A DNA stretch of 64,000 nt from Octopus vulgaris (taxonomy: Eukaryota). The notes beneath the pieces are model-generated. The model was given only the letters and a program-made list of their open reading frames with translations, made no database searches and had not been told where the DNA came from. Shown in pieces: positions 1-64,000 of this stretch. The translations under genes and the position numbers were made by a program. The stretch lies in NCBI GenBank assembly GCA_951406725.2, contig OX597818.1, positions 77,934,001 through 77,998,000 of the forward strand. Reading direction: 5' to 3'. Within the stretch, counting starts at the first letter, position 1. Each line of letters opens with the position of its first letter.

Positions 1-288
1 GGTATATCAAACATGTGGTATGCCCTGTTGGTCATTATTGTAAGGAAGATGATTTATTTCCAGATGCACCTTGGCGGGATTAGAAGCATTAATTTTGAAT
101 CTAAGAACAAGGAAGAAGTTACCCTTTCTCGCATTCCGATCAAACAGCCTCCCAGAGAGGATTGTAGAATCACCAGCATCAACACATAATGTGATTGGCG
201 ACCTATTGTAGGGAGAAAATATAATCAGAGCAGTAGATATGATCAACGCAAGATCAACCCAAGTCGACGTTTAATATATTTTATATCT

Positions 289-690
289 TAAGGTGTCGAG
301 CTGGCAGAAACGTTAGCATGCCGAGCGAAATGCGTAGCCCTATTTCGTCTGCCGTTACGTTCTGAGTTCAAATTCCGCCGAGGTCGACTTTGCCTTTCAT
401 CCTTTCGGGGTCGATTAAATAAGTACCAGTTACAAACTGGGGTCGATATAACCGACTTAATCCGTTTGTCTGTCCTTGTTTGTCCTCTCTGTGTTTGGTC
501 CCTTGTGGTAGTAAAGAAATAGGTATTTCGTCTGTCTTTACTTTCTGAGTTCAAATTCCACCGTGGTCAACTTTGCTTTTCATCTTTTCGGTTTCGATAA
601 ATTAAGTACCAGTTGAGTACTGGGGGTCGATATAATCGACTGGCCCCCCTCCTCCAAAATTTCGGGCCCTGTGCCTAGAGTACAAAAAAT
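289..690 (+). mobile_element. tRNA-derived SINE, family A (dimeric; central GTCGACTTTGCCTTTCATCCTTTCGGGGTCGAT domain)
   Basis: Head GAGCTGGCAGAAACGTTAGC with B-box-like GAGTTCAAATTCC; the central domain occurs twice; dozens of homologous copies in the window. The domain resembles the Meta/MESC-type SINE core (from recall). Confidence 0.85.
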
Positions 691-740
691 ATTTTTAATA
701 TCTTGTTTTAATTGATATTGCAAATATGATGCATGTTCTT

Positions 741-910
741 AAAGATGCGAGCTGGCAGAATCGTTAGCACGCCGGGCAAAATGCTTACTAGCATTTCTTG
801 AGGCTTTGCGTCAAATTCTGAGTTCAAGTTCCACCGAGATCGACTTCCCCTTTCATTCGGCTAGATCTCTCCCTCAAACTTTCAAGCCTCGTGCCTATAA
901 TAGGTAAAAG
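741..910 (+). mobile_element. SINE family A, internally deleted copy
   Basis: GCGAGCTGGCAGAATCGTTAGCACGCCG head, GAGTTCAAGTTCC, 3' GTGCCTATAATAG. Confidence 0.75.
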
Positions 911-1020
911 TGTTATTCTTTTATTTATTCTGTGTAATTATTTGCGGGTTTTTATAAATGTATTAAGTTGTCCCCCCGCATTAATTGTATAAGTTTTTCA
1001 CTCCTCCTCTTGCCTATATA

Positions 1021-1804
1021 TTAGGTTGTCAAGAAAGTTCTTACGGTTTTTAACCTTTCAATTCAGATGCACATATCTGGAGGGGTGTTTGGCATCGTCT
1101 TGGTTTTTGAAGCATTTCTCACGCAAGAGGTTGTCGAGATGCTTGAAAAAGTGGTAGTCGGTAGGTGAGAGGTCTGGTGAGTATGGCGGATGAGGCAGAG
1201 TTTCGTAGCCCAATTCGTTCAACTTCTGCAGGGTCAGTTGTGTAATGTGCAGCCGAGCGTTGTAGTGGAGAAGAATTGGTCTTTTTCTATTTACTAATGC
1301 TGGCTATTGTTGTCAGAGTTTCTTATGCATTTCATCCATTTGCTGACAGTACTTCTCCGCCGTAATGGTTTAGCCTGGATCCACAAAGCTGTGATGGATG
1401 AGACCAGCTGCAGACTACCAAACAGTCACCATGACCGTATTTTGGTGCGACTTTGGCTTCGGGAAGTGCTGTGGAGCTTGGTCGGCGTCCAACCACTGAG
1501 CTGAGCGTCGCTGGTTTTCGTAAAGAATTCACTTTTCATCGTAAGTCACAATCCGGTCGAGAAACGGGTTGTTCTTGTTGCGTAAAAGAAGGGAAGACGA
1601 CACTTCAAAACGGCGATTTTTTTGGTTGTTGTTCAATTCGTGCGGCACCCATTTCTCAAGTATTTTTGTTTTTTCAGTCTCTTTCAAGTGGTTGGAAATT
1701 GTCGTATACGTTACGTCTAATTCAGAAGCAAGTTCTCGAACAGTTGTGCGTGGATCGGCTTCGACTAAGGTTCTTAGTTGATCGTTGTCAACATCCGATG
1801 GCCG
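1021..1804 (-). mobile_element. mariner transposon, 5'-truncated, transposase pseudogene (cecropia/Hsmar1-like)
   Basis: Minus strand reads KWVPHEL...FLDRIVTYDEK*ILY...ILLHYNAR...LPHPPYSPDLSPTDYHFFKHL with several stops; TA plus TTAGGTTGTC TIR at 1019-1030; other end lost at the (AAT)n tract. Confidence 0.92.
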
Positions 1805-1890
<86 letters not shown>

Positions 1891-1903
1891 TATTATTATT
1901 ATT
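1805..1903. repeat. (AAT)n followed by (ATT)n microsatellite
   Basis: Direct reading; explains the poly-N and poly-I ORFs. Confidence 0.98.
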
Positions 1904-1904
1904 G

Positions 1905-2322
1905 AAGGCGGCGAGCTGGCAGAATCGTTAGCACGCCAGGCGAAATGCTTAGCAGTATTTCGCCTGCCGTTACGTTCTGAGTTCAAATTCCGCCGAGGTC
2001 GACTTTGCCTTTCATCCTTTCGGGGACAATAAATTAAGTACCAGTTACGCACTGGGGTCGATCTAATCGACTTAATCCGTTTGTTTGTCCTTGTTTGTCC
2101 TCTCTGTGTTTAGCCCCTTGTGGGTAGTAAAGAAATAGAAATAGGTATTTCGTCTACCATTACGTTCTGAATTCAAATTCCACCGAGGTCGACTTTGCTT
2201 GTCATCCTTTCAAGGTCGATAAATTAAGTACCATTTGCATACTGGGGTCGATCTAATCGACTGGCCCCTCCTCCCAAATTTCAGGCCTAGTGCCTATAGT
2301 AGAACGGATTATTATTATTATT
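1905..2322 (+). mobile_element. SINE family A, full dimeric copy with (ATT)n tail
   Basis: AAGGCGGCGAGCTGGCAGAATCG head, two central domains, ends GTGCCTATAGTAGAACGGATTATTATT. Confidence 0.9.
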
Positions 2323-2726
2323 GTTTATTTATCTAGTCTACTGCCAAAATTTGTAACATTATTGACTATTAATTAAAAATTTATTAAATTATTTTCCTAG
2401 TTTCCAAATATGAGAAAATCAATTATCTTAAATAATCATAATAAAATTAAATTAAGATCTATGTTGAAACCGTAACGTTGCTCTTCTCTAAACTACTGGT
2501 CTATTTCCAAGTAGAGTTGTGTTATAATGTACAGAGTTGTGTAATAAAGAGGTTCATGGACGTATGTCATTGTACTTTTACTACACTACATCAGATAATC
2601 TCGTTTATCAATGAGAAAGACCTCAAATTAAGAGTCCATCATGGCATGTACCATAAAGGTTAGAATATAACTATTGATGTTGTTAGATTTATTGTGTATT
2701 TCTGAATTTTCTTTTCTGTAAAATAA

Positions 2727-3070
2727 AGGGTAAAGACTCCCTTCGGTCATGAATGACCATAGTATTGCACCTAGAAAGTTCCCCTCCACGCACAAGACCA
2801 GGGAAAGTTGTTTATGGAAGACCAGCAGTCGTCAATACATAACAGCCTCCCCTCTCCACGTCACGCCACTAATGTTATCCAAAGGAAAAGGCAAAAGCCA
2901 ATACAGCTTTGCACCAGTGACGTCGCAACTCATTTCTACAGCTGAGTGAACTGAAGCAACATGAAATATAGTGTCTTGTTCAAGAACACAACAAACAGCC
3001 CAATCAGGCAGTTGAACTTACTACTTCATGATTGTGAGCCCGATGCTTTAACCATCGAGTCATGCGATTT
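2727..3070 (-). mobile_element. tRNA-derived CORE-like SINE, family C
   Basis: Reverse complement of 9648-9975; flanked by 10-bp TSD TGTAAAATAA (2717-2726 and 3077-3086). Confidence 0.88.
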
Positions 3071-3180
3071 TTGCATGTAAAATAATGAAGTAATTATTAC
3101 TACTTTCATTGCCTTTATTGTAGTATAAAGAAAGATCAGTTTGGCATCATCTACAATATCCAACAAGTTTACCATGGCCC

Positions 3181-3520
3181 AAGGCATAGCCTTGTGGTAA
3201 AAAAAAAACTTGCCTTAGTTTCGGATTCAGTCCCACTGCGTGGCATATTAGACATTTTTTTGTACAATAGTCAACTCTTTGTGAGTAAATTTGGTAGACG
3301 GAAACTGTGTGAAAGCCCATAGTATGTGTGAGTGTGTATGTCTTTATTACTTCACCGATTGACAACCAGTATTGGCTTGTTTACGTCCTGCAATTTAGCA
3401 AAAGAGACAAATAAATTATTGGGGTTAATTTGTTCGACCGAAACCACCTCAAGGCGTTGCTCCAACATGCTCCAACATGTCCTCAATCCAATAACTAAAA
3501 CATGTGGTAGTTAAAAGATA
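3181..3520 (+). mobile_element. SINE family B, degenerate
   Basis: TTCAGTCCCACTGCGTGGCA and TTTGGTAGACGGAAACTG motifs shared with 33470-33880. Confidence 0.75.
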
Positions 3521-4444
3521 TTTAACAAAAACTACTTTATGGAAGTTTTGTGTATTTTTCTTAATTTGTTATTTAGTGTCAACATTTCCATCGCAGTAAC
3601 TGCGACTTGATGATTGACTCAGTGCAACAAAAATTTTGACTCGAAATGATTAACTGTTTAAGTGAAGTTAACGCGTTTTGAATGGCTAAAATGTGTTTTA
3701 CACGCCGTAATTGCTTTCGTTCCAGCACACGGTGTCAGATCAAATCACTTGCCAGACAATTACCTCTCCGAAATTACTGAATTTTTGTGTTTTTTTACTT
3801 TAAATATCAGTTAATAAGCCTATATTCTACAACGGTGGGTTAAATAAAGATAAGAAACGGTCCAAATTGAAAATATTGATGTCAAGAATAAGCTATTTAT
3901 TTTGTTTGCAGCTTTGTCATGCGATATGTTTAGTTTGAAAAGAGAGAGAATGATTGTATGAGTCTTATAAAGATTGTGGTTGGCATGTGAGAAGATAGAA
4001 TTGGATTCTGAAATTAACGAGTGAAACATTGGTGGTTTTCATTGAGCAGAACCAAATTTTCGCTTGATGACTGCCCACGTTACTATTTTTACTTGAATTT
4101 CTTGTTAATTCCAAACGACTAGAAATATGTGTGATTACATAACAGTTTTGATTGAAATTGTAGATAAATGATAAAATAGCATTGAATGAAATATGTAAAA
4201 TAAGTACACCCGTGAGAGGTTAATGGTTTTGCGACGACTCTCCTAAATATGTTATTTATTTTGATGAATGCGTGATAGGGCAGACTGGTGGGTATCGTTA
4301 ATCAAGTAAGGATTATTTCTAACTTTTGCCCACTAGGCAGAATTTAATTTGACAGTCGCACTTCACGCGTCTTTATAAGACCCTTGTTTAACGCCTGTCA
4401 AATTTTGTTGTATATCTCCAAGCCCTTTTGGTTGGTTATTATTA

Positions 4445-6235
4445 TTATTTTTTAAAAATAAAATATGTTCCGTTGTCTTTTGCTGAACCGGGGTCGTCCC
4501 TTGACCCTAGGGTCACAGCAGTTCCTCATCCCATGGAGAGTACACGGCGTAAAATGTGTGTGGAACCTAGCAACACTATTTTCTGAAGTTCTCCCACATT
4601 AACACTGCAAGGGAATTTGTTGAGCTGCTTATCAAGGCGCTTTTTAATTAGCCCTAACGCTCCAATCACCACAGGCGCTGTGCTGCTTTTCATTCCCCAC
4701 ATCTTGGTCACTTGTATTTCTAGGTTTTTGTACTTAAATAACTTCTCAACTTCTTTTATGAACACATTTCTCTCTGATCATACTGTCACATCTATCATTA
4801 ATCCTTTCTTATTCTTCCCATCTTTGATGATTATGTCCGGCCTGTTTGCTTTGATTTCTTTATCGGTGTTGATTGGCATGACCCAGAGTACTGTTACAAA
4901 AGCTTTCCAGTCACAGTTTCAGGTTTATACTGGTACCATCTTTCTGAAGTTGGAAGCTGGTAGTGTTTATATATCTTCCAATGGATATATTGCGCTACTC
5001 TATTGTGTCTATGAATATATTCAGTTTTTGCAAGCGCTGTGCATCCAGTTAAGATGTGGTCTACTGTTTCATCCTGCTCATGACACATTCTGCATTTCGG
5101 GTCAGTGCCATCGTTCATTATTTTGTTGTGGTAAGCTCAGGTTGCCAAGTTTTGATCTTGTGCTGCTATGATAAAACCTTCGGTTTCAGTCTTCAGTCCT
5201 GAGGTCTTCGTCCATATATGAGAGTCTCGTTTTTCTACGTCTGGTTTGTTCACTCTACATGGGTATCAGCCATGCATGGGTTTTTCTAGCCATTCTTCTT
5301 TGATCTTCTTCTGGTCTTGTTTTTCCATCTCTTCCTTAACTCTTTTAGCAAACTGGGTTACTTTCTCACTCGCCTTCATTCTCGGTTCCTCCATCATCAG
5401 TTGTTTCTTAAACTGTACAGATTCTTTGTATACCGAATATAGCTTCTTTACTTTATCATGATGGTGCACAAGCTTCATTAGAGGACCTTTTAACAGCTCA
5501 AGATTTGTATTTAATCCTACAGTGGTGGTTTTGTAAGATAAGTCTAACTGAGTTAGTCCTCTTTCTCCCATGCTTCTCGGTTAATAAATCCTGTTCCCGT
5601 CCGCTTTTGGATGGTTCATTCGAGCCATGGTTAGTAGTTTTCTGGTCTTGGAGTCTAGCTTCTTTATTTCGCCCATTTGTCAGTTTATTATGTTGAAACT
5701 TTAAGCTACAATTGGTACTGCAAGAGTGTTAATGGCTTCTATTTTGTTTGCAGCGTTGAGTTCAGTCTTTGTAACTAACCGTACTCTCCTGTAGTACTCT
5801 TTTCAAATCTTCTCTTTCATTGCTGAATGTTTTATGCTGTTACTTTCGTCTATGCTAAGATATTTATATGCTTCTTCTTGGTCCAGTGCTCGGATTCTTG
5901 CTTCTGTATCTACGCGGATATCCACATAATATGCCAGTTTGCCTCTTATGAAAGTGGCTTTCGCGCATTTCTCCAGTTCATTTCTTCTAGGAATGCGTAT
6001 GTTCTTTCAGTGATTACAGATGTTAATATTTTAAACATTGTTGGTAGACAGGTTCTTTGAGTTTTCTGTGTCATTTGTTTTTGGTATTTGGTATGTCACT
6101 CCCTGTGTCAACCAGTCTGGGCTATTTTCTGGGTTTTTCATGACTTCGTTGTATGCTGATGACATGTCTCTATGTATATCAACTAGCTGTTTGATCCAGA
6201 AGTTTGGTACTCGATCTATTCCAGGTGACTTCCAA
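4445..6235 (-). mobile_element. R4/Dong-clade RLE LINE, 5'-truncated, RT core deleted
   Basis: PDWLTQGVTY (RT N-terminus), KCRMCHEQDETVDHILTGC zinc knuckle, RHNRVAQYIHW, KANRPDIII...IDV endonuclease, PVVIGALG and LQKIVLLGSTHILRRVL C-terminus; ends in (AAT)n on its sense strand. Confidence 0.9.
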
Positions 6236-6344
6236 AAGATGAAAAGTGAAGTCGACCTCTACGGAATTTGAACTCAGAACGTTAGCTAACTCCCTCCGTC
6301 CAATCAACAGGTACACGCTGTGTCACACATCAGCTGTCGAAATG

Positions 6345-6465
6345 ATTAAAGGGCAACATGAGATTAAGTGTTTTGCTCATGAGCTAAATGCACCGCCCTG
6401 TCCGGGAATTGAACTCACGATCTTACGATCGTGAGCGCAACATCCTAATACTAGACCATGCGCCA
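6345..6465 (-). mobile_element. SINE family C, 5' part
   Basis: Reverse complement of the tRNA-like head (GCGCATGG...CACGATCGTAAGATCGTGAGTTCAATTCCCGG). Confidence 0.7.
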
Positions 6466-6739
6466 CCTCATGCCATTGGAACACTCAGCCATTGAAACGC
6501 TAATTCCTCACGTAGATCGTCCAGTTGGTCAAATGATTGTTCTCTCACACATGAGTATTCAGGTGTTTGATCAACTGAACTGTCACACGTTATTACATTT
6601 CACGCGGTATGGATCGATACAATGCTAAGATAAATGAATATGTATTGCCTAAGATGCAATGCATTGAAATCGAACTAGGGAGCGCATGACTGCGAAACGA
6701 AATCCCTAAATAGTAACATGTAGGTGGAGCGGGATGTAG

Positions 6740-7128
6740 CCGCAGGCATGTCTGTGTGGTAAGAAGCTTGCTTCTCAACCAAATGGCTCCGATTTCAGTC
6801 TCACTGCGTGGCTCCTTGCTCAAGTGTTTTCGACCAAAGCCTTGTAAGTGGATTTGACAGATGAAATCTGAAAGAAGACGGTCGTATACATATATGTATA
6901 TACATATATGTATTAGGTATTTTTGTGTCTGTATTTGTACCCCACCACCACTTGACAACCGGTGTTCATGTATTTACGTCCCCGTAACTTAACGGTTCGG
7001 CAAAAGCAGATAGTACAAGGCTTTAAAACATAAGTCCTGGAGTTCGATTTGTTCGACTAAAACCCTTCAAGGCGGTGCCCCAGCATGGTCTCAGTCAAAT
7101 GACTGATGCAAGTAAAAGATAAAAGATA
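6740..7128 (+). mobile_element. SINE family B (tRNA head, CORE-like segment, internal TA/TG tract, (TAAAAGA)n tail)
   Basis: GCAGGCATGTCTGTGTGGTAAGAAGCTTGC...CCCCGTAACTTAACGGTTCGGCAAAAG...GTAAAAGATAAAAG. Confidence 0.85.
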
Positions 7129-7709
7129 TATACACACCCGCACAAATATCTGTGGGCGTTTGCGTGTGCATATATGTGCGTGTATGTATTGTATGCACTA
7201 TGTATAGATAGCTAGATAGCTAGATAATGTATTGTCCCGTTATTGGTGAGATCAACCAAAAAGTAATCCAGTAAGAGATAATATCATTTAATATACACAG
7301 GATTTAAATTCGAGAAACTATCAATTTCATACTGCGTAAACGCAATTATTGGAAAGCTTGTTTAGCGTGCTGTGTTTCCAAACGATCTTTCAGGCTCAAA
7401 TATACAATATGACTGTTCTTCTTTTTTTTTTGCTTTGTTTTGTTTTTTGAGTTTATCTTTAAAAAGAACAGAGCGTTAGTCTTTGAAAAACAACAAGAAT
7501 GGACGCTGGTCTTTCAGAAAAGCACGAGAAACGACGATTCTTAGATGCTTTGCCAAACCTGAACTTGTGGTCTTATAAGCCTTTCATGTGAGCATGTCTA
7601 GACATGCAAATATATACATGAGAAGATATACATAAAACAAAATATACAAATCTGTACATATACATACATACATACATACATACATACATACATACATACA
7701 TACATACAT

Positions 7710-8960
7710 AAGTAGTGGCTGCTTTCTCGTATACGAGCAAAGCCATTGCTAGAAAGAATCATTGAAATGAGTCACTGATAATGCAAAGAAAGATTTGCAC
7801 ATTTCATTGCATAATGCTCAGTTGTGCAGGCTGGCAGAAGGAACAGGTGCAGAAGGAACAGTATGAAGTCTTTTGACATGTATTTTTAATCCTCCAACTG
7901 AACGGTACACCTTTCCACAATTTACAAGGGGTCGATTCCTCTGACTTCTTTGATGGCTGACCAGGCCTGCATGACTCAAGCATTTCCTCCTATAGGTCAC
8001 ACACGTAAAGAACAACACTCCTTCATTTTCTATTGGTTCATTCTTTCTAAGCTTTCTCTTGATCTTCTCGTTCTTCATTCTCTCTCTTTCGAACTCTCTC
8101 TTTCAATCACTGTGCACTCTTTTTCGTCCTCCATTTCGGTCTTGTATGTATGTATGCATGTATGTATGTATGTATTTGAATTTTTTGTCTGTCAAAACAG
8201 CTATAAGGCAGTCTTTGAACCTCATTTTTGGTTTATGTGATGGCCTTTTACAATCTTCCATCCCACCATGCAAAAGTTGCTTAGGAAGTCTTTTATCATT
8301 CATTCTCACCAGATGTTCACCCCCACCTCAAACAACTTTGCAGAATGATCGATTTCACACTTCTGCTATAACTTATCTCAAGTACCTCTACATCACTGAT
8401 CGCCATTCTCCGATTTATCCCAAGAATTTTCTTAAGACAACATTGATGGAATCGTTCCAAATGCCTCAAATGCTTACGATAAACAACTCATGTTTCACTT
8501 CCATGAAACAATGATGGCAAACCACAAGTTCTATAAACCATAACTTTAGTTTGGGTAGATATACCATGGTGTGACCAGAGCCGCTTGTCAAGCCTACAAA
8601 GGCACTACTAGCTTTGCTGATTCCATACGAAATTTCATTATCAAAATCAATAATGCTCAGAGTACTTCCTAATTTGGTTATGACTTCTAACATTTGACTA
8701 TATACAGTTATAGAAGGCACCATATAAAGCTTAGATGGAGAAGGGTGGTACATCATAACAGTTTTCTTCGAGTTAATTGTAAGGCCCAACACTGTACATG
8801 CTGCAGAAATCCCATTCATCATGAGTTGCATATCTTCCTGGGAATGTGCTAACAGGTCACAATCATCTGTATACAAGAACTCAATGATGTGAGAATGAAG
8901 AACTTTCGTTTTAGCACAAAGTCTTTTGAGATTGAAAAGTTTTCCTCGCTGTCCTATATC
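7710..8960 (-). mobile_element. RTE-clade LINE 3' portion (RT C-terminal half plus C2H2-like fingers), degenerate
   Basis: YTDDCDLLAHSQEDMQ...GLTINSKKT, GSTLS, KASSAF, RMNDKRLPKQLLHG...RFKDCL, terminal CGKVYRSVGGLKIH; flanked by (TACA)n at about 7655-7709 and 8969-9040. Confidence 0.9.
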
Positions 8961-9012
8961 TTACATAATACATACATACATACATACATACATACATACA
9001 TACATACATACA

Positions 9013-9047
<35 letters not shown>

Positions 9048-9339
9048 TTACTCATATCCATTTAACAATTCATATGTTTATATGCATGTATATATATATA
9101 TACCAAAAAGTTTGGAGTCTCTAATCATGGTAACACGTGCTGAAGAAGCTAAGGTTTTATTTTACCAATGCAGAAATCGATCCACGTGAGTCCAAATACT
9201 TAAATGTATGTTAATAGATTGTCTTAACCTGATTTTGCCTTCGTTTGATTTCTGTAGTTTTCATCGGTGTATTTCTGACGATTTAATAAGAGTTTTGACT
9301 GATACTTCAAGCAGGTTGACATACCTAGTACGTCCTTTG

Positions 9340-9404
<65 letters not shown>

Positions 9405-9608
9405 AAAGGTTTAAATTAATTAATTAATGATTAATAATTTTACGAAGGAGTCCGGTACGTTAAAATAACCATTTTCGGTAAAATTATACAAATATTCTAT
9501 AATTATAAACATAATTAGAATCAGGGGTCAGCTAATTGCTTCGCCACGCACCGAATTTAGAAATAGGAGTTGAATGCCTATGGTAGTAGAACAGGCATTT
9601 AACTCACT

Positions 9609-9644
<36 letters not shown>

Positions 9645-9647
9645 GTA

Positions 9648-9975
9648 AAGGCGCATGGCTAAGTGGTTAGAGTGTCGAGCTTACGATCATGAGGTTGTGA
9701 GTTCGAATCCCGGACTGGGCTGCGTGTTGTGTTCTTGAGCACACACTTTATTTCACGTTGCTCCAGTTCACTCAGCTGTAGAAATGAGTTGCGACGTCAC
9801 AAGTGCCAAGCTGTATCGGCCTTTACCTTTCCCTTGGATAACACTGGTGGCGTGGAGAGGGGGGGCTTTAAGCATGGGCGACTGCTGGTCTTCCATAAAC
9901 AACCTTGCCCGGACTTGTGCCTGGGAGGGTAACTTTCTAGGTGCAATCCCATGGTTAGTCATGACCGAAGTAGGT
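9648..9975 (+). mobile_element. tRNA-derived CORE-like SINE, family C, near full length
   Basis: A-box-like TGGCTAAGTGG, B-box GAGTTCGAATCCC, TTGTGTTCTTGAGCA CORE-like segment. Confidence 0.9.
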
Positions 9976-9983
9976 TTCAGCAA

Positions 9984-9984
<1 letters not shown>

Positions 9985-10081
<97 letters not shown>

Positions 10082-10140
10082 CGTCTGTCCGTCTGTCCGT
10101 CCGTCCGTCCGTCCGTCTATCTATCTATCTATCTATCTAT
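9985..10140. repeat. Compound (CTGT)n/(CCGT)n/(CTAT)n microsatellite
   Basis: Direct reading. Confidence 0.98.
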
Positions 10141-10339
10141 GAATATACGTAAATATACTTATAAATCACAAACTATGTATGGATGAGTGTGTCTCTATTG
10201 TGGAGTGTCGGCCAAGTTGACCTTGAGGATAAATTTGACTCTACATCATCAGTAAATGTTCAGTAATTATTCTTAAAAGTGCTTTAAAAATAATAACATT
10301 ATTTTAAACAAACACACACACACATGTATATTTATTTAT

Positions 10340-11400
10340 AGTTGGAATTTACAAAAAAATAGAAGACAGGTGTGTAAACAAACAGGTGTATTAGTTTAAT
10401 GCTCGGAAAGGTGAGAAAGTCATTTGCGTTCCGAGTCTAAGCTCTTCAACAGAAAGGACCACGAGAAAATAAACAGAGAATAAAAAAGCTTTAGTAGCTA
10501 GCAGTCAATCATGGCGATGGCCGGACAGAGGTGGTCAGACAGGAGAGCTAGGAAGAAGGGGAGATAAAGTAGTGGTGATCCCAAAACGAAGATGCGCGTG
10601 CGTGTATATGTGAGAGCGTCTATGTGTTTGTGGATAGGGGCTGATGACCTTGACGTGTGGGTGTGTGCATGAGTAGGTGTGTGGATGATGGTGTGGATGC
10701 TGAGAAGTGGTCAATGCTAGTGTGTGCAGGGTGCTGCGATGTAGTGTGGTGGTGTGGTGATGTGTAGTGTGGTGAGGTGGTGTGTGGTGTTGTGTGGTGG
10801 TGTGTGGTGTGGTGATGTGTGGTGTTGTGTGGTGGTGTGTTGTGCAGTGTGGCATGATGTGGTGGTGTTGGGGTGTGGGGGATGTGAGGGTGGGGATGCA
10901 AGGTGGGGTGTAAGGGTAGCGTGTGGGTTGGGATGAGGGTGTGGGGGTATGTGGGAGTGGAATGTGTTGGGGTGGGTGGGGATGGAATTTATAGGGATGA
11001 TAGGGTTGAGATGTGTAGGGGTGGGGTAACGATGGAGGAGTGACGATGAAGGGAGAGAGTGGAAGGGAGGAGGTAGGTGAGAGTGAAGAGAGGAAGTAGG
11101 TGTGAGAAGAAGAGAAGAGAGAGGAGGGGAGGTAGATGAAGAGGGGAAGTGAGTTGAGCCCATGTGGAGCAAAGGAGCGAAGCGAAAAGATTAATTCCTG
11201 TTCACGGAGAATACGGGAGTCCGGATGGCTCCTTTGCAAGGACAATCCGAACATAGACAGGTATAGTAAAGAATGACTGGTAGAGTGGAAATGACGCAAG
11301 ACTGGGGTGTTGTTTCCCGAGTCTGATGTCTGGGAGATGTCCCGCGAACCGGTCAGCCAAGCGGCGTCCCGTTTGACCGAGGTACACAGAAGGACAGATA
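10340..11400 (-). mobile_element. Penelope-like element 3' end (GIY-YIG endonuclease, CA-rich tail, pseudo-LTR)
   Basis: CPSVYLGQTGRRLADRFAGHL and RHFHSTSHSL...REQELIFSLRSFAPHGLN, split by a frameshift; degenerate hammerhead-like TTGAAGAGC..TCGGAACG near 10425-10450. Confidence 0.85.
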
Positions 11401-12939
11401 GTCATATATACGCACACAAACACACACATAAAGGACGCATATATAGTTACATATGTTGCAGACAAATATAAAAGCACACATATAAATATGCATGCTTGTA
11501 TGCAGATAACTATATGTATACATAGCTACACTCACGTGTACAGTAAGAGATACCGGCGTATACATACATACATACATACATACATACATACATACATACA
11601 TACATACATACATACATACATACACATCTATTTGGCCATACATAAATATACACACACACATTTATATACGTATAGTTGAGAAAGTCCGGTATTAAGAATA
11701 AAGTTTATGGCAGTATGAGTATTGGTATTTAGACAGCATTCACAGTTAATGTCTTGCAATTAATCTCGTTATTGGCTGTAGGATGACCGTTTGGATTTCA
11801 GTTAAAGAAAGTAGCGAGATATTACTATAATTTAGATAAAAACTATAGGAAAATATTGAATTAATGGTTTAAAGTTAGCCCTATAACCTATTAAGAGACT
11901 GCTTGCGGCAAAATGACAGCTCAGTTTTTTTCCTATGTGATATAACTAACTGTTTTAAAATGTATAGTTTCTCGTTGTCTCATAGGCGACTGCTGTTTGC
12001 TCCGGCCAACTAGGGAGGTGTTTAACTGATAATACTTCAGGATATAGCTCCAGATGAAATGGGACATAGAACTGAAATTTTCCTGTTCCAAGACTTGAGA
12101 AAGAGCTCGTGCTGGGTAAAACCTACTTTGAAACTAATAGCAGTGAGTTTTGCAAATAAAGATACTATCATGTGAGTTACAGTCGTTCTGAAAATCCCTT
12201 CCTTGGAGAAATAGAATCCTCTCAATGGATAGGTGTTTTTTTCAACAGCTGAATGTGAGTGTTTGAGGTAAAGCATTAGCGAGAAATGGATTAAAGAGAA
12301 ATTAGAGAAATTACTAACATCCTTTTCTGTAAAAAAGGAAGAGAACAACAATCTAGTTCAATCCTTATTTCAATCCAAGTGTCATCTCAAAGATAGTCAG
12401 GAACCAGCAACATGGTGTAAATGCCAAACAACTGTAGTAGAGTTAATGTTTGGTCATTTTGCCAGTTCTCGACTTGTTTTGTATGAGAAATATATAATTA
12501 TAATTTCTCACACAGGCTTGCGGCCACACTTTTTGCATGAAGAAACAGTTATATTTCGTACTTCCTTTATTGAACCAAGGAGTAAGAAGGGTAAACACAG
12601 ACAAGATTTGAGCTCTGTAAAGTAAAAAACAGGCATCAAATATCACATGATGTTGTGTAACCCACCATGATTTTTGGGTTTTTAAAATAAAACATATTTC
12701 GTCAAAATAATAATAAAAATTTGTGACTTTTGTCAGATTTGAACTGTAAATCTTAAAATCCTCAAATCAAAGTATTAGTGTCGTGTCACCCCATATTTGA
12801 TGTGCTGTAACAGAATTCTGCCGCACAATCTATCTCTTTTATTTTTTACCCTGTTATTTCTTTTTCTCCACCTAACTACATTTGAACACTTCGTTCACTA
12901 TTACAACTCTCATAAAATCCATTTTAATCAGTGTCTAGC

Positions 12940-13912
12940 TTGTTTAAGGACACCCTCCATTCTACCCCATCACACATCCATCAAAATAATTAACACATTT
13001 AGGAGAGTCGAAGCAAAACCATTAACCTCTCACGGGTGCACTTATTTTACATATTTCATTCAATGCTATTTTATCATTTATCTACAATTTCAATCAAAAC
13101 TGTTACGTAATCACACATATTTCTAGTCGTTTGGAATTAACAAGAAATTCAAGTAAAAATAGTAACGTGGGCAGTCATCAAGCGAAAATTTGGTTCTGCT
13201 CAATGAAAACCACCAATGTTTCACTCGTTAATTTCAGAATCCAATTCTATCTTCTCACATGCCAACCACAATCTTTACAAGACTCATACAATCATTCTCT
13301 CTCTTTTCAAACTAAACATATCACATGACAAAGCTGCAAACAAAATAAATAGCTTATTCTTGACATCAATATTTTCAATTTGGGCCGTTTCTTATCTTTA
13401 TTTAATCCACCGTCTTAGAACATAGCTTATTAACTGAGAGGTAAAGAAAAAATACACAAAAATACATCAAGCTGTCCATAAAGTCGTTTTTGTTAATGAC
13501 ATTTCATACATGTAAGATATTTTAGGGCCGTGTTAAAGTTGTTGTATGTTCTAGATGATACTAAATTGATCTTTTTCTATACTAAAATAGCAGCACTTCA
13601 ACAAAGACAACAAAAGTGGTAATAGTTGGAAATAAGGAAATAGTTATTTCATTATTTCACAGATAAAAACAATTAGAAATACACAATAAATTTAACAACA
13701 CCAATAATTATATTTTAACTTTTATGGTATATATCGTGATGGAATCTTAATATGAGGTCATTCTCACTGATAAACGAACATATCGGATACAGTAAAACGA
13801 CATCCGTCCAGGAGTATTTTTATTACACAATACAGTACTGCTAATGTAAGTGGACCAGTAGAAGACATAGTTTAGAGAATGGCAAAGTTACGGTTTCAAC
13901 CTAGATATTAAT
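12940..13912. repeat. Right arm of inverted duplication (partner 2452-4305), uninterrupted
   Basis: Reverse-complement homology; lacks the three insertions present in the left arm. Confidence 0.93.
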
Positions 13913-14454
13913 GACCCAGTGGTTAGGGTGTTGAACTTACAATCATAAGTTCGGGATGCAATTCCTGGTCGTGTTCGAGAGTTCGCTTCATGGAGCACTA
14001 GCCAACTGCTAACGCAGCCTTTTCTATCTCCAGCAATTACCTCCTGAATGTGCCGCTGCGACAAAGTTGGAAGTGGTGAGAGGGTATCTATATATTCTCG
14101 TCTTTAATTTGGCACCAAGAAACAACGAACTGTATTGTAGTTGTGAGTAGACGAAAACTCTGTATTGTGGCATCTAGCAGGATATTTGAAGGCGATGCGA
14201 TCAGACCATTCGACAAGTAGCTGCTTGAATAGATAGGAGATAAAGCACGAAATAAAAAATATATAAAAGGAGACGAAAAAAGCAACAGCAACAACTACAA
14301 CAATAAGAAAAAACTAACAAAAGTATGGTATATATTACCAGGTTATTATCTCGGTAAAATTTGAACTCAGAATTCAAAATGTCGGAACAAGTACAAGCAG
14401 GTATTTTTTTTGACGCACTAACTATTCTACCAATATACCGCCCATAATAATGAT

Positions 14455-14665
14455 AAATTCTAATATAGACACAAGGTCTGAAACTTTGGACGAGGGTGGG
14501 GGCAGTTGATTACATCGAGCCCAGTGTCCAACTGGTACATATTTTATTCACCTCAAAAGGATGAACGGCAAAGTCGACTTCAACGGAATTTGAACTCAGA
14601 ACGTAAAGCCAGAAGAAATGCCGCTAAGCATTTTGTCATTAAATCCTGCCTGCTCGCCGCCTTGA
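14455..14665 (-). mobile_element. SINE family A
   Basis: AAAGGATGAACGGCAAAGTCGAC...GGAATTTGAACTCAGAACG...GCTCGCCGCCTT. Confidence 0.85.
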
Positions 14666-14703
14666 AATCGAATGAAACCCATTGGTTTATTAATAATAAT
14701 AAT

Positions 14704-14764
<61 letters not shown>

Positions 14765-14789
14765 CGCCTACTACTAATAATAATAGTAG

Positions 14790-15405
14790 GTGCAATAGGT
14801 ATGAAAAAAAATATTCAGACAAATACATAACAAAAACACCAGGACTTACAAATATATATAACATACAGAAAATTGCACTACTGAGCACTGCACACATCCT
14901 ACGCAAACCACTTTCAATACAGTAACCATCAGAGCATCGAAACAAATCACAGCACATACCCAAGGCATACAGAGCTGCACGTGAAAGCACCCTATAAAAA
15001 TAAAAATACTGAATAATAATAATAAATTTAAGGACCTGGAAATTGAAATACAAAAGATGTGGTATCCTAAAGCGAGAATTGTTCCTGTTATAGTGGGTGC
15101 CCTAGGTATGATAAGAAAGGATGTCAGAATCATCTAGATAAGATCACAGGAGAACCATGTCTCAGAGAAATTCAAAAGATTGTGCTGACAAGTACTGCCC
15201 ACATCCTTAGAAAATCCCTATCGACTTAAATGTCTGTGTTCTATTATACGAAGGTATTTCACTACTACTCCTGCCACTTCCCCTCCCCAAGCTTTCTGTC
15301 ATACTGTAACTTCTCTTTTCCTTCACTCACCCTAGGACGCTGGGTGTGTCTCAGCAAGTGATTGTAACAAACATGCAGATTAAAAGTAAATAATAATAAT
15401 AATAA
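14790..15405 (+). mobile_element. Two tandem R4/Dong 3'-end fragments separated by (AAT)n
   Basis: IQKIALLSTAHILRKPLS* (about 14860-14925), then KFKDLEIEIQKMW...VPVIVGALG...IQKIVLTSTAHILRKSLS (about 15020-15230); each followed by a 3' UTR and AAT repeats. Confidence 0.85.
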
Positions 15406-15846
15406 TGGTTTCAAATTTTGGTACAAGCCAGAAAATTCGGGCAAGGGGACAAGTCAATTACATCGACTCCAGTATTCAACTGGTACCCATTTTATCGACC
15501 CACAAAAGATGAAAAGCAAAGTCGACCTTGGTGGAATTTGAACTCAGAACGTAAAGACGGCCGAAATGTCGCTAAGCATTTTGTCTGTGTTGCTAACGAT
15601 TCTGCAGCTCATCGCCTTAATAATGGTAATAATCCTTTCTACAATAGGCACAAGTCCTGAAATTAAGGGGAGGGGATAGTCGATTACATCGACCCCAATA
15701 TTCAACAGGTACTTATATTATCGACTCCGAAAGGATGAAGGGCAAAGTCGATCTCGGCGGAATTTGAATTCAGAATGTAGGGACGGACGAAATGCCGCTA
15801 AGCATTTTGTCTGGCGTGCTAAGGATTCTTCCTGCTCACCACCTTA
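15405..15846 (-). mobile_element. Two tandem SINE family A copies
   Basis: Two reverse-complement central domains and heads (about 15405-15620 and 15632-15846). Confidence 0.85.
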
Positions 15847-15942
15847 AAATCGGATGCTGCCCGTCGGTTCAATAATAATAATGATAATAATGATAATAAT
15901 AATAATAATAATAATAAGACAAATTATAATAATAATAAGACA

Positions 15943-15974
<32 letters not shown>

Positions 15975-16019
15975 GACAAATTATAATAATATCTTTGTCT
16001 GTCCCGTCTTACCCAAGAA

Positions 16020-16600
16020 AGAGTATATCGTCCGTAATGACAGAATAGAGACTTAAATACACTGCAAGTTAAGCCAGCATTACGATAAACCAGCGGGAAA
16101 GAGATGCTATAGACTTACAACTGGAAAGTCCTGAAAAACAACAAAGCAACTATATATAGTGATATGCTAATAGACACAGATATGAAGGTCAAGGATAATC
16201 GTTCAAATATTGTTGTCAAAGACGACCAAGAAAAAAATACCTCCCAAACGTTGTCGTAATTCAAGAAATAATTATGTATTTCCAAAATAAATGGAGAAAT
16301 TATTTGGAAATTTATATAACCCGAGTGTGGAATCTGAAAGCAGAAACAATCCCTATAATAAAATGCGCTTTAAGTATGGTGAAAAAAGCAGGGAGACGAA
16401 TGCATAACCAAATCGCCATGATTAATGAATATGTTATATATATATGTAACATACAGAAAATAGTGCTGTTAGGCATGCTCACATATTGCATAGTGTACTT
16501 CTAATACAATAAAAATTACAAAACCAAAAGAAAAACCACTGCATGTATGAGACTTACAGAGCTGCGTTTAGTATTGCATGGAATAGACCTAATAAAAATA
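16020..16600 (+). mobile_element. Highly degenerate R4/Dong 3' fragment
   Basis: LEIYITRVWNLKAETIPII...ALSMVKK...NIQKIVLLG. Confidence 0.7.
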
Positions 16601-16681
16601 AGACAGCTGAATAATAAACAAATGATTAAATAAATAAACAACAAAAACAACAACAACACCACCACCACCACCACCACCACC

Positions 16682-16726
<45 letters not shown>

Positions 16727-16739
16727 AATAATAATAATA

Positions 16740-18400
16740 GAAATCAGGAGAGGCATCTTCCAAGCGCACTGCCTGTCCCCACTGATCTTTGTACTGTGCA
16801 TGATACCACTAACATTGATTCTGAGGAAAGCAAAAGTTGGGTATGTATTCAAAATCCGCCAACAAAAAGGCAACCACATGTTATTCATGGATGACCTCAA
16901 ACTTTATGGTAAAGATGAATCCCAAGTCAGTTCCCTCGTTGATACTTTCAGTGCTTATATCAGAATGGAGTTCAAACTGAAAAAGTGTGGTGTATTAGTC
17001 TTGGAGAAAGGCAAAAACAAATGTATGGACGGTCTAGCGATACCATCGGTGGAAGTTATGAAACAGATAGAAGAGACGGGCCTTAAGTACTTGGGGATAT
17101 TGGAAATGGTTAAATTGATGGAGAAATGACAGAAAAATTTAAGGTTGAGTACTTGTGCAGGCTGAGACTGATCCTTAAGTCGAAATTAAGCGGATGGAAT
17201 AAGATTGAAGCTGTCAACCCCTGGGCAGTTTCACTCCTTAGATATGGAGCAAGGGTAATCGCATGGATACTAGACGAACTAAACAGCAGAAAGACAGGAA
17301 GTTGGCGACTTGACATGGGTCACTCCACCCCAAAAGTGACACAGATAGACTGTATGTACCAAGAAAAAGAGGGAGAATAGGACTGACTGGATGCGAACAC
17401 AGCGTTAGAGCAGAAGAAAACAACATAGCATGGTATGTAAAAATTGCCACAGAACCGATATTATTGAAAGTAAGAAGGTCAGGCTTGTGTAGGATGGAAG
17501 ATTGCAAAGATAAAGCACTGTACAAGCACGTGAGTATGAAGGAAACTGAAAATAGGTGGGTAAAGAAAAGAATGCTTGGACAATTTCATAGGGATGTTGA
17601 AGATAAGACAGACAGAAAAAAAGATGGCAATGGATAACTAAAAGTGATTTAAAACCGAAAACGGGGGCTCTTATCTGTGCTTCCCTAGAGCAAGCACTAA
17701 GAATAAATTACATAAAATACAGAATAGACGACACATCAAAAAGTGATAAGTGCAGAATTTGTGGACAAAATGGTGAAACCGTATGGCTTATTACCAGTTA
17801 ATGTACGCCACTAGCCCAGAAAGAATATAAGATACGTCATAACAATATAGCAAGGCTTGTCCATTGGACGCTTTTCAGCAAGTATGGACTTGACTGAGCA
17901 AAAAAGTGGTACGAACATAAACCCGAAGTCATCATCGAAAATGATAATGCAAAGATCCTATGGGATTTTATGATTCAGTGCGACCATGAGATAGGGAATA
18001 GGAAGCTAGACATAGTGTTAATTGAGAAAGAAAGAAAGCCATGCTGGATCATAGATATAGCATGTCCAGCTGACAAAAAGATATGTGATAAGGAAGAAAG
18101 AAAAGTCAATATATATGACAGGTTAGCTTGGGAGGTTAGCAGTTGTAGTCGATGAAAACGGTGCTAGTAGTACCAATAGTTGTCGGAGCCCTAGGAACAG
18201 TGAGTAAAAATCTTGAGAAGTATGTGAAACAAATAAAGGCTGTAATAAGGGTGGAGCATTTGCAGAAAACAATACTGCTTGGAACCACACGAATACTCCG
18301 GAAGGTGCTCGAAAAATAAGGGGTGTTACCTTAGTTTACCGGTAGTGAACAACTGACACTGTAGTACATCTCCAGCGATAGAAGCTGTGCAAAGACAATA
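16740..18400 (+). mobile_element. R4/Dong-clade RLE LINE, 5'-truncated pseudogene
   Basis: IRRGIFQAHCLSPL, HMLFMDDLKLY, KYLGI, KCRICGQNGETV, RHNNIARLVHW, KILWDF...NRKLDIVLI...IIDIACP, VVPIVVGALG, LLGTTRILRKVL; (AAC/AAT)n on both sides. Confidence 0.93.
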
Positions 18401-18410
18401 ATAACAACAG

Positions 18411-18439
<29 letters not shown>

Positions 18440-18441
<2 letters not shown>

Positions 18442-18619
18442 CCTTTCTAATAAAGACACGAGGCTTGAAATTTGGTGGCAGGGGACTAGTCGATTACATC
18501 GGCCCTAGTGTTTCACTGGTACTTAATTTATCGACCCCGAAAGGATGAAGAGCAAAGTCGACCTCGTCGGAATTTGAACTCAGAATGTAGCGACGGGCGA
18601 AATACCGCTACGCATTTCG

Positions 18620-18620
<1 letters not shown>
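18440..18620 (-). mobile_element. SINE family A
   Basis: TCGACCCCGAAAGGATGAAGAGCAAAGTCGACC...GGAATTTGAACTCAG. Confidence 0.85.
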
Positions 18621-18671
<51 letters not shown>

Positions 18672-18674
<3 letters not shown>

Positions 18675-21270
18675 TGAGAGAGAAATGGAAATATTAAATT
18701 GGATATAAGAAAGGGGAAGTCAAACAGTGCATGAGGAATTGACACAAAAGTGACAGCATTAAAGGCGAAATTGAAAAGATATGATGGTAGATGCAAAGAT
18801 TTCGAACAGAATAGACTGCTCCAATTAAATAGAAGGCGTCTACTGGATGGAGTACACGGCTATTTGTACAAGGTCCGGATGGAATACAAGGCTATTCGCT
18901 GAAGAACTTTACACAGTTGCATGAAAGGATCGCTGTGCAACTGGATGACTGCCTGCAGTAAGGTCACGTCCCTGCCTGGATGACAAGTGGACGAACGTTG
19001 CTATGCCTCAAGGATTCCTTGAAAGGGAATTTGTCATCAAATTTCGACCTATAACCTGTTTACAACAAATGTAGAAGCTTATGACCGTGTTTTGGTGGAA
19101 GTGTTATACAACCATCTGGAAAATAACAATTTACTTCCAGAAAAAAAAAGCTGGGCAACAAAAGATCACTTATTAATAAAATGATAATTAGAAATTGTAG
19201 ACGCAGATTGACGGGACTGAATGTAGTATGGATAGATTACAAAAAGCATATGACATGGTGTCACGCAGTTGGATAAATAAAACAATGAGCATGTTTGGAA
19301 TAGAAAAAAAACACGGAGAAAATGCTTAATGAAAGTATAAAACATTGGAATACTGAATTGATAGGAGGAAAGTAAAAACTCGGAAAAGTGAACATCAGAT
19401 GTGGAATATTCCAAGGTGATAGCTCATCTCTATTACTTTTCGTATTCGCCATGACACTGCTCACTATGATATTAGGAAAAGTTAAAATTGCTTGCGATTT
19501 GGGAAATGGTAAGATAAATCAGGCTTGTGTAGGATGGAAGATTGCAAAGGTAAAGCACTGTACAAGCACATGAGAATGAAGGAAAAAGAGGGGGAAGAGG
19601 ACTGATTGGATGCGAACACAGCGTTAGAGCAGAAGACGGCAACATAGCATGGTATGTAAAAAATGCCACAGAACCGATATTATTCCAACGATTCTGACAG
19701 CTTGCTAACGTTTCTGTTTTAACAACAACGTCAACAAAAACGACGATGATGGTGGTAATAATAATGATATGGATGATATAAAGGTTTATGCGAAAAATGA
19801 GAAATAGCTTGAAAATCTTGTGCATACTATCCGCATTTTCTCAAATGACGCAGGTATGGAATTTGGGATAGCAGAGTGCACTATATTGAAAATGAAACGA
19901 AGAAGATTTGAAAGAAGACAGGGAGTTGAAATGCCAAAATGGCAAACAATGAGAGCAGTTGAGAAAGGACAATGGCATAAGTACTTGGGAATACTGGAAG
20001 CAGATGAAATAAAAAATGAAGAAATGAAACAAATTACCAGTAGGGAGTACACAAGGAGGGTAAGAAAATTATTGCAGTCAAAACTGAATTCCAAAATCTT
20101 ATTGAAGCAATAAATTCAAGAACAGTACCCTTAATCAGATATAGAATTGAAATTATAGACTGGACCAGAAACGATATAAAGAAACTTGACAGAAAAACTA
20201 GGAAGTTGTTGACGATATATGGAGCCCACCATCCGCAAGCTGATATCAACTGGGTGTACTTGAAGATAGACCAGAGTGGAGGGGCTTAACACAGTAGAAG
20301 AATGTGTATAGACGGAAAGAAAAAGACTAATAGAGTATTTACAGAACAGCACAGAAAAGCTACTATAGGTAGTTTATTAAGAACAGGTAATGAAGTGCGG
20401 AATAGAAGAAAGGGACAAAAATGAAATACAAAGAGAGCATATCAGACAGATCGAAGAAAAACTTCTACATGGCCAATTTTGGAGAGCCACTGAAGACGTA
20501 TGTGAAACGAAATCCTGGACTTGGTTAAAAAAGAGAAACAGAGCCCAAGATCAACTTGAGAATTTGAGAAAACATATATGGAGAGAATGTGTCAGGAAAA
20601 TGTAGAGCCTGTGGAACTTAGAACAAGACAGTGGCACACATTGTGGCAGAATGCCTCGAATTGGCACAGGAAGAATATAAGAAATGGAGGCACAACCATG
20701 TTGTAAACATTTTACACTGGAAACTGTGCCAGAAATGGGATTTTGAGGCTGGAAACACATGGTACAATCATTGAATTGAAAGAATACTAGAGTCGAAGAA
20801 ATGTAAAATTTTGTGGGATTTTCCTATTCAAACGAACAAGAAGTTAGAAAATAGTAGACCATATTACAATAAGGAAAAGCAAAGTTGCTTCCTTATCGAA
20901 CCAACACACTCGTTTGATTTCAGGATCGTAAAGAAAGAAGAAGAAAAACGAAGAAAATGCAAACCCATAAAATTTGAAATAGGAGGAATTTGGAGCATGC
21001 GAACTGTAGAAGTCGTGCCTATAATGATTGGTGCGTTGGAAACAATAAGCCAAGATATAGACGAATGACCGGAGGAAAGTGAAATAGAATGAGAATGCCG
21101 GATAGAGCTCCAACACAAAGTTTGTCTCTTAGGGACAGCAAGGATTATCGGGTGGGTTCTAAGCATATGAAAGACTGCCAAAAACTTGTGGATACATAAG
21201 GTTACAGGTACCCGCTACTCACATAAATCCTACCAGGAATAAGACCAAACCTGAGCCAAACCAAAAATAA
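18672..21270 (+). mobile_element. R4/Dong-clade RLE LINE (different subfamily), degenerate, with templated insert at 19519-19770
   Basis: PAWMTSGRT, NFRPITCL, WIDYKKAYD, IRCGIFQGDSSSLLLF, MDDIKVY, KYLGI, ILWDFPIQT, VVPIMIGAL; begins after (AAT)n and ends in AATAATAAT. Confidence 0.9.
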
Positions 21271-21275
21271 TAATG

Positions 21276-21725
21276 TTTTGTCTTGCTGTAAAAGATGGGC
21301 TACAACAAATATTCTACTCAATACCACAGATTTGCTTGACCTTAACCAGTTGAGCATGTCCCTTAGTGGCTGTAAATTTATGCATCTCTGATTAAAATCA
21401 GAAGTGGAGTATCATAGCCACGTATTGACGGGAATTCTCATGGGGGTTTCGTTCATCATCCTTAAGCGAAATCTTATTCGGGGACTTTCTGAGCATGATG
21501 GGCTACTTGACCTTAAGAAAATTTTAATTGAACCCCACCTTCAAGGTCATGCGTAGTTTATCTTGATATGAGATCACCATGTCGCGCACATATTGTTGTG
21601 ATGCATGTACCTGGTGTACCCTTATCAGACAGGTAGTCATGATAGGTATGTTGGGCTTCGTATATTTATATCCTAATGCACTGCTCTCTCACTTAATAAT
21701 AATAATAATAATAATAATGATAATA
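21276..21725 (+). mobile_element. Non-coding interspersed repeat ending in (AAT)n (SINE-like, family F)
   Basis: No ORF; ends GCACTGCTCTCTCACTTAATAATAAT; recalled as a common octopus repeat but present once here. Confidence 0.5.
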
Positions 21726-21920
21726 AGCACAAAGCCTGAAATTTTGTGAGAAGGGGCTAGTCTATTTCATGGACACCAGTACTTGACTGGTACTTATTTT
21801 ATTGTCCCCGAAAGAATGAAAGGTAAAATCGACCTCGGCGGAATTTGAACTCAGAATGTAAAGTCAGACGAAATGCCGTTAAGCATTTTGTCCGGCGTGT
21901 TAACGATTCTGACAGCTCGC
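21726..21920 (-). mobile_element. SINE family A
   Basis: Reverse-complement central domain and head. Confidence 0.85.
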
Positions 21921-21989
21921 TAACGTTTCTGTTTTAACAATAACGACAACAACAAATACGACGACGATGGAGATAATGATAATGATATA

Positions 21990-23120
21990 TTTTTAGAAAA
22001 ATTTCTATGAGATCATAGAAATTAGAACTAAAGTGTAGAAGTGAATCATTAGGAAGTGTGGAAATATGGGAAAGGATATATCAAGGAGACTAGCTCAAAT
22101 TATTACTTTTCGGCAGTGTATTATTCCCTCTGACAAGTATACTGAGAAAAATTCAGATCTTCCTATGAACTTGCTAAAACCAGGATGAAAATGAATCTCT
22201 CATTATATATGGTATAGCCTCAAACTATACGCCAAACATGAAAAACACCTGGATTCTCTTGTCTAAAAATATGAGTATTTAGCAAGGATATCGGCATGCA
22301 GTTTGGGATATGTAAATATGTAGTTTTAATTATGAATTGTGGCCGAAAGATTAACTCTGATTCTATAAAATTACCACATGATATCATTGGATCACTTAGA
22401 AATAATGAGGGATACATGTACCTACATGACAATTAGTTAGTGGAAATGACAATTAGTTCAGAGAAATTAGAGAGGAAATCTCCAAAGGGTACAAGAAAAA
22501 GATCAGGAAGGTGCTTGAAACAAAACTAAACAGAGGAGATATTCTCAAAGCAGTTATTACATGTTAGTATTAAGATACTCTGTTTTTATTTTCTAAAATG
22601 GACAAAAACGGAGTGTCCGGAATGAAACAGGACTAGAAAGCTGCTCACAACACACAACGTGCACAACCCTAAAAGTAATACCGACAGATCTTAACAACCA
22701 AGAAAGCGAGGATGCAGAGATATGTTGAATGCAGAATACAACATCGATACTGCGATATTAGGTTTGAAAAAATTATGCTGTGCGGTCAGAAGCATCCAAA
22801 AAGGCACTGAAGCAGCAGGAGAATTCAAGAACAGAAGGAAGAACGACAAGACAAGTACTTGGAAAGAGAAGGATGCAATTCATGCAACAAATCGACGATG
22901 TTGTAAGTAAAGAATGCTAGAAATGGATGACAGACAGAAACCTGAACCGATAAACCGAAGTTCTAATTATAACCTCTCAAGAACAATCCATAGAATGAAC
23001 TTCAGAAAGACAAAGATTGATAAAACTCAATCAGAGTGCAAACTCAGGATCTGTGGAAAAGGAAATGAAAGTATTAACCATCTCCTAAATGAATGCAGTG
23101 AACTAGTGAAAAAGAAAATA
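21990..23120 (+). mobile_element. Highly degenerate R4/Dong LINE fragment
   Basis: KGIYQGD*L-like, LKLY, DIGMQFG, RKLLT...NPKSNTDR, CKLRICGKGNESINHLLNECSEL knuckle. Confidence 0.75.
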
Positions 23121-23793
23121 ACAGTTGAATCATCTCCCTCAAATCACAACTTACTGTCTTTAAAAGAAAGACACATTAAATAATGGAAGTTCTTTAAAAT
23201 GATGGAATAGCCTTGATTGGAATGCGTTTGGTCGTAGTTTTTGGATAAACAACAATTAGAACGACGACATCAACAACAATAACGGCAATAAAAAATTTGT
23301 TTTTAGAGATGAAAAGTATTTATCAAAAATAGTAGATCATTGCTGATTGAAATAATTTCTTTTGATTGGATACAACTCATTTTTTTAGTACAGGAATGGA
23401 AGTTATTCCTTTCTCAAGCGCTTTAGCCGGAATCGAAAGTTTATCGGGAGATTTCCTTTTACTTCTACAACGCTCTCCATATTCACATTCTAGCCACGGT
23501 AATTTGATTCTAATTACAATAATCATAAATTGAGGAATAAAAGCAAGAGTCTGCGATGTTCAAGCATTTCTTAAGAGTATTTTTGAGTGGAAGTCGTTAT
23601 TATTAGTAAGTTGTCGAAATTATCTTGTTAAAAATATTGTTATTTGAAAAATTGTTTTTGTTTGAACAGTAACTGGTTTTGAACCAGGAGAACATTGTTA
23701 TTCCTCTCCTATAAGGAGGGGAACTGCTGTGTGTTGTAGCACACTAACCCCCCCCCCCAAAAAAAAACCCAACCCCATTCATTCTCGTCGAGA

Positions 23794-24627
23794 ATGGAAA
23801 AAGAAAATAAGGCAGGTTCGCCTTCAAAACAAGTTAATGTAGGTTCACCTGCAATTAAAACAAATGAAGGTTTGCCTTCAAAACAAGTGAATGTAGGTTC
23901 ACCTACAAAGAAAACCAAAGAAATGGATGCGTACAAAGCAAGCTGTGACAGTTCACCAGCAGGTGAAACGGAAAAAAAGACGGTCAACTTTGCTGCCGCA
24001 GCAGGCAGAAAAAGCGAAGAAATAACAATGGAAGAAATTGATTTCGACAAATACAAGGGAGTGTTCTCAAGGGAGGGAAACAGTATTAAGGCCACCCTCC
24101 CAAAAGAATTGAAGAGTACAACAATGAGAAGAACTATCATATATAAATCTTTTAATATAAAAGAGAAAAAGATAGAAAAAATAACGAAAGACCAAGCAGA
24201 GAAATGCCTTCAACCCATATGGAAGGAGATCGACTACGTAATCTGGGGAAAAAAGTTTGCTACAATTGTAGTTTACTTTAAAGAAGAAGTTCAAGCCAGG
24301 AAAAACTCGATCAGCCCAATAAAGTCGACGGAAGTGGCCCTCCTACCATCGTATATGGGGAGGAGGACAACCCGCATACGAATAGAGGAGATTCCGCCAG
24401 AAATTGAGGTGAAGTGCCTCATTCCAGCCCTATTGATGGGGCTGGAAAACAAAATAAACGTAGTTAATATAACCAGAATGGTAAAAGAAAATTAGAGAGG
24501 TCAAACTCTGCAAGTATTAATACAGGTGCCGGAAAATATAGAGTTTGACGAAGAGATAAACTTGCGGGTGGTGGTAGAAGGGCGTTGGTCCTGTATAAAA
24601 AGAACCGGGTTTCTGAGAAAAAGTTGA
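23794..24627 (+). pseudogene. LINE ORF1-like (gag-like, probably Tx1/L1 type); 233-aa open frame, then one TAG and an in-frame continuation
   Basis: FAAAA motif, GRRTTRIRIEEIPPEI RRM-like segment, continuation RGQTLQV...LRVVVEGRWSC resembling the lead-in to a decayed zinc knuckle; 54-bp internal duplication. Confidence 0.6.
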
Positions 24628-24834
24628 TTTTTGCAGATCCGGAAGGTAGGCTGGTCGTCGCTGAGTTGACGTTCAGTAGTCGTAAGACAATCAGGCTGGT
24701 TGCGGTTTAAGAAATAATTTCTTAAGAGTATTTGCGGCGTGGATTAAGTTTTCAATCAAGAAGCGAAACGGGACTGCATTATCGATACTCAGGAAATAGA
24801 CCTCAGCTGTAGAGTACTCATTATATACACTCCA

Positions 24835-25035
24835 AAGGTGGTGAGCTAGCAGAAATCTTACAGCGCCGGACAAAATGTTTTGCGGTATTTCTTCCGACTT
24901 ATTACATTCTCATTTCAAATGTCGCTGAGGTAGACTTTACTAAGCACAAGTTGAGCATTGGGACGAGGGAAGTCGATATAATCGACTAATCTCTTCTCTG
25001 CAAAACTACCGGTCATGTGCCAAAATTTGAAAGAA
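24835..25035 (+). mobile_element. SINE family A, degenerate
   Basis: AAGGTGGTGAGCTAGCAGAAATC head, GTGCCAAAATTTGAAA end. Confidence 0.7.
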
Positions 25036-26032
25036 TTATATACACGCTAATAAGAATGTTTTTAATGTGGCATACTGCTAGAATTTGAACACAAAATGAT
25101 GGAATTAAATACCATTAAGCATTTAGTTTCGTGCTGTACAGTTTTTTTTTTTGTTTTTGCTTTCTCATTTCCTGTACACTAGTTGTCAAAATAAGCAGAC
25201 GAGATCGAAATTGGGCTAAAATTCCTGAAATGAAAACTATCTCAATTTCTCCACCGACACCCTAAAATATACATCACAACGATTTTTTCTAATAGAAACA
25301 ACAACAAACCCCACAAGTAAAGTGCACTTATATAATTTTGTTTCTATTTTCTGATATTGTTTGTCATAACTCTCCACTCGCTAGAAAGAGAGAGAACATC
25401 TGGCTTCGAGATATAAAATGTTGGTGTTTATTCATCAGCCATCTTGTTTACAAAGCTGTCTTTGTGGTCAATGACTTAAGAATGTTATCTCGTTCAGTCT
25501 GCTGATAAAAAGATGCTCTGTTTCCTACTCACTCCACGATCTTTACCCTCTATCTCGGTTCCGTTTGCAATTTATGTTACAGAGTTTTGGTTTAAGTTAT
25601 CATTCAACCGTGCTTTCCACGCATTGCACTTCGTGTCCACCACTTTCAGTTCTAACTAAATTATTTCCCTTGTTTTCAGTAAATTTTTTTTCTTCCCCCA
25701 TCCCTCCTTTCGTCACTTTTCTTTTTTCATCTTTTTCGCCTTTTCTTTTCTTTCTATTCACATCTTTTTCTTTCCTTTTCCCCCCAAACGTCTTTCTCTT
25801 TCTTTAATTCTTCACGTCTATTGGGAATTTGTTTGCCTTCAGTACACAAGTCCGTTTTTCAATGCAGCTTGGATTCAAGTTAGCCGTTGACTCATTGTAA
25901 GTGAACAAAACTAATGTTTTCTTATCTTCTTCATTGTTAAATTGATATAATTTCTTATGAAGGAACTCAATTGTTTTGTATTGTGATTTTATTAATATCT
26001 ATGTGCATTTCAATAATATTATTTATGATAAT

Positions 26033-28075
26033 AAGGCGGCTAGCAGAACCACTACAGCGAGAGCCCTCTGTATTTAGCTATGATTCTCTACGTTCTGAGT
26101 TCAAGTTTTACATTTGATACAGTAGTATTCATTACAGAAATTGAGAAAAGCTTATTCCAAATTTTGTTGAGGTCGATTTTACTTTTCATCCTTTTGGGGT
26201 CGCTAAAGTAAAGTGCTACTTGAATATACACCCCATCAACAAAATTTCATGTCTTGTGTCCATAGAAGAAAATGCTTAGCAGTACTTCGTCCGTCTTTAC
26301 GTTCTGAGTTCAAATTCCACGAAGGTTGACTTTACCTTTCATCTTTTTGGGATCGATAAATTAAATACCAGTTGAGCACAGGAGCGATGTAATCGACCTA
26401 GCCCCTACTCCGAAACTGCTGGTCTTGCGCCAAGATTTGAAACCATTATTATTATTAAGTTGGCGAGCTGGCAGAATCGTTAACACGCCGAACAAAATGC
26501 TTCGCAGCATTTCGTTCGCGTTCTGACTTCAAACGTACCGAGATTGATTTAACCTTTCTTCCTTTCGAGATCGATAAATTAAGTACCAGTCAAAAATGAT
26601 GGTCGATATAAACGACTAGCTCCCTCCCCAAAATTTCAGTCTTTGGTGCGTCTAGTAGAAAGGACTGTTATAAAGGCGGCAAGCTAGCTCTACACTTTCT
26701 GAGTTCAAATCCCGCTGAAGTCGACTTTTCCTTTCATTCTTTCAGGGTCTACAAAATAAAGTTCCAGTTGAGTACAAGTGTCGATGTAATCGATTTAGTC
26801 CGCCCATAAAATTGCTGGCCAAGTGACAAAATGTGATAAACCATTACTATTATTATTAAGGCGGCGAGCTGGCAGAAACGTTAGTATGCCGGGCGAAATG
26901 CGTAGCCGTATTTCGTCTGCTGTTACGTTCTGAGTTCAAATTCCGCCGAGGTCGACTTTGCCTTTCATCCTTTCGGGGTCGATAAATTAAGTACCAGTTA
27001 CGCACTTGGGTCGATATAATCGACTTAATCTCTTTTTCTGTCCTTGTTTGTCCCCTCTGTATTTAGCCCCTTGTGGGTAGTAAAGAAATATGTATTTCTT
27101 CTGGCTCCATAAGTTCAGTGTTCAAATCCCGCCGAGGTCAAATTTATCTTTCATTCTTTTGGCGTCGATAAAATAAAGTATCAGTCGAGTATTGGGGTTG
27201 ATTGTATCGACTGACCCACTCCCCTCAAAACTGGTCTTGTGCCTAAAATGGTAACAATGATTTTTATTACGTGCCGAAGGAATCGTTAGAGTGTCGAGGA
27301 AAATATAAAGTGGCATTTCTTCTGTCTCTTTACGTTCTGAGTTCAAATACCACCGTGATCGACTTCGCTGTTCATCCTTTCGGGGTTCATTAAATTAGTA
27401 CCAGTTGGGCATTGGGTTCGAAGTGCGCTTTATTTTTCATCTTTTCCAGTAAGTTCATGTGATAAACTAACGCCTCATACAAATTTCAGATCTTTGTGCC
27501 TGTGTTATGAATAGCTATTATTATTATTATTATTTTTTTCATTTACTATAGGCACAAAGGGTTGGAATTTTGGGGGAGGGAGCGAGTCGATTACATCGAT
27601 TCACTCTCTCGATGCTTAAATGGTATTTATTTTTCAACCTCGAACGGTTGGAAGACAAAGTCGAGCTCGGCGGAATTTGAACTCGGAATATAAAGGCAAA
27701 CGAATTGTTGCTAAGCATTTTGCTCAGATCATGAAGGTAAATTAAACGCCAGTTGAGTACTGGGTTCAGTTAATCGACTTGCCTCTGAGCCTTAAATTTC
27801 AGGCCTTGTACTCATAGTAGAAAGAATTAATATTATTATTGTTTCAGTACTTTAGGGCGATAGACTGGCAGAAACGTTAACTTGTTGGATAAAACACTTT
27901 GCAGTATTGTTGCGGTTCCCTTCTCTCTGAGTTGAAATCCTGTCGCGGTCGGCTTTATTTTTCTTCTTTTCAGAGTCGATAAAATAAAGTACCAGCCATG
28001 TACTGAAGTCGATTTAACAGTCTATCTCCCTCCCTCAAATTTTTGGTCTTGTGACTGTGTCAGAAGTAATTATTT
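26033..28075 (+). mobile_element. Tandem array of about 9-10 SINE family A copies or fragments (one inverted at about 27540-27725)
   Basis: Repeated GAGTTCAAA/GTCGAC-TTTCATCC motifs separated by short (ATT)n; best-preserved copy 26858-27260. Confidence 0.88.
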
Positions 28076-28929
28076 CAGTACTCTTATTTTCATAGTGTGC
28101 TTTCACTGCGCAACCGAAGATTGTTCTGAGTGCATTGGGTATGTGCGGTATTTTATTTTGTTGCATTGAAGATATGCTATGTAATGCGAGCAGTGCCCAT
28201 TAATATTAATTTGTGTGATGTGTATATTTGTAACCCCCGAGGCTTTGGTTACGCATTTCTCCGCATTGTTTTTATCGTTCCTAAATCATATTTTAGAGCT
28301 TATTTCTAATTTGAATATTCATATTCTATTTTAATCCAGTTACGTTTATTTCCATTTCTATATATTTAGATACTTTCTAAATTTCCCTTTAATGATACGT
28401 TATGTGTACAATACCTCCTACACACACCAATCCTTTTTAAATGCTTCAACAACAAACGCATTACGTGCACCAGTCTAAACCATGTTGATAACTAAAAGCA
28501 AAGCGACAAAAGATTAGCTACATGTAAACGCCTTTACTGTCCAACATTATCATCGTCAAATCAATTACCGTGTAAACTAAGGGAGATATTTCTGCTGCAT
28601 CTTGCATATCATTGTCTGGTACTTTAATCTGATATTTCCTCTCCTAATTGTCCTTTATGAGATACAGTCATCTTGCAAATACCTCCCTGTCTGTGTGAAC
28701 TGGATCCTGGGAAGGTCTTTCGCAGACAGTTTATTTTAAATATTTACACCTTTAGATTATTAACATATTCGAAATTGCCATCCATAAAATTTTCTCTCCT
28801 TAAATCCTTCTTGTATTTCCATTTGTTCGTATTTTGTCCCAGGTATGACTTTAAACTACATTCGACAGTGTAACTTTAGTTTTGGAGTTCCAGGGTTTTG
28901 AGTTGTGTGGAACTGCCTCTTAGCTATTG

Positions 28930-29640
28930 TCGTTCCCAGGTGTATTCTGACCCGGACTAGTAGCACTTGTCAAGATCACAGCCATGGGTTAAATAGCATG
29001 TATCCCAAGCCATGGTATGTTGAAATCATGGTGAACTATTTCTGCAGATGAACTTATTGAATCAATGGCGAATATCGTTTGATGCTGGGCGAATGAACAG
29101 ACATCATTTTAGTCACTGAACTACTGCTATCATCTGTTGTCGTGCCGTGCGGAGATGAGATATTTCAGCCAGCGAAAGACTATTGCAACTAAAACCCAGG
29201 CCAGGCATCCACGCATCACAGTTCGATCGGGACGTTTGGATTGGAAGAGTTAGTGGTCCGAGGAAGTATCCCGATTTGGATGATTGGATTCATATTTTTC
29301 TTTGTGTTCTCTTTTTTTTTATTAGTCACTACTCTGTAGATATGCTAAAATTTATTTTTGCTATTGTTCGACATATATTTTTTGAACTCAACATGTCTAT
29401 GAAGAAGTTTTCTCTCAGGCATAAATCACAGCATCATGCCTTTTAATGGTGTATATACGACTTTATTATACCCCGACAAGCCTTCTGCAATATCAGTGAA
29501 TATATTATCCACTGTTTCCTATGTATCGGAGGGAACAGCTTTGGTTTAGGCATATGACAAGCAGTTATATGTCATCAACAAAGTCCGGAAAGAGCTAAGT
29601 GTATCTGACGTTCTTGTGAGTCTTATTTTTGCCTCGCTCC
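28930..29640 (-). mobile_element. Very degenerate LINE remnant, possibly RTE-like
   Basis: Minus-strand DFVDDI at about 29570-29587 resembles the RTE DFADDI motif; little else is readable. Confidence 0.35.
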
Positions 29641-29664
29641 GATATATATATATATATATATATC

Positions 29665-29887
29665 TTTATCTTTCTTCTTTATCTTTTACTTGTTTCAGTC
29701 ATTTGACTGCGGCCATGCTGGACCACCGCCTTTAGTCGAGCAAATCGACCCCGGGACTTATTCTTTGTAAGCCCAGTACTTATTCTATCGGTCTCTTTTG
29801 CCGAACCGCTAAGTGACGGGGACGTAAACACACCAGCATCGGTTGTCAAGCAATGCTAGGGGGACAAACACACAAACACACACACAT

Positions 29888-29918
<31 letters not shown>

Positions 29919-30087
29919 CATATATACGACAGGCTTCTTTCAGTTTCCGTCTACCAAATCCACTCACAAGGCATTGGTCGGCCCGGGGCTATAGCAGAAG
30001 ACACTTGCCCAAGATGCCACGCAGTGGGACTGAACCCGGAGCCATGTGGTTGGTTAGCAAGCTACTTACCACATAGCCGCTCCTGCG

Positions 30088-30090
<3 letters not shown>
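29665..30090 (-). mobile_element. SINE family B, full length
   Basis: Reverse complement of 33470-33880; close to 61020-61428. Confidence 0.92.
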
Positions 30091-30136
<46 letters not shown>

Positions 30137-30138
<2 letters not shown>

Positions 30139-30493
30139 AGACAAAGGATGTTATTTTAAAAAAAATCAGCCTAACCATGTATCTCAACAGCAACAAAGTA
30201 TTAGCTCTTATTTTAATACAGTGTACATTAAAAATTATTTCTCTTTCACTTAGAGTATTTTTAAACCTACCTTAATGACACTGTAAACTATATATATATA
30301 TATATAGTTTACAGTGTCATATATATATATATATATATATAGTTTACAGTGTCATTAAGGTAGGTTTAAAAATACTCTAAGTGAAAGAGAAATAATTTTT
30401 AATGTACACTGTATTAAAATAAGAGCTAATACTTTGTTGCTGTTGAGATACATGGTTAGGCTGATTTTTTTAAAAATAACATCCTTTGTCTCC
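30137..30493. repeat. 152-bp near-perfect inverted repeat around a (TA)n spacer
   Basis: 30137-30288 versus 30342-30493, one mismatch seen; extra 14-bp copy GTTTACAGTGTCAT at 30307-30320. Confidence 0.97.
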
Positions 30494-31004
30494 AAACAAT
30501 CTTCAAGCTCCGAGTCCAGAGCCTGAAGATAGTTTGAACACACACACACAATACAGGTACATTTTAAAGACTTCTTGGTTGTATTTTAGCTGCAATTCTT
30601 TCTTTCAATACCAGATACTTTTTGATTTAAAAATAAATGCTTTTATATTAATTATTCAGCTGATATTTAAAGTAATATTTAGACCAGAATTATTTTCTTT
30701 CCTGATATGATATTGTGACAGTCTCATTTTATTTAGATCACCATTATTTCATTGTTTGCTTCCATATTAGTTTCTAGCGATTCGAAGTTTTATACCCTTT
30801 ATTTTTCGTAGATTTTATGATTCAAATTCCAAGTGCGAACCCCTCTTTTAAACCTTTGGTCAAATGATAGGGTTATAATTTGTATTGTATTTTGGCTGAA
30901 GGAGATGGAATTTGGAGGCGATTTGACTTGTAGAGTTAGTCGCGCTGGGTAGTCCAGCCAGAAAATGTAATGATGCTTGTTTCTGATTCGACTCTATGAA
31001 GGAG

Positions 31005-31625
31005 GTGCTGGACTCAGTCCCAATGCATGGCACCTTGGGCAAGTGTCTTTTACTGTAGCCTCCGGGCCGCCTATAGTCTGGTGAGTGGGTTTGGTAAATG
31101 AAAACTGAAAGAAGTCCCTCGTGTGTGTGTGTGGTGTGTCTGTCTGTCTGTGTGTGTGAAGGCGCGTGGCTTAGCGGTTAGGGTATTGGCTCACGATCGT
31201 AAGTTGTGAGTTCGCTTCTCGGCGGTGCGTTGTGTTCTTGAGCAAGACATTTTATTTCACGTTGCTCCAGTCCTTTCAGCTGGCAAAAAGAGTGGTACCT
31301 GTAAAGCAAAGGGCCAGCCATGTCACATCATGTCATGCAGAATCTCCCTGAGAACTATGTTAAGGGTACGTGTGTCTGTGAAATGCGCGTTTATCTTATG
31401 AACCGGCTGTTTGATTCATCGTATCAACTGGAACACTCATCATCATAACCGATGGAGTGTTGGTTTGTTTACGTACCCGTAACTTAGCGATTCGGCAAAA
31501 TAGACCGTTAAAATAAGTGCAACGCTTTAAAAAATATAAGTGCTAGGGTCGATTCGTTTGACTAAATTCCTTGAAGGTGGTGACCCAGCATGGTCGCAGT
31601 TCAATGTCTGGAACAAGTAAAAGAT
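31005..31625 (+). mobile_element. SINE family B with a family C-related SINE (about 31158-31458) nested in its internal (TG)n
   Basis: B 5' part GGCACCTTGGGCAAGTGTC, then head GAAGGCGCGTGGCTTAGCGGTTAG, then B 3' part CCCGTAACTTAGCG...GTAAAAG. Confidence 0.8.
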
Positions 31626-33007
31626 TATAGATATTCCAACAATATATTAATTTCCCTATAAGGCGCAGGCATGGGCGTGTGGTTAAGAAGCTCGCTTTAC
31701 AATCGGGTGGTTTCTGGTTCAATATCACTGTGGGCAAGAAGGTTGACCAATGATCTGTTAGTATATTTAGTTGACAGAAACAGTGTGGAAGTCCTTCACC
31801 CTTTGGTAACCGGTATTGGTTTTTAATTAGCGGTTCGGCAAAAGAGAATCGATAGAATAAGTACCAGATTAAAAAAATTACAATGACAAGCAAAAAACAA
31901 AATGTGAAAGAGAAAAAGATATACAAAAAAAAAGAACATGCTAGGATTTTTACGTTCATGCCTTTATTAATGATATAAGTGGTTTTAATCAGCTGGCATT
32001 GTTGGTCCACCAACAGTTTACTTTTAACTGTTAAGATATTCGTTGCCTGAAACTTTGATGTATTACACAAGGTGCAGACATAATCCTTTTAGCAAATCTT
32101 TACCATGGCAAGCAACAGCAATGATCACTGCGTTTACCGCCTGCATGATCAATGATTGTTGGTCGTGGATTGTATTAATAACTTCATATAACTGTTTAAC
32201 CATAAAATTTGTGATATATATTTTAGCTAAACTAACGAGATTTGTGGGGTATGTTCTTTGGGGAGTCAGATGTCATTTTGGGAGGCTACGGTTATGACTA
32301 ATTTAGTGTCTGTAGTTCTTTATATTAGGGAGACGTTGGTTTATCAATCACCTCCATTATCATCATCATCGTTCACAAACAACTTACCTCCATCTCTTCC
32401 ACCACTACGACCGTGACAGCCACAAACATCGCCTAAAACAGTCACCACCTTATGACAACCACCGCCCAAACCTTACCATCACCACAATCAACACGAAGCA
32501 GATCAGTGTTAGTGCGTATCTGCCATGACATATTTCGATGTGATAATGATAATAATAATAATAACAACAATAATAATCGTGTTTTAATGTTATATGTATA
32601 TAGTCAGCTCTCTCATGTCGAGAAGTTCAATGAAATCCAATTAAACTCCAACCAAATCTCTTAAACTGCTTGTAATAATCGGTTAAATCGTGTGCAATGA
32701 CGTGACATAATAGGACAATGATAATCTCTGTGTTTATACTGTTGTTTTCTCTCTAAGCTCTTTAATTGCGATAATAATCGATCACCGACTTTAATAGTCA
32801 TTTGTTATTATCATTTTTACTCTTCTTTTTTTGTTGGAACTTCTAGTGTCATACATAAGAAGCGGGCTCGCTACCTGCATCGTACGGCACCATGCTATTA
32901 GTTGCTATTATTTAAAAAGATGGGGAAATGACGAGAAAAGAGGAAAAAGAAACATGCATAAAAATGAACGCATAATATTAAAGTGATTCGCTTTATTCCT
33001 TGTATGC

Positions 33008-33062
<55 letters not shown>

Positions 33063-33469
33063 CCTGTACCTCCCTCTCTTTCTCTCTCTTACTCACGTTC
33101 CCTCTTCCACCTATTCTCTCTCTCTCTCTCTCTCCATATATACAGCGTGTGTGTGTGTGTGTGTGTGGTGCGCGACAATTTTACCGTTCAAGTTTCAGCT
33201 CTTACTCTTAACCATGTGAGGCTCCCACCGGTGCATGATCAGACAGGATTCCATAAGGTATGAAGAGGGTTAGAACATAATATAAAGAAAGCATCAATAA
33301 CTAGAAAAAAGAACATGGGCTTGAACTTGGTATTTCTTCGTTACGTCAGTTATATGTTTCAATATTCGGTAATATATATCACTATAAATGTAATTCACAC
33401 ATGCACATAAGTGCAGCGTGCATAATGAAGCCAACACTCCAAAATGGTGGCATATTATAACAAATTCTA

Positions 33470-33626
33470 AGTGGCTGTGTGGTAAGTAGCTTGCATACCA
33501 ACCACATGGTTCCGGGTTCAGTCCCACTGCGTGGCACCTTGAGCAAGTGTCTTCTACTATAGCCTCTGACCGACCAAAGCCTTGTGAGTGGATTTGTTAG
33601 ACGGAAACTGAAAGAAGCCCGTCGTG

Positions 33627-33669
<43 letters not shown>

Positions 33670-33880
33670 ATGTTTGTGTGTCTGTGTTTGTCCCCCCAAC
33701 ATCGCTTGACAACCGATGCTGGTGTGTTTACGTCCTCGTAACTTAGCGGTTCAGCAAAAAGAGACCGATAGAATAAGTACCAGGCTTACAAAGAGCCTTG
33801 GAGTCGATTTGCTCGACTAAAGGCGGTGGTCCAGCATGGCCGCAGTCAAATGACTGAAACAAATAAAAGAAAAACAAAAG
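33470..33880 (+). mobile_element. SINE family B, near full length
   Basis: GTGGCTGTGTGGTAAG A-box-like, GGGTTCAGTCCC B-box-like, GGCACCTTGAGCAAGTGTC CORE-like, internal TA/TG tract. Confidence 0.92.
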
Positions 33881-34986
33881 AAAAGAAAAAAAGGCTTAGT
33901 CTCATACGACTTACTATTTCAATAAAGAAATATGTTTGCTTAATTTTATGTAATATTTTTGTATGAAATTGTGGTTCTCCGTTTTGTTTTTTAAACAAAA
34001 TTATATAACAATTAAATGATTTTAGAAACTTTCTTAAATTGTTCTTCTGTTTCATGTTGTCGGTTGAATATGCAGTAACTCGATTAAGTCGTTTGATTAA
34101 TCGGTAAGGTGAAAAGGTGAATCTTCGTTACGATTCCTGAAGCTTTTACTTCTAATAAAATATACAAGCTTTATTTGTTCATCCTGTGTGTTTGTTTACA
34201 GAGCAAATATTCATCCACTGTATGTGTGTGTGTATGTATATAAAATGTGTGTGTCTATGTGTGCGCGTATATTTAAGAATAACGACGCAACCTTGATATT
34301 TAGAAAGGAGACAACTTTACTGGAAAATTCGTGTTGACTGGGACTATAATTTTCGCTTGACTGCTTGAATAAGTTGTCAGGCGATACTTAGAGATCCAGT
34401 CGGCACAAATTTACACACACACACGCGCACGCACTCACTCACTCACTCACTCACTCACTCACTCAACTTAGGGAGTCATGAGTTGGATTGTTCTGAATAA
34501 GTAAATTTCATACTAAGTTTACTTCTTTCACTCTTTCTCTCTCTTTTTACACTGTTAATGAATTAGGAACAGAAATGACTTCATTATATAAGTTTCTTAT
34601 GTCCCCTTCTTTTGTAAAGTTAAAAAATTTAATTGTATGCAATGTTTAATAGACACTAGATTCCTAACCCCCATCATACTGATGACATCCAAACAGATGG
34701 AAATAACAGCTACATAGAAATGTTAAGGACTCTATGATTAACAGAAAATTAAAAGAGAGGCATAAAGATAATATACAAGAAGTATTTCACTTCAATAAAA
34801 TAATATAGTTTCCTGTATATGTTAATATGAGCATATTACTCTGGTTATATTTTACAAATTTCTTCCCAAAAGAGAAAAGCTGGTCTCTAAATCAGAAAAA
34901 AAAGTAGCTTCTTTTTTTTATTGTAATTTAGGCAATACTAATTAGATAGGCTGCGTATGTAGTTTGTCTTTATATATGCATACTTG

Positions 34987-35205
34987 AAGGCGGCGAGCTG
35001 GCAGAAACGTTAGCGCGCTGGGTGAAATGCTTAGCGATATTCCGTTTGCCGCTACGTTCTGAGTTCAAATTCTGCCGAGGTTGACTTTGCCTTTCATCAT
35101 TTCGGGGTCGATTAAATAAGTACGAGTTACGCACTGGGGTCGATATTATCGACTTAATCCGTTTGTCTGTCCTTCTTTGACCCCTCTGTGTTTAGCCCCT
35201 TGTGA
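34987..35205 (+). mobile_element. SINE family A, monomer
   Basis: AAGGCGGCGAGCTGGCAGAAACG head plus central domain. Confidence 0.88.
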
Positions 35206-37724
35206 CGTCTGTGTGAATATAACTAGAATTTCTGTCTTATAAATATAAGCAGTTTTCTAGTGTGATTATATTTTCCCTTATAAAATGTCAGTAAATAATT
35301 GGGAGGTACTTTCTAACCCTGAATGTCTTTGGCATGTCATATTAATTAATGTTACACATACGAGATTGTCATGTAAGATCATCATCGCCTTTAAGGCCGA
35401 TCGTTTTAGATAACCGTAGGGGTTTTCAAGGAGTTTTAGTTGTGTGAATGTGTGTCTGTGTGTGTGTGTGTAGAAAGAGAGAGGAAGTTAGATAGAAAGA
35501 GATGGAGAGAGGGTATTAAGTTGTTTCATTTATATTGTGTAAGCCCATTGAAAGAGATTAAGTTAGTTGTCATATCACTATTGGAAGACGTCTTCAAGGT
35601 CGCTGATTGTTAAAAATAGTGTATATGACTAGTGTGAGGTGTCCAGGTTGCGTGATATTGGCAACTGCATATGCGAAGTTTGAGAAGAAAGCAGTGAGCA
35701 CCGTGAAATTGAGTTAATCCTCCTATACTTTTGATGCGTGTGCAAATGTAAACGTCATATTTTAAGTATAATTATACCTTTGAACAATAACCTCAACCAA
35801 CATTTTCTCTCGGAAGAGAAATCTACTGTATCGATTGATGATAGCTGACTGACTGCAGCTAACAGAACTTTCAAGATATACATTTAATTTGTAAATTCAC
35901 AGAATCTTTATTGTTTTGTTAGTACCGTTTGAGGTTATTCTAATTTTCTACTCAGATATAGTTTTGCCCGTTATTGACGAAAATCATACTCGTTTTTGGT
36001 GGAAATTAATAAAGACATTACTAATCTATTAAAGTTTGAAATTTTAGCCAATAGGAAACTTCCAATATCGATGTACCGAAAATCGCATTTGTCTGTTTCC
36101 ATAGCCAGGTATTTGAACCAGTGCAAGCGGTAGGCTAGGGGTTTAAGTTTAGGATTTAGGGCTAGGGTTATGGTCCTTAAGAATTTGGTGACTTCTTGCA
36201 AAAATTGAGTACTTAGCAGAATTTCACTGACACTGATTTGTTTTCTATCTTTCATTTTGGAAGTTTTCATTACATTTCTCCTTTCATATTTCAAGGTTAT
36301 ATAACCTTTTCATTTTATTTCACTAAACCTTTTTCCCATCTTTAAAGGGGTTCCGTAATGTTTTTAATTTTCCTTTATTAAATTCTTTTTATGCATAAAA
36401 AATATTTCAAAAAAATATTTCTCAATCTATTCATTTTTTTATGGTCAACACACAGAAATTATGACTTTCGATTATGGAAACTTCCGATTGGTTTTGTAAA
36501 CGTTTACTTAATCATTAAAGCGAGTTTCGCTGTTAGCATGCAAAACTACTACAGAGTAGAAAATTAGAACAAAATTGAACGGTGCAAACTAAACTGTAAA
36601 GATCCAGTTCACCTTTGTGATATGTACCACATTTGAATGTATTAAGCATTTAGAGTTTATTAAAGCTGTGATTTAGTAAACCTAATAACTAAAGGTATTT
36701 CACCTGTGATCATCCTATATTTTATTCAGAAACAGTGTAACTAAGACTGTATGAATGTTCATTTCTTTTAAAACTTTTGGATGGGATTTACAAGGTTTAA
36801 ATGTTCAATTTCTAATAGATCGGTCAACTTAACAGAGAATTCTTCGTAGGCTAGAGGTTGAGATTACAGATAAAAATACACAGGTTGGCATCATAAATTC
36901 AAATGTCAGCTCTACCATACCATTGTATATAAATAATCTGTATACAATATACGTTGCCTATGTTTCTTTTCTCGTTTTTCCTTAGCCATTTACATCAGTT
37001 AAAGGTCCAAAGCATCAACGAAACTATTAATATATCGCCTTTTCCGACATACTAGCGATATTGTCCTTTTTGTATTAGCTACAATGCTGTTAGTTTTTCC
37101 ATCTGTTTCTAGTAAACTAAAGAAATAAATAATTGTTTGAGCCCACCACAGTAATCTGCCCGATCACACATCAGTTGTGTTCACCCTTTCTCACAGCTGT
37201 GTTGTGTGCATCACTACATTCTTCTACTTTCCATGACAACTTATATTTGTATACATGAATGATGGGCAAATCACATCCTATACGATTTGTATCGCAATGT
37301 CTTTCCGAATCCTAATCCTCATTGAAATACTGTGACTGTTGGGGCTATTATTCATCTTTAATATACAAAGAACACTAAGGAGTTTCTCTCAGGATTCTCA
37401 ACCATAGAATTCTATTTGAACGAGTCGAGGAGTCAATGCTATTTGTTGATTGAATCGACCTAATACTTGGATTTGACTGCTACTTTATCTAATCGACCCC
37501 GTAAAGATGAAAGGGAAATGCAGCCGCAGTGGGATTTGAACTAAGTAAATGTCCCGAGATATTGTGTCCAACGTTTGAACACTTCTTCCAATCGCATATA
37601 TGGTGCTAGTTAAAGGTTACCACAGGATGCCCAAGGTCACTACATGGCACCTATTTTATTCATCTGTAAGCTATATGTTTTAGATAGTACATTTTGAACG
37701 CTGAAAGTGCGTGACCTACTGATA

Positions 37725-37850
37725 AGCGTGTTGCTTATCACTAAGCTCTCACGGTCGTAAGATCGTTGTTTCGATTCCTGGATCGGGCAATGCATTGTGT
37801 TCTCGAGTAAAACACTGTATTTCACGTTGCTCCAGTTCACTTAACTGTAA
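37725..37850 (+). mobile_element. SINE family C 5' fragment
   Basis: CACGGTCGTAAGATCG...TTCGATTCCTGG...TATTTCACGTTGCTCCAGTTCAC. Confidence 0.7.
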
Positions 37851-37988
37851 AGGAGTTTCAGTAATAGATGGGAGACGGACCGGCGGCCCTTTCAGAGAAT
37901 AGTGTTGTAATCTCAGTCATTTCTATACCACGGAGACCGGGGGAAGCTCCGGCCTTATAAATCTTAGGGCTCCAAGTCATACTTTGCA

Positions 37989-38146
37989 GTGTAATGGACT
38001 TATCCCACGAAAGTAAGGTGTCGTAATGGACTGATCTCGCGAGAATCTGGAGTCGCAATGGGCTGATATCTCGAGAACGAGATGCCATATAGACTTGTCT
38101 TGTGAAAATCATGCATCGTAATGGTCTGATCTCGCGAGAATTGAGA
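37989..38146. repeat. Five-unit 31-32-bp minisatellite, consensus GTCGTAATGGACTGATCTCGCGAGAATnnnnn
   Basis: Units start at about 37989, 38020, 38052, 38084 and 38115; perfect TCTCGCGAGA in units 2 and 5. Confidence 0.85.
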
Positions 38147-38724
38147 GAATAAAAGCGTAGAATCAATCACTAGTGACATTCAGAATGTTTACCCTTCACT
38201 AACAAGACAATTCTCTAATGACTTGTTACTATATGCTAAGAATATAATATATGAAGATATTGTATAACTGAATAATACATATCAAGTGAATCTGAATAAT
38301 TTAATGAAATGGGTGAGTGAATGTTATCTTGCATTGGATTTCTCTCCGTAAATATTAACTGGTCAGATATGAATTGTTAAATTGCGATTATTAACTTGGA
38401 TTATCGTTTTTGATAGTTGATCGCTCTCGATTAATGTTTAAAGTCAATGGTATTAAGTATATGAAACTGCTATAATTAGTCAGTTGAAACATTTGTCAGG
38501 GATGTGATGACGTAAGTAGAGCCTAAAACCTAATCTTCAGTGATGCAATAATGCTTGTAATAATGGTAGGGTTAATGATGATGATAATTCTTTGATTATA
38601 TTTGTTACTAGGACCCAATTTATACATATAATAAAGCATGCATAAGTATTACAAATGACAAGAGAATGAATAATAGAAAAGATAAGGGAAGAGTTAAAAC
38701 GTCACAATTAAACGAAGAGATTCA

Positions 38725-39480
38725 TTCAACACCACCTCAGCAGCTACCCCAGAGGTTTAGCTGATGGCCGCTATCACTGGCGGCACGACCTGGTGCTCAG
38801 GACGATTGCCGATGTGACATCGACGGCTATTCAATCCAGTAAATATCATTCCAGGAAAGAAACCACCACTTTTCTCAAAGCCAGAGAGAAGTGATGGCTT
38901 TCTCAAAGTCCAGCAAAGTCCGAGTATGATGCCTAATTTCCACAGTTCCAGACTGACAGCTGAAAGTGAATCTCGCTGGACGGGTGAAGTCGTCAGATCA
39001 CATAGTACTAACAGTACTCAGCCCAGACATAGTGATTTTCTCAAATTCCACCAAACAAGTGATCATGTGGGAACTCCATATGCCCTTGGAGGAACACATG
39101 GAGAAAATTTGCCAAATACCAGGAGCTGGAAGAGCAATCTAGAAACAGGGGCTTGCAAGTACGTTCTGAGGCAGCAGAAGTGAGCTATCGAGGTTTTGTG
39201 AGGCTTTCATTCTTGAAAGTTCTGACTGGGTCTGTAGGTACTAGTGCAGCAAAGAGGAGGACTATGAATTCTCTCACTGAAGTATTAAAAAAGGCCACTG
39301 GGTGGCTTTGGATAAAGAGGGCAGACCAGTGATTTGATGCTTTTGGGATGCAAGCTGGGACTTAATCCACCCGGCTGAGTCAACTTGGCGAGTGGGGTCT
39401 GATGTTGAAAGACATGAATTCCCCTGAGACTCCAGAAACATCACTGATGAGGCAGCCCAGAGCATTCGCAAGATGTATCT
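38725..39480 (+). mobile_element. HERO-type RLE LINE 3' fragment
   Basis: LADGRYHWRHDLVL, FLKAREK, LSPDIVIFSNSTKQVIMWEL..PLEE, EVSYRGF, WLWIKR, and 3' UTR TCTGATGTTGAAAGAC...CATCACTGATGA. Confidence 0.82.
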
Positions 39481-40283
39481 TAAAGCTGCGCGCGCACACA
39501 CTAACACACACACACACACACACACACGAGCCGGTATAAATATTGGTTGGTTGATTCTCCAGTCGTGTTTCACATAGTATATAAAAAAAAAGTTAGCATA
39601 AAAGGCACAGGATGAGTATACATACGAGGCTTAGAGACAGGCAGTGATAGATAACCTTATGAAAAATATACATTTTCAATGAGATTTTGTAGGGATATGT
39701 TTCCGACGATGTTGATGGTAATTATGTTGATAAAATGCATAAAAAATAACATATGTAGTGCAAATATACAAATGAGAAATATATTTTATTCAATTTTATT
39801 TTGAAATAATCAACATTTTTCTATTCAAATTTTACTATTTATTTCATAATTTTCTAAGAGTAGTAAGAAATTGGGTCAAATTGTAATTGTTGCATTTACG
39901 CCATATTTCTTGACAAAATAGTACCATAAGAATTTTCATCACATAAGGGGCAACAGTCTAGTGCGTGTGATGCAGAATATAATAAAATTATATATAATTA
40001 AAAAAGACACACAAACAAATGACATCTCACTCTCATATTAATGAGAAGCTGTCATTTATGTTGCGCCAAATTATCATGCGATTCAAACCTCCATTACTAT
40101 TAGTTATATAGCAACCTGGCACACTCGCGTAAATATTGACACGAAAATACATCGGTGGCACTTTTTACCAATATTCTATCGTATTTTAAATCTAGCACCG
40201 TTTCTTCGTATACCGTAATTCCCAACCTTTTCACAACCCGTTTATTTAAATGAGTTTTCTCAAGGACCCCTTTTAATATGCTT

Positions 40284-40284
40284 A

Positions 40285-40322
<38 letters not shown>

Positions 40323-40761
40323 TGTGTGTGTGTGTATGTATGTATATGTGTGTGGGTGTTGCATACATGTGTGTACATATATATATGCATGTGTGTGTAT
40401 ATATGCATGTGTGTGCATATATGTGTGTGTGTAAATATATGTATATGTGTATATATACGTATGTGTGTATATATGCGTATGCGTGTATATATACGTGTAT
40501 ATATATATGTATGTGTGTACATATGTGTGTGTATATATATGCGTGTGTATATATATATATGTGTGTATATATATGTGTGTGTATATATATATATATATGT
40601 GTGTATATATATATATGTGTGTGTGTGTATATATATGTGTGTATATGTATGTGTATATATATGTGTGTGTGTGTATATATGTGTGTATATATATGTGTGT
40701 ATATATATATGTGTGTGTGTGTATATATATATGTGTATGTGTGTGTGTGTATATATATATA

Positions 40762-40792
<31 letters not shown>

Positions 40793-40807
40793 GCATGTGT
40801 GTATATA

Positions 40808-40852
<45 letters not shown>
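40284..40852. repeat. Alternating purine-pyrimidine (TA/TG) low-complexity tract
   Basis: Direct reading. Confidence 0.98.
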
Positions 40853-40856
<4 letters not shown>

Positions 40857-42230
40857 CAATCTTACTTAGAAATGGATGTGTGCGTTCCGTCATATAATAA
40901 ATTAGTAAATAAATAAAACATATGCATATATACATACATGTATGTACGTGCCTACCTCTACATGTATATATATATATATGCATATATGGGTACAGGACAC
41001 AAAAAAACGTCGAACACAATGAGAAACGAAAACATAAACACAAAACCAGGGAAATGGACATTTTTCTTAAACAACGAAAAAATAGAGTACAGGACATACA
41101 AAACAAGGAAAATTCCCCTTCTTCAGTCGCCTTTGTTTCATCTATTCCACGTTCGAAGGTCAAGGCGATACATGACTTTAATGAAACAATCCTTCCCGCG
41201 AAAATCAAATTAAATAAAATTTGAGATTTTTTTGCGGAGGGGTAAAAATAGTAACAAAAACAGGACAGTAACGACAGTACAAAATATAAACAGTAAAAGA
41301 CAGGACAAGGAGAATAACAGTAACACAAACAAGAAGGGCTGTTAAGCCGAACGTGATAAAATTTTTTACGAACGCTATGTTTTGAGAACGGTGAGGGAGC
41401 AACAGAAAGTGCCGTCTCTACTTGAAGGTAGCAAGGACAGAAAGACAGTAGCAGAGTTCTCGTCGCGGGTCAACGACGGGAGGGAGGAGAAGGAGTAAGA
41501 GAAAGGGAGAGAAAAAAAGAAATGGTTGTAGAGAAAAGAATGAAGAATGAGAGAGAGAGAGAGGGAGAGACAGTAAGGTAGAAGAAAAGGAACGCCAAAA
41601 GAATGAAGGCTGAGAAAGGGAGGGGGAGAGAAAGGTTAAGAGTGCGCATCATTATTAATATTAAGAACAATCTTACTTAGAAATGGATGCGTGCGTTCCG
41701 TCATATAATAAATTAGTAAATAAATAAAACATATGCATATATACATACATATATGTACGTACCTACCTCTACATGTATATATACATGCATATATGGGTAC
41801 AGGACACCAAAAAAAACATCGAACACAATGAGAAACGAAAACATAAACACAAAACCAGGGAAATGGACATTTTTCTTAAACAACGAAAAAACAGAGTACA
41901 GGACATACAAAACAAGGAAAATTCTCCTTCTTCAGTCGCCTTTGTTTCATCTACTTTACGTTTCGAAGGTCAAGGCGATACATGACTTTAATGAAACAAT
42001 CCGTCCCGCGAAAATCAAATTAAATAAAATCTGAGATTTTTTTTGCGGAGGGGTAAAAATGGTAACAAAAACAGGACAGTAACGACAGTACAAAATATAA
42101 ACAGTAAAAGACAGGACGAGGAGAATAACAGTATCTCGTTTGGCTTAACAGTCCTTTTTGTTTGTGTTACTGTTATTCTCCTTGTCCTGTCTTTTACTGT
42201 TTATATTTTGTACTGTCGTTACTGTCCTGT
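40853..42230. mobile_element. Non-coding element: about 470-bp direct repeats (40853 and 41664), purine-rich spacer, terminal fold-back (42133-42230); Penelope pseudo-LTR or retrozyme-like
   Basis: AGAACAATCTTACTTAGAAATGG starts both repeats; 42137-42230 is the reverse complement of about 41260-41352; hammerhead-like parts on the minus strand. Confidence 0.7.
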
Positions 42231-43045
42231 GTGCATATATATATATGTATGTATATGTGTGTATGTATATGTGTGTATATATATGTGTGTATATATGTGT
42301 GTATATATGTATATATATGTGTGTATATATATGTGTGTATGGATATGTGTGTATATATATATATGTATGTGTGTATATATATATGTATGTATGTGTGTGT
42401 ATATATATATGTATGTATGTGTGTGTATATATATATGTATGTATGTGTGTGTATATATATATGTATGTATGTGTGTGTATATATATATGTATGTATGTGT
42501 GTGTATATATATATGTATGTATGTGTGTGTATGTATATATATATGTATGTATGTGTGTGTATGTATATATATATGTATGTATGTGTGTGTATGTATATAT
42601 ATATGTATGTATGTGTGTGTATGTATATATATATATGTATGTATGTGTGTGTATGTATATATATATGTATGTATGTGTGTGTATGTATATATATATGTAT
42701 GTGTGTGTATGTATATATATATGTATGTGTGTGTATGTATATATATATATGTATGTATGTGTGTATATATATATATGTATGTATATGTGTGTATATATAT
42801 GTATGTATATGTGTGTATATATATATATGTACATATGTGTATATATGTACATATGTACACATATGCGTGTATGTGTGTATATGTGTATATGTGTTTATAT
42901 GTGTATATGTGTGTATATGTGTGTATATGTACATAGCTGTATATATGTACATAGATGTATATATGTACATAGATGTATATATGTACATAGATGTATTCAT
43001 GTACATATATGTATACGTATATATGTAAATGTATACGTGTATATG
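42230..43045. repeat. Alternating purine-pyrimidine tract with about 26-30-bp higher-order unit
   Basis: (ATATATATATGTATGTATGTGTGTGT)n-like. Confidence 0.97.
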
Positions 43046-44329
43046 TTAACTTGTAGCTAAGCCCGGTTTCACTCGGTCTGTTTGGATGATGTGGCTGTAA
43101 TCGTTTTCGGTTAGGCCTAATCCATAACAGCGTTTCTCAACCTTATCATTTCGGGACCCCTGTTTCGTTTGGAGCCTCCAGCTGTATGAAAATTTCCTGA
43201 TTCCCCACTCCCTTCTCAGAAAACAGCTTCAGGAGTTGTGAAGAACTTAGTCTGTTTCCGAGAACTATTTTATAGGATCTCTGTCTAATCATTAAAACAT
43301 TGATTTAATTATGAACATAGAAAGAAATTATACATTAATCCCTATTTTTTTAAGCAGTTGTATTCGTAAAAATGTTATTTGCGGAGAGCAGAAATTGGAA
43401 GAAGATATATGAAATGGACATGTGTGTAGTGTGTATGTGTGTGTGTGTGTGTGTGTGTGTAGTGTGTGTGCGTGCTTGCGCGTGTGTATGTGAAGGAGAA
43501 AGAGGGTGAGAAAGAGAGATAGAGTGAGTGAGTGGAGGTGTGTGTCGTGATGACTGACGTCTTTTAAGGTATACACTCATACATAGAAAATGTGAGGTCA
43601 TCGTATAAAATTTTTACGATAGTTGATTTATGGAAAACATTACGTTAAATTTTTGAAATGCAAATATGTGAATGAAAATTAAGTTTCAGACCTCTGCATG
43701 GTAGCTAGACCCGGTAGAAATAGCAGCCAAATCTCCCTCAAAACACCCTACTATACTAATCCGACAATTCTGCTTATTATGTAGTTTTAGTGAGAAACTG
43801 TAACTAAAAATTAAGCTTATTAACCTCACATAGAGGTGAAAGAAGGGAGACACCATAGTGAAAGTTTTGGCTGACTGTCATCTTGTACTCACCTTGTTAC
43901 TAGCGAAATGGTATATGCCGGCTGCGTGAGCAACTGGTTGTTTTAACGGCGGAACAAACAGGGGAAATCCATTAGAAAAGTTTTAAACGATTTTCTCGGT
44001 AAGTATGGGGGCTAGGAAAAAATACGAACTGCATTCCAATCTATGCACTCGTCTCCACATGTATGTCATTGTCTTGCACTATTTTATTCCTTTGGAATAA
44101 TACCAGTGATATCTTCGAAACATGTGTCGGAAGTAAAAGAATTTGAATAACACATGCGTTTAACTCCATTTATTTATTTATATATATTAAACAAAATATT
44201 TCACGTAAACCCGACGTTTCTACCCATAAAGATAAGGAGTTACAACCTGTTTACTTGTGTTATTGTTTGCTACCCTGGTAACTATTTATCTATTTTTCCG
44301 TGTTAATTGTTAACAAGGGAAAAATTCAC

Positions 44330-44690
44330 ACATCTATTTATATATTTATATATGTATATATATTATTTATATATGTATACATATTTAGGTATGTATATAT
44401 CTATATATATATATATATATATATTTATTTATTTATTTATTTATTTATATATATATTTATTTATATATATATTTATTTATATATATATTTATTTATATAT
44501 TTATTTATTTATATATTTTTATATATTTATATATTTATTTATTTATATATTTATATATATATATTTATTTATATACATTTATATTATATGTATATTTATA
44601 TATATATACATACATACATATATATATTTATATATACATATATGTATTTATACATATATATATATATATATACATTTATTTATATACAAT
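44330..44690. repeat. (TA)n/(TATT)n low-complexity tract
   Basis: Direct reading. Confidence 0.97.
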
Positions 44691-44753
44691 TTTTTTGCTT
44701 AATAAGATAAAAAACCAAGGCTGTATAGATATTAGAGCATTTATAGATAGAAG

Positions 44754-44805
44754 ATCTTACAGCTGTTTCTAGGTTATTAATTACTAATATTCCTTCATCG
44801 GAGAC
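44754..44805 (-). ncRNA. Hammerhead-ribozyme-like motif (type I, U4C variant core)
   Basis: Minus strand: GTCT-CCGATGA-AGG...CCT-A-GAAA-CAGCTG-TA-AGAT; palindromic stem III ACAGCTGT, GUA triplet. Confidence 0.55.
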
Positions 44806-44847
44806 GGCATGAGAGGAAAATTAAGTCATAATTAGTTTAGATGTGAT

Positions 44848-44898
<51 letters not shown>

Positions 44899-44899
44899 C

Positions 44900-46075
44900 T
44901 ATTTCTTATTTTTTCTGTAGTTTCATCTCAGAGCTGCGGTCCTGCTGATGCCCCGCTGTTTTGCTACAATGTTATTACTGAGAGCCTCCTCCAATATGTG
45001 GCACTTGGTGAGGAATGGAGTTTGATGTAGCTACCCTCATTTGCACCTATTGACGTGATGTAGGTTCATCTGAGACTCTCGACAGAAGAGGTCGAACCTT
45101 GATTTAAAAACGCCTACATTTACTTTGTGCTGCTTCCCCAGGCTGTTTAGGAGAATATTAAAAAGCCGTGGGCCCCTGAAACCTAGGCTGTTGCAGTAAC
45201 TGGTCCTGAAGCGCGATCGCGTTGCTGGGATCTTTGTCACTATGCAGCGTCGTCCCGTTCTGGCATTGGTGTAACTTTCAGCGCCAAAATTTGGCACAGT
45301 TCCTTCCAGGATCTTCCTGATATATATTACTGCATACCTCTCCCGTTTTCTTTCCACTGTGTAGAGTCTTAGCTGTTTCAGCCTTTCTCAGTTGCTGAGG
45401 AGTTGCAAAGATACGATCTTCGTGAATCTTCTCTGAATTGCTTCAAGGTCCGCTGTTAATTTCTCACTGGTGGGGGACCATAGCTGCGAACAGTAAGCCA
45501 GGCGGCTGAGGACAAATGTCCTCCAGAGGAATATCATGGTTTCCTTATCTCTGGTTCTGAATGTTCTCAGGATCCATCCAGCCAGTCGTCTGCACTCTGT
45601 TGCCATCCTGGTTATGTGCACTTGGAAAGAGCAGGGCTTGGAATTTTTCAGCATTAAACTGATTATTATTATATTATTCTGTAAATTGGGTCCAACTCCT
45701 GCTGCAGATGTGCAACATTGCTGGGGTTCTGTATTTTCTGCGAGATTTTCGTATCATCTGCGTAGCTTGCAAGGGTGGCTATCCGGGCACTTGAGGGCAT
45801 AGCTGAGAGGGCCACTATAAAAAGCAGTGGTCCGATGACAGTGCCCTGTGGAACACCGCTCACTATTTGTGTTTTCATAGAGGTGGCTACATTAGCCACT
45901 ACTGCCTGACTTCTATCTTTCAGAAAGTCATGTAACCACTCTCCAAGTTTTCCAGCTATGCCGAGATCACGCAGTTTGTGGCATATCATACCGTGATCCA
46001 CCTTGTCAAAAGCTTTTGCAAAATCAAGGTATATTACGTTCACATTTGGAAAATGAAGGTATATTACGTCCACAA
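44900..46075 (-). mobile_element. CR1-group LINE, 5'-truncated RT and 3' end
   Basis: VIYLDFAKAFDKVDH, SGVPQGTVIGPLLF, YADDTK, WRTFVLSRLAYCSQLWSP, LEAIQRRFTK, GPRLFNIL. Confidence 0.93.
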
Positions 46076-46099
46076 ATATATATACATATATTTATATAT

Positions 46100-47769
46100 T
46101 GATGTATTTGGGGATGGTCATGTTGCCAGTTTAGTCAATAAAACACACGTTGTTGTTAATTTGCTTCAGCTTTATTTTATTTTTTACATTAATCATATTT
46201 CGACCAGAGTTCTTTCGTCACACTTCTGTGACCTCATCAGTGGTTCTTTGCTTTCTTGTTTCTTATTTGTGTGTCTTTCCTTACTACCGATCAGCCATTC
46301 CTATTGTTTGTGTCCTTATTTGCGCATGCATATACCTCTGTGTGTCTGTTTAGTGCGCGCGTGTGTGGGTGTGGGTGGGGGTGCCTGTATTATCTGTATC
46401 CTCTGTTTATACACGTTCGTTTAATTTGTTTTTAATTATTTTGTTCATGTGTTTATACCTACTTATTTTTTAAAATTCTTTCTTTTTTGAATTTAATTTA
46501 ATTTTGTTAACGTATATAGTTATTTAATTCCATTTGTTTATATGTATTGTATTATTCATATTGTTATCAGTTTACGGGGATCTTATTCTGTCATATTTTA
46601 TGGTGTGTTGGGTGTGTGTGCTAGTGTTCCATTCCAGTTTATCTTCTAGGTTTATCTTCTATTATGTGTGTAGCTTCTGTAATTTGTCTAAGCGTGGACA
46701 AGATTTTAACTTCTATGTGTGGACAAGATTTTAACTTCTACGTGTGCCCCGTGTTCCTGCCCGACGTGCTGGTATAGAACCGATGAGTTCTTCTCTTCCT
46801 TAAGTTCCTTCCAATACTCATTTATCCGCTCTCCTATGCTCCGTGCTGTTTCCCCTACGTACGCCGCTGTCGTGTTACTGCACCTCCCTCTGTACATCTT
46901 ATACTATAGACTACATTTCTTGCTTTACAGCTTGTTTATGGACTAAATCTACATACAGTACAGTTTTTAACAGTACAGGGGGTTCTACTAAAAGCGTAGT
47001 TTCTACCGATTAGGGATTTGATAGGGTTGCCTGGTCTTTCATCAACCTTAATTCTTAGCTTAAGTTTGTCTAGGGCCCTTCTAAAGCGGTACTCCAGTTC
47101 GCCTCTAGGGGTGGTGTCGACCAACATGAGACTCTGGTATTTGTGGCTATCATACCAAGAGTTGGCCTTCCCTATTTTCTTCTTAGTCCTTTCAATGGTG
47201 TTCCATGACTTGCTCCTATAGAGTGGGCAAATCCCATTCCTATCGTTACGTAAAGTAGTTTCGAATTTCCTCATGGCTCCTTTGTATACTCTGATCCTTT
47301 CTTTATGTCTGTAACCTGAGAACTGCATGCGGTGAACGAAATGTTGTATGTATCTCTTTAACTCTGTAGGGTCGCACATGCGGGACACATTTCGCATTTC
47401 TCTGACAAGGTCTGCCATCAATATATTGAATTTGGCATTGTCCGCGATAGCTGAGTTCCGGCGGATCAGGTATCTGGAGGCCATATGTTTGGCATAGTGT
47501 GAATGAAGGATTCGGGTTTTATTATTCTCAGTTTCCAGCCAGAGTTCTGTATCTAGTACTGGTAGTCTATGGTTAGGGTGTTTTATAGGGTAGTCTTTCT
47601 TGACCTTAATACCCTGGTGGATGGAGTTAGCTCTTTGCTGGATGCTCTCCATAGTATTAGTTTCAATTTCTATTTTAAGAGTACTCTCTTGTGAGGGTGC
47701 CTTTACCACTACGTTGATATCATCGACATAGTGAGAGTACATGTTCACGAGTATGGAGTTCTGTGCCAT
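46100..47769 (-). mobile_element. Penelope-like element (probably Neptune type): RT C-terminal half, Cys linker, GIY-YIG, 3' pseudo-LTR
   Basis: 277-aa ORF with YVDDI, LPVLD, FSGY, CTVKNCTVC; then YVGETARSIGERINEY...LYQH; hammerhead downstream on the same strand. Confidence 0.9.
46203..46244 (-). ncRNA. Minimal type I hammerhead ribozyme
   Basis: Minus strand: ACCA-CTGATGA-G-GTCACA-GAAG-TGTGAC-GAAA-G-AA-C-TC-TGGT; intact core, 6-bp stem II, 4-bp stem I, CUC triplet. Confidence 0.8.
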
Positions 47770-48348
47770 ATGTATATATGTATGTATATATGTATATGCA
47801 TATGTTTGTATGTATAGATATATGTATGCATATATGTACGTGTATATGTGTATATACGTATGTATATCTGTATATGTATATACGTTGTATATATATATCT
47901 GTATGTGTATATACGTATGTATATCTGTATATGTATATAGGTTGTATATATATATCTGTATATGTATATACGTATGTATATATATATGTATGTATATATG
48001 TGTATATTTATATGTGTATATTTATATATGTGTATATGTATATACGTATGTATATATGTGTATATGTATATACGTATGTATATATGTGTATATGTATATA
48101 CGTATGTATATATGTGTATATGTATATACGTATGTATATATGTGTATATGTATATACGTATGTATATATGTGTATATGTATATACGTATGTATATATATG
48201 TGTATATGTATATACGTATGTATATATATGTGTATATGTATATACGTATGTATATCTGTATATGTATATACGTATGTATATGTGTATATGTATGTATATG
48301 TGTATAAGTGTATGCATATATGTGTATGTATATATGTGTATATGTATA
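47768..48348. repeat. Alternating purine-pyrimidine tract with 28-bp unit TACGTATGTATATATGTGTATATGTATA
   Basis: Direct reading. Confidence 0.97.
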
Positions 48349-48780
48349 TCGGAGTAAATGCGCTAGGTAGTGTTTACGTATAATCACAATTTTAAGTTCG
48401 TTGAAATATGTTTGTCCCACATTTCGCCTGCTAAAGGCAAATACACTGCAGTTTGTGGGAAAAATAATCTTCCTTATTGTAAAGAGGCGTGAAAACACCC
48501 CGTTCATTCAGTGTTGCCCTGTCTCGGGAATCTGAGAAACTGACAAAGCTTGTAGCATTATATATATTTCAGCCAGCTCATTGACTGATTTGCATTAGTA
48601 GGTCGCCCGATCGAGAAAAATATCAGAGTAAATGCGTTAAGCAGTGTTTACGTACAATCACGACTTAGGTTAATTGAAAAACGTTTGTCGCATATTTCAA
48701 CTGCTAAAGGCAAATACACTGCGGTTACCGTGGAAAAAAGATTCTCTCTTACGGTAAAACGGTGTGAAAACAACCCGTTC
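48347..48780. repeat. Diverged about 160-bp direct repeat (48347-48507 and 48621-48780)
   Basis: Shared GAGTAAATGCG, GTGTTTACGTA, CTGCTAAAGGCAAATACACTGC, GTGAAAACA.CCCGTTC. Confidence 0.85.
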
Positions 48781-49039
48781 GACTATGAGTTCGGTGCATC
48801 TTAGTACTCTAATTTTTAATTACTGTAATACAACGTCCCTCTTCAAATATCGCTTAACGAAATACATTCATAATAACCTACTTTGAATCACTTGCCAGTA
48901 GGTGGGTGAAGTTGAATTAGGAAAGAGTACTTGCTTTTGGATTAGTGATGTTCCATAATTGGCCCGGGTTGGAGACCCTCCTGTGTTAGGAGAATTGCCT
49001 CATTCGTTTGCATTTTATATATACTTTTTACTCAGCGGC

Positions 49040-49083
<44 letters not shown>

Positions 49084-49704
49084 TTGGACTGATGGGTATA
49101 CGTCGATTTGTGTGTTGATATATTGAGTAAAGCACTGGCACGGTTTGGGCTACCTGGTGTCATCCGCAGTTGGGGTATATTTCCGTTGGATCTACTTCAG
49201 GAATTCCGCAGTGTTAGTTGAAATAATATAATTGATTAATTAAACAGAAGATGGATTTGACAGTCTATATTTTGTGTGATGATCGTCTCGACCCATCCTG
49301 CTATTGTTCCTTATGGGTGGGATTCAATGCATCATGTGTTGCATCCATTTTGCAGTCTGGGTCACATGAGGTACATTCATACATAAAGTGGTGTGTCGCT
49401 GAAGATCTTGAATTTGGGCGATCGTGCTGTTATTTGTCCGTTCGAGTAAGGGAATGAAGCATTGCTACAATTGTCATTGTTATTGAATGTCCATAACGAA
49501 GATAGTAAATAATTGTAACTATAAACATATACTCCGTAGATAAGAAAAAGAGAAAAAAACCCCCCCAAAAACTTATATAAATATATATATATATATATAT
49601 AAATATAAAAGGAGCAAAAATACTGGAGATTCAGTATATATATATATATAAAAGCTGGCTTGGTAATGTTCACTTCATTCGATATCCCTGAGGAAAATGT
49701 TATT

Positions 49705-50860
49705 AAGGAAGTGAAATGGCGCAGTCATTGGTGTCTGAAAAATACCTTGCGGTATTCTTCCGGTACTATACGTTCTGAGCTCAAAACCCACTGAGGTGAA
49801 CTTTACCTTTCATCCTTTTGGTATCGATAAATTACCAGTCAAGTACCGGCGTAGATGTAATCGACTTTTCCCCACACCTCGAAACTGTTGACTCTGTACC
49901 AAAATCGGATAATTCTTCTTCTTCTTCTTCTTCTTCTTCTTCTTCTTCTTCTTCTTCTTCTTCTTCTTGTTAAGGGCAGCGAGCTGGCGGAATCGTTAGC
50001 ACACCGGGCAAATGCTTAGTAGTATTTCGTCCGTCTTTAAATTCTGAGTTCAAACTCCGTCGAGGTTGAGTTTGACTTTCATCATTTCGGGGTCAATTAA
50101 AATAAGTACCGTTTGAGCACTGGAGCCGATGTAATCTACTTTACTTCTCTCCTGAAGTTGCTGGCCTTGTTTTATTATTATTGTTATTGTCGATGTTCTT
50201 TTGTACTTCCTGCTTTATATTCGTAGAGGTCAGCCCAAAAGTGGGCCTGAGACACTGTAGGTAAGATGTCACTCAACTACCGTATCCCGAGCAACATCAG
50301 TATTTATGTGGTCTAGAAAATCGTAAGACTAGGAACAGCTCACAAACTGCGGAGAATGCTATCAATCAAGTGGCATCTTAATAATAATAATAATAATTTC
50401 TACTAAAGGCACAAGGCCTGAAATTTTGGGTGAGGGGACTAGTCAGTGTTTTACTGATACTTAATTTGTCTATCCCGAAAGGAGGAAAGGCAAAGTCCAC
50501 CTCGGTGAAATACCGCTAAGCATTTCATCCTCCGTGCTAACGATTCTCTCAGCATGCCGCCCTCTTAATAATTATAATAACGGTTTCAAATTATGCCACA
50601 AGGGCAGCAATTTTGGAAGAGGGGATGAGTCGATCACACTGACCCCAGTGTTCAACTGGTACATATTTCATCGACCCCGAAAGACTGAAAAGCAAAGTCG
50701 ACGGCAGCGGAATTTGAACTCAAAACTTAAAAACTATGAAATGCTGCTAAGCATTTTGCTCGGCGCGGTAATGATTTGGTCAACTCTCCGCCCATTTAAT
50801 TATATTCATAATAATCCTTTCTATTATAAGTACAAAGCCTGGAACTTTGCGGGAGAGGGC

Positions 50861-50895
<35 letters not shown>

Positions 50896-51282
50896 TAATA
50901 ACCCTTTCTACTCAAGGCATAAGACCTGAAATTTGGTGGGGAGGGAACTAGTCGATTACATCAACACCAGTGTTTCACAGGTACTTAGTTTATCGACCCT
51001 GAAAGTTTGAAAGGCAAAGTCAAACTCGGCTGAATTTGAATTCAGAACGTAGCGACGAGTGAAGTACCACTAAGCATTTCGTCCAGCGTGGTAACGATTC
51101 TGCCAGCTCATCGACTTAATAATAATAATAATAATAATTATTATTATTATTATCCTCTCTACTATAGGCACAAGTGAGGGGACTTTAAGAGTCGATAAAA
51201 ATAATTACCGGTTAAGTATATGGATCGATGTAACCGACTTCCTTTCTCCCACTAAAAATTGCAGGTCTTGTCAAAATTTAAA

Positions 51283-51285
<3 letters not shown>
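49705..51285. mobile_element. Cluster of SINE family A copies (plus strand 49705-50170, minus strand 50395-51118) with a Dong 3' fragment (about 50250-50390) and (CTT)n, (AAT)n tracts
   Basis: Repeated SINE A motifs; KIVRLGTAHKLRRMLSIK followed by (AAT)n. Confidence 0.82.
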
Positions 51286-51325
<40 letters not shown>

Positions 51326-51833
51326 AACTTAATATCATTTACCATAATTTATTATTAATATTCATTATTTGTATCATTTATTTATGTTCATGTTGTGTTT
51401 GTCTTAATCTAGTTTAAGATTAACAAAAACCTTGATCCGAGATGACAGTCATCCGACAGTTTTGATTTTCTAATCCCAATGTCGATGATTGTGAAATTTG
51501 ATACATTAAACATGCATGTATTTATTCTACATCATAATCTATACAGAAAGCCTGCTATAAAACAGATTACAATAATACGTTTACTATTATAATTATTAGT
51601 TTATTAGTTATGGTTCAATGGATTAGAAAAATTGGTAGATCAGTGGATTAATTGTCTTACAGTATTTAGCTGTAACTTTCTATTCGTGAGTTCATATTCT
51701 GCTCAATTCATCTTCACCATTCCTCGTTCCAAGGTCAATAACTCTAAATATCAGCAACGTCTTGATATGGGGTCAATTGTCAATCGTCTTCCCTTACACA
51801 TTTATGACCTTATGTGTCGAAATTATTTATGTA

Positions 51834-53117
51834 TTGGGTTGGCAACTAAGTTCCCACCGATTTTTTAAATTTAAAATTTTTAAAAGGTTTAATAAAAAAT
51901 AACTACTTATTAATCATTAATGTATTCACCCTTCTTCCCAACGTTCAGCAAGATTTTCAATACCTCCTTGGTAGAAATCATCCGATTTCGACTCGAAAAA
52001 TTGATCCAACCAAGCTCTCAATTCTGTGTCAGTATTGAACGAAACTCTGCGCATAGCATTTGAAAGAGATCGAAAGAGGTGGAAATCCGTTGATGCCAAA
52101 CCAAGAGAGTACGACGGGTGTGGCAGCACTTCCTAGCCATGCGTTTGAATGGTTTCCTTGGTCATATTGGCGATATGAGGGCAGGCGTTGTCGTGCAGCA
52201 GAAGAACCCCATGCTGCCGATTAGGTTTTTTCTCTTGAATAGCCGTGTTGAGTCGTTCTATTTGTTGAACATAGAGTTCCGCGTTGACCGTTTGGTTCCG
52301 TTCAAGCAATTCGTAATGGATAATCCCTTCCCAGTCCCACCGTACGCACAACATCGTTTTACGCGGATAAAGATCTTGTTTCACGCCCGGTGTTGCTTGT
52401 TTACCGGGGCTAAGCCATTCCTTACGCTGCTTCATATTGATGTACAGGCACCATTTTTCGTCGCCAGTAACAATTCGGTAAAGAAATCGTTGCTTGTGAC
52501 CATGAGTTGAGCGGTGACGAGCAAGCAAACCAGCGGAGATGTGGTTCGTTGATTTTTGTTGTTGTCACTTAAAGCATGTGGAACCCATGCTCCATACTTC
52601 TGAACCTTTCCCATCGAGTGAAGATGCTTCTCTGTAGCAGTGTAGGAGCATTCCATTTTCTCTGCCAGTTACATTGTCGTTTGAGAAGAATTTTCGTGCA
52701 AAAATTAGTTTAATCGCTCTTGATCGAACTCAACTGGACGGTCAAAACGAGGTGCGGCTTTGAGGTCAAAATTTCCATTTTTGAACTTGGCATACCAATC
52801 ACGAGCGGTTCTTTCAGCTATGGCACCCTCTCCATACACAGCACAAATGTCGCGAGCAGTTTTTGCGGCCTTAGAACCTTGATTAAAAGCAAATAGAGTG
52901 GGGTGTCGAAAATGCTCGTTTTTCTTAACTTACCATTCCGTTTTAATGATCTGAAAATAAACAAAAAATAACTAAAAGAAAAAAAACAAAACAGAATAGA
53001 TTCCAAAATGATTCAAAAACGGAATTGTCGAAAAAAATAGATTCCAAAATTTAAAAACGCAATAAATTCCAAAATTAAAAAAAAAAAAAAACGGCGGGAA
53101 CTTAGTTGCCAACCCAA
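51834..53117 (-). mobile_element. Full-length mariner (1284 bp, mellifera-subfamily-like), transposase pseudogene
   Basis: TIRs TTGGGTTGGCAACTAAGTTCCC(A/G)CCG, TA TSD at both ends; GAWVPHAL, IVTGDEKW, HDNACPH, PHPSYSLGLASTDFHLF; frameshifts and stops. Confidence 0.97.
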
Positions 53118-53194
53118 TATTAAAGTAAAAAATGAAGAAGCAAAGCGTTTGACATCACTCAAAAAAGACACTTGAGATAGAGAATATAAACATA

Positions 53195-54625
53195 TAGTCT
53201 TTTACAGCCGTTTTTAGAATAACCAAGTGTGTAGATTATGATATTGAGTAAGGATTCCATAAGCTGAGTATACCATCATCAAAGAGAGAAGTGAGAGATG
53301 TAAAACTGCAGAAATATTCCCCGTCGAGGATATTAGTATATTCCAGTTTATCAGAAACGAGAGAAGGATCAATGTAAGATAAGTATGCGTTAATATTTGA
53401 GGGGATCTATCCAAATCCGATCACATAATCCCACACAATTATTAAAACAAGCAACACGAAACCTTGTGAAGATGTGTCCGGACATTTCTTAAGTGATTCA
53501 AGTTTTATCACAGGTCTAATTGCAGTAAAACAATTACTTCAGGTTGTCACTAATATATAGTTTAAACATTATATGAGCCCACTTAATTTAGTATATCTGC
53601 GGTATCATCACATCGTTTTTATCCTTTATTTTATAGATCCTCATTCTTTCTATTAATTCATATTCAACGCGTCCTTCCTAGATTGTAATCAATGGAATAT
53701 CCTCACAGTTACAACATTCGCGTAATGAACAAAACACCACTAGGCCTTTTCTTCTCATTGTTTAGAGTTATACACTAAGTAATAAAATACATTTAGTTAA
53801 TTTAAGCTTATATTGTCCATTAGCACTATATTTCTTTCATCCCTGGGCCCTGTAATTTCACTACACTTAAACTTATTAAATAAATGTCTTTCATTTATTT
53901 TTAATTTGTCATCTTTAAATCTTTATTTTTATCCTTCGATTCCCAACGAGCATACACTTTCATTAAATTCCAAATCTTTAGATTTTGATTAATATTATGG
54001 ACATCTGTTTCTAGCACCATAACAACCAGACGAGACCTAAGTTTCCCCTCACTTCTAGTAGTAGCATGCTCACTATAGCTTCAACTTTTCATTATCTTTT
54101 ACAATCATTTTATTACCATCATAACCCCTCCCTCCCACTCCTGCCGCCCTAGAACACTGGCCTGCGCTGGTGGTCGACTAAAAGATGACAGTATCTGACA
54201 TCTGCTATTCTTCATCCCTTTACCTATCTGTTTATGAATATGCACCTCCTAACCTCTTTAGACAAGCATACCCCCTCTATAAAGACTAGTATATATCTAC
54301 TGCCTCTGTCTTTCCTCTACACTGTCGTAAAATATTCCTATTCAACTCTCATTCATTCTCTATTCAAAACTGGAATTGGTAACTTGCCATGGATTATCAT
54401 CGATCATTTTCATTTGAAACTGCTAGTGGACCCTACCTATAATTGTATTATTTATTCGATTATGGAACTGATTAGCGCATATCTTACTTTGGTCTTTCTC
54501 TAATTTCTGATAAACTGGAATATACTAATATCCTCGACTGGGGATATTTCTGCATTTTCACATCTCTCTGACTTCTCCCTCTCTGATCCACAAGCTTGGC
54601 TATTCTAGAAACAACTGTTAGAGAC

Positions 54626-54626
<1 letters not shown>
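53195..54626. repeat. Diverged inverted repeat pair (about 53195-53390 and 54473-54626) with decayed hammerhead-like motifs; probable Penelope inverted pseudo-LTRs
   Basis: GTCGAGGATATTAGTATATTCCAGTTTATCAGAAA versus TTTCTGATAAACTGGAATATACTAATATCCTCGAC. Confidence 0.8.
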
Positions 54627-54678
<52 letters not shown>

Positions 54679-55742
54679 TCTATTCAAACTAAATGTCCTC
54701 TTCTTCATTTCTTACTTTTATATGTATCTACCCGCTCAAGGAGAAACCGCTTCTAGCGCCTCTGATAAGAAACCTCAACATCACACATTCATTTGCCGGA
54801 ATTTTAGTAGCAAACCAAACTAAGCACTGAGTACATACCTATCACATTACGTCAGTTGACGAAAACTTTTTGTTTGTTTGTTTGCTTGTTTGTATGTATG
54901 TATGTATGTATGTATGTATGTATGTATGTATGTATGTATGTATGTATGTATGTATGTGTGTGTGTGTGTGTGTGTGCGCGCACACACACATACACAATCC
55001 TTATTGGTTGTAACCAGTAAAGTGTTTTGGTGCATTTAGGTATTTTAACGTTTGATTTTGCGCTTTATCTTTCGCAAGTTCAATAAATTTAGTACCAGTC
55101 AATTACTGGGGTCAATTTGGTTGACTTTCCCCTCTTCCAACATCTATAGTAGAACACGCCTCAACAGGAGTGAACACTATATACTCATTATACAGGACAT
55201 ATACATATAGGATAAGATTAATACATTCCAGTACTTGTACACAACTCTACATATTCTAGAGCAGCGGTGTCTATCCTCTTTATTTGAACCACGGACAAGA
55301 CAGTTTTCCCACTGACATGGGGATGACGAAAATAATAAAACACACATACGTATATAATACAAATGTAATTGTTACATTATATGTTATGCCATTTATTTCT
55401 TGTAATATATATATAATATATTGAGGTAAAGAAACAAACGATTACACCAACTACATGAAGACGACCTTACCAACTGTCTAACTTACCTAGCACCACACCA
55501 ATGACCGGGTAAAGTATAGGTATTTTTTATCGTATATTATAATGTTGTACAGAGTAATGCATGCTTTGGACGATGTCCTTAACCTATTGCACTACGTCAA
55601 TATAAATAATGAAACAAATAAAAAAACCTCTATGACGGAATAAAGTTTCTCTCTCTCTCCCTTTCTCTTTCTCTCTCCATTTCTCTCTCTCTCCCTTTCT
55701 CTCCCTCTCTCCCCCTCTCCCTTTCTCTCTCTCTATACATAT

Positions 55743-55782
<40 letters not shown>

Positions 55783-55785
<3 letters not shown>

Positions 55786-55992
55786 TTTACTCGTTTCAGC
55801 CATTTGAACGCGGCCATGCTGGAGCACCGCCTTTTAGTCGAATAAATCGACCCCAAGACTTATTCTTTGTAAGCCTGGTACTTATCCTATCGGTCTCTTT
55901 TACCGAACCGCTAAGTTACGGGGGCGTAAACACCAACATCGGTTGTCACGGAATTGTGAGGGGACAAACAGACACACACACACACACACACA

Positions 55993-56041
<49 letters not shown>

Positions 56042-56205
56042 CGACGGGCTTCTTTCAGTTTATATCTACCAAATCCACTCACAAGGCTTTGGTCGGACCG
56101 AGGCTATAGTAATAGACACTTGCCCAAGGTTCCACACAGTGGGTCTGAATCCGGAAACTTGGTCGGGGAAGTAAGCTTCTTGTCACACACAGCCACTCCT
56201 GCGCC
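55783..56205 (-). mobile_element. SINE family B
   Basis: Reverse complement of family B, ends CAGCCACTCCTGCGCC. Confidence 0.9.
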
Positions 56206-57027
56206 TTTTCCAGTAGCTGAACTGTTGCAATGAGACGAGCTTCTTTGTGAATCTTCGATGAACTGCTTCAAGGTCCGCTGTTAATTTTACACTATCGAGT
56301 GACCATATCTGGGAGCAGTAATCCAGGCGGCTGAGGGCGAATTTCCTCCAGTGGACCATCATGGTTTTCTTCTCCCTGATTCTGAAGGTTTTCAGGATCC
56401 AGCCAGCCGTCTGCAGTTTGTCACCATCTTGGCAATGTGCACTTGGAGAAAGTTATCACTCATGTCGATACCCAGGTCTCACACTGATTTAGGTTCTGGG
56501 ATTGTAATCCCTTGTGGGCCAGAGTACCCTGTAAGTTTTACGTTCAGTTATGGGTGCTGGTAGCGCAGGGCTTGGAATTTTTCAGCATTAAACTGCATAT
56601 TATTATATTATTCTGTAAATTGAGTCCAACTCTTGCTACAGGTGTGCAACATTGCAAGGGTTTTGTATTTTCTGCGAGACATTCGTATCCTTTGCGTAGC
56701 TAGCAAGGGTGGCTATCCAGGCAGCTGATAGCATATCTGAGAGGACCACTATGAAAAGCAGTAGTCCTAAGACAGTGCCCTGTAGAACACAGCTCACTAT
56801 TTGTGTTTCCATCGAGGTGGCTCCATTGGACACTTGTGCTTGACTTCTATCTTTCAGAAAATCATGTGATCACTCTTCAAGTTTTCCAGCTATGCCGAGA
56901 TCACACGGTTTGTGGCATATCATACCATGATCCACTTTATCAAAAGCTTTTGCAAAATCAAGGTATATTACGTTCACATTTCAGTTGTTTAGTAACTTCC
57001 TCAACATCCAGTCATAATACAGTTCTG
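56206..57027 (-). mobile_element. CR1-group LINE RT fragment, same family as 44900-46075
   Basis: VIYLDFAKAFDKVDH, SCVLQGTVLGLLLF, YAKDT; nucleotide homology to 45400-46047. Confidence 0.9.
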
Positions 57028-57098
57028 TATTTAAGAGATGAGGAATTATTTACATTATTTACAATTGATGGATATTTGCCCTCATCTTGTTTGTTGTT

Positions 57099-57144
57099 AA
57101 CACAACGTTTCGGTTGATATACCCTCCAGCCTTCATCAGGTGTC
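57099..57144 (-). ncRNA. Minimal type I hammerhead ribozyme within a short repeat element (about 57028-57190)
   Basis: Minus strand: GACAC-CTGATGA-A-GGCTG-GAGGGTATAT-CAACC-GAAAC-GTT-GTGTT; intact core, palindromic AACGTT stem III, GUU triplet. Confidence 0.8.
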
Positions 57145-57658
57145 TTGGGGAAATTTCGAACCTGGGGTCTCATTCTTAATGTATTCTTTAATGTATATAT
57201 GTATATATATATATATGTATATAATTAAAGTCAAAATGAGGGTGAAAAAATTGGATATTAATTTAATAACATCAATTTAAACACCAGTGGCCTAGCGCAT
57301 AAAAGACTGAGATTCAGTAAATATTATTAATACGCAACTATGAGAGAATCCACTATGTGGACGGTCTTACGCTAGATATATATATATATATACAAGATAA
57401 GAAAATGGAGAAATACATCTAAATCAAACATCAATTACCAGATAATACTCAATCATATACTTTATTAAAGCACCACAAAAGAGACTGTAGGGTTAAATAT
57501 AAAAAGCAGAACAAATCAGTGTACATAAAGGAGTGTACATAAAAGAGTAATGTTGTATAATAAGTAGAATATATATAAAAGAGAATATAAATATAAGTAA
57601 ATATAAATATAAGTATAGATTACATCTTACAGCTGTTTCGGCCTTGTAGATAAGTATG

Positions 57659-60208
<2,550 letters not shown>

Positions 60209-60209
60209 T

Positions 60210-60984
60210 TACATGAGGTCTACTCAGTAAGTCTCTGTTCTGTTGCCATAGTAACGGATCTAGAGCACGCAGAGTGACAGTTCTTGGCAAAACTTGTCCT
60301 TGCTGTCTGCTCTTCGTGCGCACCTAGTTTTAACGTTCTAACTCACTTCCGGTATTTACAACAGTGCTTGGATCTAAGGTGTGTAGCGTGTGATCATCCC
60401 ATTGATCAATATGATGAAAATTGTCATGGCGGTACCTGCTCAGAATCCGACGCAAAGTTGCAGATAGTGTATGGAGTGTAATGTATGAGCAGCAAACGTG
60501 TCTACGAGTGGCTCAGCCGTTTCCAAGATGACCGAAAAATGTTGATATTGACAATAGAATTGAGAAAAACATTGCAGATTGTGAAGAGAAAAGCGTTGAG
60601 TCACCATCCGGGAGTTATCAGAGGATGTGCAAATTAGGTACTGTTTGTGCCAAAGCTGCTTTCAGCTGACCAAAAAGACACTCGGGTTTCAGTTGCACAA
60701 GGTCTACCTGATTGTGTTGAGAACGATGAAATCTGTTTGAAAACTTTGCGTCGGCTTCTGAAGAAGTATCGACAAACTTTTGGTAAAACTTGATGCAGAT
60801 TCTCTGTTATGGTTAATACTGCGATCACACGCTACACGCCTTCCTTCGAAGCACTGCTGTAAAAAGAGGATGTAAGCGAGAATGTTGAAATTTAGTGGGC
60901 ATGCGCAGCAAAGTTCAAGGTCAATCTGCGCCAAGCGGCTGTACTCTACATACTTTAGCTTCGTTAATTTACTGATCAGTCCAC

Positions 60985-60988
<4 letters not shown>
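60210..60988 (+). mobile_element. Degenerate mariner derivative with two inverted 5' ends
   Basis: VYGV*CMSSKRVYEWLSRF helix-turn-helix remnant, FVPKLLSADQK; about 60260-60395 is reverse-complement homologous to about 60822-60955. Confidence 0.7.
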
Positions 60989-61019
<31 letters not shown>

Positions 61020-61020
<1 letters not shown>

Positions 61021-61425
61021 CTCTTTTACTCTTTTACTTGTTTCAGTCATTTGACTGCGGCCATGCTGGAGCACCGCCTTTAATCGAGCAACTCGACCCC
61101 GGGACTTATTCTTTGTAAGCCCAGTACTTATTCTATCGGTCTCGTTTGCCGAATCGCTAAGTAACGGGGACATAAACACACCAGCATCGGTTGTCAAGCA
61201 ATGCTAGGGGGCAAACACAGGCACACAAACATACACGCACACACACATATATATACATATATACGACGGGCTTCTTTCAGTTTCCGCCAACCAAATCCAC
61301 TGACAAGGCTTTGGTTGGCCCGAGGCTATAGTAGAAGACACTTGCCCAAGGTGCCACGCAGTGGGATTGAACCCGGAACCATGTGGTTGGTAAGCAAGCT
61401 ACTTACCACACAGCCACTCCTGCGC

Positions 61426-61428
<3 letters not shown>
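61020..61428 (-). mobile_element. SINE family B, full length
   Basis: Close to 29665-30090. Confidence 0.92.
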
Positions 61429-61467
<39 letters not shown>

Positions 61468-61490
61468 TGTGTGGTTGTGTGTGTGTGTGT

Positions 61491-61525
<35 letters not shown>

Positions 61526-62264
61526 CTTTGGAAACAAAGAAGTGCCAATGAGTTGGTATTCTACAAAATATAGATATATATATAATTTGGTGCGGTGTAA
61601 AATATCTGTACATCAGTTTGTCATGTAGTGTCGGATATCTTCACAAACTGTCTACAAGAATATACCATCTGGCATTAAATTCTCTTTCCCCTAAAAACAT
61701 TGTGGATAACCTGTCTAACCTGTGTATTCACAGTTGGTTGCTGCAGTCAGTTTGCTTATCACAAATCTGAAGTTGTAGGAAATAATCCTAAGCTGTGTTG
61801 GTGGCCGTAGTAGTTTGGAGAGAAAGTACTGGTGGGAGGATTACGTGAGGTTTTAGGACTTCGGTGAAATATTTGAGAGGTGTGGTGACGTGAGGCACAC
61901 CTCTATATTTGGAGGTTATCTGCTGTGTATATGAAGAATTAAGTAAAGTTGTCAATTTTCATTGATATTTAATATTATTTTCAAAAAAATTGTTGCTCAG
62001 AAAAAAAAAAGCAAACTGCAAACATTCATATGTATTAGTTGCTGCTGTCGATGTTATAGCTATTGGCTACCTTAAATCCAGAAGATCTACGATCTAAAAT
62101 TTTTCCGACTGTGACCACCCCATCTTCCAGGCATAGTGTATTTGAGACTACATTATCCAAAGTGCGCTTCTCTTTATCAAGACTGTAGAGTGTTGATTGA
62201 GATAGATGATCCTGCTATTTCTAACAGGTCAAGTAACCATGAAGAGACGCCCATATCAGCTCGT

Positions 62265-62435
62265 ATATGCGCGTACACACACATACACGCACACACACAC
62301 ATACACGCGCACACACACATACACGCGCATACACGCGCACACACACATACACGCGCACACACACATACACGCGCATACACGCGCACACACACACACACGC
62401 ACATACACGCGCACACACACATACACGCGTGCGTA
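62265..62435. repeat. (CACACATACACGCG)-type CA/CG microsatellite
   Basis: Direct reading. Confidence 0.95.
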
Positions 62436-64000
62436 TCTCAGAAGTAATTTATTCTCCTTACAGTTGAAACCAACCACCAAGCGAAACTCGAGTACATTGT
62501 TATTTTTGATACACTCAAACGCATTCACGACTTTTATAAATTATGTAACATTCCTAAAATGTAATAGAGAACGTAACTTAGAAACACCGTCCGCATGAAA
62601 CGCAATAGTTAAGTCAGTGTTGATATATGTAGTACAAGGATCATTGAGAAGTTAATTAAAAACAATTATATAGCGAATTATAACAAATAAACTTTAATTA
62701 TTTCGGCAGGCATGGGAAACAACTCCAGACATGACATAGAAATTCTTACATTCTCTCGATTTCCTGTGATTCAGACCGCCTCATGGTTCTAGCAGTCAAA
62801 ATGGAAAAGGCGTTACCCCGAAGGATAGCGAGAGAGATGCGCTGGAACAGCCATAATGACTTAAGGGGTTCGCAGAGCTCATGGTAATTCCTCTAGGGCA
62901 TGTTATATAACTTTGTCATCTTTGATCCTACAGACTTATGATAAAAGACGATCTAACAGTGACCGTCTTTACATTTCTTTCTAAGACAGTGTATTTATTA
63001 TTACTTTATCTGTGTCCTCTCTTTTAAAGATATTACTGCGTAATTTAGAAGAGCTGTAGCCTTTATTTTTAGGAAATCAAATGACAGCATAGAAGTTCTG
63101 TCATTCAATTAGCATTTTCTCAATATGACGAGCTCATACATTTTTATTATTCAAGTAAAAAACCTGGTGTGTATGGTATCAACCTTAACGCAAAGAAAGG
63201 AAAAGCCCACGCTCCTAGAGTTTGACAAAACTGAATGCTCGAAGGCATTTAGTCCACTTAGTCCAGTACTTTGCGGTTGCTCCATGACTTTAATTTCATT
63301 CGAAATATCCACATGAGATTAAAAACAATCAAAATCTTGATCTTGTTCACTACTATGTTATGTACGAGACTATGGGAGAATAAACATAATTGATTAATGT
63401 TACCAATGTCTTCTCTGAAAGATGTTGATGACAAATCTAAGGTATAATGGATTATTTAATGAACAAAGACTGATTCCCATATTTTGTTTTAGCTCATTTC
63501 TTCACTCTTGCACACCATCTATAACAAGGGATGGCAACGGAGTTGTCTGTACGCAAATCCTTTATAATTACTAATTGTCATTACCATCATCATTCTCCCC
63601 CCCTTCTCTCTCAATCATTCCAAATCTCTTCCTAAAACGCAAAGTTACATGACCTAAATAATGACCCATATTTTCATGAGGTATCAACTTTAAGGCAGAC
63701 GCATAAACATACATACAAACACCCCTGCACACTTAATGACACATTTTTGAATTTCGTAAAAGTTCTTTTTCTTTTCTAGATTTCTTTGGAAGGAGTTTTT
63801 AATCTTTCGGAATTTACTTATTAAATTGAAGAGATCTGTTTTAAATTGTTACAGGTTCCTGGTAGTTGCTGGTTGCATTCTCTAGGATTTGAATCAGCAT
63901 TTCTTTTCCGTATTGGATTGCTGTGTCACTATCCCATTCTTTTGTCATTTTTCTATTAGACTTTTGAAATAATGTTTAATAGATGGTATAGTTTTGATTA

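Follow-up and report, generated by a model that had tools for sequence, protein, structure and literature searches.

The hammerhead forms nearest to the one considered here, types SGC and CSG, have been obtained from metatranscriptomes and metagenomes and not from the genomes of known organisms, as set out in the passages of Eckert et al. (2023, PMC10085705) drawn on here. Type SGC (HRIMA-1 and its variants) is active and comes from metatranscriptomes only, and type CSG is represented by two metagenomic sequences; the S-G-C order itself is thus already published, with cleavage shown. In the same passages block C of the hammerhead is assumed to be uninterruptible, no insertion of more than 1-2 nt being known there.

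Hammerheads carried by mobile elements provide the second point of comparison. In plant LTR retrozymes the two ribozyme-bearing repeats lie 600-1000 nt apart. These elements possess true LTRs, type III hammerheads, PBS/PPT and 4-bp TSDs, and non-LTR retrozymes are defined by a type I hammerhead (bioRxiv 10.64898/2026.07.22.740005, main text). Non-LTR retrozymes and non-autonomous Penelope-like elements (PLEs) consist of non-coding head-to-tail units of PLE origin with one hammerhead each, and a circle has been proposed as the template for their more-than-unit copies (PMC4209133; bioRxiv 10.64898/2026.07.22.740005). A 'tail' of 30-40 bp, pseudo-LTRs, inversions and (TA)n are among the PLE traits described by Craig et al. 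(2021, PMC8557442), who report in the sections used here that one group of PLEs, the Naiads, is without canonical hammerheads, with only 'core' or 'half core' cases flagged.

The locus analysed here lies in a window of 64,000 nt from Octopus vulgaris (contig OX597818.1, positions 77,934,001 to 77,998,000), whose numbering is used throughout. Positions 40853-42230 are occupied by a non-coding Penelope-like element made of 1.6 head-to-tail 811-nt units, with an inverted 5′ piece and (TA)n flanks. In our main reading, to which we assign a probability of roughly three in four from sequence comparison, this partial-tandem insertion carries a non-circularly permuted hammerhead, its core opened between A9 and G10.1, that likely cuts the transposition RNA after GUA in vivo. 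The opened layout is a hammerhead variant new relative to the literature searched, the S-G-C order being known: that literature, to which subscription journals do not belong, yielded no report of a layout opened at A9/G10.1 in animals or of permuted hammerheads in Naiads. In the main text of bioRxiv 10.64898/2026.07.22.740005 'octopus' and 'cephalopod' have no occurrence, and 'permut' appears only in the title of a reference.

Anatomy and insertion context of the element

The element and its flanks comprise the following features.

40853..41663, minus strand: full 811-nt unit of a non-autonomous Penelope-like element; 3′ end at 40853, sense is the minus strand
41664..42133, minus strand: second, partial unit of 470 nt, head-to-tail (pseudo-LTR) and 5′-truncated; the junction recurs in other copies
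42132..42230, plus strand: 99-nt inverted piece of the unit, 5′ end of the element; adjacent inversions at 4/29 and 5/29 other loci
40853..40891, minus strand: 39-nt 3′ extension past the usual family end; most copies stop at unit position 40-45
40297..40852, no strand: (TA)/(TG) microsatellite flanking the 3′ end, likely target; (TA)n stands at the 3′ end in other loci
42231..43044, no strand: (TA)/(TG) microsatellite flanking the 5′ end

The repeats (40853-41322 and 41664-42133, 470 nt each) are 95.4% identical and lie 811 nt apart. An earlier note on this DNA had recognized them at about this distance; its reading of them as the LTRs of a retrozyme around a spacer has to be given up, since they are a partial tandem of one 811-nt unit and the hammerhead is not of type III. 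Two ribozyme-bearing repeats are thus shared with plant LTR retrozymes, but as a partial tandem in place of true LTRs. Any TSD would be masked by the microsatellites on both sides.

The element shows traits of a PLE insertion: a fixed 3′ end, variable 5′ truncation, inversion, partial tandem and tail. The end of the unit is joined to its start in 22 of 29 loci selected by the spacer and in 5 of 29 selected by the ribozyme. A common 3′ end falls at unit position 40-45 in 21/29 loci of the first set and at 40-42 in 22/29 of the second, (TA)n stands at the 3′ end in 21/29 loci of each set, and the 5′ ends of the family copies are variable. The 39-nt extension of the window copy agrees with the PLE tail of 30-40 bp (PMC8557442). 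Pseudo-LTR, inversion, tail and (TA)n together identify the locus as a non-autonomous Penelope-like insertion of 1.6 units with minus-strand sense and not as an LTR element. The longest Met-started ORF in the doubled unit has 100 codons, and each non-coding head-to-tail unit contains one predicted ribozyme. The element resembles non-LTR retrozymes in this organization, and differs from them in the S-G-C order of its ribozyme.

Tandem spacings in three other subfamilies (L073, L077 and L082) are 926, 831 and 985 nt. No autonomous element carrying the ribozyme of the superfamily was found among the loci scanned for ORFs; a 2,855-nt spacing at L081 was considered as a candidate autonomous partner and rejected, as it contains an unrelated RT-like reading frame, and three PLE-looking reading frames gave no Pfam hit. 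A lone S-G-C-like motif at L071 (near 3007, plus strand) is followed some 1.3 kb downstream by a reading frame for a Penelope-type RT; the two may form an autonomous element or be mere neighbours.

The window also contains a canonical type I hammerhead at 57139 (core, minus strand) in which CUGAUGA is followed by an additional A, as typically seen in Penelope pseudo-LTRs, and a second canonical-looking type I hammerhead at 46240 (core, minus strand). The latter is downstream of a broken RT/endonuclease-like frame (46700-48021, minus strand), which gave no Pfam hit. Fragments at 1532-1927, 52136-52564, 45391-46091 and 8469-8960 we take to resemble mariner-type transposases and non-LTR reverse transcriptases.

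Strand order and predicted fold of the ribozyme

The minus-strand motif is present as it was first quoted, with GUA, a 7-bp stem I, CUGAAGA and a GAAA within the supposed loop I. Its order, suspected from the start to be pseudoknotted and outside types I-III, is S-G-C and none of the circular orders of those types (C-G-S, G-S-C, S-C-G); the core-only pattern GUH, GAAAC, CUGANGAAG, in that order, has 3,141 matches in the genome versus 49 for the reversed-pattern control. A decayed type III hammerhead is rejected because GAAA is absent downstream of the core in all 36 aligned family copies, as had been remarked for the window repeats. The first look across the 2.8-Gb genome gave 1,514 motif candidates, and the cleavage triplets among 78 copies are GUA (39), GUU (20) and GUC (19). 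With looser patterns the S-G-C order turns up in additional families unrelated to this one; among them are 419 genomic matches, against none in the control, to a motif taken from the 3′ end of octopus Naiads already in print. A scan of 39500-43500 with Rfam returned no hammerhead family among 145 matches to E = 10, and none at gathering score.

The two ribozyme copies of the window are laid out as follows, all on the minus strand.

41924..42053: ribozyme copy 2 (predicted fold, supported by pair counts in family copies)
42053-42049: copy 2, strand u
42048-42006: copy 2, hairpin P8
42005-42001: copy 2, stem II 5′ strand a (GACGG, one mismatch)
41998-41991 and 41950-41943: copy 2, P4 and P4′
41984-41980: copy 2, stem III
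41979: copy 2, H17
41978-41972 and 41942-41936: copy 2, stem I and stem I′
41969-41965: copy 2, stem II 3′ strand b
41964-41960: copy 2, GAAAC
41935-41929: copy 2, core
41928-41924: copy 2, strand c (AGGAG, one mismatch with u)
41978..41979: predicted cleavage site of copy 2 (GUA/U), by hammerhead analogy; family 5′ ends cluster just after it
41115..41242: ribozyme copy 1 (predicted), layout as copy 2; a, u and c without lesions, GAAA short of one A
41168..41169: predicted cleavage site of copy 1, by hammerhead analogy; family 5′ ends cluster just after it

The extent originally given, 41915-41985, is too short for this fold. The loss of one A from the GAAA of copy 1 was correctly noticed (41154-41151 reads GAAC), and with lesions in both copies the window ribozymes are probably impaired.

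Pairing was assessed in 18 copies hand-chosen to span the subfamilies, weight being put on pair types because relatedness inflates the shuffle control. In this set 15 of 33 pairs show two-sided change and 92% of the cells are paired, against 41-48% in slid-partner controls. Stems I and III hold as they were proposed, and both covary (4/7 and 3/5 pairs changed on both sides). Beyond an internal loop stem III is continued by helix P4, directly adjacent to stem I; two-sided change is found in 4/6 pairs of P4 and 85.7% of its cells are paired, and in a free search 82 of 114 copies reach 7 bp, with the control also high (64/228). The closing pairs of P8 are changed on both sides in 2 of 4 cases. 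Strand u is directly 5′ of P8, which in turn ends directly on strand a with no gap, stems I and II are separated by a linker of 2 nt, and nested folding alone returns P8, P4 and stem III.

The consensus of a K-turn has a bulge of 3 nt and, next after it, tandem G-A/A-G. For a possible turn of this kind between stem III and P4, both GA steps occur in 33 of 37 Naiad-type copies, and AA replaces one GA step in the subfamily of the window.

Stem II is the part of the fold in which we depart from the earlier note, which had paired CCUUC with GGAG. That GGAG is private to copy 2: the other 35 aligned copies are without it and nearly all have GGGG, and the variant base in strand c of copy 2 (AGGAG) is the one that had prompted the proposal. 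The c:b stem shows zero two-sided changes, and the upstream GAAGG is favoured as the partner of b. At least 5 Watson-Crick pairs between b and an upstream strand are possible in 51 of 78 copies (0.9% of control windows), mostly 25-26 nt before the cleavage base, and at least 4 with the strand after A9 in none of the 78. Positions 1-5 of a:b are paired in 98-103 of 105 anchored copies, the first pair (G10.1-C11.1, beside G12) being G-C in 100 of them. Inside the superfamily a:b is nearly invariant, with one two-sided change at the sixth pair, so that the stem II partner has to be chosen by P7 and by comparison with other families. Pairs of P7 (u:c) are present in 63-72 of 74 copies, and a double change from U-A to G-C in one subfamily breaks both a bulge-free c:b and a c:d hairpin. 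In the unrelated Naiad-type family the strands of a:b differ in sequence from those here, and at each of six positions 32-37 of 37 copies are paired; the first pair is G-C in 27/37 and G-U in 5 more, and c:b breaks at position 3 (paired in 5/37; 2/37 in the other register). Families H, I and J have, by eye, yet other a:b sequences that open with G-C or G-U next to G12. These comparisons make it likely that stem II is formed by the upstream strand a (GAAGG) and strand b before GAAA, and that the partner first chosen was wrong.

A strict free search for the four-way junction is weak evidence, with 42 of 95 copies against a background of 14%; in the older families it finds 3/21 in H, 0/4 in I and 0/11 in J, and in the Naiad-type family 6/19 against a background of 17%. 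Three further pairings were discarded: a closing helix of upstream GGAAGG and downstream UUCCUU, dropped on inspecting the aligned copies; the local c:d hairpin, of which the first pair is lost in two subfamilies; and a register pairing G8-A9 with CCUUC, which would use up core residues.

The old family H (L101-L130, L069, L070) has a ribozyme nearly identical to that of the box-jellyfish Naiad-1_Movir, with P8 capped by GAAA and P7 of up to 11 bp. Families J (L061-L068, L072, L110, L115) and I (L104, L119, L120, L122) are old as well and have, by eye, the S-G-C order and long u:c helices, yet they fail the strict junction search.

The alternative that survives best, which we nevertheless regard as unlikely, is a plain type SGC ribozyme, as drawn in the earlier note: CCUUC/CUUC and the strand that directly follows the core would form stem II with one bulged A, and a:b with P7 would represent an inactive state or a switch. 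The 4-bp c:b helix it requires, two of its pairs G-U, is formable in 65 of 78 copies and in 18/18 in a separate count, and a family H copy (L123) has a c:b stem of 7 bp; PLE hammerheads often have a single additional base after A9 (PMC4209133; also at 57139 in the window), and cleavage by type SGC is established (Eckert et al. 2023, PMC10085705). But half of the four c:b pairs are G-U and none changes on both sides, c covaries with u instead, and c:b fails in the Naiad-type family and, by eye, also in family J and in coral and crustacean Naiads; where c:b fails, a:b holds with different sequences.

In the opened hammerhead that we prefer, a would pair with b so that the first pair of stem II is the usual G10.1-C11.1, and c, which follows A9, would pair with u, P8 standing flush between u and a. 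P7 and P8 would form a second stack that crosses the stem II/III stack and the core as a four-way junction. With P7/P8 removed and A9 joined to G10.1, the cyclic order of types SGC and CSG would be obtained, P4 being the counterpart of the 'I' helix of type SGC. The core would be opened at the step of block C where PLE hammerheads already tolerate one extra base (PMC4209133).

Compared with type SGC as described in the passages cited above, the window form has the same strand order and core, a similarly short linker between stems I and II (2 nt, against typically 3 in type SGC) and a helix bridging the other ends of these stems (P4 here, 'I' there). It differs in that block C is unbroken in type SGC, whereas here c is predicted to pair with u and b with a, the 4-bp c:b alternative being formable. 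In the predicted fold both termini exit by way of P7, at the step from A9 to G10.1, and the end that is open in type SGC is closed by the loop between P4 and stem III. Type CSG has the same cyclic order and is opened between G and C, and the window form within block C. In the PK hammerhead the strand from A9 to G12 is continuous. Its helix II is likewise replaced by a helix with an upstream strand in an active RNA, but its helix-II loop pairs with a stem-loop joined to helix I, and the scrambled S-G-C order is not described in the sections of Zhan et al. (2024, PMC11300833) used for this comparison.

Genomic 5′ ends around the predicted cleavage site

The 5′ ends were mapped in the first 100 of 562 copies matching an anchor 68 nt downstream of the site, unselected and with none dropped. 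Among these 100 copies 43 end at +1 to +67, 17 of them at +1 to +10 and 3 exactly at U1.1; before the site, 7 end at -1 to -70, including 2 at -1 to -10. The breakpoint rate drops upstream of the site by a ratio of 13.9 (p = 1e-9), and near the site the difference is 17/74 versus 2/57 (Fisher, p = 0.002). Breakpoints are also dense at +11 to +30 (19 of the first 100 copies), where RT stalling on structure could be responsible. The predicted site is crossed by 57 of the same 100 copies, so that any cleavage would be incomplete or undone again. Of the 17 near-site ends, nine fall at +6/+7 on a T, and 8 of these 9 follow a flank ending in TA or CA; microhomology may shape these ends. The AT-rich sequence before the site also offers microhomology to (TA)n, and few ends are found there.

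Genome-wide, foreign letters before U1.1 occur in 20 copies: 14 have their junction exactly there, in 4 an insert of 2-3 nt sits precisely at the site with both sides intact, and 2 have an altered triplet. A control placed 10 nt upstream gave 0 truncations in 3 matches. A control at +9 (58 matches) mixed subfamilies and was left uncounted, being superseded by the unselected breakpoint map. Both controls exclude pure (TA)n joints and cover different subfamilies. A dip of contig depth across the predicted cut, seen in four runs presumed to be RNA, was discarded, as the same dip is present in the large run X15, taken as DNA. The pile-up of 5′ ends after GUA is likely the footprint of cleavage in vivo, and the junctions and extra nucleotides fit templates that start at the cut, with occasional re-joining across it.

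Less likely again than the plain SGC form is a conserved hammerhead-derived RNA that is no longer catalytic, serving for instance as an RT-binding signal, with the 5′ pile-up produced by RT stalling. It would accommodate a core in which A9 is unlinked from G10.1 and catalysis is predicted only, the density of breakpoints across +1 to +30 and not at +1 alone, and the crossing of the site by more than half of the copies. Stalling accounts poorly for the near-site ends, however, because no helix 3′ strand lies at +1 to +9: all are at +10 or beyond, yet the 17 near-site ends fall before this and stop at U1.1. The extra bases exactly at the site argue in the same direction, as does the retention of core residues, UH triplet and G10.1-C11.1 in unrelated families while the stems vary, and the PK hammerhead cleaves with helix II supplied by another strand (PMC11300833).

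A canonical junction assembled between tandem neighbours or between two molecules, S and C coming for instance from one unit and G from the following one, is hardly credible, since the dimers in which PLE and retrozyme hammerheads often act (PMC4209133) serve where stem III has 1-2 bp, whereas here 5 bp and P4 fold locally in one unit and, despite the partial tandems of the element, the weak c:b stem would have to form over about 750 nt.

For the opened, cleaving hammerhead the following cycle can be proposed. Cleavage would yield RNAs beginning at U1.1. Reverse transcription by a Penelope-type RT/endonuclease supplied in trans would be primed by a nicked (TA)n target at the AT-rich, fixed 3′ end of the RNA. 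From cut RNA, run-off synthesis would give the short copies beginning at +1 to +10; a template left uncut, or re-ligated and possibly circular, would give copies that cross the site and exceed one unit, such as the 1.6 units of the window.

Relation to Naiads and significance

The 3′ ends of Naiads were read by eye from motif-search passages of the published consensus file, covering part of its 54 ends. By this reading the opened fold is present in Amil, Aacu, Anas, Movir-1, Obim, Ovul and one record near part 19, partially in Esco and in deviant form in Bfor, and an intact type CSG with the I helix is seen in seven ends (Nbra-1, -2 and -3, Smim and three nematode records). The opened or the intact CSG form thus appears, by eye, to stand at the end of about 14 Naiad consensus sequences in print that were reported to be without hammerheads. 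Within the subset of the 54 ends viewed the fold is absent from CGi, Omin, Adux and Skow-1. The 3′ ends of Naiad_CGi and Naiad-1_Skow (PMC8557442 File S5) have a mutually similar GC-rich motif with no hammerhead core, possibly another structured RNA. The end of the ctenophore Naiad_Bfor in the same file has a:b, stem III and a P4 of 13 bp, with a stem I of about 2 bp and a long insert.

Naiads, in the portions of PMC8557442 considered, show (TA)n targets, 5′ truncation with inversion, partial tandems and a 30-40 bp tail, as the octopus family does. The window element differs in having no ORF, which in Naiads combines an N-terminal GIY-YIG with the RT. Its link to them is the ribozyme fold and the (TA)n target, which may point to descent of the window family from a Naiad. 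Extension of 20 Naiad-type loci by 4.2 kb upstream gave short remnants and no Naiad ORF.

Somewhat less firmly than the reading of the window element, we consider it probable that Naiad-type PLEs of cnidarians, nematodes, arthropods and molluscs use non-circularly permuted hammerheads, and that many, among them non-autonomous copies by the thousand in this genome, use a seventh wiring in which a four-way junction splits A9 from G10.1 and the cut made in vivo is recorded in genomic 5′ ends. If true, this would break the assumption of an uninterruptible block C, which caps the hammerhead forms at six, and would offer a possible answer to the apparent lack of hammerheads in Naiads. The breakpoint cliff ties the cut to the RNA that is actually reverse-transcribed and so bears on the role of PLE hammerheads. 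Because current descriptors are blind to such an order, ribozyme counts in animal genomes are likely too low, and non-circular permutations would move from environmental RNA to animal chromosomes, in thousands of copies.
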